Assembly: GCA_029009095.1 (NCBI GenBank)
Contig: JAQXJT010000014.1
Span: forward strand, 2,247 to 66,246
Direction of reading: 5' to 3'
Source of the DNA: a bacterium
Lineage (GTDB): Bacteria; Bacillota; Clostridia; Oscillospirales; Oscillospiraceae
Length of the DNA stretch: 64,000 bases
Part shown: piece after piece, positions 1-64,000 of the stretch
How the letters are laid out: every line of letters starts with the position of its first letter
Numbering within the stretch: position 1 is the stretch's first letter
Notes under the pieces: generated by a model
The model's input: only the letters and a program-made list of their open reading frames with translations
What the model was told of the DNA's origin: nothing
The model's database searches: none
Program-made: the position numbers and the translations under genes

Positions 1-423
1 TGGGTCTCAGTTTATAGATGTGATTATAATCCTATAGATATGACAGTTGGAATTACAGGGGATACGAGCATAGATTATCCTTCTACAAACGGAATGGGTG
101 TTCAGCATGGCTATTTTGATGGGAATAGTTATATAACGGATGGAACTGGTGGATTTGTTATGTGGGGACCATATTGTGTCACGGAAAACGGATCATATGA
201 TTTCATTTTAGATTATCAAATAATAGATGGAAGTACAGCAACATTTGATATAGCTATTGATAGCGGAACAATACAATTGGGGGCTAAAGAATTAACGAAG
301 CTAAATACTGAAGCTGTAATATCGGATGTTCAATTAGAGGATGGTCATACATTAGAATATAGAGTTATGTGCGAGGAAGGAACAAAAATTCAAATAAACA
401 AAGTAACAATTATGAAAAAATGA
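1..423 (+). CDS. hypothetical protein, C-terminal part (5' end lies outside the window); possible beta-sandwich or carbohydrate-binding-like domain
   Basis: Frame 1 is open from base 1 (WVSVYRCDYNPID precedes the listed Met at 40). AT-rich codon usage. No diagnostic motif recognised. Confidence 0.45.
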   Translation, partial: WVSVYRCDYNPIDMTVGITGDTSIDYPSTNGMGVQHGYFDGNSYITDGTGGFVMWGPYCVTENGSYDFILDYQIIDGSTATFDIAIDSGTIQLGAKELTKLNTEAVISDVQLEDGHTLEYRVMCEEGTKIQINKVTIMKK

Positions 424-629
424 AAAGAAAAATTGAAAGCAGTTTGGATGGTCTCTGAAAGCATAAATGAAATCTGCTCCGGAGTTCTTTGCTATCCGTA
501 AGAACGGGTAAGCATTTTCATAAAGAGTTTCAAGGATAATGGACGTGGCAGAAAAATTTAGGCACAAGTGTTAGAGAAATGCTTGACCACAACATGGTCT
601 TTATAAATTAAAGTAAGGGGATAAAACAA

Positions 630-1469
630 ATGAAAGATGTATTAAAACTGTTCCGTGTGAAGCATTATATCAAAAATCTATTAGTGTTTGTTCCGTTATT
701 TTTTGCTGGAGAGATCTTCAATATTTCATTAATGAAATACGCCATTGTGGGATTTGTTTGTTTTTGTTTAATCTCCTCGGCTGTGTATATTCTTAATGAT
801 ATTCAAGACATTGAAAAAGACAGGCTTCATCCCAAAAAGAAAAACAGACCCCTCGCAAGTGGAAGAATATCCATAAAGAAGGGAATTTTATTTTTTGCTG
901 GATGCATTCTGATTGCATTTTTAATATCTGGTTTTCAAATGAAATTATCCGGAGCGGCAGCTTTATTATTGTATTTTATACTTAATGTTGCATATAGTAT
1001 GGAGTTAAAAAATAAGCCAATTATAGATATCGTAATACTTGCATCAGGCTTTGTAATCAGAATCATTTACGGAGGATTGATAGTGGGTATCCCAATATCA
1101 AAATGGTTATATCTTGTTGTTGTAACGGGTTCGCTTTTCATGGGGTTAGGAAAGAGAAGAAATGAATTAACACAGCAGGGAAATACTCGTGAGGTGCTTA
1201 AATACTATTCTGAGTCGTTTCTTGATAAAAATATGTATGTTTGCTTTACTCTTGTAATTGTTTTTTACGCAATGTGGACACTTGACTCTGCAAATGCTAA
1301 AATGATTTGGACAGTACCAGCTCTGATTATTATTTTGATGAAATACAGTATGGACATTGAAGGGGACTCGGATGGGGATCCAGTGGATGTTCTTTTAAAT
1401 GATAGAATATTAGTTTTTTTGGTACTTCTGTATGCAGTCTGCATATTTTTTATGTTATATATGGTTTAG
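630..1469 (+). CDS. UbiA-family prenyltransferase, decaprenyl-phosphate phosphoribosyltransferase-like
   Basis: Polytopic membrane protein with the UbiA Asp-rich motif NDIQDIEKDRLHPKKKNRPLASG and a second motif region (GLGKRRNEL). GGGG RBS upstream. Confidence 0.8.
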   Translation: MKDVLKLFRVKHYIKNLLVFVPLFFAGEIFNISLMKYAIVGFVCFCLISSAVYILNDIQDIEKDRLHPKKKNRPLASGRISIKKGILFFAGCILIAFLISGFQMKLSGAAALLLYFILNVAYSMELKNKPIIDIVILASGFVIRIIYGGLIVGIPISKWLYLVVVTGSLFMGLGKRRNELTQQGNTREVLKYYSESFLDKNMYVCFTLVIVFYAMWTLDSANAKMIWTVPALIIILMKYSMDIEGDSDGDPVDVLLNDRILVFLVLLYAVCIFFMLYMV

Positions 1470-1478
1470 GAAATAAAT

Positions 1479-2045
1479 ATGAATGTATATGATTTTGATA
1501 AAACAATTTATGAAAAAGACAGTACAATAGATTTTTATTTGTATTGTATGAGGCATCATCCCATGATCATACTATGTTTACCTCATCAGATAATTTCCTT
1601 CCTTAAATACAAAATGAAAATGATTCATAAGACCCAATTTAAAAGCGATTTCTTTTGCTTCATGAAAAAATTGGATAATCCACAAGAGGATATCGTGAGA
1701 TTTTGGGATTTAAATCAGAAAAAAATTAAGCAGTGGTATATAAAGCAACAAAAACATGACGATGTAGTGATTTCTGCGTCCCCGGCTTTTTTATTGAAGG
1801 TAATTTGTGATCGCTTAGGCATAGAATTTCTGATTGCGTCGGAAGTAGATATTCATAGCGGAAGATTTATCGGAGAAAACTGTTATGGAACAGAAAAAGT
1901 AAATCGTTTTAAGCAGGTATTTAAAGAAGAACCGATTCACCAGTTTTATACCGATTCTTATTCAGACCTTCCCCTTGCGCAAATAGCGGAAGAGGCATTT
2001 ATTGTAAAAAAAGACCGTATTTTATGTTGGAAAAGTAAGAAATGA
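1479..2045 (+). CDS. HAD-IB family hydrolase/phosphatase
   Basis: HAD motif I at the N-terminus (VYDFDKTIY), motif II (VISAS), Lys (GTEKV), motif IV (YTDSYSDLPL). Starts 9 nt after the UbiA stop. Confidence 0.75.
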   Translation: MNVYDFDKTIYEKDSTIDFYLYCMRHHPMIILCLPHQIISFLKYKMKMIHKTQFKSDFFCFMKKLDNPQEDIVRFWDLNQKKIKQWYIKQQKHDDVVISASPAFLLKVICDRLGIEFLIASEVDIHSGRFIGENCYGTEKVNRFKQVFKEEPIHQFYTDSYSDLPLAQIAEEAFIVKKDRILCWKSKK

Positions 2046-2058
2046 GAAGGAAGTTAAA

Positions 2059-2489
2059 ATGGTAAGCAAAGAGAATTCTATAAAGTTTGTATTGTCAAGT
2101 TTTCTAAGTCTTTGGATATTGTTTATAGGAATAAAGACCATTCTGTGGACGCCTGTTCCTATGGGAGAATCTGATGACTATATGTTAACAACGGTATCTC
2201 TGCAGTATGAGCATAATTTGGGTTTGCATGAGGCTGATATTCTTAATTATGAGAAAAAGAACACGCCAGCTATTGATTGGGAGATGAAGACGAGGGCATA
2301 GCAATACAGATTACCTCGGATAAAACTGGAGAGAAAATTAAAGGCACAATTAATAAGTTCCTTGAAAAGAATCTTGATAAGAAATATTCTCGATTAATAG
2401 TTGTTCTTCTAGTGCAAAAACAAAATAGTTTGTTGATGCAAAGCAGAGGCGGTAACTATAATCGTGAAAAACTCCCATCATACTTTTAA
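2059..2489 (+). pseudogene. frameshifted and truncated gene remnant (membrane N-terminus joined to a SMEK-domain-like core)
   Basis: Two short overlapping ORFs (2059..2301 and 2277..2489). Restoring one T near 2278 gives the continuous reading ...NTPAIDLGDEDEGIAIQITSDKTGEKIKGTINKFLEKNLDKKYSRLIVVLL. The reading ends prematurely at the composition boundary. Confidence 0.45.
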
Positions 2490-2521
2490 TGTTCTAACGC
2501 CATTTTTGGGAGGAGGACAGG

Positions 2522-3376
2522 ATGAACACCATATGGTCGGATCACATTCAGGGGGTCATGACGCTCTATCTGAGCCGGAAGCTCCGCTTCCACGACCTTT
2601 TTTCCGGGCAGTACAAAGCACTCTTCTCTCTGGACGGGGGAAAAGATCTGAAGATCCTGGAGATCGGCTGCGGCCCGGGCGCTCTGGCCGGTGCTCTGCG
2701 CCGCTGGTATCCCCGCGCATCCATCACCGCCATCGACCGGGACAGCCGCTTCATCGATTTCGCACGGGCCAATGTGGAGGGCGTGGAGTTTCTGGAGGGG
2801 GACGCGGCGGCGCTGCCCTTTGAGGACGGCTCCGTGGATGTGACCATCTCCCACACGGTCTGCGAGCACGTCCCCCCTGACAGATTCTTCGCCGGGCAGC
2901 GGCGGGTGCTGAAGGAGGGGGGCGTATGTCTGGTGCTGTCGGCCCGGCGCGGCGTCCGCCACACGGCGGACTGTCTCGCCATGACAGAGGAGGAGCGGCG
3001 CTTCTGGGAGGAAGTGAGCGCCGGGGACGACACGCTGGAAAAGTACGGCGTGGGGAAGTACCACATGACCGAGCAGGAGCTGCCCCGCGTCATGGAAGCC
3101 TACGGTTTTTCCCGCGTGTCCACCGGCTACGCGGTGGCCGATCTGACGCCGGACGACCCCAAATACTCCCCCGCCATGGCCGGGGACATGATCAACGCCG
3201 GGCGGTACGGGCAGATCGAGGCGCTTCGCTCCACCCGCCGCGAACAGGCGTCCCAACTGATCGACCTGGTCAACCGGAAATACGATGAACGCCTGGCGCT
3301 GTACCGCAGCGGACAGAAGCAGTGGGACACCGAGACCTCCATCACGCTGGTCGTCCGGGGCGTGAAGGAAGGATAA
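2522..3376 (+). CDS. class I SAM-dependent methyltransferase
   Basis: Motif I ILEIGCGPGALAGAL and post-I/II region (ITAIDRD, EGDAAALPFEDGSVDV). GGAGGAGG RBS. Confidence 0.85.
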   Translation: MNTIWSDHIQGVMTLYLSRKLRFHDLFSGQYKALFSLDGGKDLKILEIGCGPGALAGALRRWYPRASITAIDRDSRFIDFARANVEGVEFLEGDAAALPFEDGSVDVTISHTVCEHVPPDRFFAGQRRVLKEGGVCLVLSARRGVRHTADCLAMTEEERRFWEEVSAGDDTLEKYGVGKYHMTEQELPRVMEAYGFSRVSTGYAVADLTPDDPKYSPAMAGDMINAGRYGQIEALRSTRREQASQLIDLVNRKYDERLALYRSGQKQWDTETSITLVVRGVKEG

Positions 3377-3386
3377 CGGAGGGAAC

Positions 3387-3833
3387 ATGGGCACGGAAAA
3401 GGTCGAACTCACCGTTTTGTGTCTCGTACACCGGGACGGATGGTATCTTTTGCAGGATCGGGTGAAGGAGGATTGGCGGGGCTACGCGCTCCCCGGCGGC
3501 CACATCGAACCGGGGGAGTCCATTGTGGACGCCGTCATCCGGGAGATGAAGGAGGAGAGCGGCCTGACGGTTCTTCATCCCCGGCTGTGCGGGGTGAAGC
3601 AGTTCCCCATCGAGGGAGGACGGTATCTGGTCTTTCTCTTCGAGGCGCACGAATTCGAGGGGGAACTGTGCAGCTCTGAGGAAGGACAGATGCACTGGCT
3701 GCGGCGGGAGGAACTGGCAAGCGTCCCGCTGGTGCCGGACTTTGCGGAGCTGCTGCGGGTGATGCTGGACGAGAGCCTGACGGAGTTTCAGTATGTTGTG
3801 GAGGGCGGGGGCTGGCAGGCCATTACGAAATAG
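3387..3833 (+). CDS. NUDIX hydrolase
   Basis: Nudix box GGHIEPGESIVDAVIREMKEESGL. Confidence 0.85.
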   Translation: MGTEKVELTVLCLVHRDGWYLLQDRVKEDWRGYALPGGHIEPGESIVDAVIREMKEESGLTVLHPRLCGVKQFPIEGGRYLVFLFEAHEFEGELCSSEEGQMHWLRREELASVPLVPDFAELLRVMLDESLTEFQYVVEGGGWQAITK

Positions 3834-3843
3834 TCCGCCCCGG

Positions 3844-3874
3844 AAAAGCCGCCCCGGGCGGTTTTTCCCTTTTT
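3844..3874 (+). terminator. rho-independent terminator after the NUDIX gene
   Basis: aaaagccgcc-ccg-ggcggttttt stem-loop followed by ccctttttc. Confidence 0.55.
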
Positions 3875-3951
3875 CAACCATCCGGCGCTTTTCTCCGCCT
3901 CTCCGCCGTGGTATAATGCTCCCGTAACTGCACGAAAAGGAGGCGGCGTTC

Positions 3952-4329
3952 ATGCCGACAGGCGACGAGCTGCTGTTTTTCAACGCCCACCCGGGCTTGC
4001 TCCCGCTCTACGAGGCGCTGCGCGGGAAGATCCTCGCGGCCCAGCCCGATGCGAGCGTCCGCATCTCCAAAACCCAGATCTCCTTCCGCAGCCGCTATAT
4101 CTTCGCCATGGTCTCCCTGCCCGTGCACCGGAGGAAGGGCTGGCCGGAGGAATACCTGCTCTTCTCCTTCGCTCTGGGCCGCCGCCTGGACTCCCCCCGC
4201 GTGGCGCAGGCGGTGGAACCCTATCCCAACCGCTGGACCCACCACGTCCTCCTCACGGAGCCGGGGCAGCTGGACGGGGAGTGGATGGGCTGGGTGGAGG
4301 AAGCCTGGCGCTTTTCCATGACAAAGTAA
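3952..4329 (+). CDS. small conserved hypothetical protein (DUF5655-like)
   Basis: AAGGAGG RBS. Pattern VRISKTQISFRSRYIFAMV...LLFSFAL resembles the DUF5655 family (from memory). Confidence 0.5.
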   Translation: MPTGDELLFFNAHPGLLPLYEALRGKILAAQPDASVRISKTQISFRSRYIFAMVSLPVHRRKGWPEEYLLFSFALGRRLDSPRVAQAVEPYPNRWTHHVLLTEPGQLDGEWMGWVEEAWRFSMTK

Positions 4330-4344
4330 AGGAGGTGCTTCCCC

Positions 4345-4989
4345 GTGGCTTTTGATTACAAGAAAGAGTACAAAGAGTTTTACCTGCCCGGGTCGAAGCC
4401 CGGGCTGGTCACCGTCCCGGCCATGAACTATCTGGCCGTCCGGGGCCTGGGCGACCCCAACGAGGAGGGCGGTGCGTACAAGGCGGCCATCTCCCTGCTC
4501 TACGGCGTGGCATACACCATCAAAATGAGCAAAAAGGGCGACCACCGGATCGAGGGCTACTTCGACTATGTGGTGCCGCCGCTGGAGGGCTTCTGGTTTC
4601 AGGAGGGCGGCGCGGGCTTCGATTGCACGCGCAAGGACGATTTCCACTGGATCTCCGTGATCCGCCTGCCGGACTTCGTCAGCCGGGAGGACTTCCGCTG
4701 GGCCGTCGAGGAGGCCACGCGGAAGAAAAAGCAGGACTTCTCCCCCGTGGAGTTCCTTACGGTGGAGGAGGGGCTGTGCGTGCAGATGCTGCACCATGGC
4801 TCCTTTGACAGCGAGGCGGCCAGCATAGCGCGGATGGACGCCTTTTTGGAGGAACAGGGCTACGAAAACGACTTCTCCCCCACCCGGCTCCACCACGAGA
4901 TCTACCTCTCCGACGCCGCCAGGGTCCCGGTGGAAAAGTGGAAAACGGTGATCCGCCACCCCATCCGGAAAAAGGAGGCGCGGCCATGA
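4345..4989 (+). CDS. GyrI-like small-molecule-binding domain protein
   Basis: GTG start 9 nt after AAGGAGG. N-terminus FDYKKEYKEFYLPGSKPGLVTVPAMNYLAVRG is typical of GyrI-like/SOUL-type proteins. Confidence 0.6.
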   Translation: MAFDYKKEYKEFYLPGSKPGLVTVPAMNYLAVRGLGDPNEEGGAYKAAISLLYGVAYTIKMSKKGDHRIEGYFDYVVPPLEGFWFQEGGAGFDCTRKDDFHWISVIRLPDFVSREDFRWAVEEATRKKKQDFSPVEFLTVEEGLCVQMLHHGSFDSEAASIARMDAFLEEQGYENDFSPTRLHHEIYLSDAARVPVEKWKTVIRHPIRKKEARP

Positions 4990-5594
4990 AAAAAGCGGTC
5001 CTCTATGTCCACGGCAAGGGCGGCAGCCCGCGGGAGGCGGAACAGTACGCGGAAAACTGCCCGGGCTTCGATCTCTATGGCGTGGACTACGGCCCCTCTT
5101 TCCCCTGGAGCGCGGAGGCGCCCATCCGGGCAGATCTCGAGCGCCTTCAGCGGCGGTATGAGCGTGTGGTGCTGATCGGCAACAGCATCGGCGCGTACTT
5201 CGCCATGAACGCCCTGCAGGGGCAGGCGCTGGCGCGCGCCCTCTTCATCTCCCCCATTCTCAATATGGAGCGGCTCATTCTGGATATGCTGGGCTGGGCC
5301 GGGGCCACGGAGGAGGAGCTGCAGCGCAGGGGCGAGATCGTCACGGACTTCGGCGAGACCCTCTCCTGGGCATATCTGCGCTATGTCCGCTCGCACCCCA
5401 TCCAATGGGATGTCCCCACGGACATCCTCTACGCGGGGCGGGACAACCTGACCTCCCGGGAGACGGCGGAGGACTTCGCCCGGCGCCACGGCGCCAGCCT
5501 CACCGTTATGGAAGAGGGGGAGCACTGGTTCCACACGCCCCGGCAGCTCGCGTTCCTCAACGGGTGGATGCGCGATGTCATGGCCGGGCTGTGA
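4986..5594 (+). CDS. alpha/beta hydrolase
   Basis: Internal ATG (MKKAVLYVHGKGG) with a GGAGG RBS and an ATGA overlap with the preceding stop. Nucleophile elbow GNSIG. Confidence 0.75.
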   Translation: MKKAVLYVHGKGGSPREAEQYAENCPGFDLYGVDYGPSFPWSAEAPIRADLERLQRRYERVVLIGNSIGAYFAMNALQGQALARALFISPILNMERLILDMLGWAGATEEELQRRGEIVTDFGETLSWAYLRYVRSHPIQWDVPTDILYAGRDNLTSRETAEDFARRHGASLTVMEEGEHWFHTPRQLAFLNGWMRDVMAGL

Positions 5595-5628
5595 GCCGCC
5601 CTTTCCATCGAAGAAAGGAGCGCGAGCC

Positions 5629-6147
5629 ATGAAAACACTCTATCTGGTGGGCGGCACGATGGGCGTGGGCAAGACCACGGCCTGTCAGGAGCTGAAAAAG
5701 CTGCTGCCCCACAGCGTCTTTCTGGACGGGGACTGGTGCTGGGACGCCGACCCCTTTGTGGTAACGGAGGAGACCATGGCCATGGTGCGGCAGAACATCT
5801 GCTTTCTCCTGAACCAGTTCCTCCGCTGCTCGGTCTACGAAAATGTGATCTTCTGCTGGGTGATGCACCAGCAGGAGATCATCGACTCCCTCCTCGCGGA
5901 GCTGGACCGGAGCCGCTGCGCCGTCCGGGCGATCTCCCTCGTTTGTACGGAGGACACTTTGCGGCAGCGGCTGGGCGGGGATGTGGCCGCCGGAAGGCGG
6001 ACAGCGGATGTGATCGAACGGAGCGTGGCGCGTCTCCCCCTTTACGGCGCTCTGCGCACCCTCCGCGTCCCCACCGACGGCAAAAGCCCCAGGGAGGTGG
6101 CCGAGTCCCTGGCCGCGCTGGGCAAAGCGCCTCCCACCGCCCCCTGA
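5629..6147 (+). CDS. P-loop NTPase / AAA-type kinase-like protein
   Basis: Walker A GGTMGVGKTT near the N-terminus. AAAGGAG RBS before ATG 5629. Confidence 0.7.
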   Translation: MKTLYLVGGTMGVGKTTACQELKKLLPHSVFLDGDWCWDADPFVVTEETMAMVRQNICFLLNQFLRCSVYENVIFCWVMHQQEIIDSLLAELDRSRCAVRAISLVCTEDTLRQRLGGDVAAGRRTADVIERSVARLPLYGALRTLRVPTDGKSPREVAESLAALGKAPPTAP

Positions 6148-6161
6148 GCGGCGCATACAAA

Positions 6162-6198
6162 GACCGCCCCGCCATCCGGATCCGGATGGCGGGGCGTC
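6162..6198. terminator. bidirectional stem-loop between convergent genes
   Basis: Near-perfect palindrome gaccgccccgccatccgga/tccggatggcggggcgtc centred at 6180/6181. Confidence 0.55.
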
Positions 6199-6222
6199 CG
6201 CTGTTTCTTCTTACGATTCATC

Positions 6223-7893
6223 TCAACCCCAGGGGCGCGTGGGTCCTTTGGCCTCTGTGGAGAGCACGAGCTGGTCATAGTATTCGTACCAGACCTCCTG
6301 TCCCTCTTCCAGTCCCGAGAGGATCTCCGCCCATTCTCCGTCGCTCCAGCCCACGCTCACCCGGACGGCGCCGGTGAATTCCCCGGTCTTTTCCTCGTAG
6401 CCGGTGTAGGCCACCGTGCTCTTTCCCTCGTCCGTCAGCGCGGCCACCGGGAGGACGAGCACGTTCTCCCGCCGCTCGAGAACAAATGTCCCGGAGACAT
6501 TCATGCCCGGAAGCATCCCCTCGGCGTAGGGAAGGGTGAGGGTCACGGCGAATTTGCTGCTGCCGCCGTTGTTGGAGCCAAATTTGGAGAGAGAGGTGAC
6601 CGTGCCGGTGAAGCTCCGCCCGGGCAGGGCGTCCACGGTGAGGAGGGCCGTCATACCCTCGTGAAGCTCCCCGATGTCCTGCTCGTCGATGGCCATGGCG
6701 ACGCTCATCTCGGCCACGGGCACCACGGTGCAGAGCACGGTGTCGGCGGCGGTGTCACTCTGCTGTCCGGACTGCTGCGAGCCGCTGCCCGCGCCGTTCC
6801 CCAGGCTGCCGCTCCAGCCGCCGGCTCCGCCCTGGCCGCCGGCGCCGCCCTGGCCCGCTTCGCCCTCACCGGGCGTTTCTCCGGGAATGGGCGAGGGGCT
6901 GGGCGAGGGGGTGGGATCCCAGTCCGCGGCGCGGCCCAGTTTCACCACCCACACGATGCTGCCGCCCGCGTCGTAGGTGAAGAGCAGTATATCCCCGCTC
7001 TCGGCCCCCGCGGCGGCGCTCCACTCCTCTCCCTGCCGCGCGAACATGGGCGCCCCGCCGGGATAGGTGCCCCGGGCGGTCATGGCGTCCAGAGAGGCGT
7101 CCACGGCGGAGAGGTCGGCAAAGTCCCCAATGGCGAGGGGGTTGGGGTTCATGCGCATCTCCATGGCTCCGTCCACCACGCTGTCCACCACGCCCACGAA
7201 ACTTAGATAGCTCTCCCCATCGTCCCCGTAGGGGGTGTTGCTGGCCAGCAGCGTCACCCGGGCGGAGGAGGCGGAGGAGGCGAGGGACTGCACCACGCTC
7301 CTGTCCAGCCCGTCCACCAGTCCCGCCTCAGGGGCGGTGACGGCGCCGTTATAGTAGAGCCGGAACAGCTCCAGCAGCGTCTCCTCGCAGTTGCGGTGCC
7401 GCTCGGCCAGGGTCATGTACTCGGCGTAGTCTCCGTAAGCGTCGCCTGAGAGCTCCCGGCCGTTGACACAGACCTTGCCGTTTTCATCGGCTGTGAGAGG
7501 CCCGGGGGTCACGGCGATGGCGTTCATGCTCTCGCGGATGTCCTCCAGCGTCTGCTGCGTCTCCCGCACGGCGGACATGACGGACACCCGGTCCACCGCG
7601 GCCAGCGCGTCGCCTTTTTCCACCATGTCCCCGTTGTGCGCCAGCAGCTCCGTGATCTTCACGCCGGAGGGCACGGTGACGCTGCTGGCCTCGCCGCCGC
7701 TGAGGGCCCCGCCGCTGCGGAGGGTTCGCTCCATGTCCCGGCGCTCCACGGCGCATTGGAGGACGCTGGGGAGAATCTCGCCGTCCTCCTCGGGCTGCTC
7801 CGTTCCCGGCAGGGTGAGCAGCAGCGCCGCGACCAGCGCCAGCGCCACGGCGCCCGCCCATTTCCCGATGGTTCCTTTTCTGGTTTTCTCCAT
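6223..7893 (-). CDS. HlyD/MacA-family membrane-fusion (adaptor) protein, paralog 2
   Basis: N-terminal TM anchor, lipoyl-like motifs (GDMVEKGDALAAVD), and a C-terminal beta-barrel/MP region (LPGMNVSGTFVLERRENVLVLPVAAL). Internal P/S/G-rich low-complexity linker. Confidence 0.75.
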   Translation of the reverse strand: MEKTRKGTIGKWAGAVALALVAALLLTLPGTEQPEEDGEILPSVLQCAVERRDMERTLRSGGALSGGEASSVTVPSGVKITELLAHNGDMVEKGDALAAVDRVSVMSAVRETQQTLEDIRESMNAIAVTPGPLTADENGKVCVNGRELSGDAYGDYAEYMTLAERHRNCEETLLELFRLYYNGAVTAPEAGLVDGLDRSVVQSLASSASSARVTLLASNTPYGDDGESYLSFVGVVDSVVDGAMEMRMNPNPLAIGDFADLSAVDASLDAMTARGTYPGGAPMFARQGEEWSAAAGAESGDILLFTYDAGGSIVWVVKLGRAADWDPTPSPSPSPIPGETPGEGEAGQGGAGGQGGAGGWSGSLGNGAGSGSQQSGQQSDTAADTVLCTVVPVAEMSVAMAIDEQDIGELHEGMTALLTVDALPGRSFTGTVTSLSKFGSNNGGSSKFAVTLTLPYAEGMLPGMNVSGTFVLERRENVLVLPVAALTDEGKSTVAYTGYEEKTGEFTGAVRVSVGWSDGEWAEILSGLEEGQEVWYEYYDQLVLSTEAKGPTRPWG

Positions 7894-7896
7894 GTC

Positions 7897-9090
7897 TCAA
7901 CCTCCGTAATGCAGCGCGTCGATGGGCTTCATCTTGGCAGCCTTGTTGGCCGGGTAGAGTCCGAAGATCACGCCGATCATAAAGCAGAAGATCACCGACA
8001 CCCATACCACGCCGCCGTTCAGTTCAAAGCGCAGACTCAGCCCGGACACCGCCGCGGACACCAGACGGAGGATGCTCCAGGAGCAGAAAATGCCCAGCGC
8101 GCAGCCCAGCATACACAGCACCACGGCCTCCATGAGAAACTGCATGAGGATGCTGCCCCGGCTGGCGCCGATGGCCTTGCGTATGCCGATCTCCCGGGTG
8201 CGCTCCGTGACCGTGACCAGCATGATGTTCATAATGCCGATGCCGCCCACGATCAGCGAGATGGCGGCGATGCCGCCCAGCAGGATGGTGAGCACGGAGG
8301 TGATGCTGCTCATGGCGTCCTCCAGCACATTCTGGGAGGAGAGATCAAAGGCGTCCTCGTCCCCGTCAAAGCGCTCCATCAGCAGTTCCTGCATCCGCGT
8401 CTCGGCGTCTTCCAGCGTCCGACCCTCCGCCGCTCCCACGCTGAAGCTGCCGATCTCCCGGCTCACGCTGTCACTGAGGCGGATGAGGGAGGTATAGGGG
8501 ATGTAGGCCACCTTGCTGTTGGAGGTGAACACCGCCGTCAGGGAGTCGTCATTGTTGCCGAGCACCCCCACCACGGTGTACTTCACCCCGTTGAGAGAGA
8601 TCTCCTCCCCCACGCAGTCGGTGTAGCCCACAAGCTCCTCGGCAGCGGTCTCGTTGACCACGCACACATAGCTGCCGTTATCCAGATCGGCGCTGCGCAG
8701 CCAGCGGCCCATGGACATCGTCAGCCCCTCCACCTGGAAGTAGGCGGGGGTGACCCCGTAGAGGGTCATGGTGGCGTTGCTGCCGCCGTACTTGCCCACC
8801 GCCGTGGCGGCGGTGCTGGCGGCGATGGGCCCCAGCTCGCCGTACTGTTCCTCCCAGTCCGAGAGGGTCGCCAGATCCAGCGGCTTGCCCTTGCTGTCGG
8901 AGACGGTGACGGTGAGCATACTGCTGCCCAGCCCCGAGACCGCGTCCGTCACGGAGCTGGTGGCCCCGTTGACCAGACTCACCAGCACCACCAGCGCCAT
9001 CACGCCGATGATGATGCCCAGCATGGTGAGCGCCGCGCGCATCCGGTTGCCGGAGATGCTGCGCAGGGCCATTTTGAAAGATTGGATCAT
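7897..9090 (-). CDS. MacB-type ABC transporter permease (FtsX-like)
   Basis: MacB_PCD-type extracytoplasmic domain between TM1 and TM2. C-terminal FtsX motif (RTREIGIRKAIGASRGSI). Confidence 0.85.
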   Translation of the reverse strand: MIQSFKMALRSISGNRMRAALTMLGIIIGVMALVVLVSLVNGATSSVTDAVSGLGSSMLTVTVSDSKGKPLDLATLSDWEEQYGELGPIAASTAATAVGKYGGSNATMTLYGVTPAYFQVEGLTMSMGRWLRSADLDNGSYVCVVNETAAEELVGYTDCVGEEISLNGVKYTVVGVLGNNDDSLTAVFTSNSKVAYIPYTSLIRLSDSVSREIGSFSVGAAEGRTLEDAETRMQELLMERFDGDEDAFDLSSQNVLEDAMSSITSVLTILLGGIAAISLIVGGIGIMNIMLVTVTERTREIGIRKAIGASRGSILMQFLMEAVVLCMLGCALGIFCSWSILRLVSAAVSGLSLRFELNGGVVWVSVIFCFMIGVIFGLYPANKAAKMKPIDALHYGG

Positions 9091-9758
9091 ACCGTCACCT
9101 CCGAGAGATGTCCGTCGTGGATGTGGACGATGCGTTTGGCCTGACGGGCTATGTCGTTGTCGTGGGTGATAAGCACGATGGTGTTGCCCTGATCGTGCAG
9201 TTCCCGGAACATGTCCATGATCTCCCTGCCGGTCTTCGAGTCCAGGTTGCCCGTGGGCTCGTCGGCCAGGATCAGAGAGGGGCGCGTCACCAGCGCCCGG
9301 GCGATGGCCACCCGCTGCTGCTGCCCGCCGGAGAGCTCCGTGGGCAGGTGCCTGGCCCGGCGGCTCAGCCCCACACGCTCCAGCGCCTCGCTCACCCGCT
9401 GCTGCCGCTCGGCGCGGCCCACCTTCTGGTAGATCAGCGGCAGCTCCACATTCTCCTCGGCGGAGAGCTTGGCAATGAGATTGAAGTTCTGGAACACGAA
9501 ACCGATCTTCCGGTTTCGCACCAGGGCCAGGGCGTTTTCGGAATAGGACTCGATGGGGATGCCGTCCAGCAGGTAGGTGCCCCCGTCGGCCACATCCAGA
9601 CAGCCGATGATGTTCATCAGCGTGGACTTGCCGCTGCCCGAGGGGCCGATGATGCTGACAAATTCGTGGGGGGCGATGTGAAGGCTGGCGTGGTCCAGCG
9701 CCCGCACCCGCTCTTCGCCCACCTGATAGATCTTCGATACGTCGCGCAGTTCGATCAT
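9087..9758 (-). CDS. ABC transporter ATP-binding protein (MacB/LolD type)
   Basis: Walker [10 protein letters not shown], signature [14 protein letters not shown], Walker [13 protein letters not shown]. Confidence 0.92.
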
Positions 9759-9759
9759 G

Positions 9760-11433
9760 TCATCCCCTCATTCCGCCGCCCTGGGGCCGCTGTCCGCCCG
9801 GGGCCATACCCTGGGGCGCCTCGCCCATACGTGCGGCGTTTCCCCCGGAGCCCATCATCATGAAGAAGTCGAAGCTCTCCTTTTCCGTATAGTAGACCGT
9901 GTCCCCCTCCTTCAGTCCGGAGGTGATCTCCACAAAGTCGTCGTCGGCCACGCCCGCCGTGACCTCCACCATGCCTCCGTACTGTCCCGTGGCCTCGTCG
10001 TAAGAGGTATAGACATAGGCGCTGCTGCTGGTGCGGTGCAGGGCGTCCACGGGGATGAGGACGGCGTTGTCCACGCCCTCGATGCGGATGGACACGTCGG
10101 CGGTCATGCCCGGGAGCATCCCCTCCTGCCTGGGCAGCGTGACGGTGGCGGAGTAGAGCGTCACGCCGGAGGAGGAGACGGCCACCCGGCTGATCTCCGT
10201 GACCTCGCCCTCCACGGTGTCCTCGCCTACGGAGGCCACAGACACCGCGGCGCTCTGTCCCGTTTTCAGCGAGAGGATGTCGCTCTCGTCCACACTGAGC
10301 GTCACGCAGACCTTCTCGTCGGGGGCCAGCGTGAACACGGCCGTCTCGTCGGGGGTCGCGGCGGTGTAGGACGCGGCGGCGCCGCTCTCGGCGGTATAGT
10401 CCAGAGAGAGCACGGTACCGTCAAAGGGCGCCGTAAAAGTGCCGGTACGCATCATGGCGATCAGCTCCATCTGCCGCGCCTCGGCCTCCTGCCGACTCTG
10501 GATCAGGGCGTCGTAGTTGGCGCTGCTCTGCGTGTCGCTCAGGGTGAACAGCGTGCTCCAGGCGTAGACCTTCTGGTTTTCCCGGGCGTAGACGGCGTTC
10601 ACCGTGCCGGCGTAGCCGGTGACGGAGAGGGGGCTGTGAATCTCCAGCGTGCCGCTGCCCAGCTCCCCGCCGTCCGTTGAGAGCACCGTGGCCCGCTCCC
10701 CCCAGACAGGGCCGTTGTCCGTGAGGGTGACGCGGCTCTTGCCGCCCACGCTGCTCTCCACCCGGCCTTCATACTCTTTCCCGTCGCCGCAGCGGACGGT
10801 GACGCTCTCCCCGGCAGGGAGGGCGAGCTCCACTTCCAGCACCATGCTCCCATCCAGCGAGAGCACGCACAGCGCGCCGTATTCGCTCATGCAGTCCACC
10901 ACATCCATGCCGCTCTCCGCGCAGATCCGCTTGACGCGCCCGGCCACGCCCGCGTTCACATAGGCGCTCACCCTGTCGCTGCCGGCGGTGTTGATGGAGT
11001 CGTCGAGCTGCTTGATCTCGTCCCGGGTGTCCGAGAGCGCCGTCATGACGCTGCTCATTTTCACCGTGGCCAGGGCGTCCCCGGCTTTTACGCTGTCGCC
11101 CGCGCTCACCACGATCTCCCCCAACTCCACGCCGTAGGGCACGGTGAGCTGCCGCTCGTCCACGCTCTCCAGCACGCCGCTGCCGGAGACGGTGGTGCTG
11201 ACGCTGCCGCGGCTGGCGGCGTAGCTCTGCACCTGGGGCGCGCTGGCGGCGAGGTTCTCCTCCACCTGTCTGCGCAGCGCCCGCATCCCCAGGGCGACGG
11301 CCCCCACCACCGCCAGCAGTATGATCAGCGCCACCCGGATCGTCCTGCGGCGCTTTCTCTTCTTTTCGGCGTTGAGCTTCTCGAAAAGCTCCTCGTCCCC
11401 GCCGTTCTGTATGTTTTTCACTTCTTCGCTCAT
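9760..11433 (-). CDS. HlyD/MacA-family membrane-fusion (adaptor) protein, paralog 1
   Basis: Start moved to the internal ATG (MSEEVKNIQ). TM anchor. GDSVKAGDALATV lipoyl-like motif. LPGMTADVSIRIEGVDNAVLIPVDAL beta-barrel motif. Confidence 0.75.
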   Translation of the reverse strand: MSEEVKNIQNGGDEELFEKLNAEKKRKRRRTIRVALIILLAVVGAVALGMRALRRQVEENLAASAPQVQSYAASRGSVSTTVSGSGVLESVDERQLTVPYGVELGEIVVSAGDSVKAGDALATVKMSSVMTALSDTRDEIKQLDDSINTAGSDRVSAYVNAGVAGRVKRICAESGMDVVDCMSEYGALCVLSLDGSMVLEVELALPAGESVTVRCGDGKEYEGRVESSVGGKSRVTLTDNGPVWGERATVLSTDGGELGSGTLEIHSPLSVTGYAGTVNAVYARENQKVYAWSTLFTLSDTQSSANYDALIQSRQEAEARQMELIAMMRTGTFTAPFDGTVLSLDYTAESGAAASYTAATPDETAVFTLAPDEKVCVTLSVDESDILSLKTGQSAAVSVASVGEDTVEGEVTEISRVAVSSSGVTLYSATVTLPRQEGMLPGMTADVSIRIEGVDNAVLIPVDALHRTSSSAYVYTSYDEATGQYGGMVEVTAGVADDDFVEITSGLKEGDTVYYTEKESFDFFMMMGSGGNAARMGEAPQGMAPGGQRPQGGGMRG

Positions 11434-11543
11434 GGATCGCACCCCTTGCCGTAATTTGGGTCTCAGCATACCATTTTTCCGGGAATCATACCTGAACGGT
11501 TTTTCACTAAATTGTAAACAAACAAAATTTTTCGTTCAAAAAT

Positions 11544-11573
11544 AAGCTGTCCTCCCGTACGGGAGGACAGCTT
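11544..11573. terminator. bidirectional rho-independent terminator
   Basis: aagctgtcctccc-gtac-gggaggacagctt flanked by an A-run and a T-run. Confidence 0.7.
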
Positions 11574-11591
11574 ATTTTTGCCCTTCGGCCG

Positions 11592-12200
11592 CTATTTCAC
11601 CCGGTGCTCGCCCCGGCTGGCCCGGCGAAGGCCGATCTCTGTGCCGTCGCGGAGACGGCGGATGTTTTCCCGGTGCTTCCAGAGGATGGGCAGCGTGCCC
11701 ATGCACAAAATCAGCGCCGAGCAGAGTCCGAAGCGCCAGAAAGCGTAGAGCGGCGCAGAGAAAACGGTGGTAAAGGTGGCCACCACGATGTAGTCCGTCA
11801 GGAATGTCAGTATGGCGCACAGCACCATCAGCACAGCCGCCGCCCGCCAGTCCAGCGCCAGCAGCATGCCCAGATAGGACGCGAAGCCCTTTCCGCCCCG
11901 GAAGGCGAAGAACACCGGAAACATATGCCCCAGCACGCAGGCAATGCCGGCCAGCTCCCCCACGTGGGCGGCGGGGAAGAAGCGCCGGGCCAGCAGCACC
12001 GCCGCGACGGCCTTGAGGATATCGTGGGCGGCCACGGCCACCCCCGCGCCCCAGCCCATGGACACCATGGCGTTGGACGCGCCGGGGTTGCCCGAGCCGG
12101 TCTTTCTCAGATCGAAGCCCCGGGCCCGGGACAGATAGAGTGCCAGATTGGAGCAGCCCAGCAGATAGCCCAGTATGGCGGCGCAGAAATAAGAGAGCAT
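11592..12200 (-). CDS. plsY: glycerol-3-phosphate acyltransferase PlsY
   Basis: Internal start MLSYFCAAILGYLLG after a GGGAGGAAAG RBS. Signature GSGNPGASNA. Multi-TM. Confidence 0.9.
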   Translation of the reverse strand: MLSYFCAAILGYLLGCSNLALYLSRARGFDLRKTGSGNPGASNAMVSMGWGAGVAVAAHDILKAVAAVLLARRFFPAAHVGELAGIACVLGHMFPVFFAFRGGKGFASYLGMLLALDWRAAAVLMVLCAILTFLTDYIVVATFTTVFSAPLYAFWRFGLCSALILCMGTLPILWKHRENIRRLRDGTEIGLRRASRGEHRVK

Positions 12201-12240
12201 GGAACTTTCCTCCCTTTTCCGACGAATTGCACTCCCCGGG

Positions 12241-12269
12241 ATTGTACCACGGCTTATCCCCGCGCGCAA
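12241..12269 (-). promoter_or_regulatory. candidate sigma-A promoter for plsY
   Basis: Minus strand TTGCGC-17 nt-TACAAT with a TG extended -10 (tggTACAAT). Confidence 0.45.
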
Positions 12270-12284
12270 TCCCCATTCTTTGCC

Positions 12285-13070
12285 TCACATTCTGCCCGAG
12301 CCGCGGCCAAAGGCGCTGCGGTAGGCCCGCTCCGTGGCGCTGTCCCACACGCCGCTGATCTTCACCCTGTAGCCCAGGGCCGCCAGGTAATGCTGGGCCA
12401 GCAGCGGGGTCAGGGCCGCTACCTGGGCGCTGTTGTATCTCTTGCCGGCCGCCGCCAGGCCCATGGCCACCTTGGGATTTTTCATCTCCCAGGCCTCCCG
12501 CATTTTCCCGATCTCCTCTTCGCTGTAGCCCAGGCGCGTATAGCCGGAGAAATCCCCCGCCGCAGCCAGGGTGGCGGCGTCCTTCTGCATCTCGCTGCGG
12601 CGGAGTTTGGCGGCGGAGACGAGCTGATTACGGTAATTCTCCCCGGCGGCGGCGTTGGCCTTGTCCGCGGCGGCGCGGTAGTCGCTCTCCGCCTGGGCCC
12701 CCCGGGCGCGGAGGGCGGCCACGTCGCCGCTCTTCCTGCTCTCCAGCTCGCCCACGCTCTTCTCATAACCACTGCGCAGCGCGATGTGTCCGCTCTCGCT
12801 CAGCCCCCCGGTGTAGCCCGCGGCGGCCATTTTCTCATCCATGTGGATTTGGGCGTCCCGGTAGCCCCGGTAAAGCTCCCGGTTTTTCTCCCGGTACTCC
12901 CGGTTGATCGCGTTGATCTTCTCTCCGATCTCCCGGAGAGTCTTTTCCGTGGAGGCGGCGGCGGAGGCGTTGTTCTCCTCCACCTGCCGCTCATAGACGG
13001 ATTTATAGTGTTTCTCCAGTTCCTCCCAGTAGCCGATATCGTTGCCCCGGGCTGCCTCTTTATATGTCAT
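12285..13070 (-). CDS. phage-associated protein with a C-terminal peptidoglycan-binding-like domain
   Basis: Overlaps the portal stop by 11 nt. Coiled-coil-rich. C-terminus LLAQHYLAALGYRVKISGVWDSATERAYRSAFG resembles the PG_binding_1 pattern. Confidence 0.5.
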   Translation of the reverse strand: MTYKEAARGNDIGYWEELEKHYKSVYERQVEENNASAAASTEKTLREIGEKINAINREYREKNRELYRGYRDAQIHMDEKMAAAGYTGGLSESGHIALRSGYEKSVGELESRKSGDVAALRARGAQAESDYRAAADKANAAAGENYRNQLVSAAKLRRSEMQKDAATLAAAGDFSGYTRLGYSEEEIGKMREAWEMKNPKVAMGLAAAGKRYNSAQVAALTPLLAQHYLAALGYRVKISGVWDSATERAYRSAFGRGSGRM

Positions 13071-14820
13071 GGATCTCCTCCGTTTCTCCCCTCTCCGCCG
13101 CCTCCGCGGGCGGCGCGGCCTCCGCGAAGCGGCGGCTCCAATCCTCGATGATCTCCTGCCTGCCCGGCAGATTGAGCAGATCCAGCTGCGCGGCGAAGAG
13201 CTTCCAGTTTTCCGCCGTGACGCTGCTGCCCGAGAGCCGCTCCAACGTCTCCAGCGTGGCCTGTTTGCCCTGCATCACGCTGTCCACGGCGGTGATGCTC
13301 ACATCCACCCGGGGGAAATAGCGCCATCTCTCCTCCCCGCTGCCCACGGTTCTGGCGCAGCAGTCAGCGTTGAAGACAAAGCTCACCTTCTCCCGGCCCT
13401 GCTCCTCGTCCGCGCCCAGATAGATCATCCGGTCCTCATCGTAGAACTCCAGCGCCAGACAGTCCAGCAGCTCGTAGAGCCGCTCGAATCCCCGGTTGCG
13501 GTCGGCCCGTTTGATGTCCGCCTGGCTCTCCGCGTCGCTGCGCAGCATGGCCAGGCCGCTGGCCGTGTCCGTGCGCCGGGTCTCCTTGCCGCGGCTGGTC
13601 TCGTAGTTCCGGGTGGAGCGCTCGATCTCGTCTTTGTACCACTCCAGCCCCACCGCCGCGTTGGCCATGCTCTGTATGCCGCCCAGACGGCGCACGGCGT
13701 TGATGCGGTTGGGCTTTACGTGGATGACGGCGCCGGGTTCGTTGGTGAACTGCTGCCCCTCGCTCAGCGCCCCCTCCTCGGCGAGAATGATGTCGTTGGA
13801 GAGCAGCGCGTCCCCGAGCACGCCCATGCTCAGCTTCCTGTCCGCCGCGTCCACCAGATCGAGTACCGGGAAAAGCTCGCTCTTGTTCCAGATCTGGTTT
13901 TCGTCCTGCACCCGCCAGTAGTGCACGAATGGGAAGAGCTTGCACTGCCGGTGCGTGCGCCGCCAGTAGTCGGGGATGTACCTGAGTTCCCTGCCCCCGG
14001 CCTGTATGCTGCACGCCACGCTCCCCGCCGGAACAAACCGTCCGTCCTCCTCCGTGTCCGCCGGCTGGCGGAACCAGTGCTCCAGGATCTGCACCGTATC
14101 GTCCGTCTCGCAAAGGGCGTCATCCATGGCGAAGAGTTCCCCCCGCCCCCCGTCCCGGCCCGTCAGCTCCTCCGCCGCCGCGTCCGCCTCTGCCAGCGTC
14201 TCCCCGAACATCTGCACAAAGCGCACCTTGTGCACCCGGTAGACGTAGTCGAGATACTGCCCGTCCTGAATGGTGCCGTCCCGCACGGCAGGGTCGGGGT
14301 AGACGGCGTCCACCGGCACATCCCGAATGCGGATGTCCCCCTCCTCCGCGCCGCAGGGCATCTCCGCGTCCCAGTAGGCCTTCCAGAAGGCGTCGCCGTA
14401 CTTCAGCAGCCTCCGCTCGTTGCGGGTGTTCATGTCCGCGAGACGGTTGTTCTCGCAGATGTAGCGCACCACATACTCCCGCTCCCGGGCGCAGCCGTCG
14501 TCCCCCTCGCTGTCCCGGCCCCGAAAGAGGGGCTGGGGCACATGGGGATCCACCTGGCTCTCCACGATGATCCAGGGGTCGGGCACCACCGCTGTGCAGA
14601 GGTTCTCCCCCTCCTCCGCGCTCCGCGCAAGCAGCGCCGTGGTGTCGTGGATAAAGTTGTAGTAGTCGTTGTACCGCGTCCACTCCTGCTCCACGGCGCT
14701 TCTTGCGCTCCTGGCTCTGGCAAAGAGCGCGCTTACCGTTTCCTCCCGCGCCTCCCGGGTGGAGTAGTCGTAGCCCGTCACCACGCTCTCCGCCGCGGCG
14801 CTCTTTCTTCTCTTTTTCAT
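13060..14820 (-). CDS. phage portal protein (putative)
   Basis: 586 aa. Lies downstream of terL in the same orientation, with ATGA start/stop coupling. Size and position fit a portal. No single diagnostic motif read. Confidence 0.65.
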   Translation of the reverse strand: MKKRRKSAAAESVVTGYDYSTREAREETVSALFARARSARSAVEQEWTRYNDYYNFIHDTTALLARSAEEGENLCTAVVPDPWIIVESQVDPHVPQPLFRGRDSEGDDGCAREREYVVRYICENNRLADMNTRNERRLLKYGDAFWKAYWDAEMPCGAEEGDIRIRDVPVDAVYPDPAVRDGTIQDGQYLDYVYRVHKVRFVQMFGETLAEADAAAEELTGRDGGRGELFAMDDALCETDDTVQILEHWFRQPADTEEDGRFVPAGSVACSIQAGGRELRYIPDYWRRTHRQCKLFPFVHYWRVQDENQIWNKSELFPVLDLVDAADRKLSMGVLGDALLSNDIILAEEGALSEGQQFTNEPGAVIHVKPNRINAVRRLGGIQSMANAAVGLEWYKDEIERSTRNYETSRGKETRRTDTASGLAMLRSDAESQADIKRADRNRGFERLYELLDCLALEFYDEDRMIYLGADEEQGREKVSFVFNADCCARTVGSGEERWRYFPRVDVSITAVDSVMQGKQATLETLERLSGSSVTAENWKLFAAQLDLLNLPGRQEIIEDWSRRFAEAAPPAEAAERGETEEIHDI

Positions 14821-15491
14821 CCCACGCCTCCCGTGATCACCCAGTTATTTGTCGCCACCTTTTTGAGCCCTACCACCGTGTAGCGCTCCGCAAGCGCGAT
14901 CTCCGTCACCGAACCGAGACTCTGGTGCAGCAGCGCCACCCCCGAGGCTGCCTTCAGCGTGCACGCCGAGCCGGAGTAGCGGATGATCTCGATCTCTGTC
15001 CCCGTCGGAAAGGCCACGGCGGCGTTGGCCGGTACCGTGATGCTCACCGCTCCGCTCTGGATGAGGACGCACTTCCCCTCGTGGCTCAGCGTCAGCGTGG
15101 TGTCCGCGCTCACGCTCACCATGGCGGCGGAGGCCTGCTCGGCCTTCACCTTTCCTCCCTCCAGCGCCGCCGCGCCCATCTGCTCCAGCGTGATGGGGGC
15201 GCTGCCGTCAAAGTCCGCCCCGCCGATCTTTCGCTTTGCTGCCAGCTTCGTGGCCGTGGCCGCGTTGCCCGTCAGTGTCGCCCTGATGGTCTCCGGCAGC
15301 TTCAGCACCACGTCTCCCCCGCCGTCGAAGGTGGCGGCAGGCCCTGCGTTGCTCTGGCTGTTGTCCTTGACGGTAAAGCTGCGCCCCGTCTCCAGCTTCG
15401 TGGCCGTTTCCGCGTTGCCCTGGCATACGAGGGCCGTGTCCGCCTCGTCCACGCGCCCGTCGTTGTCTTTGTCGTATGCGCTCTTGAGCAT
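14817..15491 (-). CDS. small tail-fibre-repeat protein
   Basis: Internal start MLKSAYDKDNDGRVDEAD. Two copies of the phage tail-fibre repeat (ETATKLETGRSF...FDGGGDV and ATATKLAAKRKIGGADFDGSAPI). Confidence 0.6.
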   Translation of the reverse strand: MLKSAYDKDNDGRVDEADTALVCQGNAETATKLETGRSFTVKDNSQSNAGPAATFDGGGDVVLKLPETIRATLTGNAATATKLAAKRKIGGADFDGSAPITLEQMGAAALEGGKVKAEQASAAMVSVSADTTLTLSHEGKCVLIQSGAVSITVPANAAVAFPTGTEIEIIRYSGSACTLKAASGVALLHQSLGSVTEIALAERYTVVGLKKVATNNWVITGGVG

Positions 15492-15501
15492 ATGTTTCTC
15501 C

Positions 15502-16857
15502 TTATCGAATTGGTTTTCTCCCCCGGCCCTTTTGGAGCCGGTCGATGAGTTTTGGTCTCGGGGATGGCGGCTTTTCCCCCTGCTCGGCGCCGATCCAGTA
15601 GACGCAGAAGCCCCGCAGCGCGTCCGGGGCATGGGTCAGCTCGTGGGGCTGCCGGGCGCAGTCGGAGGGACGGCGCTCGTCGTAGCGCAGCAGCGGCAGG
15701 GTGCGGATGAGATTGGGACAGGTGGAGAAGATGCGCAGCGCCGCCGTGGGGCGCCCGTTCCCGTCCTCCCTCACCCGCAGCCGCTCCCTCACGGCCATCC
15801 AGCCGCTCTGCCGGTCGTTGCCGGTTCTGGTCAGATAAAGCCCCTGCTCGGCGAAAATATCCGCCACGCTGCGCCCCGTCTCCTGCCGGCTGTTCCAGAG
15901 ATCCGGCGGCGCGAGGATCTCGTAGACGCTCTCCCCGGCCACGAGCTCTTTCAGCCGCTCCGCCGCCCGGGAGATGATCAGCCCCTCGTGCCCCTCGCCC
16001 AGATCCCGACCCTCGTAAAGCTCCCGGATCACCCAGGCCGTCCCCTCCCCGTCCACGGCGATCACATAGGCCGCCAGCATGTCCATGCCATAGTCCATGG
16101 TCACATACCGCCGCCAGCTCCCGCTGACCTCAAAGGGCTCGCAGACATGGACGGCGCGGTCCCACTCAGGAAAGAACTGCCCGGCGAACACGTCCCAGCT
16201 TCCGTGGAGCCAGGCCTCCCGCAGCTCGTGGGGGAGGCTCTCCAGCCTCTCCACATAGGCCCGGTCGGCCTCCATGAGCGCGGTGTTGTCGTAGACCTGC
16301 GCGGGGATGAAGCGGTACTCCTCCGCCCGCTCCCCCTCCCGGTAGCTCCGCTCGATGAAGAGCCGCTTCACCCAGGCGTGGCCCACCCCGCCGGGGTTGC
16401 AGGTGAGGTAGAGCCGCTTGGGAAAGTCGTTCACGCCCCGCAGGCAGCCCTTGAAGGTCTGGAACTGATACTCCGTCAGCTGGGTGGCCTCGTCGAGAAA
16501 GACGCAGTCGTACTCCTGCCCCTGGTAGCGCAGCACGTCGCTCTCCGCGTCGCAGTAGCCAAAGCGCAGCGCGCTGCCGTTGGGAAAGAGAAAGGAACGG
16601 TCCTTCTCCCGGTACTCCGCCGCCCCGGAGAGCAGCTGCCGCAGCGGGCGGATGTGGTTGTCCTCCAGCTCCGGCAGGGTGCGCCGGACGATCAGCAGCC
16701 GGATGCCCGGATAGCACAGCGCGAGGAGCGCCGCCTTCATCCTGACCGCCCAGCTCTTGCCCCCGCCCCGGGCGCCGCCGTAGGCCACATAGCGCTCCCG
16801 CGCCAGGAAGAAGCAGCGCTGCCGGGGGTTGGGATGGATCACCAGCTCAACGGGCAT
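15502..16857 (-). CDS. phage terminase large subunit
   Basis: Start at MPVELVIHPNP. Walker A GGARGGGKS, Walker B VFLDEA, and a C-terminal nuclease-like region. Confidence 0.85.
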   Translation of the reverse strand: MPVELVIHPNPRQRCFFLARERYVAYGGARGGGKSWAVRMKAALLALCYPGIRLLIVRRTLPELEDNHIRPLRQLLSGAAEYREKDRSFLFPNGSALRFGYCDAESDVLRYQGQEYDCVFLDEATQLTEYQFQTFKGCLRGVNDFPKRLYLTCNPGGVGHAWVKRLFIERSYREGERAEEYRFIPAQVYDNTALMEADRAYVERLESLPHELREAWLHGSWDVFAGQFFPEWDRAVHVCEPFEVSGSWRRYVTMDYGMDMLAAYVIAVDGEGTAWVIRELYEGRDLGEGHEGLIISRAAERLKELVAGESVYEILAPPDLWNSRQETGRSVADIFAEQGLYLTRTGNDRQSGWMAVRERLRVREDGNGRPTAALRIFSTCPNLIRTLPLLRYDERRPSDCARQPHELTHAPDALRGFCVYWIGAEQGEKPPSPRPKLIDRLQKGRGRKPIR

Positions 16858-17131
16858 ACTCCTCGTGCTCCCCGAAATCCACCCGGATCTCCCGGACGCT
16901 CTCCTCCGCCTTCTCGCCCACGCCCAGATACTTGCCGATCTCCGTGAGCGCCTTGATGGCGTTGGCCGCGTCAAAGGTGTAGCTGCCGTCCTCCTCCCAC
17001 TGCCGGGTGGACTTGTTGTAGACCATCCTGGGCGTGTTCTCCATGCACCTCTCGGCGATCTCCATGAGCCGCTGCTCCACCTGGGTGGGGGTAATGCGGC
17101 GGCGGCGCGCTTTTTTCCCCTTTTCTTCCAC
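16847..17131 (-). CDS. phage terminase small subunit (putative)
   Basis: 94 aa with a basic N-terminus (KKARRRR). Overlaps the terL start by 11 nt. Confidence 0.55.
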   Translation of the reverse strand: MEEKGKKARRRRITPTQVEQRLMEIAERCMENTPRMVYNKSTRQWEEDGSYTFDAANAIKALTEIGKYLGVGEKAEESVREIRVDFGEHEEYAR

Positions 17132-17410
17132 TCACTTCCCTCCTTTTCTCCCGCGGGGCAGATAGTAACTCACCTGGGGGATGTGGAGATGATCCGCCAC
17201 CGCCTTCTCGATGCGCGTCCTCTCATCCGTCCGCCATCCCTCGGGCAGAAAGATGGCGTCGCAGCGGCTCAGCAGCGCCAGCCGCCCCACCAGCTCCTCC
17301 CCCAGCGGCACACAGCTTTTCAGCTCCTCCGGTTCCACCCCCACATCCCCAAAGACTTCCTCCAGCATCTTCCGTCCCATGGGGACCCGCCCGGCCATGT
17401 ACACAGTCAT
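17132..17410 (-). CDS. DUF4406-like phage protein
   Basis: Start at MTVYMAG. C-terminal pattern CDAIFLPEGWRTDERTRIEKAVADHLHIP resembles DUF4406 / nucleoside deoxyribosyltransferase-like proteins. Confidence 0.45.
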   Translation of the reverse strand: MTVYMAGRVPMGRKMLEEVFGDVGVEPEELKSCVPLGEELVGRLALLSRCDAIFLPEGWRTDERTRIEKAVADHLHIPQVSYYLPRGRKGGK

Positions 17411-17433
17411 GTTCTCACCCCGCAATCCATAAT

Positions 17434-17503
17434 TTGTTGAGACAAGCGGGATTATACTACACATATTGTTGATTGTCAAGCATAAGTGTAAACAAATTGT
17501 TGA
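17434..17503. repeat. three TTGTTGA heptamers (candidate repressor operators)
   Basis: TTGTTGA at 17434-17440, 17466-17472 and 17497-17503, spaced 32 and 31 bp. They overlap or abut the two divergent promoters. Confidence 0.5.
17451..17479 (-). promoter_or_regulatory. consensus sigma-A promoter driving the phage packaging genes
   Basis: Minus strand TTGACA-17 nt-TATAAT (perfect consensus). Confidence 0.7.
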
Positions 17504-17528
17504 CTCTGAGGGGAAACTCGGCTATACT
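17500..17528 (+). promoter_or_regulatory. near-consensus sigma-A promoter for the repressor gene
   Basis: TTGACT-17 nt-TATACT, about 40 nt upstream of ATG 17567. Confidence 0.65.
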
Positions 17529-17566
17529 CTATCCAGAAAACACCGATCGAACGGGAGGCCATTGCC

Positions 17567-18313
17567 ATGAACGAGCACGAACGTCTGTCCCGGCAGCTCC
17601 AGGCGGAACGGCTGCGCTGCAACCGCTCGCAGAGCGCCGCGGCGAAGCTGCTGGGCTGCACCCCACAGGCCATCTCCAACTGGGAGCGGGGCTATACCCG
17701 CATCGACTGCGTCTCCCTCTTCCGGCTGCTGCGCTGGTACGGCACGGACATCCACGCCTTTCTCCGCGCCTGCGGCCTCTGGGAAGGGGAGGACGAAGAG
17801 GAGAGCGGCGAGGGGCGGCTGCGGCGGCTCTACCTTGCGCTGGACGAGCGGGATCGGCAGCGGCTGCTGGACATCGCCGCCGTGCTGGCAGAGGAGGATG
17901 CGCCGCAGAAGGCCACGGAGACCATCCCGCTCTACCGCTTTCTGGCCGCGGCCGGCTACCCCTCTCCCCAACCGGGCGAGGACTTTGACGAGCTGGAGGC
18001 GGATGTCTCCCTCCACGCGGACTTCGCCGCCCGCGTCGACGGGGACAGCATGGAACCGGTGATCCACAGCGGCGAGATCATCTATTGCCGGCGCACCGTC
18101 TCCCTCTCGGACGGGGATGTGGGGCTTTTCTATGCCGGGGACGGCATGGTCTGCAAGCAGTTCTTCCGGGACAGCGAGGGGGGCATCCACCTCTTCTCGG
18201 TGAACCGCGCCCGGGAGGACGCGGATCTCTACTTCCCCGGGAGCTCGTCCATGACCGTGATCTGCTACGGCAGGGTGATCCTCCCCCACCGCATCCCCCT
18301 GCCGCCGGTGTAA
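17567..18313 (+). CDS. CI/LexA-like phage repressor (XRE HTH plus S24 peptidase domain)
   Basis: N-terminal HTH (RSQSAAAKLLGCTPQAISNWERG). C-terminal S24 motif VDGDSMEPVIHSGEIIYC plus a Lys region. Confidence 0.85.
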   Translation: MNEHERLSRQLQAERLRCNRSQSAAAKLLGCTPQAISNWERGYTRIDCVSLFRLLRWYGTDIHAFLRACGLWEGEDEEESGEGRLRRLYLALDERDRQRLLDIAAVLAEEDAPQKATETIPLYRFLAAAGYPSPQPGEDFDELEADVSLHADFAARVDGDSMEPVIHSGEIIYCRRTVSLSDGDVGLFYAGDGMVCKQFFRDSEGGIHLFSVNRAREDADLYFPGSSSMTVICYGRVILPHRIPLPPV

Positions 18314-18390
18314 ACGGGGGGAAAGGATTGATTTCCCCGCCGCCTGTGGTATAATGACATGCAAGACGACTGATCTTTCGGAGGAATTTC

Positions 18391-19236
18391 ATGAAATCAT
18401 TTATGCAGCGCGTGGATCGCTTCTGCGTCCGGCACCCCAACTTCGGCATCCCCCGCCTGATGCTCTATGTGGTCATCGGCAACGCGCTGGTGTTCGTCTT
18501 CTCCCTGATGGACACCACCCATCTCCTTTTGAGCTACCTGGCCTTCTCCCCGGCCCTCATTCTCCGCGGGCAGGTCTGGCGGCTCCTCACCTTTGCCCTG
18601 ATCCCCAACTCCTCCGGGCTCTGGACGCTGATTTTTCTCTATTTCTACTACTATCTGGGCAACACCCTGGAGCGGGTCTGGGGCAGCGCCAAATTCAATG
18701 TGTACTTCTTCTCCGGCGTCCTCTTCACCGTGCTCTACGGCTTTGCGGTCTACTTCCTCACGGGCATCGACCTGCGCGTGAACGCCCATTACATTTACCT
18801 GAGTATGTTTCTGGCCTTCGCCGCCAATTTCCCCGAACAGCAGGTGCTGCTGATGTTCTTCATCCCCGTGAAGATGAAGTGGCTGGCGTGGCTGGACGGG
18901 GCGCTGATCTTGCTGGGCGTGCTCACCGATCCCTTCCCGCTGAACTTGCTGCCGCTGGTGGCGCTGCTGAACTTCCTGCTGTTCTGCGGCGGGGACGTTT
19001 TTCTCCCCGTCCGCCGGCGCAGCCGCGCCGAGCGCCAGACCTTCCGCAACTTCCACCGGGAGATGGAGCAGGCCAACGCCAAGCGCCGCGCCGCGCCTTA
19101 CCGCTTCCGCTGCGAGATCTGCGGCCGCACCGACCTCACCGACCCCACGCTGGAATTCCGTTACTGCTCCCGCTGCCAGGGCTACCATTGCTTCTGCGCG
19201 GAGCATATCAACCACCATACCCACTTCACCGAATAA
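18391..19236 (+). CDS. rhomboid-like polytopic membrane protein with a C-terminal Cys/His zinc-ribbon tail
   Basis: About 6 TM helices (QVWRLLTFALIP, YYLGNTLERVWG). C-terminus CEICG...CSRCQGYHCFCAEHINHHTH. Confidence 0.55.
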   Translation: MKSFMQRVDRFCVRHPNFGIPRLMLYVVIGNALVFVFSLMDTTHLLLSYLAFSPALILRGQVWRLLTFALIPNSSGLWTLIFLYFYYYLGNTLERVWGSAKFNVYFFSGVLFTVLYGFAVYFLTGIDLRVNAHYIYLSMFLAFAANFPEQQVLLMFFIPVKMKWLAWLDGALILLGVLTDPFPLNLLPLVALLNFLLFCGGDVFLPVRRRSRAERQTFRNFHREMEQANAKRRAAPYRFRCEICGRTDLTDPTLEFRYCSRCQGYHCFCAEHINHHTHFTE

Positions 19237-19254
19237 GCAGGAGCGCTGAACGCT

Positions 19255-20514
19255 ATGGCTCAGAGAAAAAAGAAACATTCCATGGAGCGGCAGCTTCGCC
19301 TTCTCAACGGCCTGCTGCTCTCGCTCCTGCTGCTGGTGGCGCTGATCACCGTGGTCTTTCTCCTCCGCGGGAGGCGGAGCGGCGAAGCCCCCGCGCCCAC
19401 CCCGGAGAGCGTCCCCGCCTCCACCTTCGCCCCCCCGTCTCCCACCTTTGCCCCCACCTCCGCCCCGGAGTCCACGCCCACGCCCGCGCCCACGCCCGTC
19501 CCCGAGCCGGAGTATTACACGCTCTCCTTCATCGGCGACTGTACCCTGGCGGCGGACACGGAGAAGAAAAGCTGGGGCATCGGCTTCAACAACGTGGTGG
19601 GCAAGGACTACGCCTACCCCTTCTCCAACACCGTGCAGTATTTCGCCGGTGACTACATGACCATCGGCAATCTGGAGTGCTGTCTCTCCGACCGGACCTA
19701 CTACTCCATCGAGCAGTTCGTCTTTCTCTCCCCCGCCGCCTACGCCAACATCCTCACGGAGGGCAGCGTGGAGTTCGTGACGCTGGCCAACAACCACACC
19801 CGGGACTTCGGCGACGGGGCCTACCAGGATACCTGCGCGGCGCTGGACGCCGTGGGGGTGAACTACGCCGGGGAGGACGAGACGTTCCTCTATCAGCGGG
19901 ACGACGGGGTGAAGATCGGCGTCTATTGCCTCTACGGACAGCTCACCTACAACGCCATGAGTATCCTCTCCTCCTCCCAGCAGGAGACCGTTCTCCGGGA
20001 TGGGAAGGAGAAGGTGCAGAAGGGTCTTGAGGAGCTGCGCCGCCAGGGCGCGGAGTTCACCGTGGCCTGCCTTCACATGGGCCGGGAGGGCTACTACGAG
20101 CCCACCGAGGCGCAGAACGAGCTGTGCCGCTACGCCGCCGACTGCGGCTACGGCCTCGTCTACTGCTCCCACACCCACCGTCTCCAGCCCGTGGAGAGCT
20201 ATAACGGCTCCCTGATCCTCTACGGCATGGGCAACTGGAGCTTCGGCGGCCACACCAACCCCGGCAACGGCAGCGACGCGGGTGCCTATGACACGGGCAT
20301 CGTGCAGCTCACGCTCAAGCGTCAGGGCGCGGAGACCACCATCGACTCCTACACCCTCATTCCCTGCTCCATCTCCTCCCAGAGCGGCGTCAACGACTAC
20401 CGCCCCACCCCCTACGAAGAGGGCAGCCGGGAGTACGAGCGGGCCATGTCCATGTTCTCCGGCACCTACGAGGGAGCCAACTACACCACCGACTACAGTT
20501 TTCTTTACAAGTGA
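19255..20514 (+). CDS. CapA-family (PGA_cap metallophosphatase-like) protein, membrane-anchored
   Basis: N-terminal TM, P/T/S-rich linker, then FIGDCTLA, LANNHTRDFG and CLHMGREG motifs. Confidence 0.8.
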   Translation: MAQRKKKHSMERQLRLLNGLLLSLLLLVALITVVFLLRGRRSGEAPAPTPESVPASTFAPPSPTFAPTSAPESTPTPAPTPVPEPEYYTLSFIGDCTLAADTEKKSWGIGFNNVVGKDYAYPFSNTVQYFAGDYMTIGNLECCLSDRTYYSIEQFVFLSPAAYANILTEGSVEFVTLANNHTRDFGDGAYQDTCAALDAVGVNYAGEDETFLYQRDDGVKIGVYCLYGQLTYNAMSILSSSQQETVLRDGKEKVQKGLEELRRQGAEFTVACLHMGREGYYEPTEAQNELCRYAADCGYGLVYCSHTHRLQPVESYNGSLILYGMGNWSFGGHTNPGNGSDAGAYDTGIVQLTLKRQGAETTIDSYTLIPCSISSQSGVNDYRPTPYEEGSREYERAMSMFSGTYEGANYTTDYSFLYK

Positions 20515-20535
20515 GAGCGCCGCGCAAATATTCTC

Positions 20536-20564
20536 TTGCAATTCCTGTGATAATATGCTATAGT
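20536..20564 (+). promoter_or_regulatory. sigma-A promoter of the rimP-nusA-infB operon
   Basis: TTGCAA-17 nt-TATAGT with an upstream TG (extended -10). Confidence 0.6.
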
Positions 20565-20592
20565 AAGCTGTAGTAAGAAGATAGGTAAGAAA

Positions 20593-20621
20593 AGAGTGGG
20601 TTCCCCCCCACTCTTTTTGTT
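20593..20621 (+). terminator. intrinsic terminator/attenuator in the rimP-nusA leader
   Basis: agagtggg-ttcccc-cccactct followed by ttttgtt. Lies between the promoter and the rimP ATG (20645). Confidence 0.6.
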
Positions 20622-20644
20622 GGGCAAAAGCCCCGAGGAGAACG

Positions 20645-21097
20645 ATGAGCAAGATAACGGATGCAGTCGCGTCCCTGGCCGCCGCACCCGCCGCGGCGCT
20701 GGGTCTGGAGATCTGGGATGTGGAGTTTGTGCGGGAGGCGGGCACGCGCTATCTGCGCATTTATATCGACAAGGACGGCGGCGTGGGCATCGACGACTGC
20801 GTGGCCTTTTCCCAGGCCATGGATCCCCTGCTGGACGAGGCCGACCCCATCGCCGAGAGCTACACCTTTGAGGTCAGCTCCGCCGGTCTGGAGCGGGAGC
20901 TGAAAAAGCCCGCCCACTTTGCGCGCTATCTGGGCTCCCCCGTGGAGGTGCGGCACTTCTCCCCCGTGGAGGGCAGCAAGAGCCACACGGGCACGCTGCG
21001 CGGGTACGATGGGGGCGCGGTGACCATCGAGTGCGGCGGAGAGAGCCGGACTTTTACGAAAGAACAGGTGGCGCAGGTGCGCCTGCGCATGGAATAA
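20645..21097 (+). CDS. rimP: ribosome maturation factor RimP
   Basis: Typical RimP sequence (LGLEIWDVEFVREAGTRYLRIYIDK). Sits upstream of nusA. Confidence 0.9.
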   Translation: MSKITDAVASLAAAPAAALGLEIWDVEFVREAGTRYLRIYIDKDGGVGIDDCVAFSQAMDPLLDEADPIAESYTFEVSSAGLERELKKPAHFARYLGSPVEVRHFSPVEGSKSHTGTLRGYDGGAVTIECGGESRTFTKEQVAQVRLRME

Positions 21098-21127
21098 ACC
21101 CCGAGCATAAGGGAAGGAGACAGATTT

Positions 21128-22192
21128 ATGAACGCGGAATTCTTTGCGGCCATTGCCGATCTGGAGAAGGAAAAGGGCATCAGCGCCGACTATATGCTGG
21201 AAAAAATCCGCCAGGCCCTGCTGGCTGCCTATAAGAAGGACAACCCCGACTGCGGCGAGAATGTGGTGGTGGACATCGACCCCGAGAAGAAGAGCATCGC
21301 CATGTATGTGCAGATGACCGTGGTGGAGCGCATGGAGGATGTCTACGACGCGGAGGCGGAGTTCCCCATTGAGGAGGCCGAGCGCTATGTGAAGCGTCCC
21401 AAGGTGGGCGATGTGGTCAACGTGCCCGTGGAGACGAAGAAGTTCGGGCGCATCGCCGCCCAGGCCGCCAAGCAGATCATCACCCAGAGCATCCGGGAGG
21501 CCGAGCGGGGACACATCTACGACGAGTTCACCTCCAAGGAGCACGAGATCCTCACGGGCATCGTCACCCGGCTGGAGAACAACGGCGGCGTGTCCATCAA
21601 GATCAGCTCCAACTCCGAGTACACCGAGGCCATGCTCTCCCCCTCCGAGCGCATCAAGGGCGAGGAGCTCCGCGAGGGCGACCGGATCAAGGTCTATGTG
21701 GTGGAGGTGCGCCGCTCCCCCGCCCGCGGCCCCCAGGTGTTCATCTCCCGTACCCACCCCGGCCTGGTGAAGCGCCTCTTCGAGCTGGAGGTGCCCGAGA
21801 TCTTCGACGGCACCGTGGAGATCCGCTCCATCGCCCGGGAGGCCGGCAGCCGCAGCAAGATCGCCGTGTGGTCGGCCGACCCCGCGGTGGATCCCATCGG
21901 CGCCTGCGTAGGCCCCAACGGCGGGCGCGTGGGCAGCATCGTGGAGGAACTGGGTGGCGAGAAGATCGACATCGTCAAGTATTCCGAGGATCCCCAGCTC
22001 TTCATCGCCTCCGCCCTCTCCCCCGCCGAGGTGATTTCGGTGGAGCTGCTGGAGGAAGGGCGCAGCGCCCGGGTGGTGGTGCCCGACAGCCAGCTCTCTC
22101 TGGCCATCGGCAAGGAGGGGCAGAACGCCCGTCTGGCCGCCAAGCTCACCGGCTACAAGATCGATATCAAGCCCGCTTCCGCCGCGGAGTAA
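21128..22192 (+). CDS. nusA: transcription termination/antitermination factor NusA
   Basis: NusA N-terminal, S1 and two KH domains ([25 protein letters not shown]). Confidence 0.95.
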
Positions 22193-22256
22193 ACTTCACA
22201 GGCCCGGCCCTTTTCCCGCCCTGCGGCGGGGAGGCGCGACACAGGGAGGAACCGTT

Positions 22257-22526
22257 TTGCCGAAAAAGATCCCGATCCGGCAGTGTCTTGGCTGCCGGGA
22301 GCAGAAAGCCAAAACCGAATTGCTGCGCGTGGTGCGCTCGCCCGAGGGCAGCGTGTCTCTGGACTTCCGGGGAAAGGCCCCGGGCCGGGGCGCGTATATC
22401 TGCCGGAGCGGGGAGTGCCTGAAGCGCGCGGTGCGCTCCCGGGCGCTGGAGCGTTCTCTGGGCGCGCCCATACCCGAGGAGGTCTACGAGCGCCTCCGGG
22501 AGGAACTGGAGGCAGGGGATGGATAA
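22257..22526 (+). CDS. ylxR: YlxR-family RNA-binding protein (DUF448)
   Basis: TTG start after a GGGAGGA RBS. Motif [19 protein letters not shown]...GRGAYIC. Confidence 0.85.
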
Positions 22527-22926
22527 GGCGCTTCGCTACCTGGCTCTGGGCAGAAAGTCCGGCAGCGTGGTGCTGGGCGAGGACCGCTGCTGCGAAGCGG
22601 CGGGGGAAGGCAGGATGAAGCTGCTGCTGCTCCCCGCGGACGTCGGCGAGCACACGGAGCGCCGGGCCGGCCGCGCGCTGGAGGGGCGCCGCGCTCTGCT
22701 GCGCCGCCTCCCCTGGAAGCGGGAGGAACTCTCCGCGCTGCTGGGCGGCGGCTGCGCCATGGTCGGGTTCACCGACGCGGGGCTGGCCGCGGTCTTTGCG
22801 CAGAGCATGATGGAAAGTGACAGCGACTGGGAGGAGACCGCGTCGCTGCTTCAATACCGGCGGGACAGGGCCTTGCGCCGCAAAGCCGCCCCGCGCAAGC
22901 ATAAAAATGGGGAAAGAGGAGGATAA
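22519..22926 (+). CDS. L7Ae/L30e-family protein (YlxQ-like) with a basic C-terminal extension
   Basis: [13 protein letters not shown] motif. Conserved position between ylxR and infB. Confidence 0.7.
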
Positions 22927-22930
22927 GCGT

Positions 22931-25321
<2,391 letters not shown>

Positions 25322-25402
25322 TCGTCCCTTCCCCCGCTACGGCGTCAGACCGCATCCGCGCGGACTGGCGCCGTTGGAGAATTTACGCCAAAAGGAGAAG
25401 CT

Positions 25403-25780
25403 ATGGCATCCAATCACATTCAGCGCATCAACGACGATATCCAGTTCGCCCTCGCCACGCTGCTGCGGCAGGTGAAGGATCCCCGGGTCCGGCAGGGCGA
25501 GCTCACCAGCATCGTCCGCTGCGACACCACGGGCGATCTGCGCTACTGCAAGGTCTATCTGAGCGTGCTGGGGGACATTGACGAAAAGGAGTTCAAAAAG
25601 GGGCTCAAGTCCTGCTCCCCCTGGCTGCGCCACGAGCTGGGCGCGGCCCTCTCTCTGCGCTACACCCCGGAGCTGATCTTTGAGCTGGATCACTCCATCG
25701 AACACGGCGCCCACATCAACCAGCTCCTCAGCTCTCTGGATATCCCCTCCGATGAGAGCGGGGACGAGGAGGAAACATAA
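25403..25780 (+). CDS. rbfA: ribosome-binding factor A
   Basis: RbfA pattern (RINDDIQFALATLL...DPRV...VRCDTTGDLRYCKVY). Confidence 0.9.
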   Translation: MASNHIQRINDDIQFALATLLRQVKDPRVRQGELTSIVRCDTTGDLRYCKVYLSVLGDIDEKEFKKGLKSCSPWLRHELGAALSLRYTPELIFELDHSIEHGAHINQLLSSLDIPSDESGDEEET

Positions 25781-26719
25781 ATGCTCACCCGTGAAGAGTG
25801 CTGCGACTTTCTGCGGCAGCACGACGATTACCTGATATTGACCCACATCCGTCCCGACGGCGACACCCTCGGGGGTGCCGCCGCCCTTTGTCACGGCCTG
25901 CGCCGTCTGGGCAAGCGGGCCTGGCTTTTCCCCAACCGGGAGATCACCCGTACCTACGAGGCCATGATCACCCCCTACTACGCCCCCGGGGACTACGCGG
26001 GGCAGACCGTGGTGGCCGTGGATGTGGCCGCCGCGCACATGCTCTGCCGGGGCTTCGAGGGGACGGTGCACCTCTCTCTGGATCACCACCCCCACGGGGG
26101 CGCGTTCTCGGAGCAGTGCCTGGTGGATCCCTCCAAGGCCGCGGGAGGCGAACTCATTCTGGAGATTTTGGACGAGCTGCTGGGCGGCATTGACCGGGAG
26201 GAGGCCGATCTCCTCTATGTAGCCGTCTCCACGGACAGCGGCTGCTTCCGCTTTGCCAATACCACCGCCGATACCTTCCGGGCCGCCGCCCGCCTGACGG
26301 ACGCGGGGGCCCGGATCGCGGAGCTCAACAAGCTTCTCTTCCGCAGCAAGAGCCGCGCGCGGATGCTGCTGGAGGGGGCCATCTGCTCCTCCCTGCTCTC
26401 CTACCGAAACGCGGAGATCAACATCGCCGTGGTCACGCTGGAGATGATGGCCCACGCCGGGGCCGAAGAGGACGACTGCCAGGACATGGCCGACCTGGCC
26501 GGCATGGTCATCGGCAACAAGGTGGCCGTCACGGTTCGGGAGCTGCGCCCGGGCCACTGCAAGATCTCCCTGCGCACCGACGGGAGTGTGGACGCCATTG
26601 CGGTCTGCCGGCGCTTCGGCGGCGGCGGGCACAGGATGGCCGCCGGCTGCGAGATCGACCTGCCCCCCTTCGAGGCCGCCGAGGCCGTTCGACAGGTGGT
26701 GGAGGAGTACTGGCCATGA
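25781..26719 (+). CDS. nrnA: DHH-family phosphoesterase (NrnA-like oligoribonuclease/pAp phosphatase)
   Basis: DHH motifs (HIRPDGDTLG, DHH, GGGH). Conserved operon position. Confidence 0.85.
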   Translation: MLTREECCDFLRQHDDYLILTHIRPDGDTLGGAAALCHGLRRLGKRAWLFPNREITRTYEAMITPYYAPGDYAGQTVVAVDVAAAHMLCRGFEGTVHLSLDHHPHGGAFSEQCLVDPSKAAGGELILEILDELLGGIDREEADLLYVAVSTDSGCFRFANTTADTFRAAARLTDAGARIAELNKLLFRSKSRARMLLEGAICSSLLSYRNAEINIAVVTLEMMAHAGAEEDDCQDMADLAGMVIGNKVAVTVRELRPGHCKISLRTDGSVDAIAVCRRFGGGGHRMAAGCEIDLPPFEAAEAVRQVVEEYWP

Positions 26720-27561
26720 CCGGTCTGCTGCTGATCGACAAGGAGCCCGACTGGACCAGCCACGATGTGGTAGCCAAGCTCCGCGGCGTGCTGGGCGAGC
26801 GGCGCATCGGCCACGCCGGCACCCTCGACCCCATGGCCACGGGATTGCTGGTGGTGCTCTGCGGCCGGGCCACCCGGGCCTCGGAGTACGCCGAGGCCGC
26901 GGAAAAGGAGTATGTGGCGGCCCTCCGCCCCGGCATCGTCACCGACACCCAGGACATCTGCGGCGCCGTCCTCCGCCGGAGCGGCGAGCTCCCCACGGAG
27001 GATGAGTTCCGCGCCGTTCTCCCCCGCTTCACCGGGGTCATCTCCCAGCTCCCGCCCATGTACAGCGCCATCAAGGTGGGCGGGAAGAAGCTCTACGAGA
27101 TCGCCCGCAGGGGCGGCGAGGTGGAGCGGCAGAGCCGGGAGATCACCATTCACTCTCTGGAGTACCTGGGCAGGCAGGGAGAGGACTTCCTGCTGCGCGT
27201 CCGCTGCTCCAAAGGCTGCTACATCCGCACCCTCTGCCACGACATCGGCGCGGCGCTGGGCTGCGGCGGGGCCATGGCCTCTCTGCGCCGCACCCGCTGC
27301 CTCCCCTTTTCGGTGGAGGACGCCTGCCGGGTGGGCGAGGCCGCCCCGGAGCGGCTGCTGCCGCTGGACTCTCTTTTCTCCTCTTCCCCCGCCCTCACGC
27401 TGAACGGCCGGCAGGAGCGGCGCTGCCGCTGCGGCAACGCCTTCCCCCTGGACGGGAGCGACGGGACTTACCGCTTCTACGGCCCCGACGGGAGCTTCCT
27501 GGCCTACGGACAGGTGAAAGACGGGGTCGCAAGCAATATCAAGAGTTTTTTCGAGGTCTGA
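26716..27561 (+). CDS. truB: tRNA pseudouridine(55) synthase TruB
   Basis: GLLLIDKEPDWTSHDVV and HAGTLDPMATG catalytic Asp motif. Confidence 0.92.
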   Translation: MTGLLLIDKEPDWTSHDVVAKLRGVLGERRIGHAGTLDPMATGLLVVLCGRATRASEYAEAAEKEYVAALRPGIVTDTQDICGAVLRRSGELPTEDEFRAVLPRFTGVISQLPPMYSAIKVGGKKLYEIARRGGEVERQSREITIHSLEYLGRQGEDFLLRVRCSKGCYIRTLCHDIGAALGCGGAMASLRRTRCLPFSVEDACRVGEAAPERLLPLDSLFSSSPALTLNGRQERRCRCGNAFPLDGSDGTYRFYGPDGSFLAYGQVKDGVASNIKSFFEV

Positions 27562-27562
27562 A

Positions 27563-28300
27563 ATGACAGAAAAGATCATGGCCTTGGGCTTCTTTGACGG
27601 AGTGCACCGGGGCCACGCGGCCCTCCTCCGCCGCGCCGCCGCCCTGGCCGCCGCGCGGGGACTCCGCAGCGCGGCCATGAGCTTCACCACCCACCCCAGC
27701 GCGCTGCTGCACGGGGAAAGCCTCCCGCTGCTCAGCGGCGTGGCGGAGCGGCGGCAGCTCATGCAGAGCGTGGGCGGGGTGGACGAGACATTGTTCCTGC
27801 CCTTCGACCGGCGGATGCAGTCGCTGCCCTGGGAGCGTTTTCTGGAGGAGCTGACGGAGCAGCAGCAGGTGCGCGGCTATGTGGCGGGCTATGACTACCG
27901 CTTTGGCCGCTTCGGCGAGGGCGACGGAGAGAAGCTCCGGCGCTGGTGCCGGGAGCGGGGTTTGCTGGCGGAGGTGGTGCCCGCCGTGGAACTGGACGGA
28001 GTGGTGGTATCCTCTACCCATATCCGCGCCCTGCTGGAACGGGACGAGCTGGAGGAGGCGCTGCGCTTCCTGGGCCACCCCTATTTGCTCTGCACGGCGG
28101 GAGGCTCGTCTCCCCTCCGCTGGGGCGAGGGCCGTCTTGCCCTGCGCCCAGGCGCCTATCTGGCCCATGTGACGCTGCCCGGCGGCGAGGTACGCGGCGG
28201 CGTCCGGGTGGAGGTGACCCCCCGGGGGGTCGTCCTGCCCTTCGCCACCCCGGAAGGGGAGCTGACTCTGGCCATTACGGGCCGGGCCCATAAGGAGTGA
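27563..28300 (+). CDS. ribF: FAD synthetase (RibF N-terminal domain) with a truncated/degenerate riboflavin-kinase domain
   Basis: FFDGVHRGH nucleotidyltransferase motif. Only 245 aa. No GxPTAN-type kinase motif in the last ~60 residues. Confidence 0.75.
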   Translation: MTEKIMALGFFDGVHRGHAALLRRAAALAAARGLRSAAMSFTTHPSALLHGESLPLLSGVAERRQLMQSVGGVDETLFLPFDRRMQSLPWERFLEELTEQQQVRGYVAGYDYRFGRFGEGDGEKLRRWCRERGLLAEVVPAVELDGVVVSSTHIRALLERDELEEALRFLGHPYLLCTAGGSSPLRWGEGRLALRPGAYLAHVTLPGGEVRGGVRVEVTPRGVVLPFATPEGELTLAITGRAHKE

Positions 28301-28794
28301 TGACCATGCCGAAATTCAAAAATCCTCTGGCGGCCGCCGCCGCCCTGGCCGACCGGCTTTCCACCCCCAACGCCGCCCGACGCCGCGCCCCGGAGCGGGC
28401 AGAGCAGCCCGGGATCGACGATCCTGCCGGGAGCGCCAAGGCGGAAACCCCCGCCGCGGAAGCCCCAAAGCCGCCTGCCGCCCCGGAGGCCCCGGACAGC
28501 AGAGAAAGCGGAGATCCCCGCCGCCCTCATGTGCTGCGGGAGATCGTCATTCCCGCGGCGGAGGAGGAAGCGCCGCCCCCGGTGACTTTCTCCTCTTTCT
28601 CCGACCCCGGCGAGGAGGAGGACGGGCCGGCCGCGGAGAGCGCCGCGCCCCCGGCGGAGGGGATCTCGCCCCCCGCTCCGAAACGCCGCCGCTCCGACGC
28701 CGCTTCGGAGCTGGCCTCCAGCGTCTGGGCCGCCGCCATTTTGCTGGCCGTGGCCTGCACCGTGGTCGCCTTTTTCGTGGGAGCGCTGAGCTAA
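28297..28794 (+). CDS. Pro/Ala/Glu-rich tail-anchored protein
   Basis: ATGA-type overlap with the ribF stop. Low-complexity body with a single C-terminal TM (VWAAAILLAVACTVVAFFVGAL). Confidence 0.45.
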   Translation: MMTMPKFKNPLAAAAALADRLSTPNAARRRAPERAEQPGIDDPAGSAKAETPAAEAPKPPAAPEAPDSRESGDPRRPHVLREIVIPAAEEEAPPPVTFSSFSDPGEEEDGPAAESAAPPAEGISPPAPKRRRSDAASELASSVWAAAILLAVACTVVAFFVGALS

Positions 28795-28800
28795 GGAAAG

Positions 28801-28836
28801 AAAATTCGCCGGAGGCTGAGCCTCCGGCGAATTTTT
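28801..28836. terminator. bidirectional rho-independent terminator
   Basis: aaaattcgccggaggc-tga-gcctccggcgaattttt. Confidence 0.75.
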
Positions 28837-28841
28837 CTCGC

Positions 28842-29288
28842 TTACATGCTGTTTCTAATCGCCTGCCGCAGCCGCTCGGAGCGCTGTCTTGCCTTTCTCG
28901 ACAGCTCCCCGTACATCTCTTTACCCCGGCTGCCGGAGCGGGCCGCGTGGGCCGCGTAGCTCTCCGCCGCCCGTTCCTCCCCCAGCGCCGCGCGCCGCAG
29001 CAGCAACAGCGTGGCCTCCCGTTCCCCGGGTAGCCTTTCCCCTTCGCAGCGCTCCCCGGTCATCAGGAAGTATTCGCTCTGGAGCAGCCGCAGCTCGGCC
29101 TGCTTTTCCCGCCGGAGGCTTTCCCCCTCCCGCCATTGCCGGGAGCGCAGCAGCTCGTAGGCTCCCAGCAGCACCGTGGCCTCGCCGATCTCCCGCCGTA
29201 GCTTCGAGACCTCGTCCGTCTCCTCCATCCCTACGCTGACCCGCCGCCAGACCCGATCAAACTGTTCCCGTTCCATCATGTGCTCCAC
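28842..29288 (-). CDS. hypothetical helical protein
   Basis: 148-aa ORF in an otherwise gene-free slot. Arg/Glu-rich helices. No motif recognised. Confidence 0.4.
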   Translation of the reverse strand: MEHMMEREQFDRVWRRVSVGMEETDEVSKLRREIGEATVLLGAYELLRSRQWREGESLRREKQAELRLLQSEYFLMTGERCEGERLPGEREATLLLLRRAALGEERAAESYAAHAARSGSRGKEMYGELSRKARQRSERLRQAIRNSM

Positions 29289-29391
29289 CTCAGAGCAGTC
29301 TATTCCGCCCGGCGTGCGGTGGTTCCCCTTGCAATATGGGCGCGTGTGTGCGATAATGGCGAAAAAAGTCGAACACAGGGGGAATCACACC

Positions 29392-30129
29392 GTGCCAAGA
29401 TTTTTCATCAGCGGCGGCAGCAGCGTCGCCGGAGGGGTCGCCTTCATTGCCGGGGAGGACGCCGCCCACGCCAGAGTTCTCCGTCTGCATATCGGTGACA
29501 GGGTGATCGTCTGCGACGGGAACGGGCAGGATCACCACTGCTCCGTCACCAGGATCTCCCCCGACATGGTGGAGGCGGAGGTGCTGGAGACCCGGTCCTG
29601 CCCCGCCGAGCCCTCCGTGCGCGTTACCGTCATGGCGGGTCTGCCCAAGGGGGACAAGGCCGAGTACATCATCCAGAAATGCACCGAGTGCGGCGCCTCG
29701 GAAATTCTCTTTTTCCCCAGCCACCGCTGTGTGATGAAGCTGGACAGGGGCGCGGGAGAAAAGAAGCTCAGCCGCTGGCAGCGCATCGCCGAGGAGGCTG
29801 CCAAGCAGAGCGGCCGGGGTGTCATCCCCCGGGTGGGGCTGCTGGGCGGGCTGGACGAGGCGTTCAATACCGCCGCCGCCACCGACCTCCCCCTCTTCCT
29901 CTACGAGACCGGGGAGCGGGAGACGCTGAAAGAGGCGGTGGAGTCCGCCGGAGCGATCCGCACCGCCGCCATCATCACCGGCCCGGAAGGAGGCTTCGAG
30001 GGTTTTGAGGCGGAGCTGGCCGCCATGATGAAGCTCCGCGTCTGCTCCATGGGCCCGCGGATCTTCCGCTGTGAGACCGCCCCGGTGGCGGCGCTCTCGG
30101 CGCTGATGTACGCCACGGACAACCTGTAA
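29392..30129 (+). CDS. rsmE: 16S rRNA (uracil1498-N3)-methyltransferase RsmE
   Basis: GTG start giving VPRFFI (canonical RsmE N-terminus), 9 nt after an AGGGGG RBS. C-terminal SPOUT region (GPEGGF). Confidence 0.85.
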   Translation: MPRFFISGGSSVAGGVAFIAGEDAAHARVLRLHIGDRVIVCDGNGQDHHCSVTRISPDMVEAEVLETRSCPAEPSVRVTVMAGLPKGDKAEYIIQKCTECGASEILFFPSHRCVMKLDRGAGEKKLSRWQRIAEEAAKQSGRGVIPRVGLLGGLDEAFNTAAATDLPLFLYETGERETLKEAVESAGAIRTAAIITGPEGGFEGFEAELAAMMKLRVCSMGPRIFRCETAPVAALSALMYATDNL

Positions 30130-30160
30130 AGGAAGATTGGAGTTACCTTTTATGTGAATT

Positions 30161-31171
30161 TTGGATTCCCTTCGGCGTCTGATCGGAGATTTTCGCCTGC
30201 GGGCAGACACCCTGGACCGCCGTCTGGTGGAAAACGGCCAGCGCCTGGACGCTGTGGAGGATACGCTGCGCCACCGGCTGGACGCCCTGGAGGAGACGCT
30301 GCGCCAGCTCCCCACCCAGGGCGGCGAGCCGTGCCCTGGGCCTTCGGAGCCTTCCCTCCCTGCCAACGTGCAGCGGGACATGCCCTACTACGCCATGTGC
30401 GTGCAGGGCTGCACCTATTTCTACCACCACGGCGATCAGATCATCCCCTCGTATATGATCGCCACGGGGCAGACCTTTTCCGAGGAGAACATGCTGGCCT
30501 TTGTGCGCTTGGCCGACTCGCTCTTCTACCACGGCCAGCCCCCGAAGGACGGGGTTTTTCTGGAGATCGGCGCCAACATCGGCACCACCACCGTCTATAT
30601 GAAGAAGAAATGCAAGCCGGAGCTGAAGTTTCTGACCTTTGAGCCGGTGGAGGACAACGCCCGGCTTCTCCTGGCCAACTGCGCCATCAACGGGATCTTT
30701 CCCGACGTGACGGTGGTGCACGCCGCCCTCTCCGACGAGAACCGCTCCCAGGCCACCATCTACGTGAACGCGGAGAACCGCGGCGGCAGCGGTCTGGTGG
30801 AGGTCTGGGAGGGAGACGGGCCCCTGGAAGAGACTTGCACGCTCACCCTGGACAGCTACCTCCGCCGGCAGCCCGCCGGCCCCATCCGCTATGCGTGGAT
30901 CGACACGGAGGGCCACGAGTATCGGGTGCTCCGGGGCGCCCGGGAGACCTTCCTCCAAAGGCGCATCCCCACGGTGCTGGAGTATAACCAGGGCGTTTAT
31001 CGGGACACCGGGGTCTACGAGGACATGCTCGCGCTGCTCGGTGAGCTCTTTTCCTCCTTCCTCGTGTGCTCTGACGTGGCGGCAGGGCGGGATGCCCCCC
31101 GCCCCATCTCCGAGCTACCCCTGGTCTGGGAGGAGCAGCAGCACCTGAGTTGCGACCTCATTTTGTTCTGA
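30161..31171 (+). CDS. FkbM-family methyltransferase with an N-terminal coiled coil
   Basis: FLEIGANIGTTTVY SAM motif and W.DTEGHE motif (AWIDTEGHEYRVL). Confidence 0.75.
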   Translation: MDSLRRLIGDFRLRADTLDRRLVENGQRLDAVEDTLRHRLDALEETLRQLPTQGGEPCPGPSEPSLPANVQRDMPYYAMCVQGCTYFYHHGDQIIPSYMIATGQTFSEENMLAFVRLADSLFYHGQPPKDGVFLEIGANIGTTTVYMKKKCKPELKFLTFEPVEDNARLLLANCAINGIFPDVTVVHAALSDENRSQATIYVNAENRGGSGLVEVWEGDGPLEETCTLTLDSYLRRQPAGPIRYAWIDTEGHEYRVLRGARETFLQRRIPTVLEYNQGVYRDTGVYEDMLALLGELFSSFLVCSDVAAGRDAPRPISELPLVWEEQQHLSCDLILF

Positions 31172-31178
31172 GGCTGTC

Positions 31179-31216
31179 AAAAACCGGGCGTCCCCGCGTG
31201 GGGACGCCCGGTTTTT
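31179..31216. terminator. bidirectional rho-independent terminator
   Basis: aaaaccgggcgtcccc-gcgt-ggggacgcccggttttt between convergent genes. Confidence 0.75.
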
Positions 31217-31244
31217 CGATATAAAAGCTCTTCTCTCGCCGCCC

Positions 31245-31874
31245 TTACTTGGTACCGAAGATGCGGTCGCCCGCGTCGCCGAGACCGGGCACGATGTAGC
31301 CGATCTCGTTGAGGTGCTCGTCCATGGCGGCCACATAGATGTCCACATCCGGGTGGGCCTCCTGCATGACCTTCACGCCCTCGGGGGCGCCGATGATGCA
31401 CATGAGCTTGATGCTGCGCGCGCCGGTCTCCTTCAGGAACTTCACCGCGGCGCTGGCGCTGCCGCCGGTGGCCAGCATGGGGTCGACCACGATCACATCC
31501 CGCTCGCTGATGTCGGCGGGCATCTTGAAGTAGTACTTCACAGGCTCCAGCGTCTCGGGGTCACGGTAGAGGCCGATGTGTCCCACCTTCACATTGGGCA
31601 TCATGGCCACCATACCGTCCACCATGCCGAGACCCGCCCGCAGGATGGGCACCACGGCCAGCTTCTTTCCGGAGATACGCTTGCACCTGGCGATGCCCAT
31701 GGGGGTCTGGACCTCCACGTCCTCCAGAGGCAGATCGCGGGTGGCCTCGTAGCACATCAGCTGGGCGATCTCGCCCACCAGCTCACGGAATTCCTTGACG
31801 CTGGTCTCGCTGTCCCGGAGGATGGAGAGCTTGTGCTGGATCAGGGGATGGTCAAAAACATACACCTTGCTCAT
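31245..31874 (-). CDS. upp: uracil phosphoribosyltransferase
   Basis: Start at [25 protein letters not shown]-binding motif [11 protein letters not shown]. Confidence 0.95.
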
Positions 31875-31891
31875 GATCTTTTCTCCTTTAT

Positions 31892-32593
31892 TTAAGTGTT
31901 TTCCTTGCTCAGTCTTTCCTGCCGCTCCCTCTCGGCCTGGGAAAGGCGCAGGTAGATGGGCAGCAGCGTCTCGGCGCTCTGGGGGTTCTTTCCCGCCGCC
32001 GCGCAGCAGACGCCCCAGGCGTTCTGGTAGCGCAGCGCCTCCGCGGCCACGGCGCACTCCACGCCCGCCTTTTTCAGCGCCTCCTCCATGACGGCCCAGC
32101 CGTCGCCCAGCACATACACCCGCCGTCCGCTCCGCCGTATCTCCTCCGCCAGCTCCCCGGCGTCCACGGCCCTGTCCGGACAGAGCCGGGTCAGGCCGCC
32201 CTTCTTCTCAAAGAGCGCGGCATAGACCTGCTGCCGCCTGGCGTCCATGGCCGGACAGATCAGCTCTCCCTCCGCCGCGCCCAGCGCCAGATGGGCCATG
32301 GCCTCCAGCGTGGAGACGCCCACAGCGGGTTTCTCCGCGGCCCAGCAAAGCCCCTTGGCCGTGGCCACGCCAATGCGCACCCCGGTAAAGGAGCCGGGCC
32401 CCTGTGCCACGGCCACGCAGTCGATCTCCTCCGGGGTGAGCCCCGTATTGGCCAGCATACTCTCCGCCATGGGCAGCAGCGTCCGGGAATGGGTCAGCGC
32501 CGTGCGCTGATAGTTCAGCGCCAGCATCTCCCCGTCCCGCCACAGCGCCACGGAGGCGGCCTTGGCAGTGGATTCGATGCCCAGTATCAGCAT
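31892..32593 (-). CDS. tsaB: tRNA t6A biosynthesis protein TsaB
   Basis: [17 protein letters not shown] and [11 protein letters not shown] motifs. Confidence 0.9.
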
Positions 32594-33012
32594 AACTCCG
32601 CCCCCTCTATGGTGATCTCCCGGGCCGTGTCGCCCACCTTGCGGATGGTCACCCGGATCTCCGTGCCGTCAAAGGCCTCGGGCACGTTCTCGCTCCACTC
32701 CACGGCGCACACGCCGCCCCGGGCGAGATAGTCCTCCCAGCCGATGTCGAAAAGCTCATCCGCGCCGCCCAGCCGGTACATATCGAAGTGGAAAAGCTCC
32801 CGCTTTCCGTAAAGCTCGTTGACGATGGTAAAGGTGGGGCTCACAACCTGCCCGTCGACCTCCAGCCCCTGCCCGAGTCCCCGGACAAAGGCGGTCTTTC
32901 CCGCGCCCAGCTCCCCGTACAGGGCGATCACCACGCCACCGGGGGGGAGGGACGCGGCCAGACGCCGTCCCAGCGCCTCGGTCTCCCGTTCATTTGCGGT
33001 GTAATAGGTCAT
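32587..33012 (-). CDS. tsaE: tRNA t6A biosynthesis ATPase TsaE
   Basis: Walker A GELGAGKTAFVRG and SPTFT motif. Confidence 0.9.
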   Translation of the reverse strand: MTYYTANERETEALGRRLAASLPPGGVVIALYGELGAGKTAFVRGLGQGLEVDGQVVSPTFTIVNELYGKRELFHFDMYRLGGADELFDIGWEDYLARGGVCAVEWSENVPEAFDGTEIRVTIRKVGDTAREITIEGAELC

Positions 33013-33109
33013 AGCCGTCCTCCATTCAAAACCGATTTATTTTACACCCGGCGGGGAGGGATGTAAAGATGCTATTTTCCCCCTTTTTCTTCCGCGGCCC
33101 CTTTCCCGG

Positions 33110-33138
33110 TTGCACCGGGCGCGGCTTTGTGTTATAAT
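33110..33138 (+). promoter_or_regulatory. sigma-A promoter for the ftsW/rodA-family gene
   Basis: TTGCAC-17 nt-TATAAT with TGT immediately upstream of the -10. Confidence 0.6.
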
Positions 33139-33203
33139 ACCCGCGTTTACGAGTGTTTTCCGCCCTTCTCCTCGGGGCGCGGCTTTTTCCGGGAGGGATC
33201 ATT

Positions 33204-34349
33204 TTGAAGCAACTGCAAAGTCTCCTGCATGATTTTTTTAAAAAAGCAGACCTCTTTCTGCTGGCAATGTGCTGTTTGTGCGCCGTTTTCGGTCTCTTCA
33301 TCATCGCCAGCGCCACCGCCTCCTACGGCTCGGGCACCTTCGTGGCCGTGCAGCTCTTCGCCTTTTTTATCGGCTTCGCGCTCTACATCGTCTTTACGGT
33401 CATCGACCTGGACATCATCGCGGACAAGTGGCCGCTGCTGGCCGCTTTTGAGTTCCTCTTTCTGGCGCTGCTGATCCCCTTCGGCGTGTCCGGCGACACG
33501 GGCAACTCCGGCTGGCTCCGCTTCTTCGGCATCGGCATCCAGCCCTCCGAGGTGGTCAAGGTGGTGTTCATCATCCTCATGGCCAAGCACATGACCTACC
33601 TGAAAGAGTACAAGGACATCAACAGCGTCCTCTCCATGGCCCAGCTGGTCATTCACTTCGGCGTCACCTTTGTCTGGCTGATGATCACCTCGGACGATCT
33701 GGGCAGCGCCGTGGTTTTCGCCGCCATCTTCGTGGTGATGATGGTGGCCGCGGGCATCAAGGGCTACTGGTTCGCCATCGGCATCGCCGCCGTGGCGCTG
33801 CTCACGCCGTTTCTGTGGAACAACTTTCTGGACGAATACCAGCGGCTGCGCATCCTGGCCCCCTACGACCACGGCGTGGATCCGGACGGCTGGGGGATCC
33901 GCTGGCAGGCCACCCAGTCCACCAACGCCATGAAGGGCGGGCGTTTCTGGGGCATGGGCTACCGCAAGGGCACCCAGACCCAGAGCGAATTCCTCACCGG
34001 CAAACATACGGACTTCATTTTTGCCTCCGCCGGGGAGGAGCTGGGTATGCTGGCGTGCCTGCTCATTCTGTTCCTGCTCTCCGTGATCATCTTCCGCTGT
34101 ATGACGGTGGGCCTCCACAGCAACAACACCTTGAGCTTCCTGGTCTGTACCGGCGTGGCGGCGTCTTTCTTCTTCCAGATGCTGGTCAATACCGGCATGT
34201 GCATGGACATCACCCCCGTCATCGGCATCACCCTGCCCTTCTTCAGCTACGGCGGCTCCTCGCTGATGAGTTCCTTTGCCGCCGCAGGTCTGGTCTCAGG
34301 CGTCAAGTTCCGGCCAACGCCCGGCCGCTTCCAGCGGGCGGTCTACTGA
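33204..34349 (+). CDS. FtsW/RodA/SpoVE-family peptidoglycan glycosyltransferase
   Basis: TTG start 7 nt after GGGAGGGA. SEDS motifs (QPSEVVK, DFIFA, LPFFSYGGSS). Confidence 0.85.
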   Translation: MKQLQSLLHDFFKKADLFLLAMCCLCAVFGLFIIASATASYGSGTFVAVQLFAFFIGFALYIVFTVIDLDIIADKWPLLAAFEFLFLALLIPFGVSGDTGNSGWLRFFGIGIQPSEVVKVVFIILMAKHMTYLKEYKDINSVLSMAQLVIHFGVTFVWLMITSDDLGSAVVFAAIFVVMMVAAGIKGYWFAIGIAAVALLTPFLWNNFLDEYQRLRILAPYDHGVDPDGWGIRWQATQSTNAMKGGRFWGMGYRKGTQTQSEFLTGKHTDFIFASAGEELGMLACLLILFLLSVIIFRCMTVGLHSNNTLSFLVCTGVAASFFFQMLVNTGMCMDITPVIGITLPFFSYGGSSLMSSFAAAGLVSGVKFRPTPGRFQRAVY

Positions 34350-34353
34350 AAGC

Positions 34354-34980
34354 ATGGAGATCTATTGTCTCGATATCCGCGCCTTCTCCCCCCACTGGGA
34401 GGAGGCGCTCGCGCTTGTAAGCGGAGAGCGCCGCGCCCTGGCCCTCCGCCAGCCCACGGAGGACGCCCTCCTCCGCTCCCTGGCCGGGGGGGTGCTGCTG
34501 CGCCGCTTTCTGGGGGACGCCCCCCTCTCCTACGGCCCCCATGGCAAGCCCTTCCTCCCCGGCGGCCCGGGCTTCAGCCTCTCCCACGGGGGAGAGCTGG
34601 CCGTGCTGGCCCTGGACGGGGGAGAGGTGGGCGTGGATGTGGAGAGCGCCCGCCGCCCCTGGCGCACGCGCACGGCGGAGCGGATGTTCCGCCCCGAGGA
34701 GCGCGCCGCGCTCCGCCCCGGAGACGGGGAGGGCTTCTTCACTCTCTGGACGCGGAAGGAGGCCGTGCTCAAATGCTGCGGCGAGGGGCTGCGCCTCTCC
34801 CCCGCCTCCTTCTCCGTGCTGGACGGGCAGTGCTCCCTGGGCGGCGTCGCCTACCACCTCCAGACCCACCTGCTCTCCGGCCATGTGCTCTCTGCCGCCT
34901 CCCTCCGCCCCTCCCCCGCCCGGCCGCGCCTGTTGAGCTGGGAGGAGCTGCTTGGAAAGGAGATGACCCATGCGCTATAA
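34354..34980 (+). CDS. 4'-phosphopantetheinyl transferase (Sfp type)
   Basis: Start MEIYCLDI. Motifs GKPFL, FSLSHGGELAVLAL, VGVDVE and WTRKEAVLK. Confidence 0.8.
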   Translation: MEIYCLDIRAFSPHWEEALALVSGERRALALRQPTEDALLRSLAGGVLLRRFLGDAPLSYGPHGKPFLPGGPGFSLSHGGELAVLALDGGEVGVDVESARRPWRTRTAERMFRPEERAALRPGDGEGFFTLWTRKEAVLKCCGEGLRLSPASFSVLDGQCSLGGVAYHLQTHLLSGHVLSAASLRPSPARPRLLSWEELLGKEMTHAL

Positions 34981-35644
34981 AACCGTCGTCACCGGCGTCT
35001 TTCACTCCCGCCCCAACCGCTTCATCGCCCTGGTGGATGTGGGGGGGCGGGAGGAGGTCTGCCATGTCAAAAACACCGGGCGCTGCCGGGAGCTGCTGCT
35101 CCCCGGGGCGCAGGTGGTGCTCTCCGTCTCCGACAACCCGGCGCGAAAGACCAAATACGATCTGGTGGCCGTATGGAAAGAGGGGACGGGGCTGGTCAAT
35201 ATGGACTCCCAGGCCCCCAATGCGGCCGCCGCCGAGCTGCTGCCCCGGCTCTTCCCCGGGGCGGTCATCCGCGCCGAGCAGCGCTGCGGCCTCTCCCGCT
35301 TCGACTTCTCTCTGGAGACGGAACAGGGCGTGGGATACCTGGAGGTCAAGGGCTGCACGCTGGAGCGCGAGGGCCACGCCTACTTCCCCGACGCCCCCAC
35401 GGAGCGGGGGGTAAAGCACCTCCGGGAGCTGACGGAGCTGCGCCGGCAGGGGCGCTGCGCCGCCGTGCTGTTCCTGGTGCAGATGAAAGGCGTCCACGCC
35501 TTTTCTCCCAACGACGGCACCGACCCCGCCTTCGGCGCGGCCCTCCGGGAAGCCCGGGGCGCGGGGGTGGAGATCCTCTGCTACGACTGCCTCGTGACGC
35601 CTGAGAGCATGATCGCGGATCAGCCCGTGCCGGTGGAGCTGTAG
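34970..35644 (+). CDS. sfsA: sugar fermentation stimulation protein SfsA
   Basis: RPNRFIALVDVGGREEVCHVKNTGRCRELL is the canonical SfsA N-terminus. Confidence 0.9.
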   Translation: MRYKTVVTGVFHSRPNRFIALVDVGGREEVCHVKNTGRCRELLLPGAQVVLSVSDNPARKTKYDLVAVWKEGTGLVNMDSQAPNAAAAELLPRLFPGAVIRAEQRCGLSRFDFSLETEQGVGYLEVKGCTLEREGHAYFPDAPTERGVKHLRELTELRRQGRCAAVLFLVQMKGVHAFSPNDGTDPAFGAALREARGAGVEILCYDCLVTPESMIADQPVPVEL

Positions 35645-35664
35645 GCGATTTTTTCTCCGCCCCC

Positions 35665-35693
35665 TTGCGAAACGGGCAAAAACGGGATATACT
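35665..35693 (+). promoter_or_regulatory. sigma-A promoter for pfkA
   Basis: TTGCGA-17 nt-TATACT. Confidence 0.55.
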
Positions 35694-35737
35694 TTTCCAT
35701 AATAACGCTGCGTGTTGACGCAGATAGGAGTGATCCC

Positions 35738-36727
35738 ATGAAAACTCTCAAACGCATCGGCATCCTCACCAGCGGCGGCGACGCGCCGGGGATGAACCCC
35801 TGCATCCGCGCCATCGTCCGGGCGGCCACCGCCGAGGGCATCTCCTGCATCGGCATCCGCCGGGGTTATGCCGGACTGATCAACAGCGATATTTTTGAGC
35901 TGAGCAACTCCGCCGTGGACGGGTTGACCAAGCAGGGCGGCACCATCCTCTACACCGCCCGCTGCGACGAGTTCCGGCAGGAGGAATACCAGAAAAAGGG
36001 CGCAGCCACCTGCAAGCACCTGGGGCTGGACGGCGTGATCGCCCTGGGCGGCGACGGCACCTTCCGGGGCGCCGAGGCGCTGTCCCGGCAGGGCGTCATG
36101 GTGGTGGGCGTCCCCGCCACCATCGATAACGACATGGGCTGCACCGAGTACACGCTGGGCTTCGACACCGCCTGCAACACCGCGCTGGACGCCATCGACA
36201 AGCTCCGGGACACCGGGCAGTCCCACGAACGGGTCTCCGTGGTGGAGGTCATGGGCCGCAACGCGGGCCATCTGGCCCTCTATACCGGCCTGGCCGCCGG
36301 GGCCAGCGCCGTGCTGCTCCCCGAGCGCCCCGTGAATTTTGAAAAGGATGTGCTGGAAGTCATCCGCCGGGGCTGCATCCGGGGCCGCCGCCACCACATC
36401 GTGGTCATCGCCGAGGGCGTGGGCCACGCCACCACCTACGCCAAACGAATTCAGGACGCCACCGGCATCGAAGCCCGCGTCACCGTGCTGGGCTATATCC
36501 AGCGGGGCGGCGTACCCTCCGCCCGGGACCGGGCCAGCGCCGGACTCATGGGCGTCCACGCCCTGGACTGCCTCCGCCGCTATGACGAGGCCCAGGCCGT
36601 GGTCATCCAGAAGGGCGACATCGCCCACCTCCCCCTCCACGAAGCCAACGGCATGGTTCGCTCCCTGGACGAGACCATGTCCACCATCTGCAACCGGGTG
36701 GACGGTTCCTGGTACTGGGACCGATAA
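35738..36727 (+). CDS. pfkA: ATP-dependent 6-phosphofructokinase
   Basis: GILTSGGDAPGMN, GGDGT, PATIDND and MGR motifs. Confidence 0.95.
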   Translation: MKTLKRIGILTSGGDAPGMNPCIRAIVRAATAEGISCIGIRRGYAGLINSDIFELSNSAVDGLTKQGGTILYTARCDEFRQEEYQKKGAATCKHLGLDGVIALGGDGTFRGAEALSRQGVMVVGVPATIDNDMGCTEYTLGFDTACNTALDAIDKLRDTGQSHERVSVVEVMGRNAGHLALYTGLAAGASAVLLPERPVNFEKDVLEVIRRGCIRGRRHHIVVIAEGVGHATTYAKRIQDATGIEARVTVLGYIQRGGVPSARDRASAGLMGVHALDCLRRYDEAQAVVIQKGDIAHLPLHEANGMVRSLDETMSTICNRVDGSWYWDR

Positions 36728-36735
36728 GCTCCCCT

Positions 36736-36770
36736 CCCCCGGCCGGGTATGTGGGCCGGGGGCTTTTTTT
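36736..36770 (+). terminator. rho-independent terminator after pfkA
   Basis: cccccggcc-N9-ggccggggg followed by cttttttt. Confidence 0.75.
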
Positions 36771-36833
36771 GCCCTCCGCCCCTGTCACTTTTTCCCTTCC
36801 CGACACTATTTGTAAAAAATTGTCATTTTTCTC

Positions 36834-36862
36834 TTGACAAAAGGAGACGACTGTTGTAGTCT
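36834..36862 (+). promoter_or_regulatory. candidate promoter of the BlaI/BlaR1-like operon
   Basis: TTGACA at 36834-36839 and a weak -10 (TAGTCT) 17 nt downstream, inside the operator palindrome. Confidence 0.4.
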
Positions 36863-36887
36863 CTAAGCAGATTACAACTGTCGTCTC
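36844..36887. promoter_or_regulatory. 19-bp-arm inverted repeat (candidate BlaI-family operator)
   Basis: gagacgactgttgtagtct-ctaagc-agattacaactgtcgtctc, 17 of 19 arm positions complementary. Contains TGTA/TACA half-sites. Lies 19 nt upstream of the regulator ATG. Confidence 0.6.
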
Positions 36888-36905
36888 TATCAGGGAGGGA
36901 GATCC

Positions 36906-37289
36906 ATGAACCAACTGGCCGAAAAGATTTCCGACGCGGAGCTGTCCATCATGCAGGTGCTCTGGGACGCGGAGGAGGGTCTGTCCATGACGGAGCTTCG
37001 TCGCCGTGTCCAGCAGCGCACCACATGGGGCAGCACCACGGTCAAGACGCTGGTGCAGCGTCTCACCGCCAAGGGCGTGCTCCGGCAGGAGAAGAGGGAG
37101 GTCTTTTACTACATACCCCTCATCACCGAGGCGGAGTACAACGCCTCCGCCAACAAGAGCTTCATCAACCGGGTCTACCGGGGCAGCGCCCGGGATCTGG
37201 TGGCGGCGCTGCTGCGCTCCAACGATCTCAGCGACGAGGATGTATCGGAGCTGAGAGAGCTGTTCCATGTGGAGGGCGCCGATGAGTAA
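36906..37289 (+). CDS. BlaI/MecI/CopY-family transcriptional repressor
   Basis: Winged-helix N-terminus (ISDAELSIMQVLWD...TELRRRVQQRTTWGSTTVKTLVQRLTAKGVL) and C-terminal dimerisation helix. Confidence 0.85.
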   Translation: MNQLAEKISDAELSIMQVLWDAEEGLSMTELRRRVQQRTTWGSTTVKTLVQRLTAKGVLRQEKREVFYYIPLITEAEYNASANKSFINRVYRGSARDLVAALLRSNDLSDEDVSELRELFHVEGADE

Positions 37290-39255
37290 GTTTCTGTGCA
37301 CGCTGCTGAGCATGTCGCTGGGCGGCAGCCTGATGGCGCTGCTTCTGCTGCTGCTCCGGCCTCTGCTCCACCGCCGGGGCCGCCATACGGCGCTCTTTTA
37401 CCTCTATCTCCCGGTGCTGCTCCGCCTGCTGCTGCCTCTGCCGGGCTTTCTGCCCTTCTCCCTGCCCCAGACCACGGAGCTCACCGAAACGGTGACCGCA
37501 CAGGATCGAGCCCCCGTCGCCCGGCCCATCCATGTGGTGGACGATATGACTGCCGGGATGGGAACCTTGGAGGACGCCGCTACGTCTGAACTCACGACCG
37601 GCTCTGCGGAGCGCCTTCCTTACGCGGTGGACAGCGACGCCGCGCCCGTCTCCGCTCCTTCCTACTCCCCCCGGTTCAGCCCGGACGGCGCGACCATCGC
37701 CGCCGCCGTCTACTTTGCCGGCGTGGCGTTTGCCTTTCTCTACAATTTTCTGGGCTACGCCCGCTTCGCCCGGGCGGTGCGCCGCAGCGGGACGCGGGCG
37801 CCGGAGAGCGCCTACGCCGCCCTGGCCGGGCTCTGCCCCGAGGGCACGGTGGGGCTTCTGTGTTCCCCGGCCGCCCCGGTGCCCCTGCTCATGGGACTGC
37901 GCTGCCCGCTCATCGTCCTGCCCCCCGACACCGTGGGTGAGGACGAGCTTCCCGATGTACTGCGTCACGAGCTGACCCATTGCCGGCGGCAGGATCTCTG
38001 CTACAAGTGGCTGATGGTGCTCACCCTCTGCATCCACTGGTTCAACCCCCTGCTCTACGTCCTTCGCCGCACCATGGCCGCCGACTGTGAACTCAGCTGC
38101 GACGAGGACATCATCCGGGACATGAACCCCCGGGAGCGACAGCACTACGGCGAGACGCTGATCCGTCTCTCCGCCCACGACCATCTGCCCCCCTCCCTGC
38201 CCGCGGCCACTCTCAGCGAGGGCAAGGAGCAGCTCCGCACCCGCCTCCTCTCCATCATGCACGCCGCCCCCAGCACCTCCGCGGCTGTCCTTACCTGGCT
38301 GCTCTGCGCCGTGATCCTCTGCGGCTGCGGCAGCATCATCGGCAGCGGGGCCCGGCGGGAGGCGGAGGCCCCTGCCCCGGACGGTCTCACCCGCCCCCTC
38401 CGGGACGAGGAGGGCCGATGGAGCACCGACGGCGACGTCTGGTACCAGCCCGGTCAGTTTGTCTATGACAACCTTGGCCGCTGGAGCACCGACGGCAACG
38501 TCTGGTACGGGAACGGCTACTGGACCACCGACGGCAACACCCTCTACGATTACTCCCTCTATCTGGGTGAGCGCGTTCCCCTTTACGCCACCAACGGCAA
38601 TGTAGATCCTTCCCGCTGCGAGCCGGTCGCCGTCTCCACGGTGGATGAACTGCTCGCCGCCCTGGGGGAATACAGCTACATCACCCTCTCCCCGGGGGTC
38701 TACGACCTCTCCCAGGCCAGCGTGGACTTCTACCCCAGCGTCCACTGGAAGCCGGAGGGCGGAGAACAGAAGATGCTCTCCTCCGACCTCTACAGCACCG
38801 TGATCCGGGGCGCCACCGGCGACAGCGCGGAAGTAACGCTGCTCTTCGGCAGCGGCAAAAACGCCGCTCTCACCTTTTCCCGCTGCTACGGCCTCAACTT
38901 TCAGAATTTGACCTTTTCCTCCTCAGCGGGTGTGGATAACCCGGGACATCTGCTGAGCTTCGAGGACTGTTCCAATGTCTACTTTGGCAACTGCGACTTC
39001 ACCTCCAACGGCGGCGCCGCCGTCCATCTCCTCAACTCCGGCTTTGTCACCCTGGAGAACTGCTCTTTCCAGCGCACCCTGCAGGGCAATGTGTACGCGG
39101 AGAACCACCGGGTGCTTTTGTGCAGGGACTGCGACTTCACCGGCTCCGGCAGCTCCCTCCCCACTCTTCTCAACAGCACCGCCGTCAACTTTCAGGGCTG
39201 CACCCTCAACGGGCAGGACATGGACGGGGACGAGGCCTATTATGTGTACAGCTAA
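37282..39255 (+). CDS. BlaR1/MecR1-like M56 peptidase with a non-canonical extracellular domain (W-x-T-D-G-N repeats plus parallel beta-helix-like repeats)
   Basis: ATGA overlap with the repressor stop. TM helices. HELTHCRRQD zinc motif. Late TM with an LCGCG box, then the repeat and beta-helix region. No penicillin-binding S-x-x-K sensor. Confidence 0.8.
   Translation: MSKFLCTLLSMSLGGSLMALLLLLLRPLLHRRGRHTALFYLYLPVLLRLLLPLPGFLPFSLPQTTELTETVTAQDRAPVARPIHVVDDMTAGMGTLEDAATSELTTGSAERLPYAVDSDAAPVSAPSYSPRFSPDGATIAAAVYFAGVAFAFLYNFLGYARFARAVRRSGTRAPESAYAALAGLCPEGTVGLLCSPAAPVPLLMGLRCPLIVLPPDTVGEDELPDVLRHELTHCRRQDLCYKWLMVLTLCIHWFNPLLYVLRRTMAADCELSCDEDIIRDMNPRERQHYGETLIRLSAHDHLPPSLPAATLSEGKEQLRTRLLSIMHAAPSTSAAVLTWLLCAVILCGCGSIIGSGARREAEAPAPDGLTRPLRDEEGRWSTDGDVWYQPGQFVYDNLGRWSTDGNVWYGNGYWTTDGNTLYDYSLYLGERVPLYATNGNVDPSRCEPVAVSTVDELLAALGEYSYITLSPGVYDLSQASVDFYPSVHWKPEGGEQKMLSSDLYSTVIRGATGDSAEVTLLFGSGKNAALTFSRCYGLNFQNLTFSSSAGVDNPGHLLSFEDCSNVYFGNCDFTSNGGAAVHLLNSGFVTLENCSFQRTLQGNVYAENHRVLLCRDCDFTGSGSSLPTLLNSTAVNFQGCTLNGQDMDGDEAYYVYS
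38413..38610 (+). repeat. coding tandem repeats W-x-T-D-G-N-x-W-Y (3-4 copies) in the BlaR1-like protein
   Basis: GRWSTDGDVWY, GRWSTDGNVWY, GYWTTDGNTLY, and a degenerate YATNGNVD. Confidence 0.7.
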
Positions 39256-39284
39256 ACCATGAACATAGAAAGGACTATTTTGCC

Positions 39285-40913
39285 ATGACGCTCTCGAAAA
39301 AGCAATTTTGTCTCATCACCCTTGTGCTCTCCGCCGTGTTCCTGGCCTGCCTGCTGCTGCTGTGCGGCTGCGGCGAGAAGGCGGAGCCGGAAGTCCCCGG
39401 CGGCGACACCCCGGAGTCCCGCTACGATGAGCTGGGCAACTGGACCACGGACGGCAACATCTGGTACGCCAGCAGCGGCAACGCCTGGAGCACCGACGGC
39501 AACATCTGGTACGACTGGCAGTACGCCCGGCCCGAAACCGTGGACGGCGTCACACGCGCCGTTCCCGTCTCCTACGCCACCGAGGGGGATGTGTATGCCA
39601 CCGACGGGGACCTCTACGCCACCTACGGCAACGCCGAGCAGCTCATCTCCTACGCCACTGACGGCAACGTGGAGACCGGGAGCGAAGTCCATGTGAGCAA
39701 TGTGGACGAGCTTCTCGCCGCCCTGGCCCCGGGCGCCCACATCTACCTGGCCCCCGGTGTGTATGATCTCAACGCCGCCACCCCCGCTCTCTACGATTAC
39801 TGCTATTTCCGCCCCGTCTGGGAGGGCGGCCACGAGCTGGTGGTCTGCTCTCTTGGCAATTGCATCCTGGAGGGCGAGAGCGGCGTCGCCACGGATACGG
39901 TCATCCTGCAGGCGTCCCGCATGGCCAGCGTGCTGGCGCTGGAGGAGTGCTACGGCCTCCAGCTCCGCAATCTCTCCGTGGGCCACACCCCCGGCGAGGG
40001 CTGCATGGTGGCCGCGTTGAAAATGAAGAACTGCGGCAGCGTCTATCTGGAGAACTGTGACCTCTACGGCTGCGGCGCCTACGCTCTGAACGCCAGCGAA
40101 GCCCGGGGTGTCACGCTGAAGGACTGCAACCTCCACGATTGCAGCTACGGCGCTCTGTCTCTGGACAACTGCGAGAGCTTCCTCTTCCGCAACTGTAGCT
40201 TCACCAACAGCGGCGAATTCGACACCGTTTTCCTCTATAACTGCGGCTGGATCCAGTTTGAGGACTGCTCCTTCACGGACAACCGCAGCAATGTCTTCCT
40301 CTCCGCCGCCGCCTCCTACCGCCTCTTCTTCGACAACTGCACCATCTCCGACAGCTCCTTCCACTATCTCTTCTCCCTGCCCTCCGTCTACACTGCGCCG
40401 GAGTTCACCAACTGCCGCTTCGAGAATGTCACCGTCAGCAAGACCACTGTCAGCGAGGAGCCGTTCATCGACCCGGATCACTTCAGCTCCCAGTATGTTC
40501 TCATGGACGGGGTCGAGTTCCATGTGGCCGGCTCCGAGCTTCCCGAGGGCGTGAGCTATGTGCCCGACGGCGGCTCCACGGAGGGCGGCGAAGTCTATGA
40601 CGACGCGGACACTTTGGCCGTTTACGACGTGGTGGAGAAATTCTTCAACGCATACCTCCAGGGCGACGCGGACACCATGGGCAGCATGATGTCCGACTAT
40701 CAGAAGCCCGTGGACATCTGGAGCGGCACAGGCTACGCCACCAGCTACGAGTTCCGGCGTCTCGAGGATGCCGCCGCCCTCCGCGAAGGGGAGGAATGTG
40801 AGGTCTCCGTGGCCTTCGTCCCCGCCGGACAGGACAGCTACGTCTATCTGGTGCTGAACCTTGTCCGCACCGCCGACAGCTGGCTGATCACCTGGTACGG
40901 TCTGGACGCCTGA
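39285..40913 (+). CDS. lipoprotein paralog of the BlaR1-like sensor domain (repeats plus beta-helix plus extra C-terminal domain)
   Basis: Signal peptide with lipobox LLLCGC. GNWTTDGNIWY and NAWSTDGNIWY repeats. VSNVDELLAALAPGAHIYLAPGVYDL matches VSTVDELLAALGEYSYITLSPGVYDL in the upstream protein. About 22-25-aa N-C-x-F/L repeats. Confidence 0.7.
   Translation: MTLSKKQFCLITLVLSAVFLACLLLLCGCGEKAEPEVPGGDTPESRYDELGNWTTDGNIWYASSGNAWSTDGNIWYDWQYARPETVDGVTRAVPVSYATEGDVYATDGDLYATYGNAEQLISYATDGNVETGSEVHVSNVDELLAALAPGAHIYLAPGVYDLNAATPALYDYCYFRPVWEGGHELVVCSLGNCILEGESGVATDTVILQASRMASVLALEECYGLQLRNLSVGHTPGEGCMVAALKMKNCGSVYLENCDLYGCGAYALNASEARGVTLKDCNLHDCSYGALSLDNCESFLFRNCSFTNSGEFDTVFLYNCGWIQFEDCSFTDNRSNVFLSAAASYRLFFDNCTISDSSFHYLFSLPSVYTAPEFTNCRFENVTVSKTTVSEEPFIDPDHFSSQYVLMDGVEFHVAGSELPEGVSYVPDGGSTEGGEVYDDADTLAVYDVVEKFFNAYLQGDADTMGSMMSDYQKPVDIWSGTGYATSYEFRRLEDAAALREGEECEVSVAFVPAGQDSYVYLVLNLVRTADSWLITWYGLDA
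39435..39675 (+). repeat. coding tandem repeats W-x-T-D-G-N-x-W-Y (2 clear plus about 3 degenerate) in the lipoprotein
   Basis: GNWTTDGNIWY, NAWSTDGNIWY, YATEGDVY, ATDGDLYAT and YATDGNVE. Confidence 0.65.
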
Positions 40914-40926
40914 TCGACCCAACAAC

Positions 40927-40972
40927 AAAAAACGCATCCACCGTCCGTTTGGAACGGTGGATGCGTTTTTCT
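40927..40972. terminator. bidirectional rho-independent terminator
   Basis: aaaaaacgcatccaccgt-N9-acggtggatgcgttttt between convergent genes. Confidence 0.75.
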
Positions 40973-40974
40973 TT

Positions 40975-41862
40975 TTATCTCCGGCGAAACCGCTCCTCGA
41001 TCTCCCGGCTGCCCCGCTGCCAGAGTCTCTCGTCCACGCACTCGTTCAGCAGTTCGCCTTCCCGCTCTGTGCCCCGGCCATGGGGCACGCCGAAAGCGCC
41101 GCTGTCCGAGCCCCGGGCGATGAGCACGCCCTTCTCCGCCGCCGTGCGCAGCATCTCCTGCTGCCGCCGCAGCGTCTCCCCGGCGCAGTCCCCGTCGAAG
41201 CCCTCCCGGCCCACGAAGCCCGCCACCGCCGCCAGCGTGGGCGCCCAGACGCAGCCGCGCTCCGCCATGGCGTCCACGGCGGCCCCGTCCAGAAAATACC
41301 CGTGCTCCACACTGTCCGCACCGGCCTCTACGGCCTGGCGCACCGCTTCCGCCCCGTTCACATGGGCCATGACGGCGCAGCCGGCCTGATGCCCCAGCGA
41401 AATCAGCGTGCGGATTTCCGCCCCGGTGAGGGAGGGGCAGGACAGCTCCCCGTATCGGGAGAAGGTGATGATGCCCGAGAGGATGAGCTTGATAAAGTCC
41501 GCGCCCTGCTCCCTGGCCTCGCCGATGAGCCGCCCGGCCTCGTCCAGGCTGTCCCAGCCCCGCCCCACAATGGCCCCGTAGCGGCCCTTTTTGTGGATGG
41601 CGTAGAGGGGCGTGGCCACGGTGATGCCGTACTCCCCGGCGATCTCCCGGCCCCGGCGGCTCACGCCCCAGGCGTCGCCCCCGTCCCGGAAGTAACTCAC
41701 TCCCTTTTCCGCAAGGGCCGCCAGATTCTGCCGCAGCAGCCCCTCGTCCACGCCGTGACGGTGCCGTTCCCGGGCCGCGGCGAAATCCGCCCCGTCCATC
41801 ATCAGGTGGCCGTGGCATTCCCGCACTCTCTCCGCCGGGGGCGTCACTTCCATGTCTCCCAC
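40975..41862 (-). CDS. amidohydrolase-family metal-dependent hydrolase
   Basis: N-terminal HxH (ECHGHLMMDG), later AHVNG and a downstream SD/H region. Confidence 0.7.
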   Translation of the reverse strand: MGDMEVTPPAERVRECHGHLMMDGADFAAARERHRHGVDEGLLRQNLAALAEKGVSYFRDGGDAWGVSRRGREIAGEYGITVATPLYAIHKKGRYGAIVGRGWDSLDEAGRLIGEAREQGADFIKLILSGIITFSRYGELSCPSLTGAEIRTLISLGHQAGCAVMAHVNGAEAVRQAVEAGADSVEHGYFLDGAAVDAMAERGCVWAPTLAAVAGFVGREGFDGDCAGETLRRQQEMLRTAAEKGVLIARGSDSGAFGVPHGRGTEREGELLNECVDERLWQRGSREIEERFRRR

Positions 41863-42176
41863 ACTTCCGGGCAGTAGCCCACGGTGGCCTGCTTCCCGTT
41901 GCGGACGATGGGGGTGCGGAGCCGCTCCGGCTCTTCAAAGAGCTTTTCCAGCTTGTCCTCGGCGTAAGCCAGATAGGTGATCTCCGCCGCCTGGGGGTGC
42001 TTTTCGTCCACCAGCGCCTCCAGCCCCACGGCGTTTTTCACGCTCTGCAGCTCGCCCCGGCTCATGCCGTACTTCTTCAGATCCACATACTGGTACTTGA
42101 TGCGCCGCTCCTTGAAGTACCGCTCGGCCTTTTTGCTGTCGAAGCACTTGCTCTTCCCGAAGATCTGGATGTTCAC
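41844..42176 (-). CDS. ArsC/Spx-family protein
   Basis: GTG start overlapping the upstream stop (GTGA). IQIFGKSKCFDSKKAERYFKERRIKYQYVDL is an ArsC-family N-terminus. Only the last 110 codons of the track ORF 41844..42770 are used. Confidence 0.7.
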   Translation of the reverse strand: MNIQIFGKSKCFDSKKAERYFKERRIKYQYVDLKKYGMSRGELQSVKNAVGLEALVDEKHPQAAEITYLAYAEDKLEKLFEEPERLRTPIVRNGKQATVGYCPEVWETWK

Positions 42177-43084
42177 AGCGCCCTCTCCATATAATCCATC
42201 AGGTTGTTCCAGAAAATGTCCTGCACCAGCTCTTCCTTGAGTCCCATAGCCAGCAGAGCTTCGTAGAGCTCCGGCATGTTCTCCACGCCGCTCATGCCCT
42301 CGGGCATACTCTCGATGCCGTCCAGATCGCCGCCCAGGCAAAGGGTCTTGCCCGCGCCCAGCGCCAGGAAGTGCTCCACCTGACCCAGCACAGCGTTCAT
42401 GTCCCTGTCGCCCCCCAGAAAGTCCGGGCAGAAGTTCAACCCGATGACGCCGCCGTTGGCGATGAGGGCGCGGATCTGCTCGTCGGTAAGGTTGCGTTTG
42501 TGATCGCAAAGGGTGCGGGCGTTGGAGTGGCTGCACAGCACCGGCCGCTCCGCGATCTCCAGCACATCCCAGAAGGTCTGCTCCGAGGCGTGGGAGAGAT
42601 CCACACCCACACCCAAATTCCAGGCCGCCTTCACAAAGCGCACCCCGTGGCCGGTGAGGCCGCTGCCGCTGTCCATGGCGGCGCCGCAGAGGCGGTTGTC
42701 CTTGTTCCAGACCAGATTGACCAGCCGGACGCCCTCCTTGTAGGCGTAGTAGAGGTTCACCACGCTGCATTCGAGGAGCGTCGCCCCCTCCACGGAGAGC
42801 ATCACCGCCACCTTGCCCTCCCCGGCGGCGGCGCGCACCTCCTCCGCGGAGGTACAGAGGGTGCAGAGATCGGCGTTCCGCCGCAGCATTTTCTCCGCCC
42901 GCCGCCGCTCCAGGTGGTAGCTGTCGGAGCTGTCAAGGCCCGGCGGGGCGAAGATGGCAAAGACCTGCGCCGAGGGGGCAAAGGCGCTCAGCCGCTCCAG
43001 ATCGAGATGGGTCGAGGGGTTGTGCCGCAGCGCGCGGGGGCGGCCCAGCGTGTCGCAATGGGCGTCAAAACGGGGGATAGCCAT
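42173..43084 (-). CDS. membrane (renal-type) dipeptidase, peptidase family M19
   Basis: FDAHCDTL N-terminal motif, SVEG, DLSH and HSNAR motifs. Confidence 0.85.
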   Translation of the reverse strand: MAIPRFDAHCDTLGRPRALRHNPSTHLDLERLSAFAPSAQVFAIFAPPGLDSSDSYHLERRRAEKMLRRNADLCTLCTSAEEVRAAAGEGKVAVMLSVEGATLLECSVVNLYYAYKEGVRLVNLVWNKDNRLCGAAMDSGSGLTGHGVRFVKAAWNLGVGVDLSHASEQTFWDVLEIAERPVLCSHSNARTLCDHKRNLTDEQIRALIANGGVIGLNFCPDFLGGDRDMNAVLGQVEHFLALGAGKTLCLGGDLDGIESMPEGMSGVENMPELYEALLAMGLKEELVQDIFWNNLMDYMERAL

Positions 43085-43112
43085 GTCTCTTTCCTCCTGT
43101 ATCTGTCGGATT

Positions 43113-44774
43113 TTACACTTCCATAATGATGGGCAGGATCATGGGGCTGCGCTTGGTGGTCTTGTAGAGGTAGCCGGAGAGGTTGGACTTCACCCTGCCC
43201 TTGATCCCCGTCCAGTCGCTGATGTGGTGGCTCATGCAGTACTCGATGCTCTCCATGGCCACCCGCCGCAGCTCGTCCATAAGCTGGTCGGACTCCTTCT
43301 CGTAGACGAAGCCCCGGGAGATGATGTCCGGTCCGGCCACCAGGGAGGCGTCCACCCCTGAGAGCGTCATGACCACCACCACCATGCCCTCGTCGGCCAG
43401 GTGCTTCCTGTCCCGCAGCACCACGCTGCCCACTTCGCCCACGCCCATGCCGTCCACCAGCACCTTGCCGGCTATCACCGGCTCGCCCAGACGGATGGTG
43501 CGGGCGCTGATCTCAATGGTGCGCCCGTTCTCGCCCACGGCCATGTTCCGCCGGTCATGGCCCATGCTCTCGGCCACCTCGGCGTGCTTGTGGAGCATAT
43601 GCCGCTCCCCGTGGACGGGGATAAAGTACCGGGGCCGGGTGAGGGCGTAGACCATCTTCAGCTCCTCCTGGCAGGCGTGGCCGGTCACATGCAGGTCGGT
43701 GCCCTTCTCGTAGATCACCTCCGCCCCCTTGGAGAGCAGCTCGTCGATGACCCGGGTGATGGTGGTCTCGTTGCCGGGGATGGCCGAGGCGGAGAGCACC
43801 ACCCTGTCGCTGGGGCCGATGTCCACCTGCTTGTGCTCGGAGAAGGCCATGCGGTAGAGGGCGGACATGGTCTCGCCCTGGGAACCGGTGGAGACGATCA
43901 CGGTCTTCTGCGGGGGCAGCTTGACGATCTGCTTCATGTCCAGAAGCACCCCGTCGGGCACGTTCATATACCCCAGCTCCACCGAGAGCTTCACGATGTT
44001 TTCCATGCTGCGCCCGGTGATGCCCACCTTGCGCTTGTATTTCTGCGCCACATTGAGGATCTGCTGGATGCGGTGGACATTGGAGGCGAAGGTGGTGACG
44101 ATGATGCGCTTGTTGCAGTCCTTGAAGATGCCGTCGAAGCGATCCTGCACCCGGCTCTCCGACTCGGAGTAGCCGCTCTTCTCCACATTAGTGGAGTCCA
44201 TGCACAGCGCCAGCACCCCCTCCTTCCCCAGCTCGCCAAAGCGGGTCAGGTCGGTCATCCCTCCCTGGATGGGGGTCACATCGATCTTGAAGTCGCCCGT
44301 GTGCACCACCACGCCCAGGGGCGTGCGGATGGCCAGCGCCACGGAGTCGGCGATGGAGTGGTTGACGTGGATCAGCTCCACGCCGAATACCCCCGCGTTG
44401 AAGCTGTCTCCGGCCTCCAGCGTGATGATCTTGGCCTTGTTCAGCAGCCCCCGCTCCTCCAGCTTCAGCTCCACCAGTCCGGCGGTGAGCCGGGTGGCGT
44501 AGATGGGGGGGAAGCCCAGATCCTCCAGCACATAGGGGATCGCCCCGATGTGGTCCTCGTGGCCGTGGGTCAGCACGATGCCCCGGATGCGCTTGCGGTT
44601 CTTCGCCAGATAGCTCACATCCGGGATGACCACGTCCACGCCGTACATATCCTCGTCCGGGAAGCCCATGCCGCAGTCCACCACGAGGATGTCCCGGCCG
44701 TACTCATACACGGTCAAATTCTTGCCGACCTCGTTGAGGCCGCCAAGCGGAATGATTTTCAGTTTTGATGCCAT
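43113..44774 (-). CDS. rnj: ribonuclease J
   Basis: Metallo-beta-lactamase motif THGHEDHIG, beta-CASP domain and RNase J C-terminal domain. 553 aa. Confidence 0.95.
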   Translation of the reverse strand: MASKLKIIPLGGLNEVGKNLTVYEYGRDILVVDCGMGFPDEDMYGVDVVIPDVSYLAKNRKRIRGIVLTHGHEDHIGAIPYVLEDLGFPPIYATRLTAGLVELKLEERGLLNKAKIITLEAGDSFNAGVFGVELIHVNHSIADSVALAIRTPLGVVVHTGDFKIDVTPIQGGMTDLTRFGELGKEGVLALCMDSTNVEKSGYSESESRVQDRFDGIFKDCNKRIIVTTFASNVHRIQQILNVAQKYKRKVGITGRSMENIVKLSVELGYMNVPDGVLLDMKQIVKLPPQKTVIVSTGSQGETMSALYRMAFSEHKQVDIGPSDRVVLSASAIPGNETTITRVIDELLSKGAEVIYEKGTDLHVTGHACQEELKMVYALTRPRYFIPVHGERHMLHKHAEVAESMGHDRRNMAVGENGRTIEISARTIRLGEPVIAGKVLVDGMGVGEVGSVVLRDRKHLADEGMVVVVMTLSGVDASLVAGPDIISRGFVYEKESDQLMDELRRVAMESIEYCMSHHISDWTGIKGRVKSNLSGYLYKTTKRSPMILPIIMEV

Positions 44775-44814
44775 TTGATTCTCCTGTTCCGATAGTAATT
44801 ATGTAAACCAGTCA

Positions 44815-44838
44815 ATGCAGATGTACCCTCATCTGCAT
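44815..44838 (-). promoter_or_regulatory. perfect 9-bp stem-loop in the rnj 5' leader
   Basis: atgcagatg-N6-catctgcat, about 40 nt upstream of the rnj ATG and downstream of a TTGACT...TACTAT promoter-like element. Confidence 0.4.
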
Positions 44839-44919
44839 AGTATTTCCTTTTTTTGCAAAGTCAAACCCTTCCGGCCTGACCGAAAAGTCCTGTCGTATAG
44901 TCCCGGCGCGGGACACGCC

Positions 44920-45522
44920 TTACATCTCCCGCCGGCCCTCCAGCGCCCGCAGCAGCGTGGCGTCGTCGGCGTATTCGAGGTTGCTCCCCACGGGCACGCC
45001 GAAGCCCAGCCGCGTCACCCGGATCTCCAGCGGTTTCAAAAGCCGGGAGATGTACATGGCGGTGGCGTCGCCCTCCGCGTCGGGGTTGGTGGCCATGATG
45101 ACCTCCCGGATCTCTCCCCCGGCCACCCGCGTCAGCAGCTCCTTGATCCGCAGATCGTCCGGGCCCACCCGGTTCATGGGCGAGATGGCCCCGTGGAGCA
45201 CATGGTACAGCCCCTTGAATTCCCGGGAGCGCTCGATGGAGAGCACGTCGCGGGGCTCCGAGACCACGCAGACCACGCTGCGGTCCCGGTTGGGGGAGGA
45301 GCAGATGGGGCAAAGCTCGTCCTCCGTCAAATTCTGGCAGACCGGGCAGGTGTGCACCCGCTCCCGGGCCTCCAGCACGCTCCGGGCAAAGGCCTCCGCC
45401 TCCCCCTCCGGCAGGGAAAGAATGTAAAAGGCCAGGCGCTGGGCGCTCTTGCGGCCGATGCCGGGCAGCGACGCGAAACCGTCGATCAGATTTTCCAAAG
45501 AGGCGGGAAAAAAGGAAGCCAT
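44920..45522 (-). CDS. recR: recombination protein RecR
   Basis: LPGIGRKSAQRLAFY HhH, C4 zinc finger (CPVCQNLTEDELCPIC) and Toprim region. Confidence 0.95.
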   Translation of the reverse strand: MASFFPASLENLIDGFASLPGIGRKSAQRLAFYILSLPEGEAEAFARSVLEARERVHTCPVCQNLTEDELCPICSSPNRDRSVVCVVSEPRDVLSIERSREFKGLYHVLHGAISPMNRVGPDDLRIKELLTRVAGGEIREVIMATNPDAEGDATAMYISRLLKPLEIRVTRLGFGVPVGSNLEYADDATLLRALEGRREM

Positions 45523-45543
45523 GGATCGTTCCTCCGAATGAAG

Positions 45544-46200
45544 TCAGATAGCCGGCCGCAACGCGGCGATGGCGGCGGCCCGGTCGGCCTTTTTGAACAC
45601 GGCGCTGCCGGCCACCAGCACATCGGCCCCGGCCTCCAGAGCCAGTGGCGCGGTGTGCGCGTCGATGCCCCCGTCCACCTCCAGCAGGCAGCCGGGGTGG
45701 CGGCGGTCGATGGCGGCGCGGAGGGTACGGAGCTTGGGAAGCTGTTCGGCCATGAAGCTCTGTCCCCCAAAGCCTGGCTCCACAGTCATCACCAGCACCA
45801 TGTCCACCTGTTCGAGCCACTTCTCCGCCTCCGCGGCGGGGGTGGCGGGCTTGATCACCACGCCGCACTGCTTCCCCCGCTCCCTGACAGCGCGGAGCGC
45901 GGCGGCGATATTCTCCTCCGTGTCCGCCTCCACATGGACGGTCACCATATCCGCGCCCGCATCGCAGAACTGCTCCACATAGCGCACGGGGCGGTCGATC
46001 ATCAAATGTACGTCAAGAAACATCTCCGTGGCCTTGCGGAAGGAGGCCAGCACGGGGATGCCGAAGCTGATATTGGGCACAAAAATGCCGTCCATCACAT
46101 CATAGTGGAGCCAGTCGGCGCCGCCGCGGCGAACGGAGTCGGCCTCCTCGCCCAGCCGGGCAAAATCTGCGGACAAAAGGGACGGGGCAATACGGATCAT
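45544..46200 (-). CDS. rpe: ribulose-phosphate 3-epimerase
   Basis: Start MIRIAPSLLSADF. Motifs HYDVMDG, HLM, MTVEPGFGGQ. Confidence 0.9.
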   Translation of the reverse strand: MIRIAPSLLSADFARLGEEADSVRRGGADWLHYDVMDGIFVPNISFGIPVLASFRKATEMFLDVHLMIDRPVRYVEQFCDAGADMVTVHVEADTEENIAAALRAVRERGKQCGVVIKPATPAAEAEKWLEQVDMVLVMTVEPGFGGQSFMAEQLPKLRTLRAAIDRRHPGCLLEVDGGIDAHTAPLALEAGADVLVAGSAVFKKADRAAAIAALRPAI

Positions 46201-46343
46201 GTTCTCTCTCCTCCGTGTCAAGTAGGGTTTTTCCCGCATAGGATACCCCAGCGCGGGCAGTGCGCGCGGCCGCTTTGATATACGGGGGCGGCAAAGCCAT
46301 TGCCGCTCCCGGGTTGGCAGTCCTCCCGCGCCGTAACTCTGGT

Positions 46344-46372
46344 ATTATATACCGCTTCGCGCCCCCTGACAA
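46344..46372 (-). promoter_or_regulatory. sigma-A promoter for rpe (gives a ~140-nt leader)
   Basis: Minus strand TTGTCA-17 nt-TATAAT. Confidence 0.55.
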
Positions 46373-46465
46373 GCCGGGAACGCCCCTCCCCACCGGGAAA
46401 AAGGCAGCATTTTTCGACAAACCGCCGTATATGCACAGGGAGGAGCCTGCCGCTCCTCCCCCCTG

Positions 46466-46786
46466 CTATCTTCGCACTTCTTCGAGAATATCCTCCCAGC
46501 TCTCCTCTGCCACTTCCGGCGTCGGTTCCGGAGCCGGAGACTGCTCCGCCGCCATCCTCCGGGAGGCGGCCTTTTTCTCTTCTTCGCACCGGGTCGCTCT
46601 CTCGCTGAGCACCATGAGCGCCACGCCCTCCGCGGCTGCGCAGAGGCTGAGCGCCACGATGTAGATCCGCGCCACATTGTTCACAAGGAAGTTCATCATG
46701 GGGTTGCGGAGATCGCAGTAGACCACCACGATCATGGTCACCCCCAGCGCCAGCGAGAACATTCCCAGAAATTTTTTTCCTTTCAT
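46466..46786 (-). CDS. small two-TM membrane protein with an acidic tail
   Basis: ATGA overlap with the upstream gene stop. Two hydrophobic helices. Confidence 0.45.
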   Translation of the reverse strand: MKGKKFLGMFSLALGVTMIVVVYCDLRNPMMNFLVNNVARIYIVALSLCAAAEGVALMVLSERATRCEEEKKAASRRMAAEQSPAPEPTPEVAEESWEDILEEVRR

Positions 46787-47814
46787 TCCTGTTCTCCTCC
46801 CTGACGGCCCGAGTCCACGATAAAGAGCGCGTCGCCGACCTCCCGACCGCCGCCGTTGCTCTGGTAATTGACCTTTTCGCCGTTAAAGTACATCACCGAG
46901 GAGCCGCCGCCATCCAGATTGTAGGCGGCTTTACAGCCCAGCCCCTGCATGATCTCCGCCAGTTCCTCCAGCCGCAGCCCCACGGACCAGTCTCCCTGCC
47001 GTCCGTCAGCCACCAAAAAGCAGTAGTGCCCCGGCTCGTAATAACCCACCGCCGTGCGGGGATTGACATAGCTGATGGCTACGCTGGCGTTGTGGTTATA
47101 GTTCACGCTGCCGTCCGGGAGCAGCAGCCGGGGGCCGAAATGCCAGATATGGCGCACCCCGCGCTCGAGCAACTCGTCCATGTCGTATTCGTGCTGGGCA
47201 TAGGTCTCCATGGTGCCGTCCTCAAAAAGCACACAGATGTCCGTCACGCTCAGTTTGCCCGCCCGGTAGACCTCCCCGTTGCGCACGGTGATGCTGCGCT
47301 CGGCATCCAACTGCAAACTGTAGTAATCGCCGTTGATGGCAAGAATGGCGTTGTGTTCCTCCGCCACATCTTCAATGGGCTGGGAGGAATAGAGTCCGAA
47401 CGTGTCGCCGGCCAGACAGGCTCCGAAGCAATCCAGATCGGCCACATAGATATCCGCTACAAAATACGCGGCCGGGCCGGATTTGAAGTCCCCGTGGTGC
47501 TCTGTAATGGTAATGGACACATGGGGGCTGGTGTAGCTTCTGTCCGTTACCACCACCTCGTCGGTGAAGTGCTCGGCGAAGCGGATCTGCCACTGGCTCC
47601 GGGGGTCGGGCGTGGCTTCCGGCGTGGGGGCGGGGGTCTCCGCCGCGGCGTCTGTACCGGCGGAGGGGGCGGAGACAACAGCCTCCTGCCAAGTGCGGCG
47701 GGCGGCCACCCGGGGCAGCACATGATGGAACATCGCAAAGCTCACCAGCAGCACCGCCGTGAGCAGTACTTCGCCCACCGCTGTGCGCACAATGCGCTTT
47801 CTCCTATTATTCAT
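46783..47814 (-). CDS. phosphodiester glycosidase family protein (DUF2233-type), paralog 1
   Basis: Start MNNRRKRIV. N-terminal TM. Motifs AINGDYY and AYNLDGGGSSVMYF. Confidence 0.75.
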   Translation of the reverse strand: MNNRRKRIVRTAVGEVLLTAVLLVSFAMFHHVLPRVAARRTWQEAVVSAPSAGTDAAAETPAPTPEATPDPRSQWQIRFAEHFTDEVVVTDRSYTSPHVSITITEHHGDFKSGPAAYFVADIYVADLDCFGACLAGDTFGLYSSQPIEDVAEEHNAILAINGDYYSLQLDAERSITVRNGEVYRAGKLSVTDICVLFEDGTMETYAQHEYDMDELLERGVRHIWHFGPRLLLPDGSVNYNHNASVAISYVNPRTAVGYYEPGHYCFLVADGRQGDWSVGLRLEELAEIMQGLGCKAAYNLDGGGSSVMYFNGEKVNYQSNGGGREVGDALFIVDSGRQGGEQE

Positions 47815-47831
47815 CTCGCCCTTTGTCCTTT

Positions 47832-47869
47832 CAAAAAAGCATCCCCCGCAGTGCATCACACCGCGGGGG
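47832..47869 (-). terminator. rho-independent terminator after tRNA-Thr
   Basis: Minus strand cccccgc...gcggggg stem followed by atgcttttttga. Only ~20 nt upstream of the next start codon. Confidence 0.6.
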
Positions 47870-47872
47870 CGC

Positions 47873-47948
47873 TGGAGCTGGATGTCGGACTTGAACCGAC
47901 GACCTCATGATTACGAATCAGGTGCTCTGCCAACTGAGCTAATCCAGC
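47873..47948 (-). tRNA. tRNA-Thr (anticodon CGT)
   Basis: 76-nt cloverleaf folded by hand: acceptor GCTGGAT/ATCCAGC, D arm GCTC/GAGC, anticodon loop TTCGTAA, T arm GTCGG-TTCAAGT-CCGAC, encoded CCA. One C-U mismatch at 28:42. Confidence 0.9.
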
Positions 47949-47976
47949 GAATGTGCTCTATCCTGCAAGCCGATAT

Positions 47977-48005
47977 AGTATAGCATAGTCCGGCGAAAAA
48001 ATCAA
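47977..48005 (-). promoter_or_regulatory. sigma-A promoter for tRNA-Thr
   Basis: Minus strand TTGATT-17 nt-TATACT, about 25 nt upstream of the tRNA 5' end. Confidence 0.6.
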
Positions 48006-48039
48006 TCCCCTAAATTTCGTTTGGGGGAATTTCCCCGCC

Positions 48040-48291
48040 TTAAAACTCCCGCAGCACCAGATCGGTCTCCCCGGGATTGAGTCCGCACTCCAGACGCAGC
48101 ACCTTCTTGTGCCCCCGGTACTCCTGCCGGAGGCTGTCCCGCAGCGCCGTTCCCCCGCGGTAGCCGTGGATCAGCCGCAGCCGGTACACGCTCTTGTCGC
48201 AGCGGCGCAGCGCCGCGTCCACGGCGACCTTCGCCTGTACTGTGGTCATGCCGTGGAGGTCAAGCTCCCATATCCCGCCGCTTAACGCCAT
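48040..48291 (-). CDS. Smr-domain protein
   Basis: LDLHGMTTVQAKVAVDAAL and HGYRGG motifs. Confidence 0.75.
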   Translation of the reverse strand: MALSGGIWELDLHGMTTVQAKVAVDAALRRCDKSVYRLRLIHGYRGGTALRDSLRQEYRGHKKVLRLECGLNPGETDLVLREF

Positions 48292-48292
48292 C

Positions 48293-49321
48293 TCACTCCC
48301 CCGTTTTGTCCGTCAGGTAGAGGATATCGCCCACACCGCGCCCCGCGCCGTTGCTCTGCCGGTTCACCCGCTGCCCGTTGAAGTACATCACCGAGGAGGC
48401 GCCTCCGTCCAGATTGTAGGCGCTCCTGCAGCCCAACTCCGCCATGATCTCCGCCAGTTGCGAGAGCTTGAGTCCCACGCTGTAGCCGATATCCCGCCCG
48501 TCCGCCACCAAAAAACAGTAGTGTCCCGGCTCGTAATAGCCCACCGCGCTCCGCGGGTTGCCGTAGGAGATGCCCCAATAAGCAGCGTCCAGCCCGCTCA
48601 CCGCCTGGCCGTTCTCATCCACCAGCGCCGGGCCAAAGTGCCAGATGTGGCGGGCGCCCTGCGCCATCAGCGTCTCAAAATCATACGCCCCGGGGGCATA
48701 GGTCTCCATGGTGCCGTCGGCGAACAGCACGCAGATGTCCGCCGTGCTGTACTCCCCGGCCCGGTACACCACCCCATCCCGGACGGTCACACTGTTCTCG
48801 TCCTGGTACTGGAAGCAGTAATTGTCCCCGTTGATGGCCAGAATGGCCCCGTGGGCCTCGGAGACCGTGGCCACATCCTCCGTGTAGCCGTAGGCGAAGT
48901 TGTCCCCCGCCAGGCAGGCCCCGAAAAGGGAGGGATCTCCCAGATAGACGTCCGCCACAAAATATACGCTCTGGCCCCGGCCTTCCCCGACGGTGTGCCG
49001 GGTGATGTCAATAGCCAGATTGGGGCTGGAATAGCTGCTGTCCGTCACCACCACCTCGTCGGTGAAGTGATCCGCAAAACGGATCTGCCACTGGCTCCGC
49101 CCGTCCTCCTCCACCGGGGCGGGCGTCTCGCCGGAGAGCTCCGGGGCAGGTGTGACGGCCACCGGGGCCGCCGTAGGCACGACCTGCCGGGCCGACTGCC
49201 GCCGTGCGAGCTGTAGGGGCAGCACATGGTGGAAGAACGCAAAAGAGAGCAGCAGCGCCGCCGTAAGCAGCACCGTGCCCGCTACGGAGCGAAACACTCT
49301 CCTCTTCTGCCGTTCTCTCAC
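48293..49321 (-). CDS. phosphodiester glycosidase family protein (DUF2233-type), paralog 2
   Basis: GTG 49321, 7 nt after a GGGAGGGG RBS (the track ORF extends to 49369). AINGDNY and AYNLDGGASSVMYF. Clearly alignable with paralog 1 throughout. Confidence 0.75.
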   Translation of the reverse strand: MRERQKRRVFRSVAGTVLLTAALLLSFAFFHHVLPLQLARRQSARQVVPTAAPVAVTPAPELSGETPAPVEEDGRSQWQIRFADHFTDEVVVTDSSYSSPNLAIDITRHTVGEGRGQSVYFVADVYLGDPSLFGACLAGDNFAYGYTEDVATVSEAHGAILAINGDNYCFQYQDENSVTVRDGVVYRAGEYSTADICVLFADGTMETYAPGAYDFETLMAQGARHIWHFGPALVDENGQAVSGLDAAYWGISYGNPRSAVGYYEPGHYCFLVADGRDIGYSVGLKLSQLAEIMAELGCRSAYNLDGGASSVMYFNGQRVNRQSNGAGRGVGDILYLTDKTGE

Positions 49322-49424
49322 AGTTCTTCCCCTCCCTCTTTCTGTACTGTCAGAGGGTAATTGTACCACTATCCCATGAAAAAGTCAACGCTGACAGGGT
49401 CTGCGCGTCCCTTCCGCCGGGGAG

Positions 49425-49460
49425 GGAAAAAGAAGCTCCGGCGCCGAAGCGCCGGAGCTT
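49425..49460 (-). terminator. rho-independent terminator after groEL
   Basis: aagctccggcgc-ttcg-gcgccggagctt followed by a T-run on the minus strand. Confidence 0.75.
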
Positions 49461-49477
49461 TGCGGACTGGGGAAGGA

Positions 49478-51103
<1,626 letters not shown>

Positions 51104-51118
51104 TCAATTTCCTCCTGA

Positions 51119-51406
51119 TTATTCTTCCACCACGGCCAGAATGTCGCTCTGCCGCACGATCACATACTCCTCGCCGTCCAGCTTGACCCTGGTGCCGGAG
51201 TACTGTCCGGCCAGAACCTTCTGCCCGGCCTTGACTTCCATGACGACTTCCTTGCCGTCCACCACGCCGCCGGGACCCACCACGATGACATCGTAGATCT
51301 CGGGCTTCTCCTGCGCCGCGCTGGTGAGGATAATGCCACCCTTGGTCTTTTCTTCCGCAGCAGCCTGCTTGATGACTACGCGATCAGCCAACGGTTTGAG
51401 TTTCAT
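51119..51406 (-). CDS. groS: co-chaperonin GroES
   Basis: MKLKPLADRVVIK...GGIILTS pattern. Confidence 0.95.
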   Translation of the reverse strand: MKLKPLADRVVIKQAAAEEKTKGGIILTSAAQEKPEIYDVIVVGPGGVVDGKEVVMEVKAGQKVLAGQYSGTRVKLDGEEYVIVRQSDILAVVEE

Positions 51407-51451
51407 ATTGCTTGTTCCTCCTATATCGTTTATTTATTCTTCCTTGTTGTT

Positions 51452-51478
51452 TTAGCACTCAAATCATCCGAGTGCCAA
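51452..51478 (-). promoter_or_regulatory. CIRCE operator (HrcA binding site)
   Basis: TTAGCACTC-N9-GAGTGCCAA, one mismatch to the consensus TTAGCACTC-N9-GAGTGCTAA. Confidence 0.85.
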
Positions 51479-51485
51479 CATCTAT

Positions 51486-51514
51486 AAAATAGCATACATG
51501 GGCGGCGATTGCAA
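51486..51514 (-). promoter_or_regulatory. sigma-A promoter for groES-groEL
   Basis: Minus strand TTGCAA-17 nt-TATTTT immediately upstream of CIRCE. Confidence 0.55.
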
Positions 51515-51597
51515 GAGGTTTTTTACGCTTTTTCCCAAATTCACAAATTATTTATAAGTTTCCCTCCGGGCCGTTGCATCCCCGGCGCCGCGGGGAC

Positions 51598-51633
51598 GAA
51601 AAAACCGCCTGCACCCGGAAAGGGGTGCAGGCG
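51598..51633 (-). terminator. rho-independent terminator after the opp-type operon
   Basis: ccgcctgcaccc-loop-gggtgcaggcgg followed by tttttt on the minus strand. Confidence 0.7.
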
Positions 51634-51673
51634 GCTGCCTTGGTTATGGATGCGCGTCAGCGCTTTCCCGGGC

Positions 51674-53359
51674 TCAGCCCACGTAAGCGTACTGGAAGTA
51701 CCAGTAGCCGTAGGGGCTGTGCCAGGTGCCCTTGAGCTCGGGCTTCTGGAGCCAGAAGTCGTTGTAGTAGGCCACGGGGATGCAGGCGTACTGCTCCATC
51801 AGGACGTCCTCGGCGTCGTGGAGAGCCTGGAAGTGGGCCTCGGCGTCGGCGCAGCGGGAGGCGTCGATGGCGGCGTCAAACTCGGGGATGTTCACGTTGC
51901 CGTCATTGTTGCCGTTGGTGGAGTAGAGCAGCTCGAGCATGTTGGAGGGATCGTTGTAGTCCATGACCCAACCGTTCCGGGCGATCTCGTACTCACCGGC
52001 GCGGCGCATGGGGGTGAAGGAGGCCCACTCCACCTTGTCGATGTTGAGAGTGATGCCCAGTTCCTTCCAGGCCTGCTGCAGGTACTCGGCCAGAGGCACA
52101 TGGTAACCGGCCTCGTTGGTGGAGTAGCTCAGCACGGGGAAGCCCTCGCCGTCGGGGTAGCCGGCCTCAGCCAGAGCGGCCTTGGCCTCGGCCAGATTGG
52201 CCTCGTAGTCCTCGCTGATGTAGGTGGCGCCATCGTGGGCCGCCTTGGCGTTGTCGAAGAACTGGCCCTTGAAGTCAGCAATGCCGGGGCCCATGAAGTT
52301 GTAAGCGGGGGAGTAGGTGCCCTGCATGATGACGTTGGCCACATAGTCGCGGTCGATGGCCAGGCTCAGAGCCTTACGGACGTTGACATCCTGCAGGACC
52401 TCCACATCCAGGTTCAGGCTGATGTAGTAGGTGCCCAGCATGGTGTCCACGTAGAACTCACCGCCGTCGCGCAGGCTGGGGATCTCCTCGGTGGGGACAT
52501 CCTTGATGAACATGGCGGTGTCGTTGTTATACGCGGCGAAAGCAGCGCTGGAATCCTCCAGCAGCAGGAAGGTCAGGGTGTCGGTGACGATGCGGTCCTT
52601 GTCCCAGCCGCCCTCGTAGTTGGGGTTCTTGGTGCAGACGATGCGCTCGCCGGGGGTCCACTCGGTGATCATGTAGGGGCCGTTGCAGACATAGGTGGCG
52701 GGGTCGGTGGCCCAGGCGTCGCCGTTGGCCTCCACGGTGGCCTTCTGCACGGGGCTCATGGTGCCGAAAGCGGCCAGCTTGTCAAAGTAGGCGCAGGGGT
52801 AGGCCAGAGTGACGGTCAGGGTCTTGCCGTCCTCGCTGGCGACCACATTCAGCTTGTCCACGTCGCCGGTCTCCACCACTTCGTCATAGCCTTCGATCAT
52901 GCCCACGACGGTCTCGCCATAGGGGGCGGCCAGCTCGGGGTCGGCAATGCGCTTCATGGTGTACTCGAAGTCCTTGGCGTTCAGCTCGGTGCCGTCGGAC
53001 CACTTCAGGCCGTCACGCATGGTGAAGGTCCAGACCAGACCGTCATCGCTGACGTCGTAGCTCTCGGCCTGGCCGGGAACCACGTCCAGATTCTCGTCGA
53101 CGATCAGGAGGGTCTCGAAGAGGGTGATGAGCATGTTGCCGCCGTCCACCGCGCTGTTGAGAGCGGGGTCGAGGGTCTCGGGGTTGGGTCCGATCTGCAC
53201 GGTGATGTTGCTCGCTTCCGCTTCTTCCACGGGAGCGGCCTCATTCCCGGTGGTCTCGGCCGGCTTGTCCTCGGTCTTGGGGGTCTCGGTCTTGCCGCCG
53301 CAGGCCACCAGGGAGAGGATCATGCACAGAGCCATGACCAGTGCAAGAATCTTCTTCAT
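51674..53359 (-). CDS. peptide/nickel ABC transporter substrate-binding lipoprotein (family 5, OppA/DppA-like)
   Basis: Lipobox LSLVACGG. SBP_bac_5-type sequence. 561 aa. Confidence 0.85.
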   Translation of the reverse strand: MKKILALVMALCMILSLVACGGKTETPKTEDKPAETTGNEAAPVEEAEASNITVQIGPNPETLDPALNSAVDGGNMLITLFETLLIVDENLDVVPGQAESYDVSDDGLVWTFTMRDGLKWSDGTELNAKDFEYTMKRIADPELAAPYGETVVGMIEGYDEVVETGDVDKLNVVASEDGKTLTVTLAYPCAYFDKLAAFGTMSPVQKATVEANGDAWATDPATYVCNGPYMITEWTPGERIVCTKNPNYEGGWDKDRIVTDTLTFLLLEDSSAAFAAYNNDTAMFIKDVPTEEIPSLRDGGEFYVDTMLGTYYISLNLDVEVLQDVNVRKALSLAIDRDYVANVIMQGTYSPAYNFMGPGIADFKGQFFDNAKAAHDGATYISEDYEANLAEAKAALAEAGYPDGEGFPVLSYSTNEAGYHVPLAEYLQQAWKELGITLNIDKVEWASFTPMRRAGEYEIARNGWVMDYNDPSNMLELLYSTNGNNDGNVNIPEFDAAIDASRCADAEAHFQALHDAEDVLMEQYACIPVAYYNDFWLQKPELKGTWHSPYGYWYFQYAYVG

Positions 53360-53472
53360 TTTCTTACCTCCATTTTTTTGCAGTTTCCTGCTGATTTATG
53401 ATTTACTGCCTCCGGGCAGCAAAATCCCTGTGTGTCTCCGCCCTTTTCCCGAAACGGGAGCGGGCGTTTCCC

Positions 53473-54534
53473 TTACTCCACCTTGTCCAGATTGTGGCAG
53501 GCGGCCCAGTGCCCGGCGGTGACCTCCTTGAGCTCGGGCGTCTCCCGGGCACAGCGTTCGCTGGCGTAGGGGCAGCGGGTGCGGAAACGGCAGCCGCTGG
53601 GGGGATTGAGGGGGCTGGGCACGTCGCCCTGCAAAACGATGCGGTGGGAAGAGCGGGCCGTCACCGGGTCCGCCACGGGGATGGCGGAGATGAGGCTGCG
53701 GGTGTAGGGATGGATGCTGTGGGCGATCAGCTCGAAGCTGTCGGCCAGTTCTACCATCTTGCCCAGATACATCACGCCGATGCGGTTGGAAATATGCCGC
53801 ACCACGCTCAGATCGTGAGCGATGAAGAGGTAGGTCAGCCCCATCTCGTTCTGGAGATCCTCCAGCATGTTCACCACCTGGGCCTGGATGGACACGTCCA
53901 GGGCGCTCACCGGCTCGTCGCAGACGATGAACTCGGGATCCACCGCCAGTGCCCGGGCGATGCCCACGCGCTGCCGCTGGCCGCCGGAGAACTCGTGGGG
54001 ATAGCGGTTGGCGTGCTCGCTGTTGAGTCCCACCTTTTCCAGCAGGGCGATGATGCGCTCGTGGCGGTCTTTGCCGTTGGCGGCGAGATGGTGGATGTCG
54101 ATGGGCTCGCCCACGATGTCGCCGATGGTCATGCGGGGGTTCAGACTGGCGTAGGGATCCTGAAAGACGATCTGCATCTTCCTCCGGTAGGGCAGCATAT
54201 CCACGGCGGTCTTCTGCCCCAGCCTGGGCTGGCCGTTGTCGTCCAGCACCACGCTGCCATCCTCGTTTTGCAGCGGCACCCGGCCGGAGTCGAAGAGAGT
54301 CTTGCCATCGTAGATGATGCGCCCGTCGGTGGGCTCATAGAGCCGGAGCATGGTGCGCCCCACGGTGGTCTTGCCGCAGCCGCTCTCGCCCACAAGACCC
54401 AGCGTCTCGCCCTTTCGGATGGCGAAGGAGACGTCGTCCACCGCCTGCACATAGCGGCGGCGGCGGCCAAACCCGCCGGCGGGGAAGTATTGCTGAAGGT
54501 GCTGCACCTCGATCAGATTTTTCATCTCGCTCAT
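53473..54534 (-). CDS. oligopeptide/dipeptide ABC transporter ATP-binding protein (OppF/DppF-like)
   Basis: Walker [24 protein letters not shown], and C-terminal oligo_HPY Cys-rich region. Confidence 0.9.
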
Positions 54535-55532
54535 GCCCCGGCGCCTCCCTTCTCAAACTCTTCCTTTTGCAGCAGCCAGCAGTGGCTGTAGTGGGTCTCG
54601 CTCAGATCCGTCCGGGGCGGCATCTCCCGCAGGCAGACCTTCATGCAGTTCTGGCAGCGGGGGGCGAAGGGGCACCCGGCGGGGGGATTGAGCAGATCCA
54701 CCGGCTGGCCCTCGATGGGCACCAGACGCTCTCTCGTCTCCGCGTCCAGCCGGGGGATGGACTGGATCAGTCCCTTGGTGTATTCGTGGCTGGGCTGATA
54801 GAAGATCTCGTCGGCAGTGCCGTACTCCACGATGTGCCCGGCGTACATGACGGCGATCTTCTCGCACATGCTGGCCACCACGCCCAGATCGTGGGTGATC
54901 ATGATGATGCTCATGCCCAGCTTCTCCTGCAGGCTCTTCATCAGCTCCAGGATCTGCGCCTGGATGGTCACGTCCAGGGCGGTGGTGGGCTCGTCGGCGA
55001 TGAGCAGCTTGGGCTCGCAGGCCAGGGCGATGGCGATCATCACCCGCTGGCGCATACCGCCGGAGAGCTCGTGGGGGTACTGCTTGAGACGCTTGTCCGG
55101 CTCGTTGATGCCCACCAGCTCCAGCAGTTCTCTGGCCCGGTCGTGGATCTGTTTCTTGTCCTTGTCGGTGTGGGTGCGCAGGGCCTCCTCGATCTGGTTG
55201 CCGATGGTATAAACAGGGTTCAGACTGGTCATGGGGTCCTGGAAGATGATGGAGACCTCGTTGCCCCGCATCTTGCAGAACTCCTTCTCCGTCATCTGAT
55301 CCACCTGGTGTCCGTTGAAGCGGATGCTGCCGCCCACCAGACGGCCGGGATAGGCGGTGAGACCCATGATGGAGTAGGCGGTCACGCTCTTGCCCGAGCC
55401 GCTCTCGCCCACGATGCCCAGCACCTCGCCCTCCTCCATGGAGAAGGACACGCCGTTGAGGGCCTTGACCTCCCCGGCAGGGGTGAAGAAGGAGAGGTAT
55501 TCGTCTTTGATCTCGAGAATTGTTTCTGCCAT
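54531..55532 (-). CDS. oligopeptide/dipeptide ABC transporter ATP-binding protein (OppD/DppD-like)
   Basis: Walker [24 protein letters not shown], and C-terminal [11 protein letters not shown] motif. Confidence 0.9.
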
Positions 55533-55546
55533 GTTCTCTCTCCTCC

Positions 55547-56593
55547 TCAGTTTTTCAGCTTGGGATCGAAAGCGTCCCGCAGCCCGTCGCCAAAGAGGTT
55601 AAAGGCCAGAATGACCACGCTGATGATCACCGCCGGCAGCAGCAGCAGGTGGGGATAGGTATTCATGCCCTTCACCGCGTCGGTGGCCAGAGAGCCCAGA
55701 GAGGGCATGGGAGCCGCCACGCCCAGACCCAGGAAGCTCAGGTAGCTCTCCGTGAAGATGGCGGAGGGGATCTGGAGGGTGGTGGTGACGATCAGGGTGC
55801 CGATGCAGTTGGTGAGCAGGTGCTTTTTGATGATGCGGCTGTTTCTGGCGCCCAGCGCCCTGGCGGCGGTGACATACTCCGACTCCTTGAGCACCAGCAC
55901 CTGGGAACGGGTGATACGGGCCATGCTCACCCAGTAGAGCAGGGCGAACACGATGAAAATGGCGATCATGTTGGGGCCCACCTTCTGCATCCAGAGGAAG
56001 CCCTCCCGGGTGGACAGCTCCTTGAGCGGGTCGCGGATGATCATGGAGAGCAGAATGATCAGGAGAATGTCCGGAATGGTGTACATGACATCGGTAATAC
56101 GCATCATGATGATGTCCACCCAGCCTCCGGCAAAGGCCGCCACGGCGCCGTAGGTAGCGCCGATGAGCAGCACCAGCGCCGCGCACATCAACCCGACCGT
56201 GAGGCTGATGCGGGTGCCCATCATCAGCCTCACCGCGTAGTCGCGTCCCAGCTTATCGGTGCCGCAGATGTGGGGGAAGATCTTCTCCCCCGCCTCGATC
56301 CGGGCCAGCTCCTTTTCGCTGTAGGTAAAGGGGGCGAGATTTTCGCTGTACTTCACCTGCTGCTCGTAGGTATAGGGCCAGAAGGAGGGCAGGATGTAGG
56401 CGAAAACCACGATGAGCAGGATGAAGAACAGGCTCACCATGGCGATCTTGTTTTTCCGCAGCCGGCGCAGGCCGTCCTTCCAGAAGTTGACGCTCTCCCG
56501 CATGATCACCAGACTGGTCTTTTCCTCGTTGGTGGCGGGCATGAAGTCCTCGGCTTTCAGCTGGAGGCTGAGGGGATTTCTTTTGACAGTCAT
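55547..56593 (-). CDS. ABC transporter permease (OppC/DppC-like)
   Basis: BPD_transp_1 EAA-like motif (YVTAARALGARNSRII). N-terminal OppC_N-type region. Confidence 0.85.
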   Translation of the reverse strand: MTVKRNPLSLQLKAEDFMPATNEEKTSLVIMRESVNFWKDGLRRLRKNKIAMVSLFFILLIVVFAYILPSFWPYTYEQQVKYSENLAPFTYSEKELARIEAGEKIFPHICGTDKLGRDYAVRLMMGTRISLTVGLMCAALVLLIGATYGAVAAFAGGWVDIIMMRITDVMYTIPDILLIILLSMIIRDPLKELSTREGFLWMQKVGPNMIAIFIVFALLYWVSMARITRSQVLVLKESEYVTAARALGARNSRIIKKHLLTNCIGTLIVTTTLQIPSAIFTESYLSFLGLGVAAPMPSLGSLATDAVKGMNTYPHLLLLPAVIISVVILAFNLFGDGLRDAFDPKLKN

Positions 56594-56605
56594 TCTCTCT
56601 CCTCC

Positions 56606-57532
56606 TTACTTCAGCTTGATGCGCGGGTCGATGATCTTGTAGAGAATGTCCACGATCACGTTGGCGGTGATCACCAGCGTGGCCAGCACGATGGTGGTGC
56701 CCATGACCATGGTGTAGTCCCGGTTGGTGATGGCGGAGACGAACTCACGCCCCAGCCCGGGGATGGTGAAGATCTTCTCCACCACGAAGGAGCCTGTCAT
56801 CAGATAGGCCAGCATGGGGCCCACATAGGTGACGATGGGCAGAATGGCGTTGCGCAGGGCGTGCTTGAAGAGGATCAGGAACGAGGACACGCCCTTGGCC
56901 TTGGCGGTGCGTATGTAGTCCTGCCCCATCACGTCCAGCAGGCTCGAGCGCATCAGCCGGGTGATGTAGGCGGTGGGATAGATGCTCAGGGCCGTCACCG
57001 GCATAATGTAGGCCTGCCACTCGTTCAGTCCCACTGTGGGCAGTACATTCAGCTTCACGCCGAAGCCGTAGAGCAGCAGCACGCTGGTGATAAAGCTGGG
57101 GATGGCAATACCGCAGGTGCCCAGCACGATGATGATGTTATCGGTCAGCTTGCCGCGGGTGTAGGCGCTGATACAGCCCAGCGGGATCCCCAGACAGAGC
57201 GCCACCGCCACGGCGATGCCCGCCAGCTTGGCGGACACGGGGAACTTGGAGAAGATGATATCCGCCACGGTGCGTCCCCGCTGCCGCAGGCTCAGACCCA
57301 TATCCCCTTTGAGAAAATCGGTGATGTAGGTGATGTACTGCTGTCCCAGAGGCTTATCCAGACCGTACTTGGCCGCCAGCGCCTCCTGGGCGGCCTTGGA
57401 GATGGATTTTTCCGCCACAAAGGGGCCGCCGGGCACCAGATTCATCAGAAAAAACGTCAGCGTGGCCACCACGAAGATGCTCAGCAGTCCCATCAGCACA
57501 CGCTTGACGATGTATTTGCTCATATCTCCCAT
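56606..57532 (-). CDS. ABC transporter permease (OppB/DppB-like)
   Basis: Start MGDMSKYIVKRV, 11 nt after AAAGGAGA. Motif YIRTAKAKGVSSFLILFKHALRNA. Confidence 0.85.
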   Translation of the reverse strand: MGDMSKYIVKRVLMGLLSIFVVATLTFFLMNLVPGGPFVAEKSISKAAQEALAAKYGLDKPLGQQYITYITDFLKGDMGLSLRQRGRTVADIIFSKFPVSAKLAGIAVAVALCLGIPLGCISAYTRGKLTDNIIIVLGTCGIAIPSFITSVLLLYGFGVKLNVLPTVGLNEWQAYIMPVTALSIYPTAYITRLMRSSLLDVMGQDYIRTAKAKGVSSFLILFKHALRNAILPIVTYVGPMLAYLMTGSFVVEKIFTIPGLGREFVSAITNRDYTMVMGTTIVLATLVITANVIVDILYKIIDPRIKLK

Positions 57533-57674
57533 ATTTTGCCTGTCTCCTTTGTCCTCACGGCGTTTGGGAGGCTTGGACGGTCCCCCGGGAAAAGCTGCGG
57601 CCCCGTAAAAAAACAAGGCGGAGAGTTCTGCCCCGCGCACGTGATACTTTAGCAATTCCATGCATTGTCCCTTT

Positions 57675-57703
57675 ATTATACAAAAGATTATCTTCCGGGT
57701 CAA
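57675..57703 (-). promoter_or_regulatory. sigma-A promoter for the opp-type operon (~135-nt leader)
   Basis: Minus strand TTGACC-17 nt-TATAAT. Confidence 0.6.
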
Positions 57704-57776
57704 TGATTTTTCTTTCGTCATTTGCATAAAAAGCATGTAAAAAAAGCATCTTTTCCCGTCAAAAAGCTTCTACGGC

Positions 57777-57804
57777 TTGCAAAACGGCGATTTTGCGATA
57801 TAAT
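57777..57804 (+). promoter_or_regulatory. sigma-A promoter for the M29 aminopeptidase gene
   Basis: TTGCAA-16 nt-TATAAT. Confidence 0.55.
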
Positions 57805-57841
57805 CTTCTTATACGGTTTTTTATGGAAGGAGATACGCGTT

Positions 57842-59065
57842 ATGAAGAAGAGCGAGCTGCGCAATTACGCCGCGCTCATCGCCCGGAAGGGCGGCAACAT
57901 ACAAAAGGGGCAGGAGGTCGTCATCCGTGCGGGGCTGGACCAGCCCGAGTTCGTGCAGATGCTGGTGGAGGAGTGCTACCGCGCCGGGGCCGGCAAGGTC
58001 ATGGTGGAGTGGAACTACGACGCCCTGGCACGGCTGCACGTCCGCTACCAGAAGGAAAAGACCCTCTGCAAGACGGAGGATTGGGAGCTCGCCCGCCTGA
58101 CCCACCGCCGGGACACTCTGCCGGTGATGATCCATCTGGAGTCCGAGGACCCCGACGGGCTGAAGGGCATCAACCAGAAGAAGTACATGAAGGCCATCCA
58201 GGCCAAAAGTCTCGTGGCCAAGCCCTACCGGGACGCCATGGAGAACAAGTACCAGTGGTGCATCGCCGGGGTGCCCGGGGAGGCCTGGGCCAAGAAGATG
58301 TACCCCCACCTGCGGAAGAGCCAGGCGGTGGAGCAGCTCTGGCGGGACATTCTCCGCGTCTCCCGCGCCGAGGGAGACGCCGTCGCCAACTGGACGGAGC
58401 ACAACGCCGACCTCCGCGCCCGCTGCGACCACCTGAACGCTCTGAAGCTGCGGAAGCTCCACTACACCGCCGCTAACGGCACCGACCTGACCGTGGGGCT
58501 CATCCCCGGGGCGGTCTTTGCCGGCGGCAGCGAAAAGACCCGGAGCGGCGTGGAGTTCAACCCCAACATCCCCTCCGAGGAGGTGTTCACCTCTCCCAAG
58601 GCCGGGGAGGCCGAGGGCATCGTCTACGCCACCCGTCCCCTCTCCTACATGGGCCAGCTCATTGAGGACTTCTCCGTCCGCTTCGAGGGCGGCCGGGCCG
58701 TGGAGGTGCACGCCGGGCGCAACGAGGAACTGCTGAAAGCCGCCATCGCCATGGACCCCAACGCCGCCATGCTGGGCGAGTGCGCGCTGATCCCCGCCTC
58801 CTCCCCCATCAGTCAGTCCGGGCTGCTGTTCTACTCCACGCTCTACGATGAAAACGCCTCCTGCCACCTGGCGCTGGGCGCGGGCTTCAATGAGTGCTAC
58901 CCGGGCTACGAGAAGTACAGCAAGGCGGAGCTGCAGGAGATCGGCATCAACGACTCCCTCATCCACGAGGATTTCATGATCGGCTGCGAGAGCATGGACA
59001 TCGACGGCTATACCGAGGATGGACAGTGCGTTCCCATCTTCCGCCACGGCGAGTGGGCTTTTTGA
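57842..59065 (+). CDS. aminopeptidase, family M29 (AmpS/PepS-like)
   Basis: Start MKKSELRNYAALIARKG after GGAAGGAGA. Motif IPSEEVFTSP and C-terminal HEDFMIG. Confidence 0.85.
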   Translation: MKKSELRNYAALIARKGGNIQKGQEVVIRAGLDQPEFVQMLVEECYRAGAGKVMVEWNYDALARLHVRYQKEKTLCKTEDWELARLTHRRDTLPVMIHLESEDPDGLKGINQKKYMKAIQAKSLVAKPYRDAMENKYQWCIAGVPGEAWAKKMYPHLRKSQAVEQLWRDILRVSRAEGDAVANWTEHNADLRARCDHLNALKLRKLHYTAANGTDLTVGLIPGAVFAGGSEKTRSGVEFNPNIPSEEVFTSPKAGEAEGIVYATRPLSYMGQLIEDFSVRFEGGRAVEVHAGRNEELLKAAIAMDPNAAMLGECALIPASSPISQSGLLFYSTLYDENASCHLALGAGFNECYPGYEKYSKAELQEIGINDSLIHEDFMIGCESMDIDGYTEDGQCVPIFRHGEWAF

Positions 59066-59121
59066 GACGCAACAAACAAACCCGGCCGCCACCCTTGTCG
59101 GGATGTTCGTAAAACAGTAAA

Positions 59122-59164
59122 ACAGGCAAAAGACGCGACTTTCATGGTCGCGTCTTTTGCCTGT
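59122..59164. terminator. bidirectional rho-independent terminator
   Basis: acaggcaaaagacgcgac-N7-gtcgcgtcttttgcctgt followed by ttttc. Confidence 0.75.
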
Positions 59165-59279
59165 TTTTCATGTTACCGGCCCGGCAAGATCAGTGCCGTA
59201 AATCCACAGGATTTCTGTGTTACGGACACCCGCCTCTATCCGGCGGCTGTGGTTAGTTTGCTGCGGGAAAATGCTGCTC

Positions 59280-60641
59280 TCAGCTCTGGAGCATATTGAG
59301 GATGGCCTGGGCGTAGATGGCCACCTGCTGCTGCAATTCGGGGATGCTGAGGGACTCGTTGGCATCGTGGATGTGGTTGTCCCGGCCCGGGAAGGCGCAG
59401 CCGAAGGCGATGATGCCCGGAACGGCCTTGGCATAGGTGCCGCCGCCGATGACCATGGGCTGGGTCTCCGTATCGCCGGTGACCTGTACATAGGCCTGGT
59501 AGAGATCCTGCACCAGCCGGGAGTCTCTGGGGTAGAAGAGGGGCTTGCCCACATGGAGGATCTCGATGCAGCCGCCCTCATCCTCCAGCTTGCCCCGGCA
59601 GGCGGCGCGGAGCTGCTCCTCGCTGAAGGTCACGGGGGTGCGGATGTCCAACGTGCAGGTGATCACGCCGTCCTCGGTCTTGACGATGCCGTTGTTCATG
59701 GTCAGCTCGCCGTACTCGTCGCTGAGCTTCAGCCCCACGCCGGAGCCGTCGCAGGCGGTGCCGATGTGGCTGTTGTAGAACGCCACGAAGTCGTCCTCCA
59801 TCCCGGCAGCGGCCAGCGCGGCCATGGTGCAGCCCGCGGCGTTCACGCCCAGCAGCGGGGTGCTGGCGTGGGCGGCCACGCCCACCGTCTCGATGGTGAG
59901 CACGCCGTCGGCCTCGGTGACGGAGAAGGAGCGGAGCGCCGTGGCGGCGAGAGCCTCTTTCAGCTTTTCCCCGTCCACATCCCCGGCGGATACCCGGGTG
60001 ACGCAGCGGTTGCAGACGGCGTTGGACACGAAGCCGCCGTCCATGCTGAGGATCCTGGTGCGCTTGCTGCGGGCCAGCATGGACATGCCGCCCTTTTCCC
60101 CGTGGATGCCGGGGAAGTTGCCGTCGGGGGTGAAACCGCAGGTGACGGGCTCGGCGTTGGCCATATAGTGGCGCATACACTCGCTGCCGGTCTCCTCGGC
60201 GCAGCCCATGATCAGCCGCACCCTCTTGGTGAGGGGCACGCCGCTCTCACGCACCAGCTGCATGGCGTAAAGGGAGGCGATCACCGCGCCCTTGTCGTCG
60301 CTGACGCCCCGGCCGTAGACCGTGTCGCCCTCCCGGCAAAGGGTAAAGGGGTCGGTGTTCCAGCCCTCGCCCGCAGGCACGATGTCCAGATGGGCGGCGA
60401 TGCCGATGATGTCCTTCCCCTCGCCCATCTCCGCGTAGCCGCAGTAGTTATCCATATTCACGGTGGCAAAGCCCATCTCCTCCGCGATGGCCAGCCCCTC
60501 CGCCAGCGCCGCGGCAGGACCCTCGCCGAAGGGCTTTCCCTCGGCGGGCTCGCCCCGCTGGGAGTTGTGCTTCACCAGACGCTCCAGCTTTTCCAGCATC
60601 TCGTCCGTCATGCCCGTGATCTTTTCCATAGTGTCCGTCAT
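59280..60641 (-). CDS. M20-family dipeptidase (PepV/Sapep-like)
   Basis: Start MTDTMEKI. Motifs AHLDIVPAGEGW, GRGVSDDKG and GGGTYA. Confidence 0.85.
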   Translation of the reverse strand: MTDTMEKITGMTDEMLEKLERLVKHNSQRGEPAEGKPFGEGPAAALAEGLAIAEEMGFATVNMDNYCGYAEMGEGKDIIGIAAHLDIVPAGEGWNTDPFTLCREGDTVYGRGVSDDKGAVIASLYAMQLVRESGVPLTKRVRLIMGCAEETGSECMRHYMANAEPVTCGFTPDGNFPGIHGEKGGMSMLARSKRTRILSMDGGFVSNAVCNRCVTRVSAGDVDGEKLKEALAATALRSFSVTEADGVLTIETVGVAAHASTPLLGVNAAGCTMAALAAAGMEDDFVAFYNSHIGTACDGSGVGLKLSDEYGELTMNNGIVKTEDGVITCTLDIRTPVTFSEEQLRAACRGKLEDEGGCIEILHVGKPLFYPRDSRLVQDLYQAYVQVTGDTETQPMVIGGGTYAKAVPGIIAFGCAFPGRDNHIHDANESLSIPELQQQVAIYAQAILNMLQS

Positions 60642-60840
60642 ATCGTACCTTTCCTTTCCTGGTTTTGCCCCATTATACCGCGTTTCCCCGAAAAATCCAG
60701 CCCTACCGCCAAAAAAGCCCGTACAAAGGCGCAACGGACGCCGGCGCGGCGGCGGGGAACAGTCTCCCGTGTGTGTTTCGTTTCGCCGTCTTCTCCTCCG
60801 CCCGCCTGGCCAGGGCCGCTTTTCCGCTCAGCCGCCCTTC

Positions 60841-61344
60841 TCAGTAGCGGCTGATCTCAAGGTTTTCGTCGTCCTCCCCTTTCTCCACAGAGAGGATGGA
60901 GCACCAGTAGCCCTCCTCCCCGGAGATCTTCACATAGACCCGTTCCCCGGCACGGTGGCCCAGCAGTGCCTGACCCAGTGGGGATTCCTTGCTGATGAGC
61001 CCTTTCAGAGGATTTTGCCGCAGGGTGGTCACCAAGCGGATGTCCATGTCCTCATCCTCATCCTCCATGTGGAGCTTCACCCTGTCAAAGAGGCCGATCT
61101 CGCCGCTTTGGGAGTGATCCTCGATGACCACAGCGGAGGCTACCATCTGCTTGAGATAGCGGATGCGGCTGCGGTTGCGCCGCTGCTCGTCCTTGGCGGC
61201 CTTGTATTCATAGTTTTCGCTGAGATCGCCGAAGCCCCGGGCCCGCTGCACCTCCCGGATGATCTGGGGCATCAGCACATTCTCCCGGTAGTCGATCTCC
61301 TCCTGCATCTTCCTGATGTCCACCGCCGTCAGCTCGTCATGCAT
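60841..61344 (-). CDS. greA: transcription elongation factor GreA
   Basis: GDLSENYEYKAAKDEQ coiled-coil tip motif. C-terminal FKBP-like domain. Confidence 0.9.
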   Translation of the reverse strand: MHDELTAVDIRKMQEEIDYRENVLMPQIIREVQRARGFGDLSENYEYKAAKDEQRRNRSRIRYLKQMVASAVVIEDHSQSGEIGLFDRVKLHMEDEDEDMDIRLVTTLRQNPLKGLISKESPLGQALLGHRAGERVYVKISGEEGYWCSILSVEKGEDDENLEISRY

Positions 61345-61870
61345 CTTCCTCCGCCTCCTCTGCGGGGATCTCCCGCGCCAGATTGTTGTTGTCGTAGCGG
61401 TGCTCCCCGCTCACCTCCCGCAGCACACGCAGGTAGGGCGGCAGGGCGTAGTCCGCGTCCTCCCCGGGCAGCTCTACCTCGCAAAAGGCCTGACGCTTCC
61501 AGAAGGGGAACACATCCACCTCCAGCAGCCTCCCGCCGTAGGGGATGCGCCAGCGGGTCTTTTCGATGGGGCGCTTGGCAGCGTCCCGTTCCTCCAGCAG
61601 CGTTTCGGCCTCCTCCGCCGTGATCTCCCGCTCCCGTTCGATGCGCGTCATGTCGCTCAGGCGGATCTTCTCGGAGTAATACCAGTGCTCCGCGCCGCCG
61701 CAGCGCACCCGCCGCACCCGGCGGCTCCCCTGCTCGGGCCTGCCGCTGAGATAAACCTGCCGTATCTTCCACTTTTCCCGGGCCTCAGCGTCCAGCCGCG
61801 CCCGGTCGGGCATGGAAATGAGGAATTTCCTTTCGATCTCCAGTGGTTCCCTGTTCCCGCTCATGCCCAT
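61337..61870 (-). CDS. CYTH-domain protein (triphosphate tunnel metalloenzyme)
   Basis: N-terminal EIERKFLI signature. 8-nt overlap with the greA start. Confidence 0.8.
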   Translation of the reverse strand: MGMSGNREPLEIERKFLISMPDRARLDAEAREKWKIRQVYLSGRPEQGSRRVRRVRCGGAEHWYYSEKIRLSDMTRIEREREITAEEAETLLEERDAAKRPIEKTRWRIPYGGRLLEVDVFPFWKRQAFCEVELPGEDADYALPPYLRVLREVSGEHRYDNNNLAREIPAEEAEEDA

Positions 61871-62781
61871 GCCTCCAGATAGCGCACGGCGGAGAGGGCC
61901 GCGTTGGCCCCGTCGCCCACCGCCGTGGTCAGCTGCCGCACGGCCTTCTTCCGGCAGTCCCCGGCCACGAAAAGCCCCGCCTGCCCGGTGACGCCGTCCT
62001 CTCCGCAGTCAGCATAGCCCTCCGAGAGGGGCAGCAGAGCGGCGAAGGGCTCTGTGGCGGGCGTCTGGCCGTAGCACACAAAGAGCGCGGCCGCCGCCAG
62101 CTCCCTCGGCTCTCCGTCCGTGGCGCGGCGCAGCGTCAAAGAGGAGAGCTGCCCCCCGCTTTCGTGGAGGGCTTCGATGGTGTAGGGTGTGCAGAAGTCC
62201 ACATTCTCCCGCTCCCGCAGCCGCCGCAGCAGCGCCGCCTCTCCCCGGAACTGCTCCCGCCGGTGGATCACCGTCACCCGGCTGCAGATCTCCGCCAGCA
62301 GCAGCGCCTCCTGCAGCGCCGTGTCCCCGCCTCCGGCCACGGCCACTTCCTGTCCCTTATAGAAGTCCCCGTCGCAGACCGCGCAGTAGGACACGCCCCG
62401 GCCCAGCAGCTCCTCCTCCCCGGGGAGGTGCAGCCGCCGGTGGGCGGCCCCCACCGCGAGGATGACGCTCCTCGCCATAAAGCGCTCCCCCTCCCCGGTC
62501 TCCGCCGTCCAGATCCCGTCCGCGTCCCGGCGGAGCCCCGTCACCGTGCCCACATCCGTGTCCGCGCCCTGTCCCAGGGCCTGCCCCAGCATCTCCTCGG
62601 AGAGGGTCATGCCGGAGACGCTGCCCACCCCGGGGTAGTTCTCCACCCGGGGGGAGTAGGCGATCTGGCCGCCGTAGCCCTCCTTTTCGAGAATGAGCAC
62701 GCTCCTGCCGCTGCGCCTGCCGTAGATGGCCGCCGTCAGTCCCGCCGGGCCGCCGCCCACAATGAGAATATCGTAGATCAT
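61861..62781 (-). CDS. trxB: thioredoxin-disulfide reductase
   Basis: GGGPAG FAD motif, redox-active CAVCDG, and a second GGG NADPH motif. Confidence 0.9.
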   Translation of the reverse strand: MIYDILIVGGGPAGLTAAIYGRRSGRSVLILEKEGYGGQIAYSPRVENYPGVGSVSGMTLSEEMLGQALGQGADTDVGTVTGLRRDADGIWTAETGEGERFMARSVILAVGAAHRRLHLPGEEELLGRGVSYCAVCDGDFYKGQEVAVAGGGDTALQEALLLAEICSRVTVIHRREQFRGEAALLRRLRERENVDFCTPYTIEALHESGGQLSSLTLRRATDGEPRELAAAALFVCYGQTPATEPFAALLPLSEGYADCGEDGVTGQAGLFVAGDCRKKAVRQLTTAVGDGANAALSAVRYLEAWA

Positions 62782-63878
62782 GCCGTCTCCTCCTGTCGTT
62801 CCTCCGGAGAGCGCCGCAGTTGGCGGCGCACCCGGTTGATATGTCTCTCAAAATCCCCGCTGTTGAGCAGTTCCGCCAGCAGCAGCTGCTCGAACACCGG
62901 CACCGTACAACTGTAAAACCCCAGTTTCTCCCCGTAGCGCTCCAGCAGCGGCGGCGGCAGCAGCATATAGCCCACCCGCAGTCCCGGGCCGATGGTGCGG
63001 GAGAAGGAGTTGAGATAGATCACGCCCTCCTCCGGGGACAGGGAGAACACCGTCGGCTCGGCCCGGCGGGAGAGGGTGAACTCCGAGTCGAAGTCGTCCT
63101 CCACCAGGATGCCCTGCCGCTCCCGGGTCCAGCGCAGATAGGCCCCGCGCCGCTCCATGGAGGCGGTGACGCCGCTGGGAAAGCTGTGGTAGGGCGTCAC
63201 ATGGAGCACCCGGCCCGTGGCCCGCTCCAGCTCCCCGTCGGGGATGCCGTCCTCCCCCAGCGCCAGCCCCTCGCAGCGGATGCCCTGGGCCTCGTAGACC
63301 TGCCGGATGGGGCTGTAGGAGGGTTCCTCCAGCGCGATCACGCTCTCCCGCCCCAGCAGCTGCGCCACCAGCGAGTAGAGATACTCCGCCCCGGAGCCCA
63401 CCACGATCTGCTCCGGGGTCACGGCGATGTCCCGGCTGCGCAGCAGATAGTCCCGCAGCGCCTCCCGCAGCTCCTCGCAGCCGTTGTTGGGCGAGCGCTC
63501 CATGAGCCGCTCCTGCCACTCGGAGATGGTGCGGCGCATGGCCCGGCTGAGCACCGAAAAGGGGAAGGGGAACTCCCCGTACTCCCCGCTGCCGCCCCGG
63601 TGCGTCTCCCGCCGCACATCCGCGGGACGGCAGCCCCCCTGCATGTTCAGCGCGTAGTAGCCGCTGCGCTGCCGGGGCTCGGCATAGCCCTCCTCGCACA
63701 GCAGGGAGTAGGCGTGCTCGGCGGTGATGACGCTGATGCCCAGCTCCATGCACAGCTGCCGCTTGGAGGGCAGGCGGCTCCCCGGCGGGTATCGCCCTGC
63801 GGTGATGTCGTCCCGGAGCTGGGCATAGAGCTGCCAGTAGGCGGGACGGCCTTTCTCTTTTTGAATGGTATATTTCAT
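62778..63878 (-). CDS. MocR/GabR-family regulator (GntR wHTH plus aminotransferase-like domain), short and lacking the PLP lysine
   Basis: GntR HTH (LPSKRQLCMELGISVITAEHAY). Fold-type-I-like domain in which the S-F-S-K position reads SFSR (R294, codon 62997-62999). Only 366 aa. Confidence 0.8.
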   Translation of the reverse strand: MKYTIQKEKGRPAYWQLYAQLRDDITAGRYPPGSRLPSKRQLCMELGISVITAEHAYSLLCEEGYAEPRQRSGYYALNMQGGCRPADVRRETHRGGSGEYGEFPFPFSVLSRAMRRTISEWQERLMERSPNNGCEELREALRDYLLRSRDIAVTPEQIVVGSGAEYLYSLVAQLLGRESVIALEEPSYSPIRQVYEAQGIRCEGLALGEDGIPDGELERATGRVLHVTPYHSFPSGVTASMERRGAYLRWTRERQGILVEDDFDSEFTLSRRAEPTVFSLSPEEGVIYLNSFSRTIGPGLRVGYMLLPPPLLERYGEKLGFYSCTVPVFEQLLLAELLNSGDFERHINRVRRQLRRSPEERQEETA

Positions 63879-63973
63879 CTGGTCATACTATTTTTTCACA
63901 AACTGGCACTTTTTCTGACAACTGACTTTATATTATAGTGGGCGAAACGACCTTTGTAAAGGAGGAATTCCCC

Positions 63974-64000
63974 TTGAACCGGAAAACATCCCTGCGTTTG
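63974..64000 (+). CDS. 5' end of an unidentified gene divergent from the MocR-like regulator
   Basis: TTG 8 nt after AAAGGAGGA. Only 9 codons are visible. Confidence 0.25.

Follow-up and report, generated by a model that had tools for sequence, protein, structure and literature searches.

A three-gene BlaI/M56 unit with a beta-helix ectodomain and a paralogous lipoprotein in an Oscillospiraceae bacterium: a candidate two-piece receptor

What does a BlaI/M56 pair respond to when its membrane protease ends in a beta-helix, and what is the role of a free lipoprotein paralogue of that ectodomain encoded by the next gene? The question is raised by three co-oriented genes (blaI, the M56 protease gene and the lipoprotein gene) of a gut/rumen Oscillospiraceae bacterium, analysed within a stretch of DNA of 64,000 nucleotides, referred to here as the window (Table 1). 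The reading preferred here, at a probability of roughly 0.4, is an autoregulated non-beta-lactam switch working by regulated proteolysis of the BlaI/BlaR1 type, in which a degenerate pseudo-module on the M56 protein and the lipoprotein form a two-piece receptor. Sequence comparison favours such a paired (co-sensor) role for the lipoprotein, where the original prediction had left co-sensor, decoy and output open.

The three genes form one transcription unit, delimited by the promoter and operator 5' of blaI and by two terminators. Both terminators had been called strong, which holds for the downstream one (z=-8.2; 0/200 shuffles fold as well); the upstream one has the right form but does not stand out from GC-rich shuffles (z=-0.8). 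The downstream terminator could act bidirectionally. No terminator and no stable hairpin (-2.8 kcal/mol) was found in the 29 nt between the M56 and lipoprotein genes. The unit is self-contained, as described earlier, within the window, but relatives carry, 3' of the system, a GntR-family gene of YtrA size and an ABC-2 transporter. A consensus scan missed the promoter because its -10 matches only TAnnnT; its TTGACA and spacing are also kept in three related loci (L001, L004, L005). The palindromic operator expected ahead of the genes is confirmed, with arms of 19 nt each (36844-36862 and 36869-36887) that are 89% complementary, and it is present as a single copy in the 64-kb window. Its position and sequence are kept in orthologous and more distant loci of organisms whose M56 proteins share only 35-52% identity, a conservation well beyond chance. 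Since this is the only promoter and the operator overlaps its -10, BlaI should shut off all three genes.

Table 1. Positions in the window of the features of the three-gene unit and its boundaries.
Feature	Position	Strand	Details
Intrinsic terminator of upstream pfk gene	36736..36770	+	GC-rich hairpin -22.9 kcal/mol, then T7; 5' boundary of unit
Sigma-70-type promoter	36834..36862	+	-35 TTGACA 36834-36839, 17-nt spacer, -10 TAGTCT 36857-36862; read from sequence
BlaI-type operator	36844..36887	+	Two dyads, GACGACTGTTGTAGTC and GATTACAACTGTCGTC, making a 19-nt inverted repeat; overlaps -10 hexamer
blaI-like repressor gene	36906..37289	+	127 aa; PF03965 E=7e-28
M56 sensor-protease gene	37282..39255	+	657 aa; PF05569 aa 7-323, E=7e-44
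M56 catalytic core	37966..38106	+	HELTH aa 229-233; CELSCDE aa 269-275 with candidate third zinc ligand
M56 last transmembrane helix	38284..38342	+	aa 335-353; ends in lipobox-like L-C-G-C
W-x-T-D-G-N-x-W-Y repeat linker, M56 ectodomain	38416..38607	+	aa 379-442
Degenerate beta-helix module of M56	38617..39252	+	aa 446-657; without the module family's His/Cys motif
Lipoprotein paralogue gene	39285..40913	+	542 aa; starts 29 nt past M56 stop
Six W/Y-x-T-D/E-G-N/D repeat units, lipoprotein	39438..39674	+	aa 52-130; AF2 low-confidence hairpins
Beta-helix module, lipoprotein	39681..40439	+	aa 133-385; PF13229 E=2e-14; AF2 pLDDT above 90 across helix
C-terminal alpha+beta domain, lipoprotein	40602..40904	+	aa 440-540; AF2: two helices, four to five strands, pLDDT 65-85
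Strong terminator	40927..40972	.	Hairpin -30.7 kcal/mol, A run before, T run after; 3' boundary of unit

The alignment of the repressor with MecI runs end to end (1OKR, E=4e-18), aa 5-120 being covered against MecI 1OKR and BlaI 1SD4, and the repressor lacks the Cys motif of CopY. It had been described as a BlaI-family repressor coupled to the M56 gene through an ATGA overlap; the family (PF03965) and the overlap stand, but the latter is 8 nt long (ATGAGTAA; blaI stop TAA at 37287-37289) and not the 4-nt ATGA. Opposite the scissile bond N101-F102 of MecI/BlaI the alignment places A101-L102, so cleavage of this BlaI is an assumption only. The M56 protein aligns with S. aureus BlaR1 (8EXS) over aa 1-316 (E=4e-14) and, with hydrophobic segments at aa 7-25, 38-61, 139-157, 243-261 and 335-353, is predicted to have the membrane topology of BlaR1. 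Its length, M56 family and HELTH motif are as first reported, and the active site is not degenerate: a full alignment and the comparison with BlaR1 8EXP/8EXS both show HExxH and the downstream Glu intact, the catalytic stretch aligning with HEYAH...NEVEADR of BlaR1, and H229, E230, H233, E270, D274 and E275 are invariant among 11 homologues. At the end of the last transmembrane helix L346, G348 and C349 are invariant in the homologue alignment, and at least 119 of 153 M56-beta-helix proteins carry the lipobox-like motif. Repressor and protease are thereby assigned, by sequence, to the BlaI and BlaR1 families.

The M56 ectodomain is a right-handed beta-helix and not a penicillin-binding domain, as had been anticipated: its C-terminus matches PF13229 Beta_helix (aa 535-643, E=1e-8), and Pfam returned no transpeptidase or PBP match in the protein. 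The ectodomain did not match any characterised sensor whose ligand is known; Pfam gave generic Beta_helix only. The proposal that the ligand is not a beta-lactam is supported. The linker preceding the module has no Pfam match; it holds three clear W-x-T-D-G-N/D-x-W/L units (aa 380, 401 and 414) and a weaker YATNGNV unit, in line with the three to four repeats counted earlier. The lipoprotein was said to carry the same repeats and beta-helix region, and BLASTP aligns it with the M56 ectodomain at 32% identity over 311 aa (E=1e-38). The two modules are paralogous but not the same, because the His/Cys motif is lost in the fused copy and kept in the lipoprotein. An ectodomain unlike known sensors, this paralogy and the intact HExxH together support a BlaI/M56 unit that is not a beta-lactam system and has the lipoprotein as a member.

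At 50% identity the beta-helix module family has 3,517 representatives, which are M56-fused or free lipoproteins; the best 141 of these 3,517 include 33 M56 fusions and 82 proteins with a lipobox. The M56 plus beta-helix architecture is not rare: it occurs in well over 100 protein clusters, of which most come from Oscillospiraceae MAGs. Nearly every module in the family keeps the motif (GHT..C / LYGCG / DCS), which in the lipoprotein comprises G233-H234, C240, L260-x-G262-C263-G264 and C286, near-invariant columns of a 40-sequence alignment. Its His and GCG elements are found in 41/41 free-lipoprotein modules and 215/216 modules of two-module M56 proteins, and the motif is missing in 10 of the 11 single-module M56 proteins (nine called by regex, and P0002, near-identical to the window's protein, by alignment, its regex His match being spurious). 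The new observation is that motif loss appears confined to the fused module of M56 proteins with one module only, the window's among them. Since two modules per protein is the rule (124 of 142 family members), one fused and one free module keep the count at two. C240, C263 and C286 lie exactly 23 residues apart, one in each coil, so the motif may be a structural stacking ladder and not a binding site; if it is structural, its loss tells little about ligand binding.

In all seven examined loci with a degenerate fused module (the window, L005, L006, L011, L012, L046 and L047, the M56 proteins of the other loci being 33-53% identical to the window's), the lipoprotein is the next gene, and its motif is intact in the six where the motif stretch is on the contig. 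In L046 the contig stops 68 aa into the lipoprotein, so that only lipobox and repeats are visible; L004, truncated where the next gene begins, is outside the seven. The apparent co-occurrence is inflated by shared ancestry, as the seven loci come from related Oscillospiraceae. P0006 (L001-3), the sole single-module M56 protein with an intact motif, has no lipoprotein alongside; one fused module can suffice. The degenerate module is 46-47% identical between orthologues, against only 28% for the variable extracellular loop, and is still under selection. In the two-piece receptor, the lipoprotein would be the working copy that binds or processes the ligand, most likely a glycan or cell-envelope polymer, and the fused pseudo-module would dock to it at the outer face of the membrane and read its state. 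Ligand engagement would activate the cytoplasmic metalloprotease of the M56 protein, which would cleave BlaI and de-repress the operon, raising repressor, sensor and lipoprotein together.

It is possible, though rather unlikely, that the lipoprotein is a regulated output only, an extracytoplasmic effector that binds or modifies glycans, with the fused module sensing the same polymer or its product alone. Being co-transcribed behind the BlaI operator, the lipoprotein must be induced along with the system, and in L009/L010 free family lipoproteins lie far away from M56 genes, which argues for an autonomous function. Being conserved, the fused module may have a binding surface of its own. A parallel would be canonical BlaR1: its sensor domain is related to class D (OXA-type) beta-lactamases but deficient in turnover, and its effectors are separate enzymes. 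Likewise, in CenIR of Clostridioides difficile, reported together with a survey of ~15,000 M56 proteins, the main controlled gene and strongest regulon member lies immediately downstream and encodes an exported protein (Kurtz et al., J Bacteriol 2026; PMC13492132). An output role leaves unexplained, however, the strict pairing of motif loss in the fused module with a free intact copy, and the fact that M56 proteins with two modules, in which the motif is kept, have no lipoprotein gene behind them.

A decoy or negative regulator, competing for ligand or holding the M56 ectodomain off so that induction resets the switch, is improbable. The homologous fold and shared repeats would permit competition or heteromer formation, and co-induction with the sensor would provide built-in adaptation, but ligand competition makes little sense if the fused module has lost its ligand site, and negative feedback is already supplied by BlaI autoregulation. 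Slightly less probable still is the suggestion that the fused ectodomain is not the sensor and that cues such as envelope stress or wall-polymer contact act through the membrane helices, the loop at aa 61-135 or the W-x-T-D-G-N repeats, the beta-helix pair being structural or adhesive. The repeats are specific to this subclade and common to M56 protein and lipoprotein, the ABC-2 transporter and GntR gene of relatives hint at envelope stress, and many BlaR-like proteins with short or unstructured tails are presumed to signal (PMC13492132). Against this, the loop is the least conserved part of the M56 protein (17-30% across homologues), well below the fused module, and retention of the fusion across so many clusters argues that the beta-helix matters for signalling.

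Among the closest known systems, the unit shares with S. aureus BlaI/BlaR1 and MecI/MecR1 (8EXP/8EXS, 1OKR, 1SD4) the gene pair, the overall logic, the winged-helix repressor, the hydrophobic-segment pattern and HExxH...E site of the protease, and autoregulation through TACA/TGTA-type operator dyads over the promoter. It differs from them in that a beta-helix replaces the penicillin-binding/transpeptidase sensor, the unit is without a beta-lactamase or PBP2a gene, the repressor comes first with an 8-nt overlap, A-L stands at the scissile position, and the unit adds a separate lipoprotein gene whose product is paralogous to the sensor domain. PetR/PetP of Synechocystis pairs a BlaI-type repressor with an M56 protease responding to copper, and PvmSR of P. 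aeruginosa, which regulates virulence, and BlaIR of M. tuberculosis are further atypical pairs. All three place a BlaI-type repressor under M56 control with a non-beta-lactam cue, but their ectodomains are different or missing, and they have neither a beta-helix nor a paralogous lipoprotein. In NlpE with CpxA and RcsF with IgaA, a surface lipoprotein detects a cue and relays it to a membrane signalling protein; the likeness is in concept only, as these use histidine kinases or phosphorelays and not an M56 protease, and the lipoproteins are not paralogues of their own sensor's ectodomain.

Non-beta-lactam BlaIR systems are reported to be widespread; a transpeptidase domain is present in only ~6% of M56 proteins and a blaI-like gene adjoins ~96%, and the beta-helix is absent from the nine M56 architectures with 100 or more InterPro entries that are listed (PMC13492132). 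Unlike the protein studied here, CenR has a short, mostly unstructured tail; the downstream CDR_0474 is small, with no kinship to that tail described, and no sensor-paralogue pairing is described in that paper (PMC13492132). No paper describing the three genes was found in the literature. The architecture is uncharacterised but not unseen, being common in metagenomes under generic NCBI names. The module opens with a typical beta-helix cap (V-S-T-V-D-E-L-L-A-A-L...P-G-x-Y-D-L) and, with PF13229 above threshold, belongs to the fold class of right-handed beta-helix glycan enzymes and adhesins (pectate and alginate lyases, AlgE epimerases, phage tailspike depolymerases, PfbA, RbmB). No known catalytic constellation was recognised in it, and the His/Cys motif could not be assigned to any characterised enzyme family. 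Foldseek returned only generic beta-helix enzymes and adhesins (probability about 1.0, ~10% identity, TM-score at most about 0.5).

The lipoprotein starts at ATG 39285, followed by a signal peptide and a lipobox (L26-C27-G28-C29); the longest ORF begins at 39120, which is not a likely start. Its extra C-terminus, given earlier as ~110 aa, is actually about 210 aa long and, in the AF2 prediction, which covered the lipoprotein alone, adds roughly three coils to the helix, with a linker and an alpha+beta domain of ~100 aa besides. This domain, absent from the L011 and L012 lipoproteins and confined to the window's own lineage, is probably NTF2-like, with sub-threshold matches to TcpC (E=0.0015) and SnoaL_3 (0.21).

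The stretch between pfk and a convergent amidohydrolase gene holds a real and well-delimited operon of the BlaIR type, in which a BlaI repressor is paired with a BlaR1-type M56 protease. The operon is of a non-beta-lactam kind that is already known, and its architecture is common. The original prediction of three genes bracketed by two strong terminators and preceded by a palindromic operator stands as a whole with small corrections. Both terminator hairpins are present, and the operator is an inverted repeat conserved in three related loci on other contigs (L001, L004 and L005). The 4-nt ATGA overlap proposed for blaI and the M56 gene is not exact; the overlap is 8 nt (ATGAGTAA), running from the M56 start ATG at 37282 to the blaI stop TAA (37287-37289). 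The M56 stop is followed after 29 nt by the lipoprotein ATG, and this spacer has no stable hairpin (-2.8 kcal/mol). The dyads of the predicted BlaI operator overlap blaI's own promoter and are kept in the same three loci. L004 and L005 have GACTACTGTTGTAGTC and TTACAAnTGTAGTCTC after TTGACA, and so does L001, whose M56 protein is just 35% identical. The operator sequence occurs once, and no further BlaI operators were found within the window. One promoter, overlapped by the operator, is predicted to serve the unit, with the three genes co-transcribed. Near its 3' end the M56 gene also contains a sigma-70-like site, which precedes the lipoprotein ATG by 42 nt and could possibly be an internal promoter giving the lipoprotein BlaI-independent basal expression.

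Positions in the window of the genes, regulatory elements and sequence features of the three-gene unit
Feature	Position	Strand	Details
pfk (flanking gene)	35738-36727		
Upstream terminator	36736-36770		hairpin -22.9 kcal/mol, then T7
Promoter (read from sequence)	36834-36839; 36857-36862		-35 TTGACA, 17-nt spacer, -10 TAGTCT
Inverted repeat	36844-36862 / 36869-36887		19-nt arms, 89% complementary, covers -10 hexamer
Predicted BlaI operator dyads	36846-36861; 36870-36885		TACA/TGTA type
blaI	36906-37289	+	127 aa
M56 gene	37282-39255	+	657 aa
Last M56 helix	38284-38342		aa 335-353
Repeat units, M56 protein	38416-38607		W/Y-x-T-D-G-N-x-W/Y
Sigma-70-like site	39215-39243		AGGACA, 17 nt, TATTAT
Lipoprotein gene	39285-40913	+	542 aa
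Repeat units, lipoprotein	39438-39674		W/Y-x-T-D-G-N-x-W/Y
Downstream terminator	40927-40972		hairpin -30.7 kcal/mol, z=-8.2

The repressor matches PF03965, the family with a winged-helix DNA-binding domain and C-terminal dimerisation helices, with 97.7 bits (cutoff 22.6, E=7e-28). Its residues 5-120 align with MecI (1OKR, E=4e-18), and BlaI (1SD4) also aligns. At the position aligned with the scissile bond N101-F102 of staphylococcal BlaI and MecI, the repressor has A101-L102; the helix carrying this pair is conserved, so cleavage at that pair or elsewhere is possible. Assignment as a CopY-type copper repressor was rejected, as the C-terminal CxCxxxxCxC and any Cys in the C-terminal part are absent and TIGR02698 scores 74 against a cutoff of 122.

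An intact M56 protease with a HELTH motif and a sensor other than the penicillin-binding one had been proposed, and both parts of this proposal are borne out. The M56 protein matches PF05569 over aa 7-323 (150.5 bits, cutoff 31, E=7e-44), and a profile built from it and ten homologues aligns with S. aureus BlaR1 (8EXS/8EXP) over residues 1-316 (E=4e-14). In an 11-sequence alignment, H229, E230 and H233 are invariant, as is the CELSCDE stretch (E270, D274, E275). The hydrophobic segments at aa 7-25, 38-61 and 139-157, the brief segment at 243-261 and the last helix reproduce the membrane layout of BlaR1, in agreement with a four-helix topology. The Pfam search gave no match in the M56 protein to the transpeptidase domain PF00905, the S-x-x-K penicillin-binding sensor, and the NCBIfam BlaR1 and MecR1 models match the protease part only, with scores of 78 against a cutoff of 400 and 53 against 1200. 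A blaI-like gene adjoins the M56 gene in the window and in nearly all related loci scanned.

The last M56 helix resembles a lipoprotein signal peptide, with a basic stretch, a hydrophobic core and an L-C/A-G-C lipobox in which L346, G348 and C349 are invariant; the lipobox LCGC is identical to that of the neighbouring lipoprotein. This feature was noted in the window, in the homologous M56-beta-helix proteins P0002-P0121 and in five related loci (L017, L022, L026, L027 and L033), and a lipobox-like end of the helix is found in at least 119 of 153 M56-beta-helix proteins. Some Clostridial M56 proteins without a beta-helix also carry it, and one M56 subclade has an A-x-A-type site in its place. 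The internal lipobox may be left over from fusion with a lipoprotein gene, or Lgt/Lsp may really process the protein there.

After the last helix, the M56 ectodomain consists of three to four W-x-T-D-G-N-x-W-Y units followed by a PF13229 beta-helix (35 bits, E=1e-8). The lipoprotein begins with a signal peptide ending in an L-C-G-C lipobox at aa 26-29 (MTLSKKQFCLITLVLSAVFLACLLLL-C-G-C29, predicted lipidation) and has six repeat units and a PF13229 beta-helix (53.9 bits, E=2e-14); both proteins exceed the PF13229 cutoff of 25.9 bits. The lipoboxes of its orthologues and paralogues read LTAC, LAGC or LIGC. The two proteins are paralogous and share their repeats, as had been suggested, with 32% identity between the M56 ectodomain and the lipoprotein over 311 aa (E=1e-38). 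The W-x-T-D-G-N repeats matched no Pfam family at E<=10. Only the single-module subclade has them, in M56 proteins and lipoproteins alike, and a final unit (Y/F)-A-T-D/N-G-N-V stands immediately before the helix cap in every member of that subclade. Their aromatic, glycine-rich make-up gives the impression of cell-wall or choline-binding repeats.

The AF2 model of the lipoprotein, made from a 40-row alignment of trimmed modules (pLDDT 75, versus 45 from the single sequence), shows a right-handed beta-helix at aa 130-385 with pLDDT >90 and a repeat region of low confidence. The C-terminus forms an alpha+beta domain of ~100 aa whose predicted secondary structure (pLDDT 65-85) is compatible with the NTF2-like/SnoaL/TcpC type; the profile matches are sub-threshold (TcpC 18.8 bits, cutoff 27; SnoaL_3 E=0.21). 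All Foldseek matches in the PDB were generic right-handed beta-helix proteins, namely tailspike depolymerases, pectate and alginate lyases, AlgE epimerases, the PfbA adhesin and RbmB (E 1e-6 to 1e-4, TM-scores up to ~0.5), and the likeness to polysaccharide lyases, hydrolases and epimerases is at the level of the fold, at ~10% identity. The best sequence match in the PDB has E=0.0075, and a rhamnogalacturonidase model gives 16 bits against a cutoff of 500. NosD (PF05048) was rejected at 19.6 and 12.7 bits, below the cutoff of 23.6. The modelled beta-helix fold points to glycan polymers as a possible class of ligand.

The original prediction treated the beta-helix of the M56 protein (the fused module) as the same as that of the lipoprotein (the free module). 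This is correct for the shared repeats and fold, whereas the most conserved motif is lost in the fused copy and kept in the lipoprotein. In a 40-sequence alignment, the near-invariant module residues (lipoprotein numbering) are G233, H234, C240, G242, L260, G262, C263, G264 and C286, which form the motif GHT..C.GG / LYGCG / DCS. The lipoprotein in the window retains H234, C240, LYGCG and HDCS, and the fused module reads SSSAG..NPGHLL / FTSNG / QRTLQG at the corresponding places. A census of 270 modules, scored for the His and GCG elements, found both kept in all 41 free-lipoprotein modules, in 215 of 216 modules of two- and three-module M56 proteins, and in only 1 of 11 single-module M56 proteins. 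The losses among the latter comprise nine detected by regular expression and P0002, near-identical to the M56 protein of the window, by alignment.

In every readable locus with a degenerate fused module (the window, L005, L006, L011, L012, L046 and L047), the next gene encodes a repeat-bearing lipoprotein. Apart from L046, whose contig breaks off 68 aa into the lipoprotein and shows only its lipobox and repeats, all of these have the free module with its motif intact. These loci are phylogenetically related and not fully independent. P0006 (L001-L003), the sole single-module M56 protein to keep the motif, is not accompanied by a lipoprotein. Eight two-module M56 loci lack a downstream lipoprotein, and in two of them (L007/8 and L018) a two-module lipoprotein is encoded upstream under a promoter of its own. 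Between orthologues, identity is 46-47% in the degenerate module, 62% in the protease core and 28% in the extracellular loop at aa 61-135. Judged by its sequence, the degenerate fused module is not decaying.

The unit has the parts of a BlaI/BlaR1 switch, and its degenerate fused module stands beside an intact free one. If it works as BlaR1 does, the zinc protease would be activated by an extracellular event and would cleave BlaI and de-repress the operon, and induction would raise all three proteins. The preferred reading, with a probability of about 40%, is a split receptor in which the lipoprotein would carry the functional site and the fused pseudo-module would read the lipoprotein through contact. 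Several observations weigh against it: C240, C263 and C286 are spaced 23 residues apart, one per coil, so that the role of the motif may be structural, as a ladder; P0006 works with one module; free lipoproteins are also found far from any M56 gene; and the supporting loci share phylogeny. The main rival is that the lipoprotein is just an induced effector, a pure output, and the fused module senses alone. This is possible at somewhat lower odds, and it has a parallel in BlaR1, whose sensor is a turnover-deficient relative of the class D beta-lactamases. A further parallel is CenIR with its downstream exported protein (PMC13492132). Less likely than either the split receptor or pure output are a decoy or inhibitor role for the lipoprotein, which is improbable, and sensing via other parts of the M56 protein, which seems more improbable still. 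Should Lgt and Lsp use the invariant M56 lipobox, even the "fused" module could be set free as a lipoprotein, which would make signalling wholly non-covalent. It is tentatively proposed, at odds below those of the split receptor itself, that this may be the first BlaR-type split receptor in which the ectodomain has been duplicated and the fused copy, as a pseudo-module, serves solely to read a membrane-anchored, ligand-binding or ligand-processing lipoprotein paralogue.

The M56-beta-helix architecture is abundant and already annotated generically, and it is uncharacterised. Of 8,000 scored candidates, 405 proteins matched the full-length M56 query; PF05569 and PF13229 occur together in nearly all of the best 120, and most are 900-1,150 aa long. 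The few named ones are from Oscillospiraceae MAGs and are called "right-handed parallel beta-helix repeat-containing protein". The module profile, in an exhaustive HMMER search, gave 3,517 representatives at 50% identity (393 below 1e-30), and the best 141 of these matches include 33 M56 fusions and 82 proteins starting with a lipobox. Two tandem modules are present in 124 of 142 proteins examined. The same species is represented in NCBI by an Oscillospiraceae MAG with the consecutive entries MDY5100558-60, named as a beta-helix protein, an M56 family metallopeptidase and a BlaI/MecI/CopY regulator, and the exact BlaI sequence occurs on 190 contigs. Scanning contigs with M56 patterns gave relatives all <=43% identical, so no close GTDB representative of the species is reached by these patterns; the contig scan with the repeat peptide as pattern confirmed no relatives. 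Going by the titles of the gut and rumen MAGs that carry the related loci, the beta-helix M56 branch appears to be concentrated in Oscillospiraceae. The literature search found no account of the M56 and beta-helix architecture and, as far as could be found, a pseudo-module paired with an intact lipoprotein has not been described. The CenIR paper on C. difficile (July 2026) surveyed ~15,000 M56 proteins and reports 254 architectures (PMC13492132). Only ~6% of the proteins have a transpeptidase domain and ~96% adjoin a blaI-like gene, and its list of frequent architectures does not include the beta-helix.

BlaIR-like pairs are very common, only ~6% of them are able to bind beta-lactams according to the same survey, and the signal of the non-beta-lactam majority is largely unknown (PMC13492132). 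The beta-helix branch is large, with >100 fused clusters among the matches listed and ~3,500 module clusters at 50% identity. The pairing of pseudo-module and intact lipoprotein provides a testable handle and a concrete mechanism for one BlaIR-type system. The lipoprotein ectodomain may be expressible in soluble form, which would allow screens for glycans or other ligands, the operator and promoter offer a ready reporter, and the motif residues are clear mutational targets. If the split receptor were true, accessory-lipoprotein sensing would join the BlaR mechanism, and the system would be a clean case of pseudo-domain evolution in a signalling protein.

Related loci also share the gene neighbourhood. 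In three metagenome contigs (L004, L005 and L006), blaI and an M56 gene (protein 50-53% identical) follow pfk as in the window, and the downstream flank of L006, from the amidohydrolase gene to RNase J, also matches. The repressor/M56/lipoprotein order is kept in L005 and L006 (lipoprotein 44% identical), and the L004 contig ends 285 nt into the gene after M56. In L046 (349-1920), the P0005 locus, pfk is opposite in strand to the blaI operon, whereas it is co-oriented in the window and in L004-L006. In L011 and L047 the operon adjoins a NAGPA...RecR block, which lies further downstream in L006. These contigs indicate that rearrangements occur around the unit, which itself remains in a single chromosomal neighbourhood.

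In relatives, genes for an ABC ATPase, an ABC2_membrane_5 permease and a ~120-aa GntR protein come after the system (L001 8199-10103; L011 10037-11903; L012 3551-5408), with or without an intervening lipoprotein gene, and this trio may form a module for export or immunity that is linked to it in function. Neither the ABC-2 transporter genes nor the GntR gene is present in the window, and they were rejected as part of its unit; the GntR-like match at 62778-63878 is a longer protein (366 aa, with an extended C-terminal domain) that has no relation to the relatives' 120-aa GntR. Candidate BlaI boxes before the free lipoprotein genes of L007 and L018 were likewise rejected, the shared words being the promoter (extended -10) and a different palindrome, TTCTTAAGAA. 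In both loci a TCTTAAGAA palindrome lies just upstream of the -35 at the promoters of the free two-module lipoprotein and of blaI (L007 about 4380-4390 and 7495-7505; L018 about 3755-3765 and 6295-6305), which suggests a second, shared regulator; the promoter in the window is without it. The long intergenic regions around the free lipoprotein gene of L007 (3990-4400 and 6600-7440) are full of GC-rich repeats (ccgtaggggc...gcccg units) with a REP-like look.
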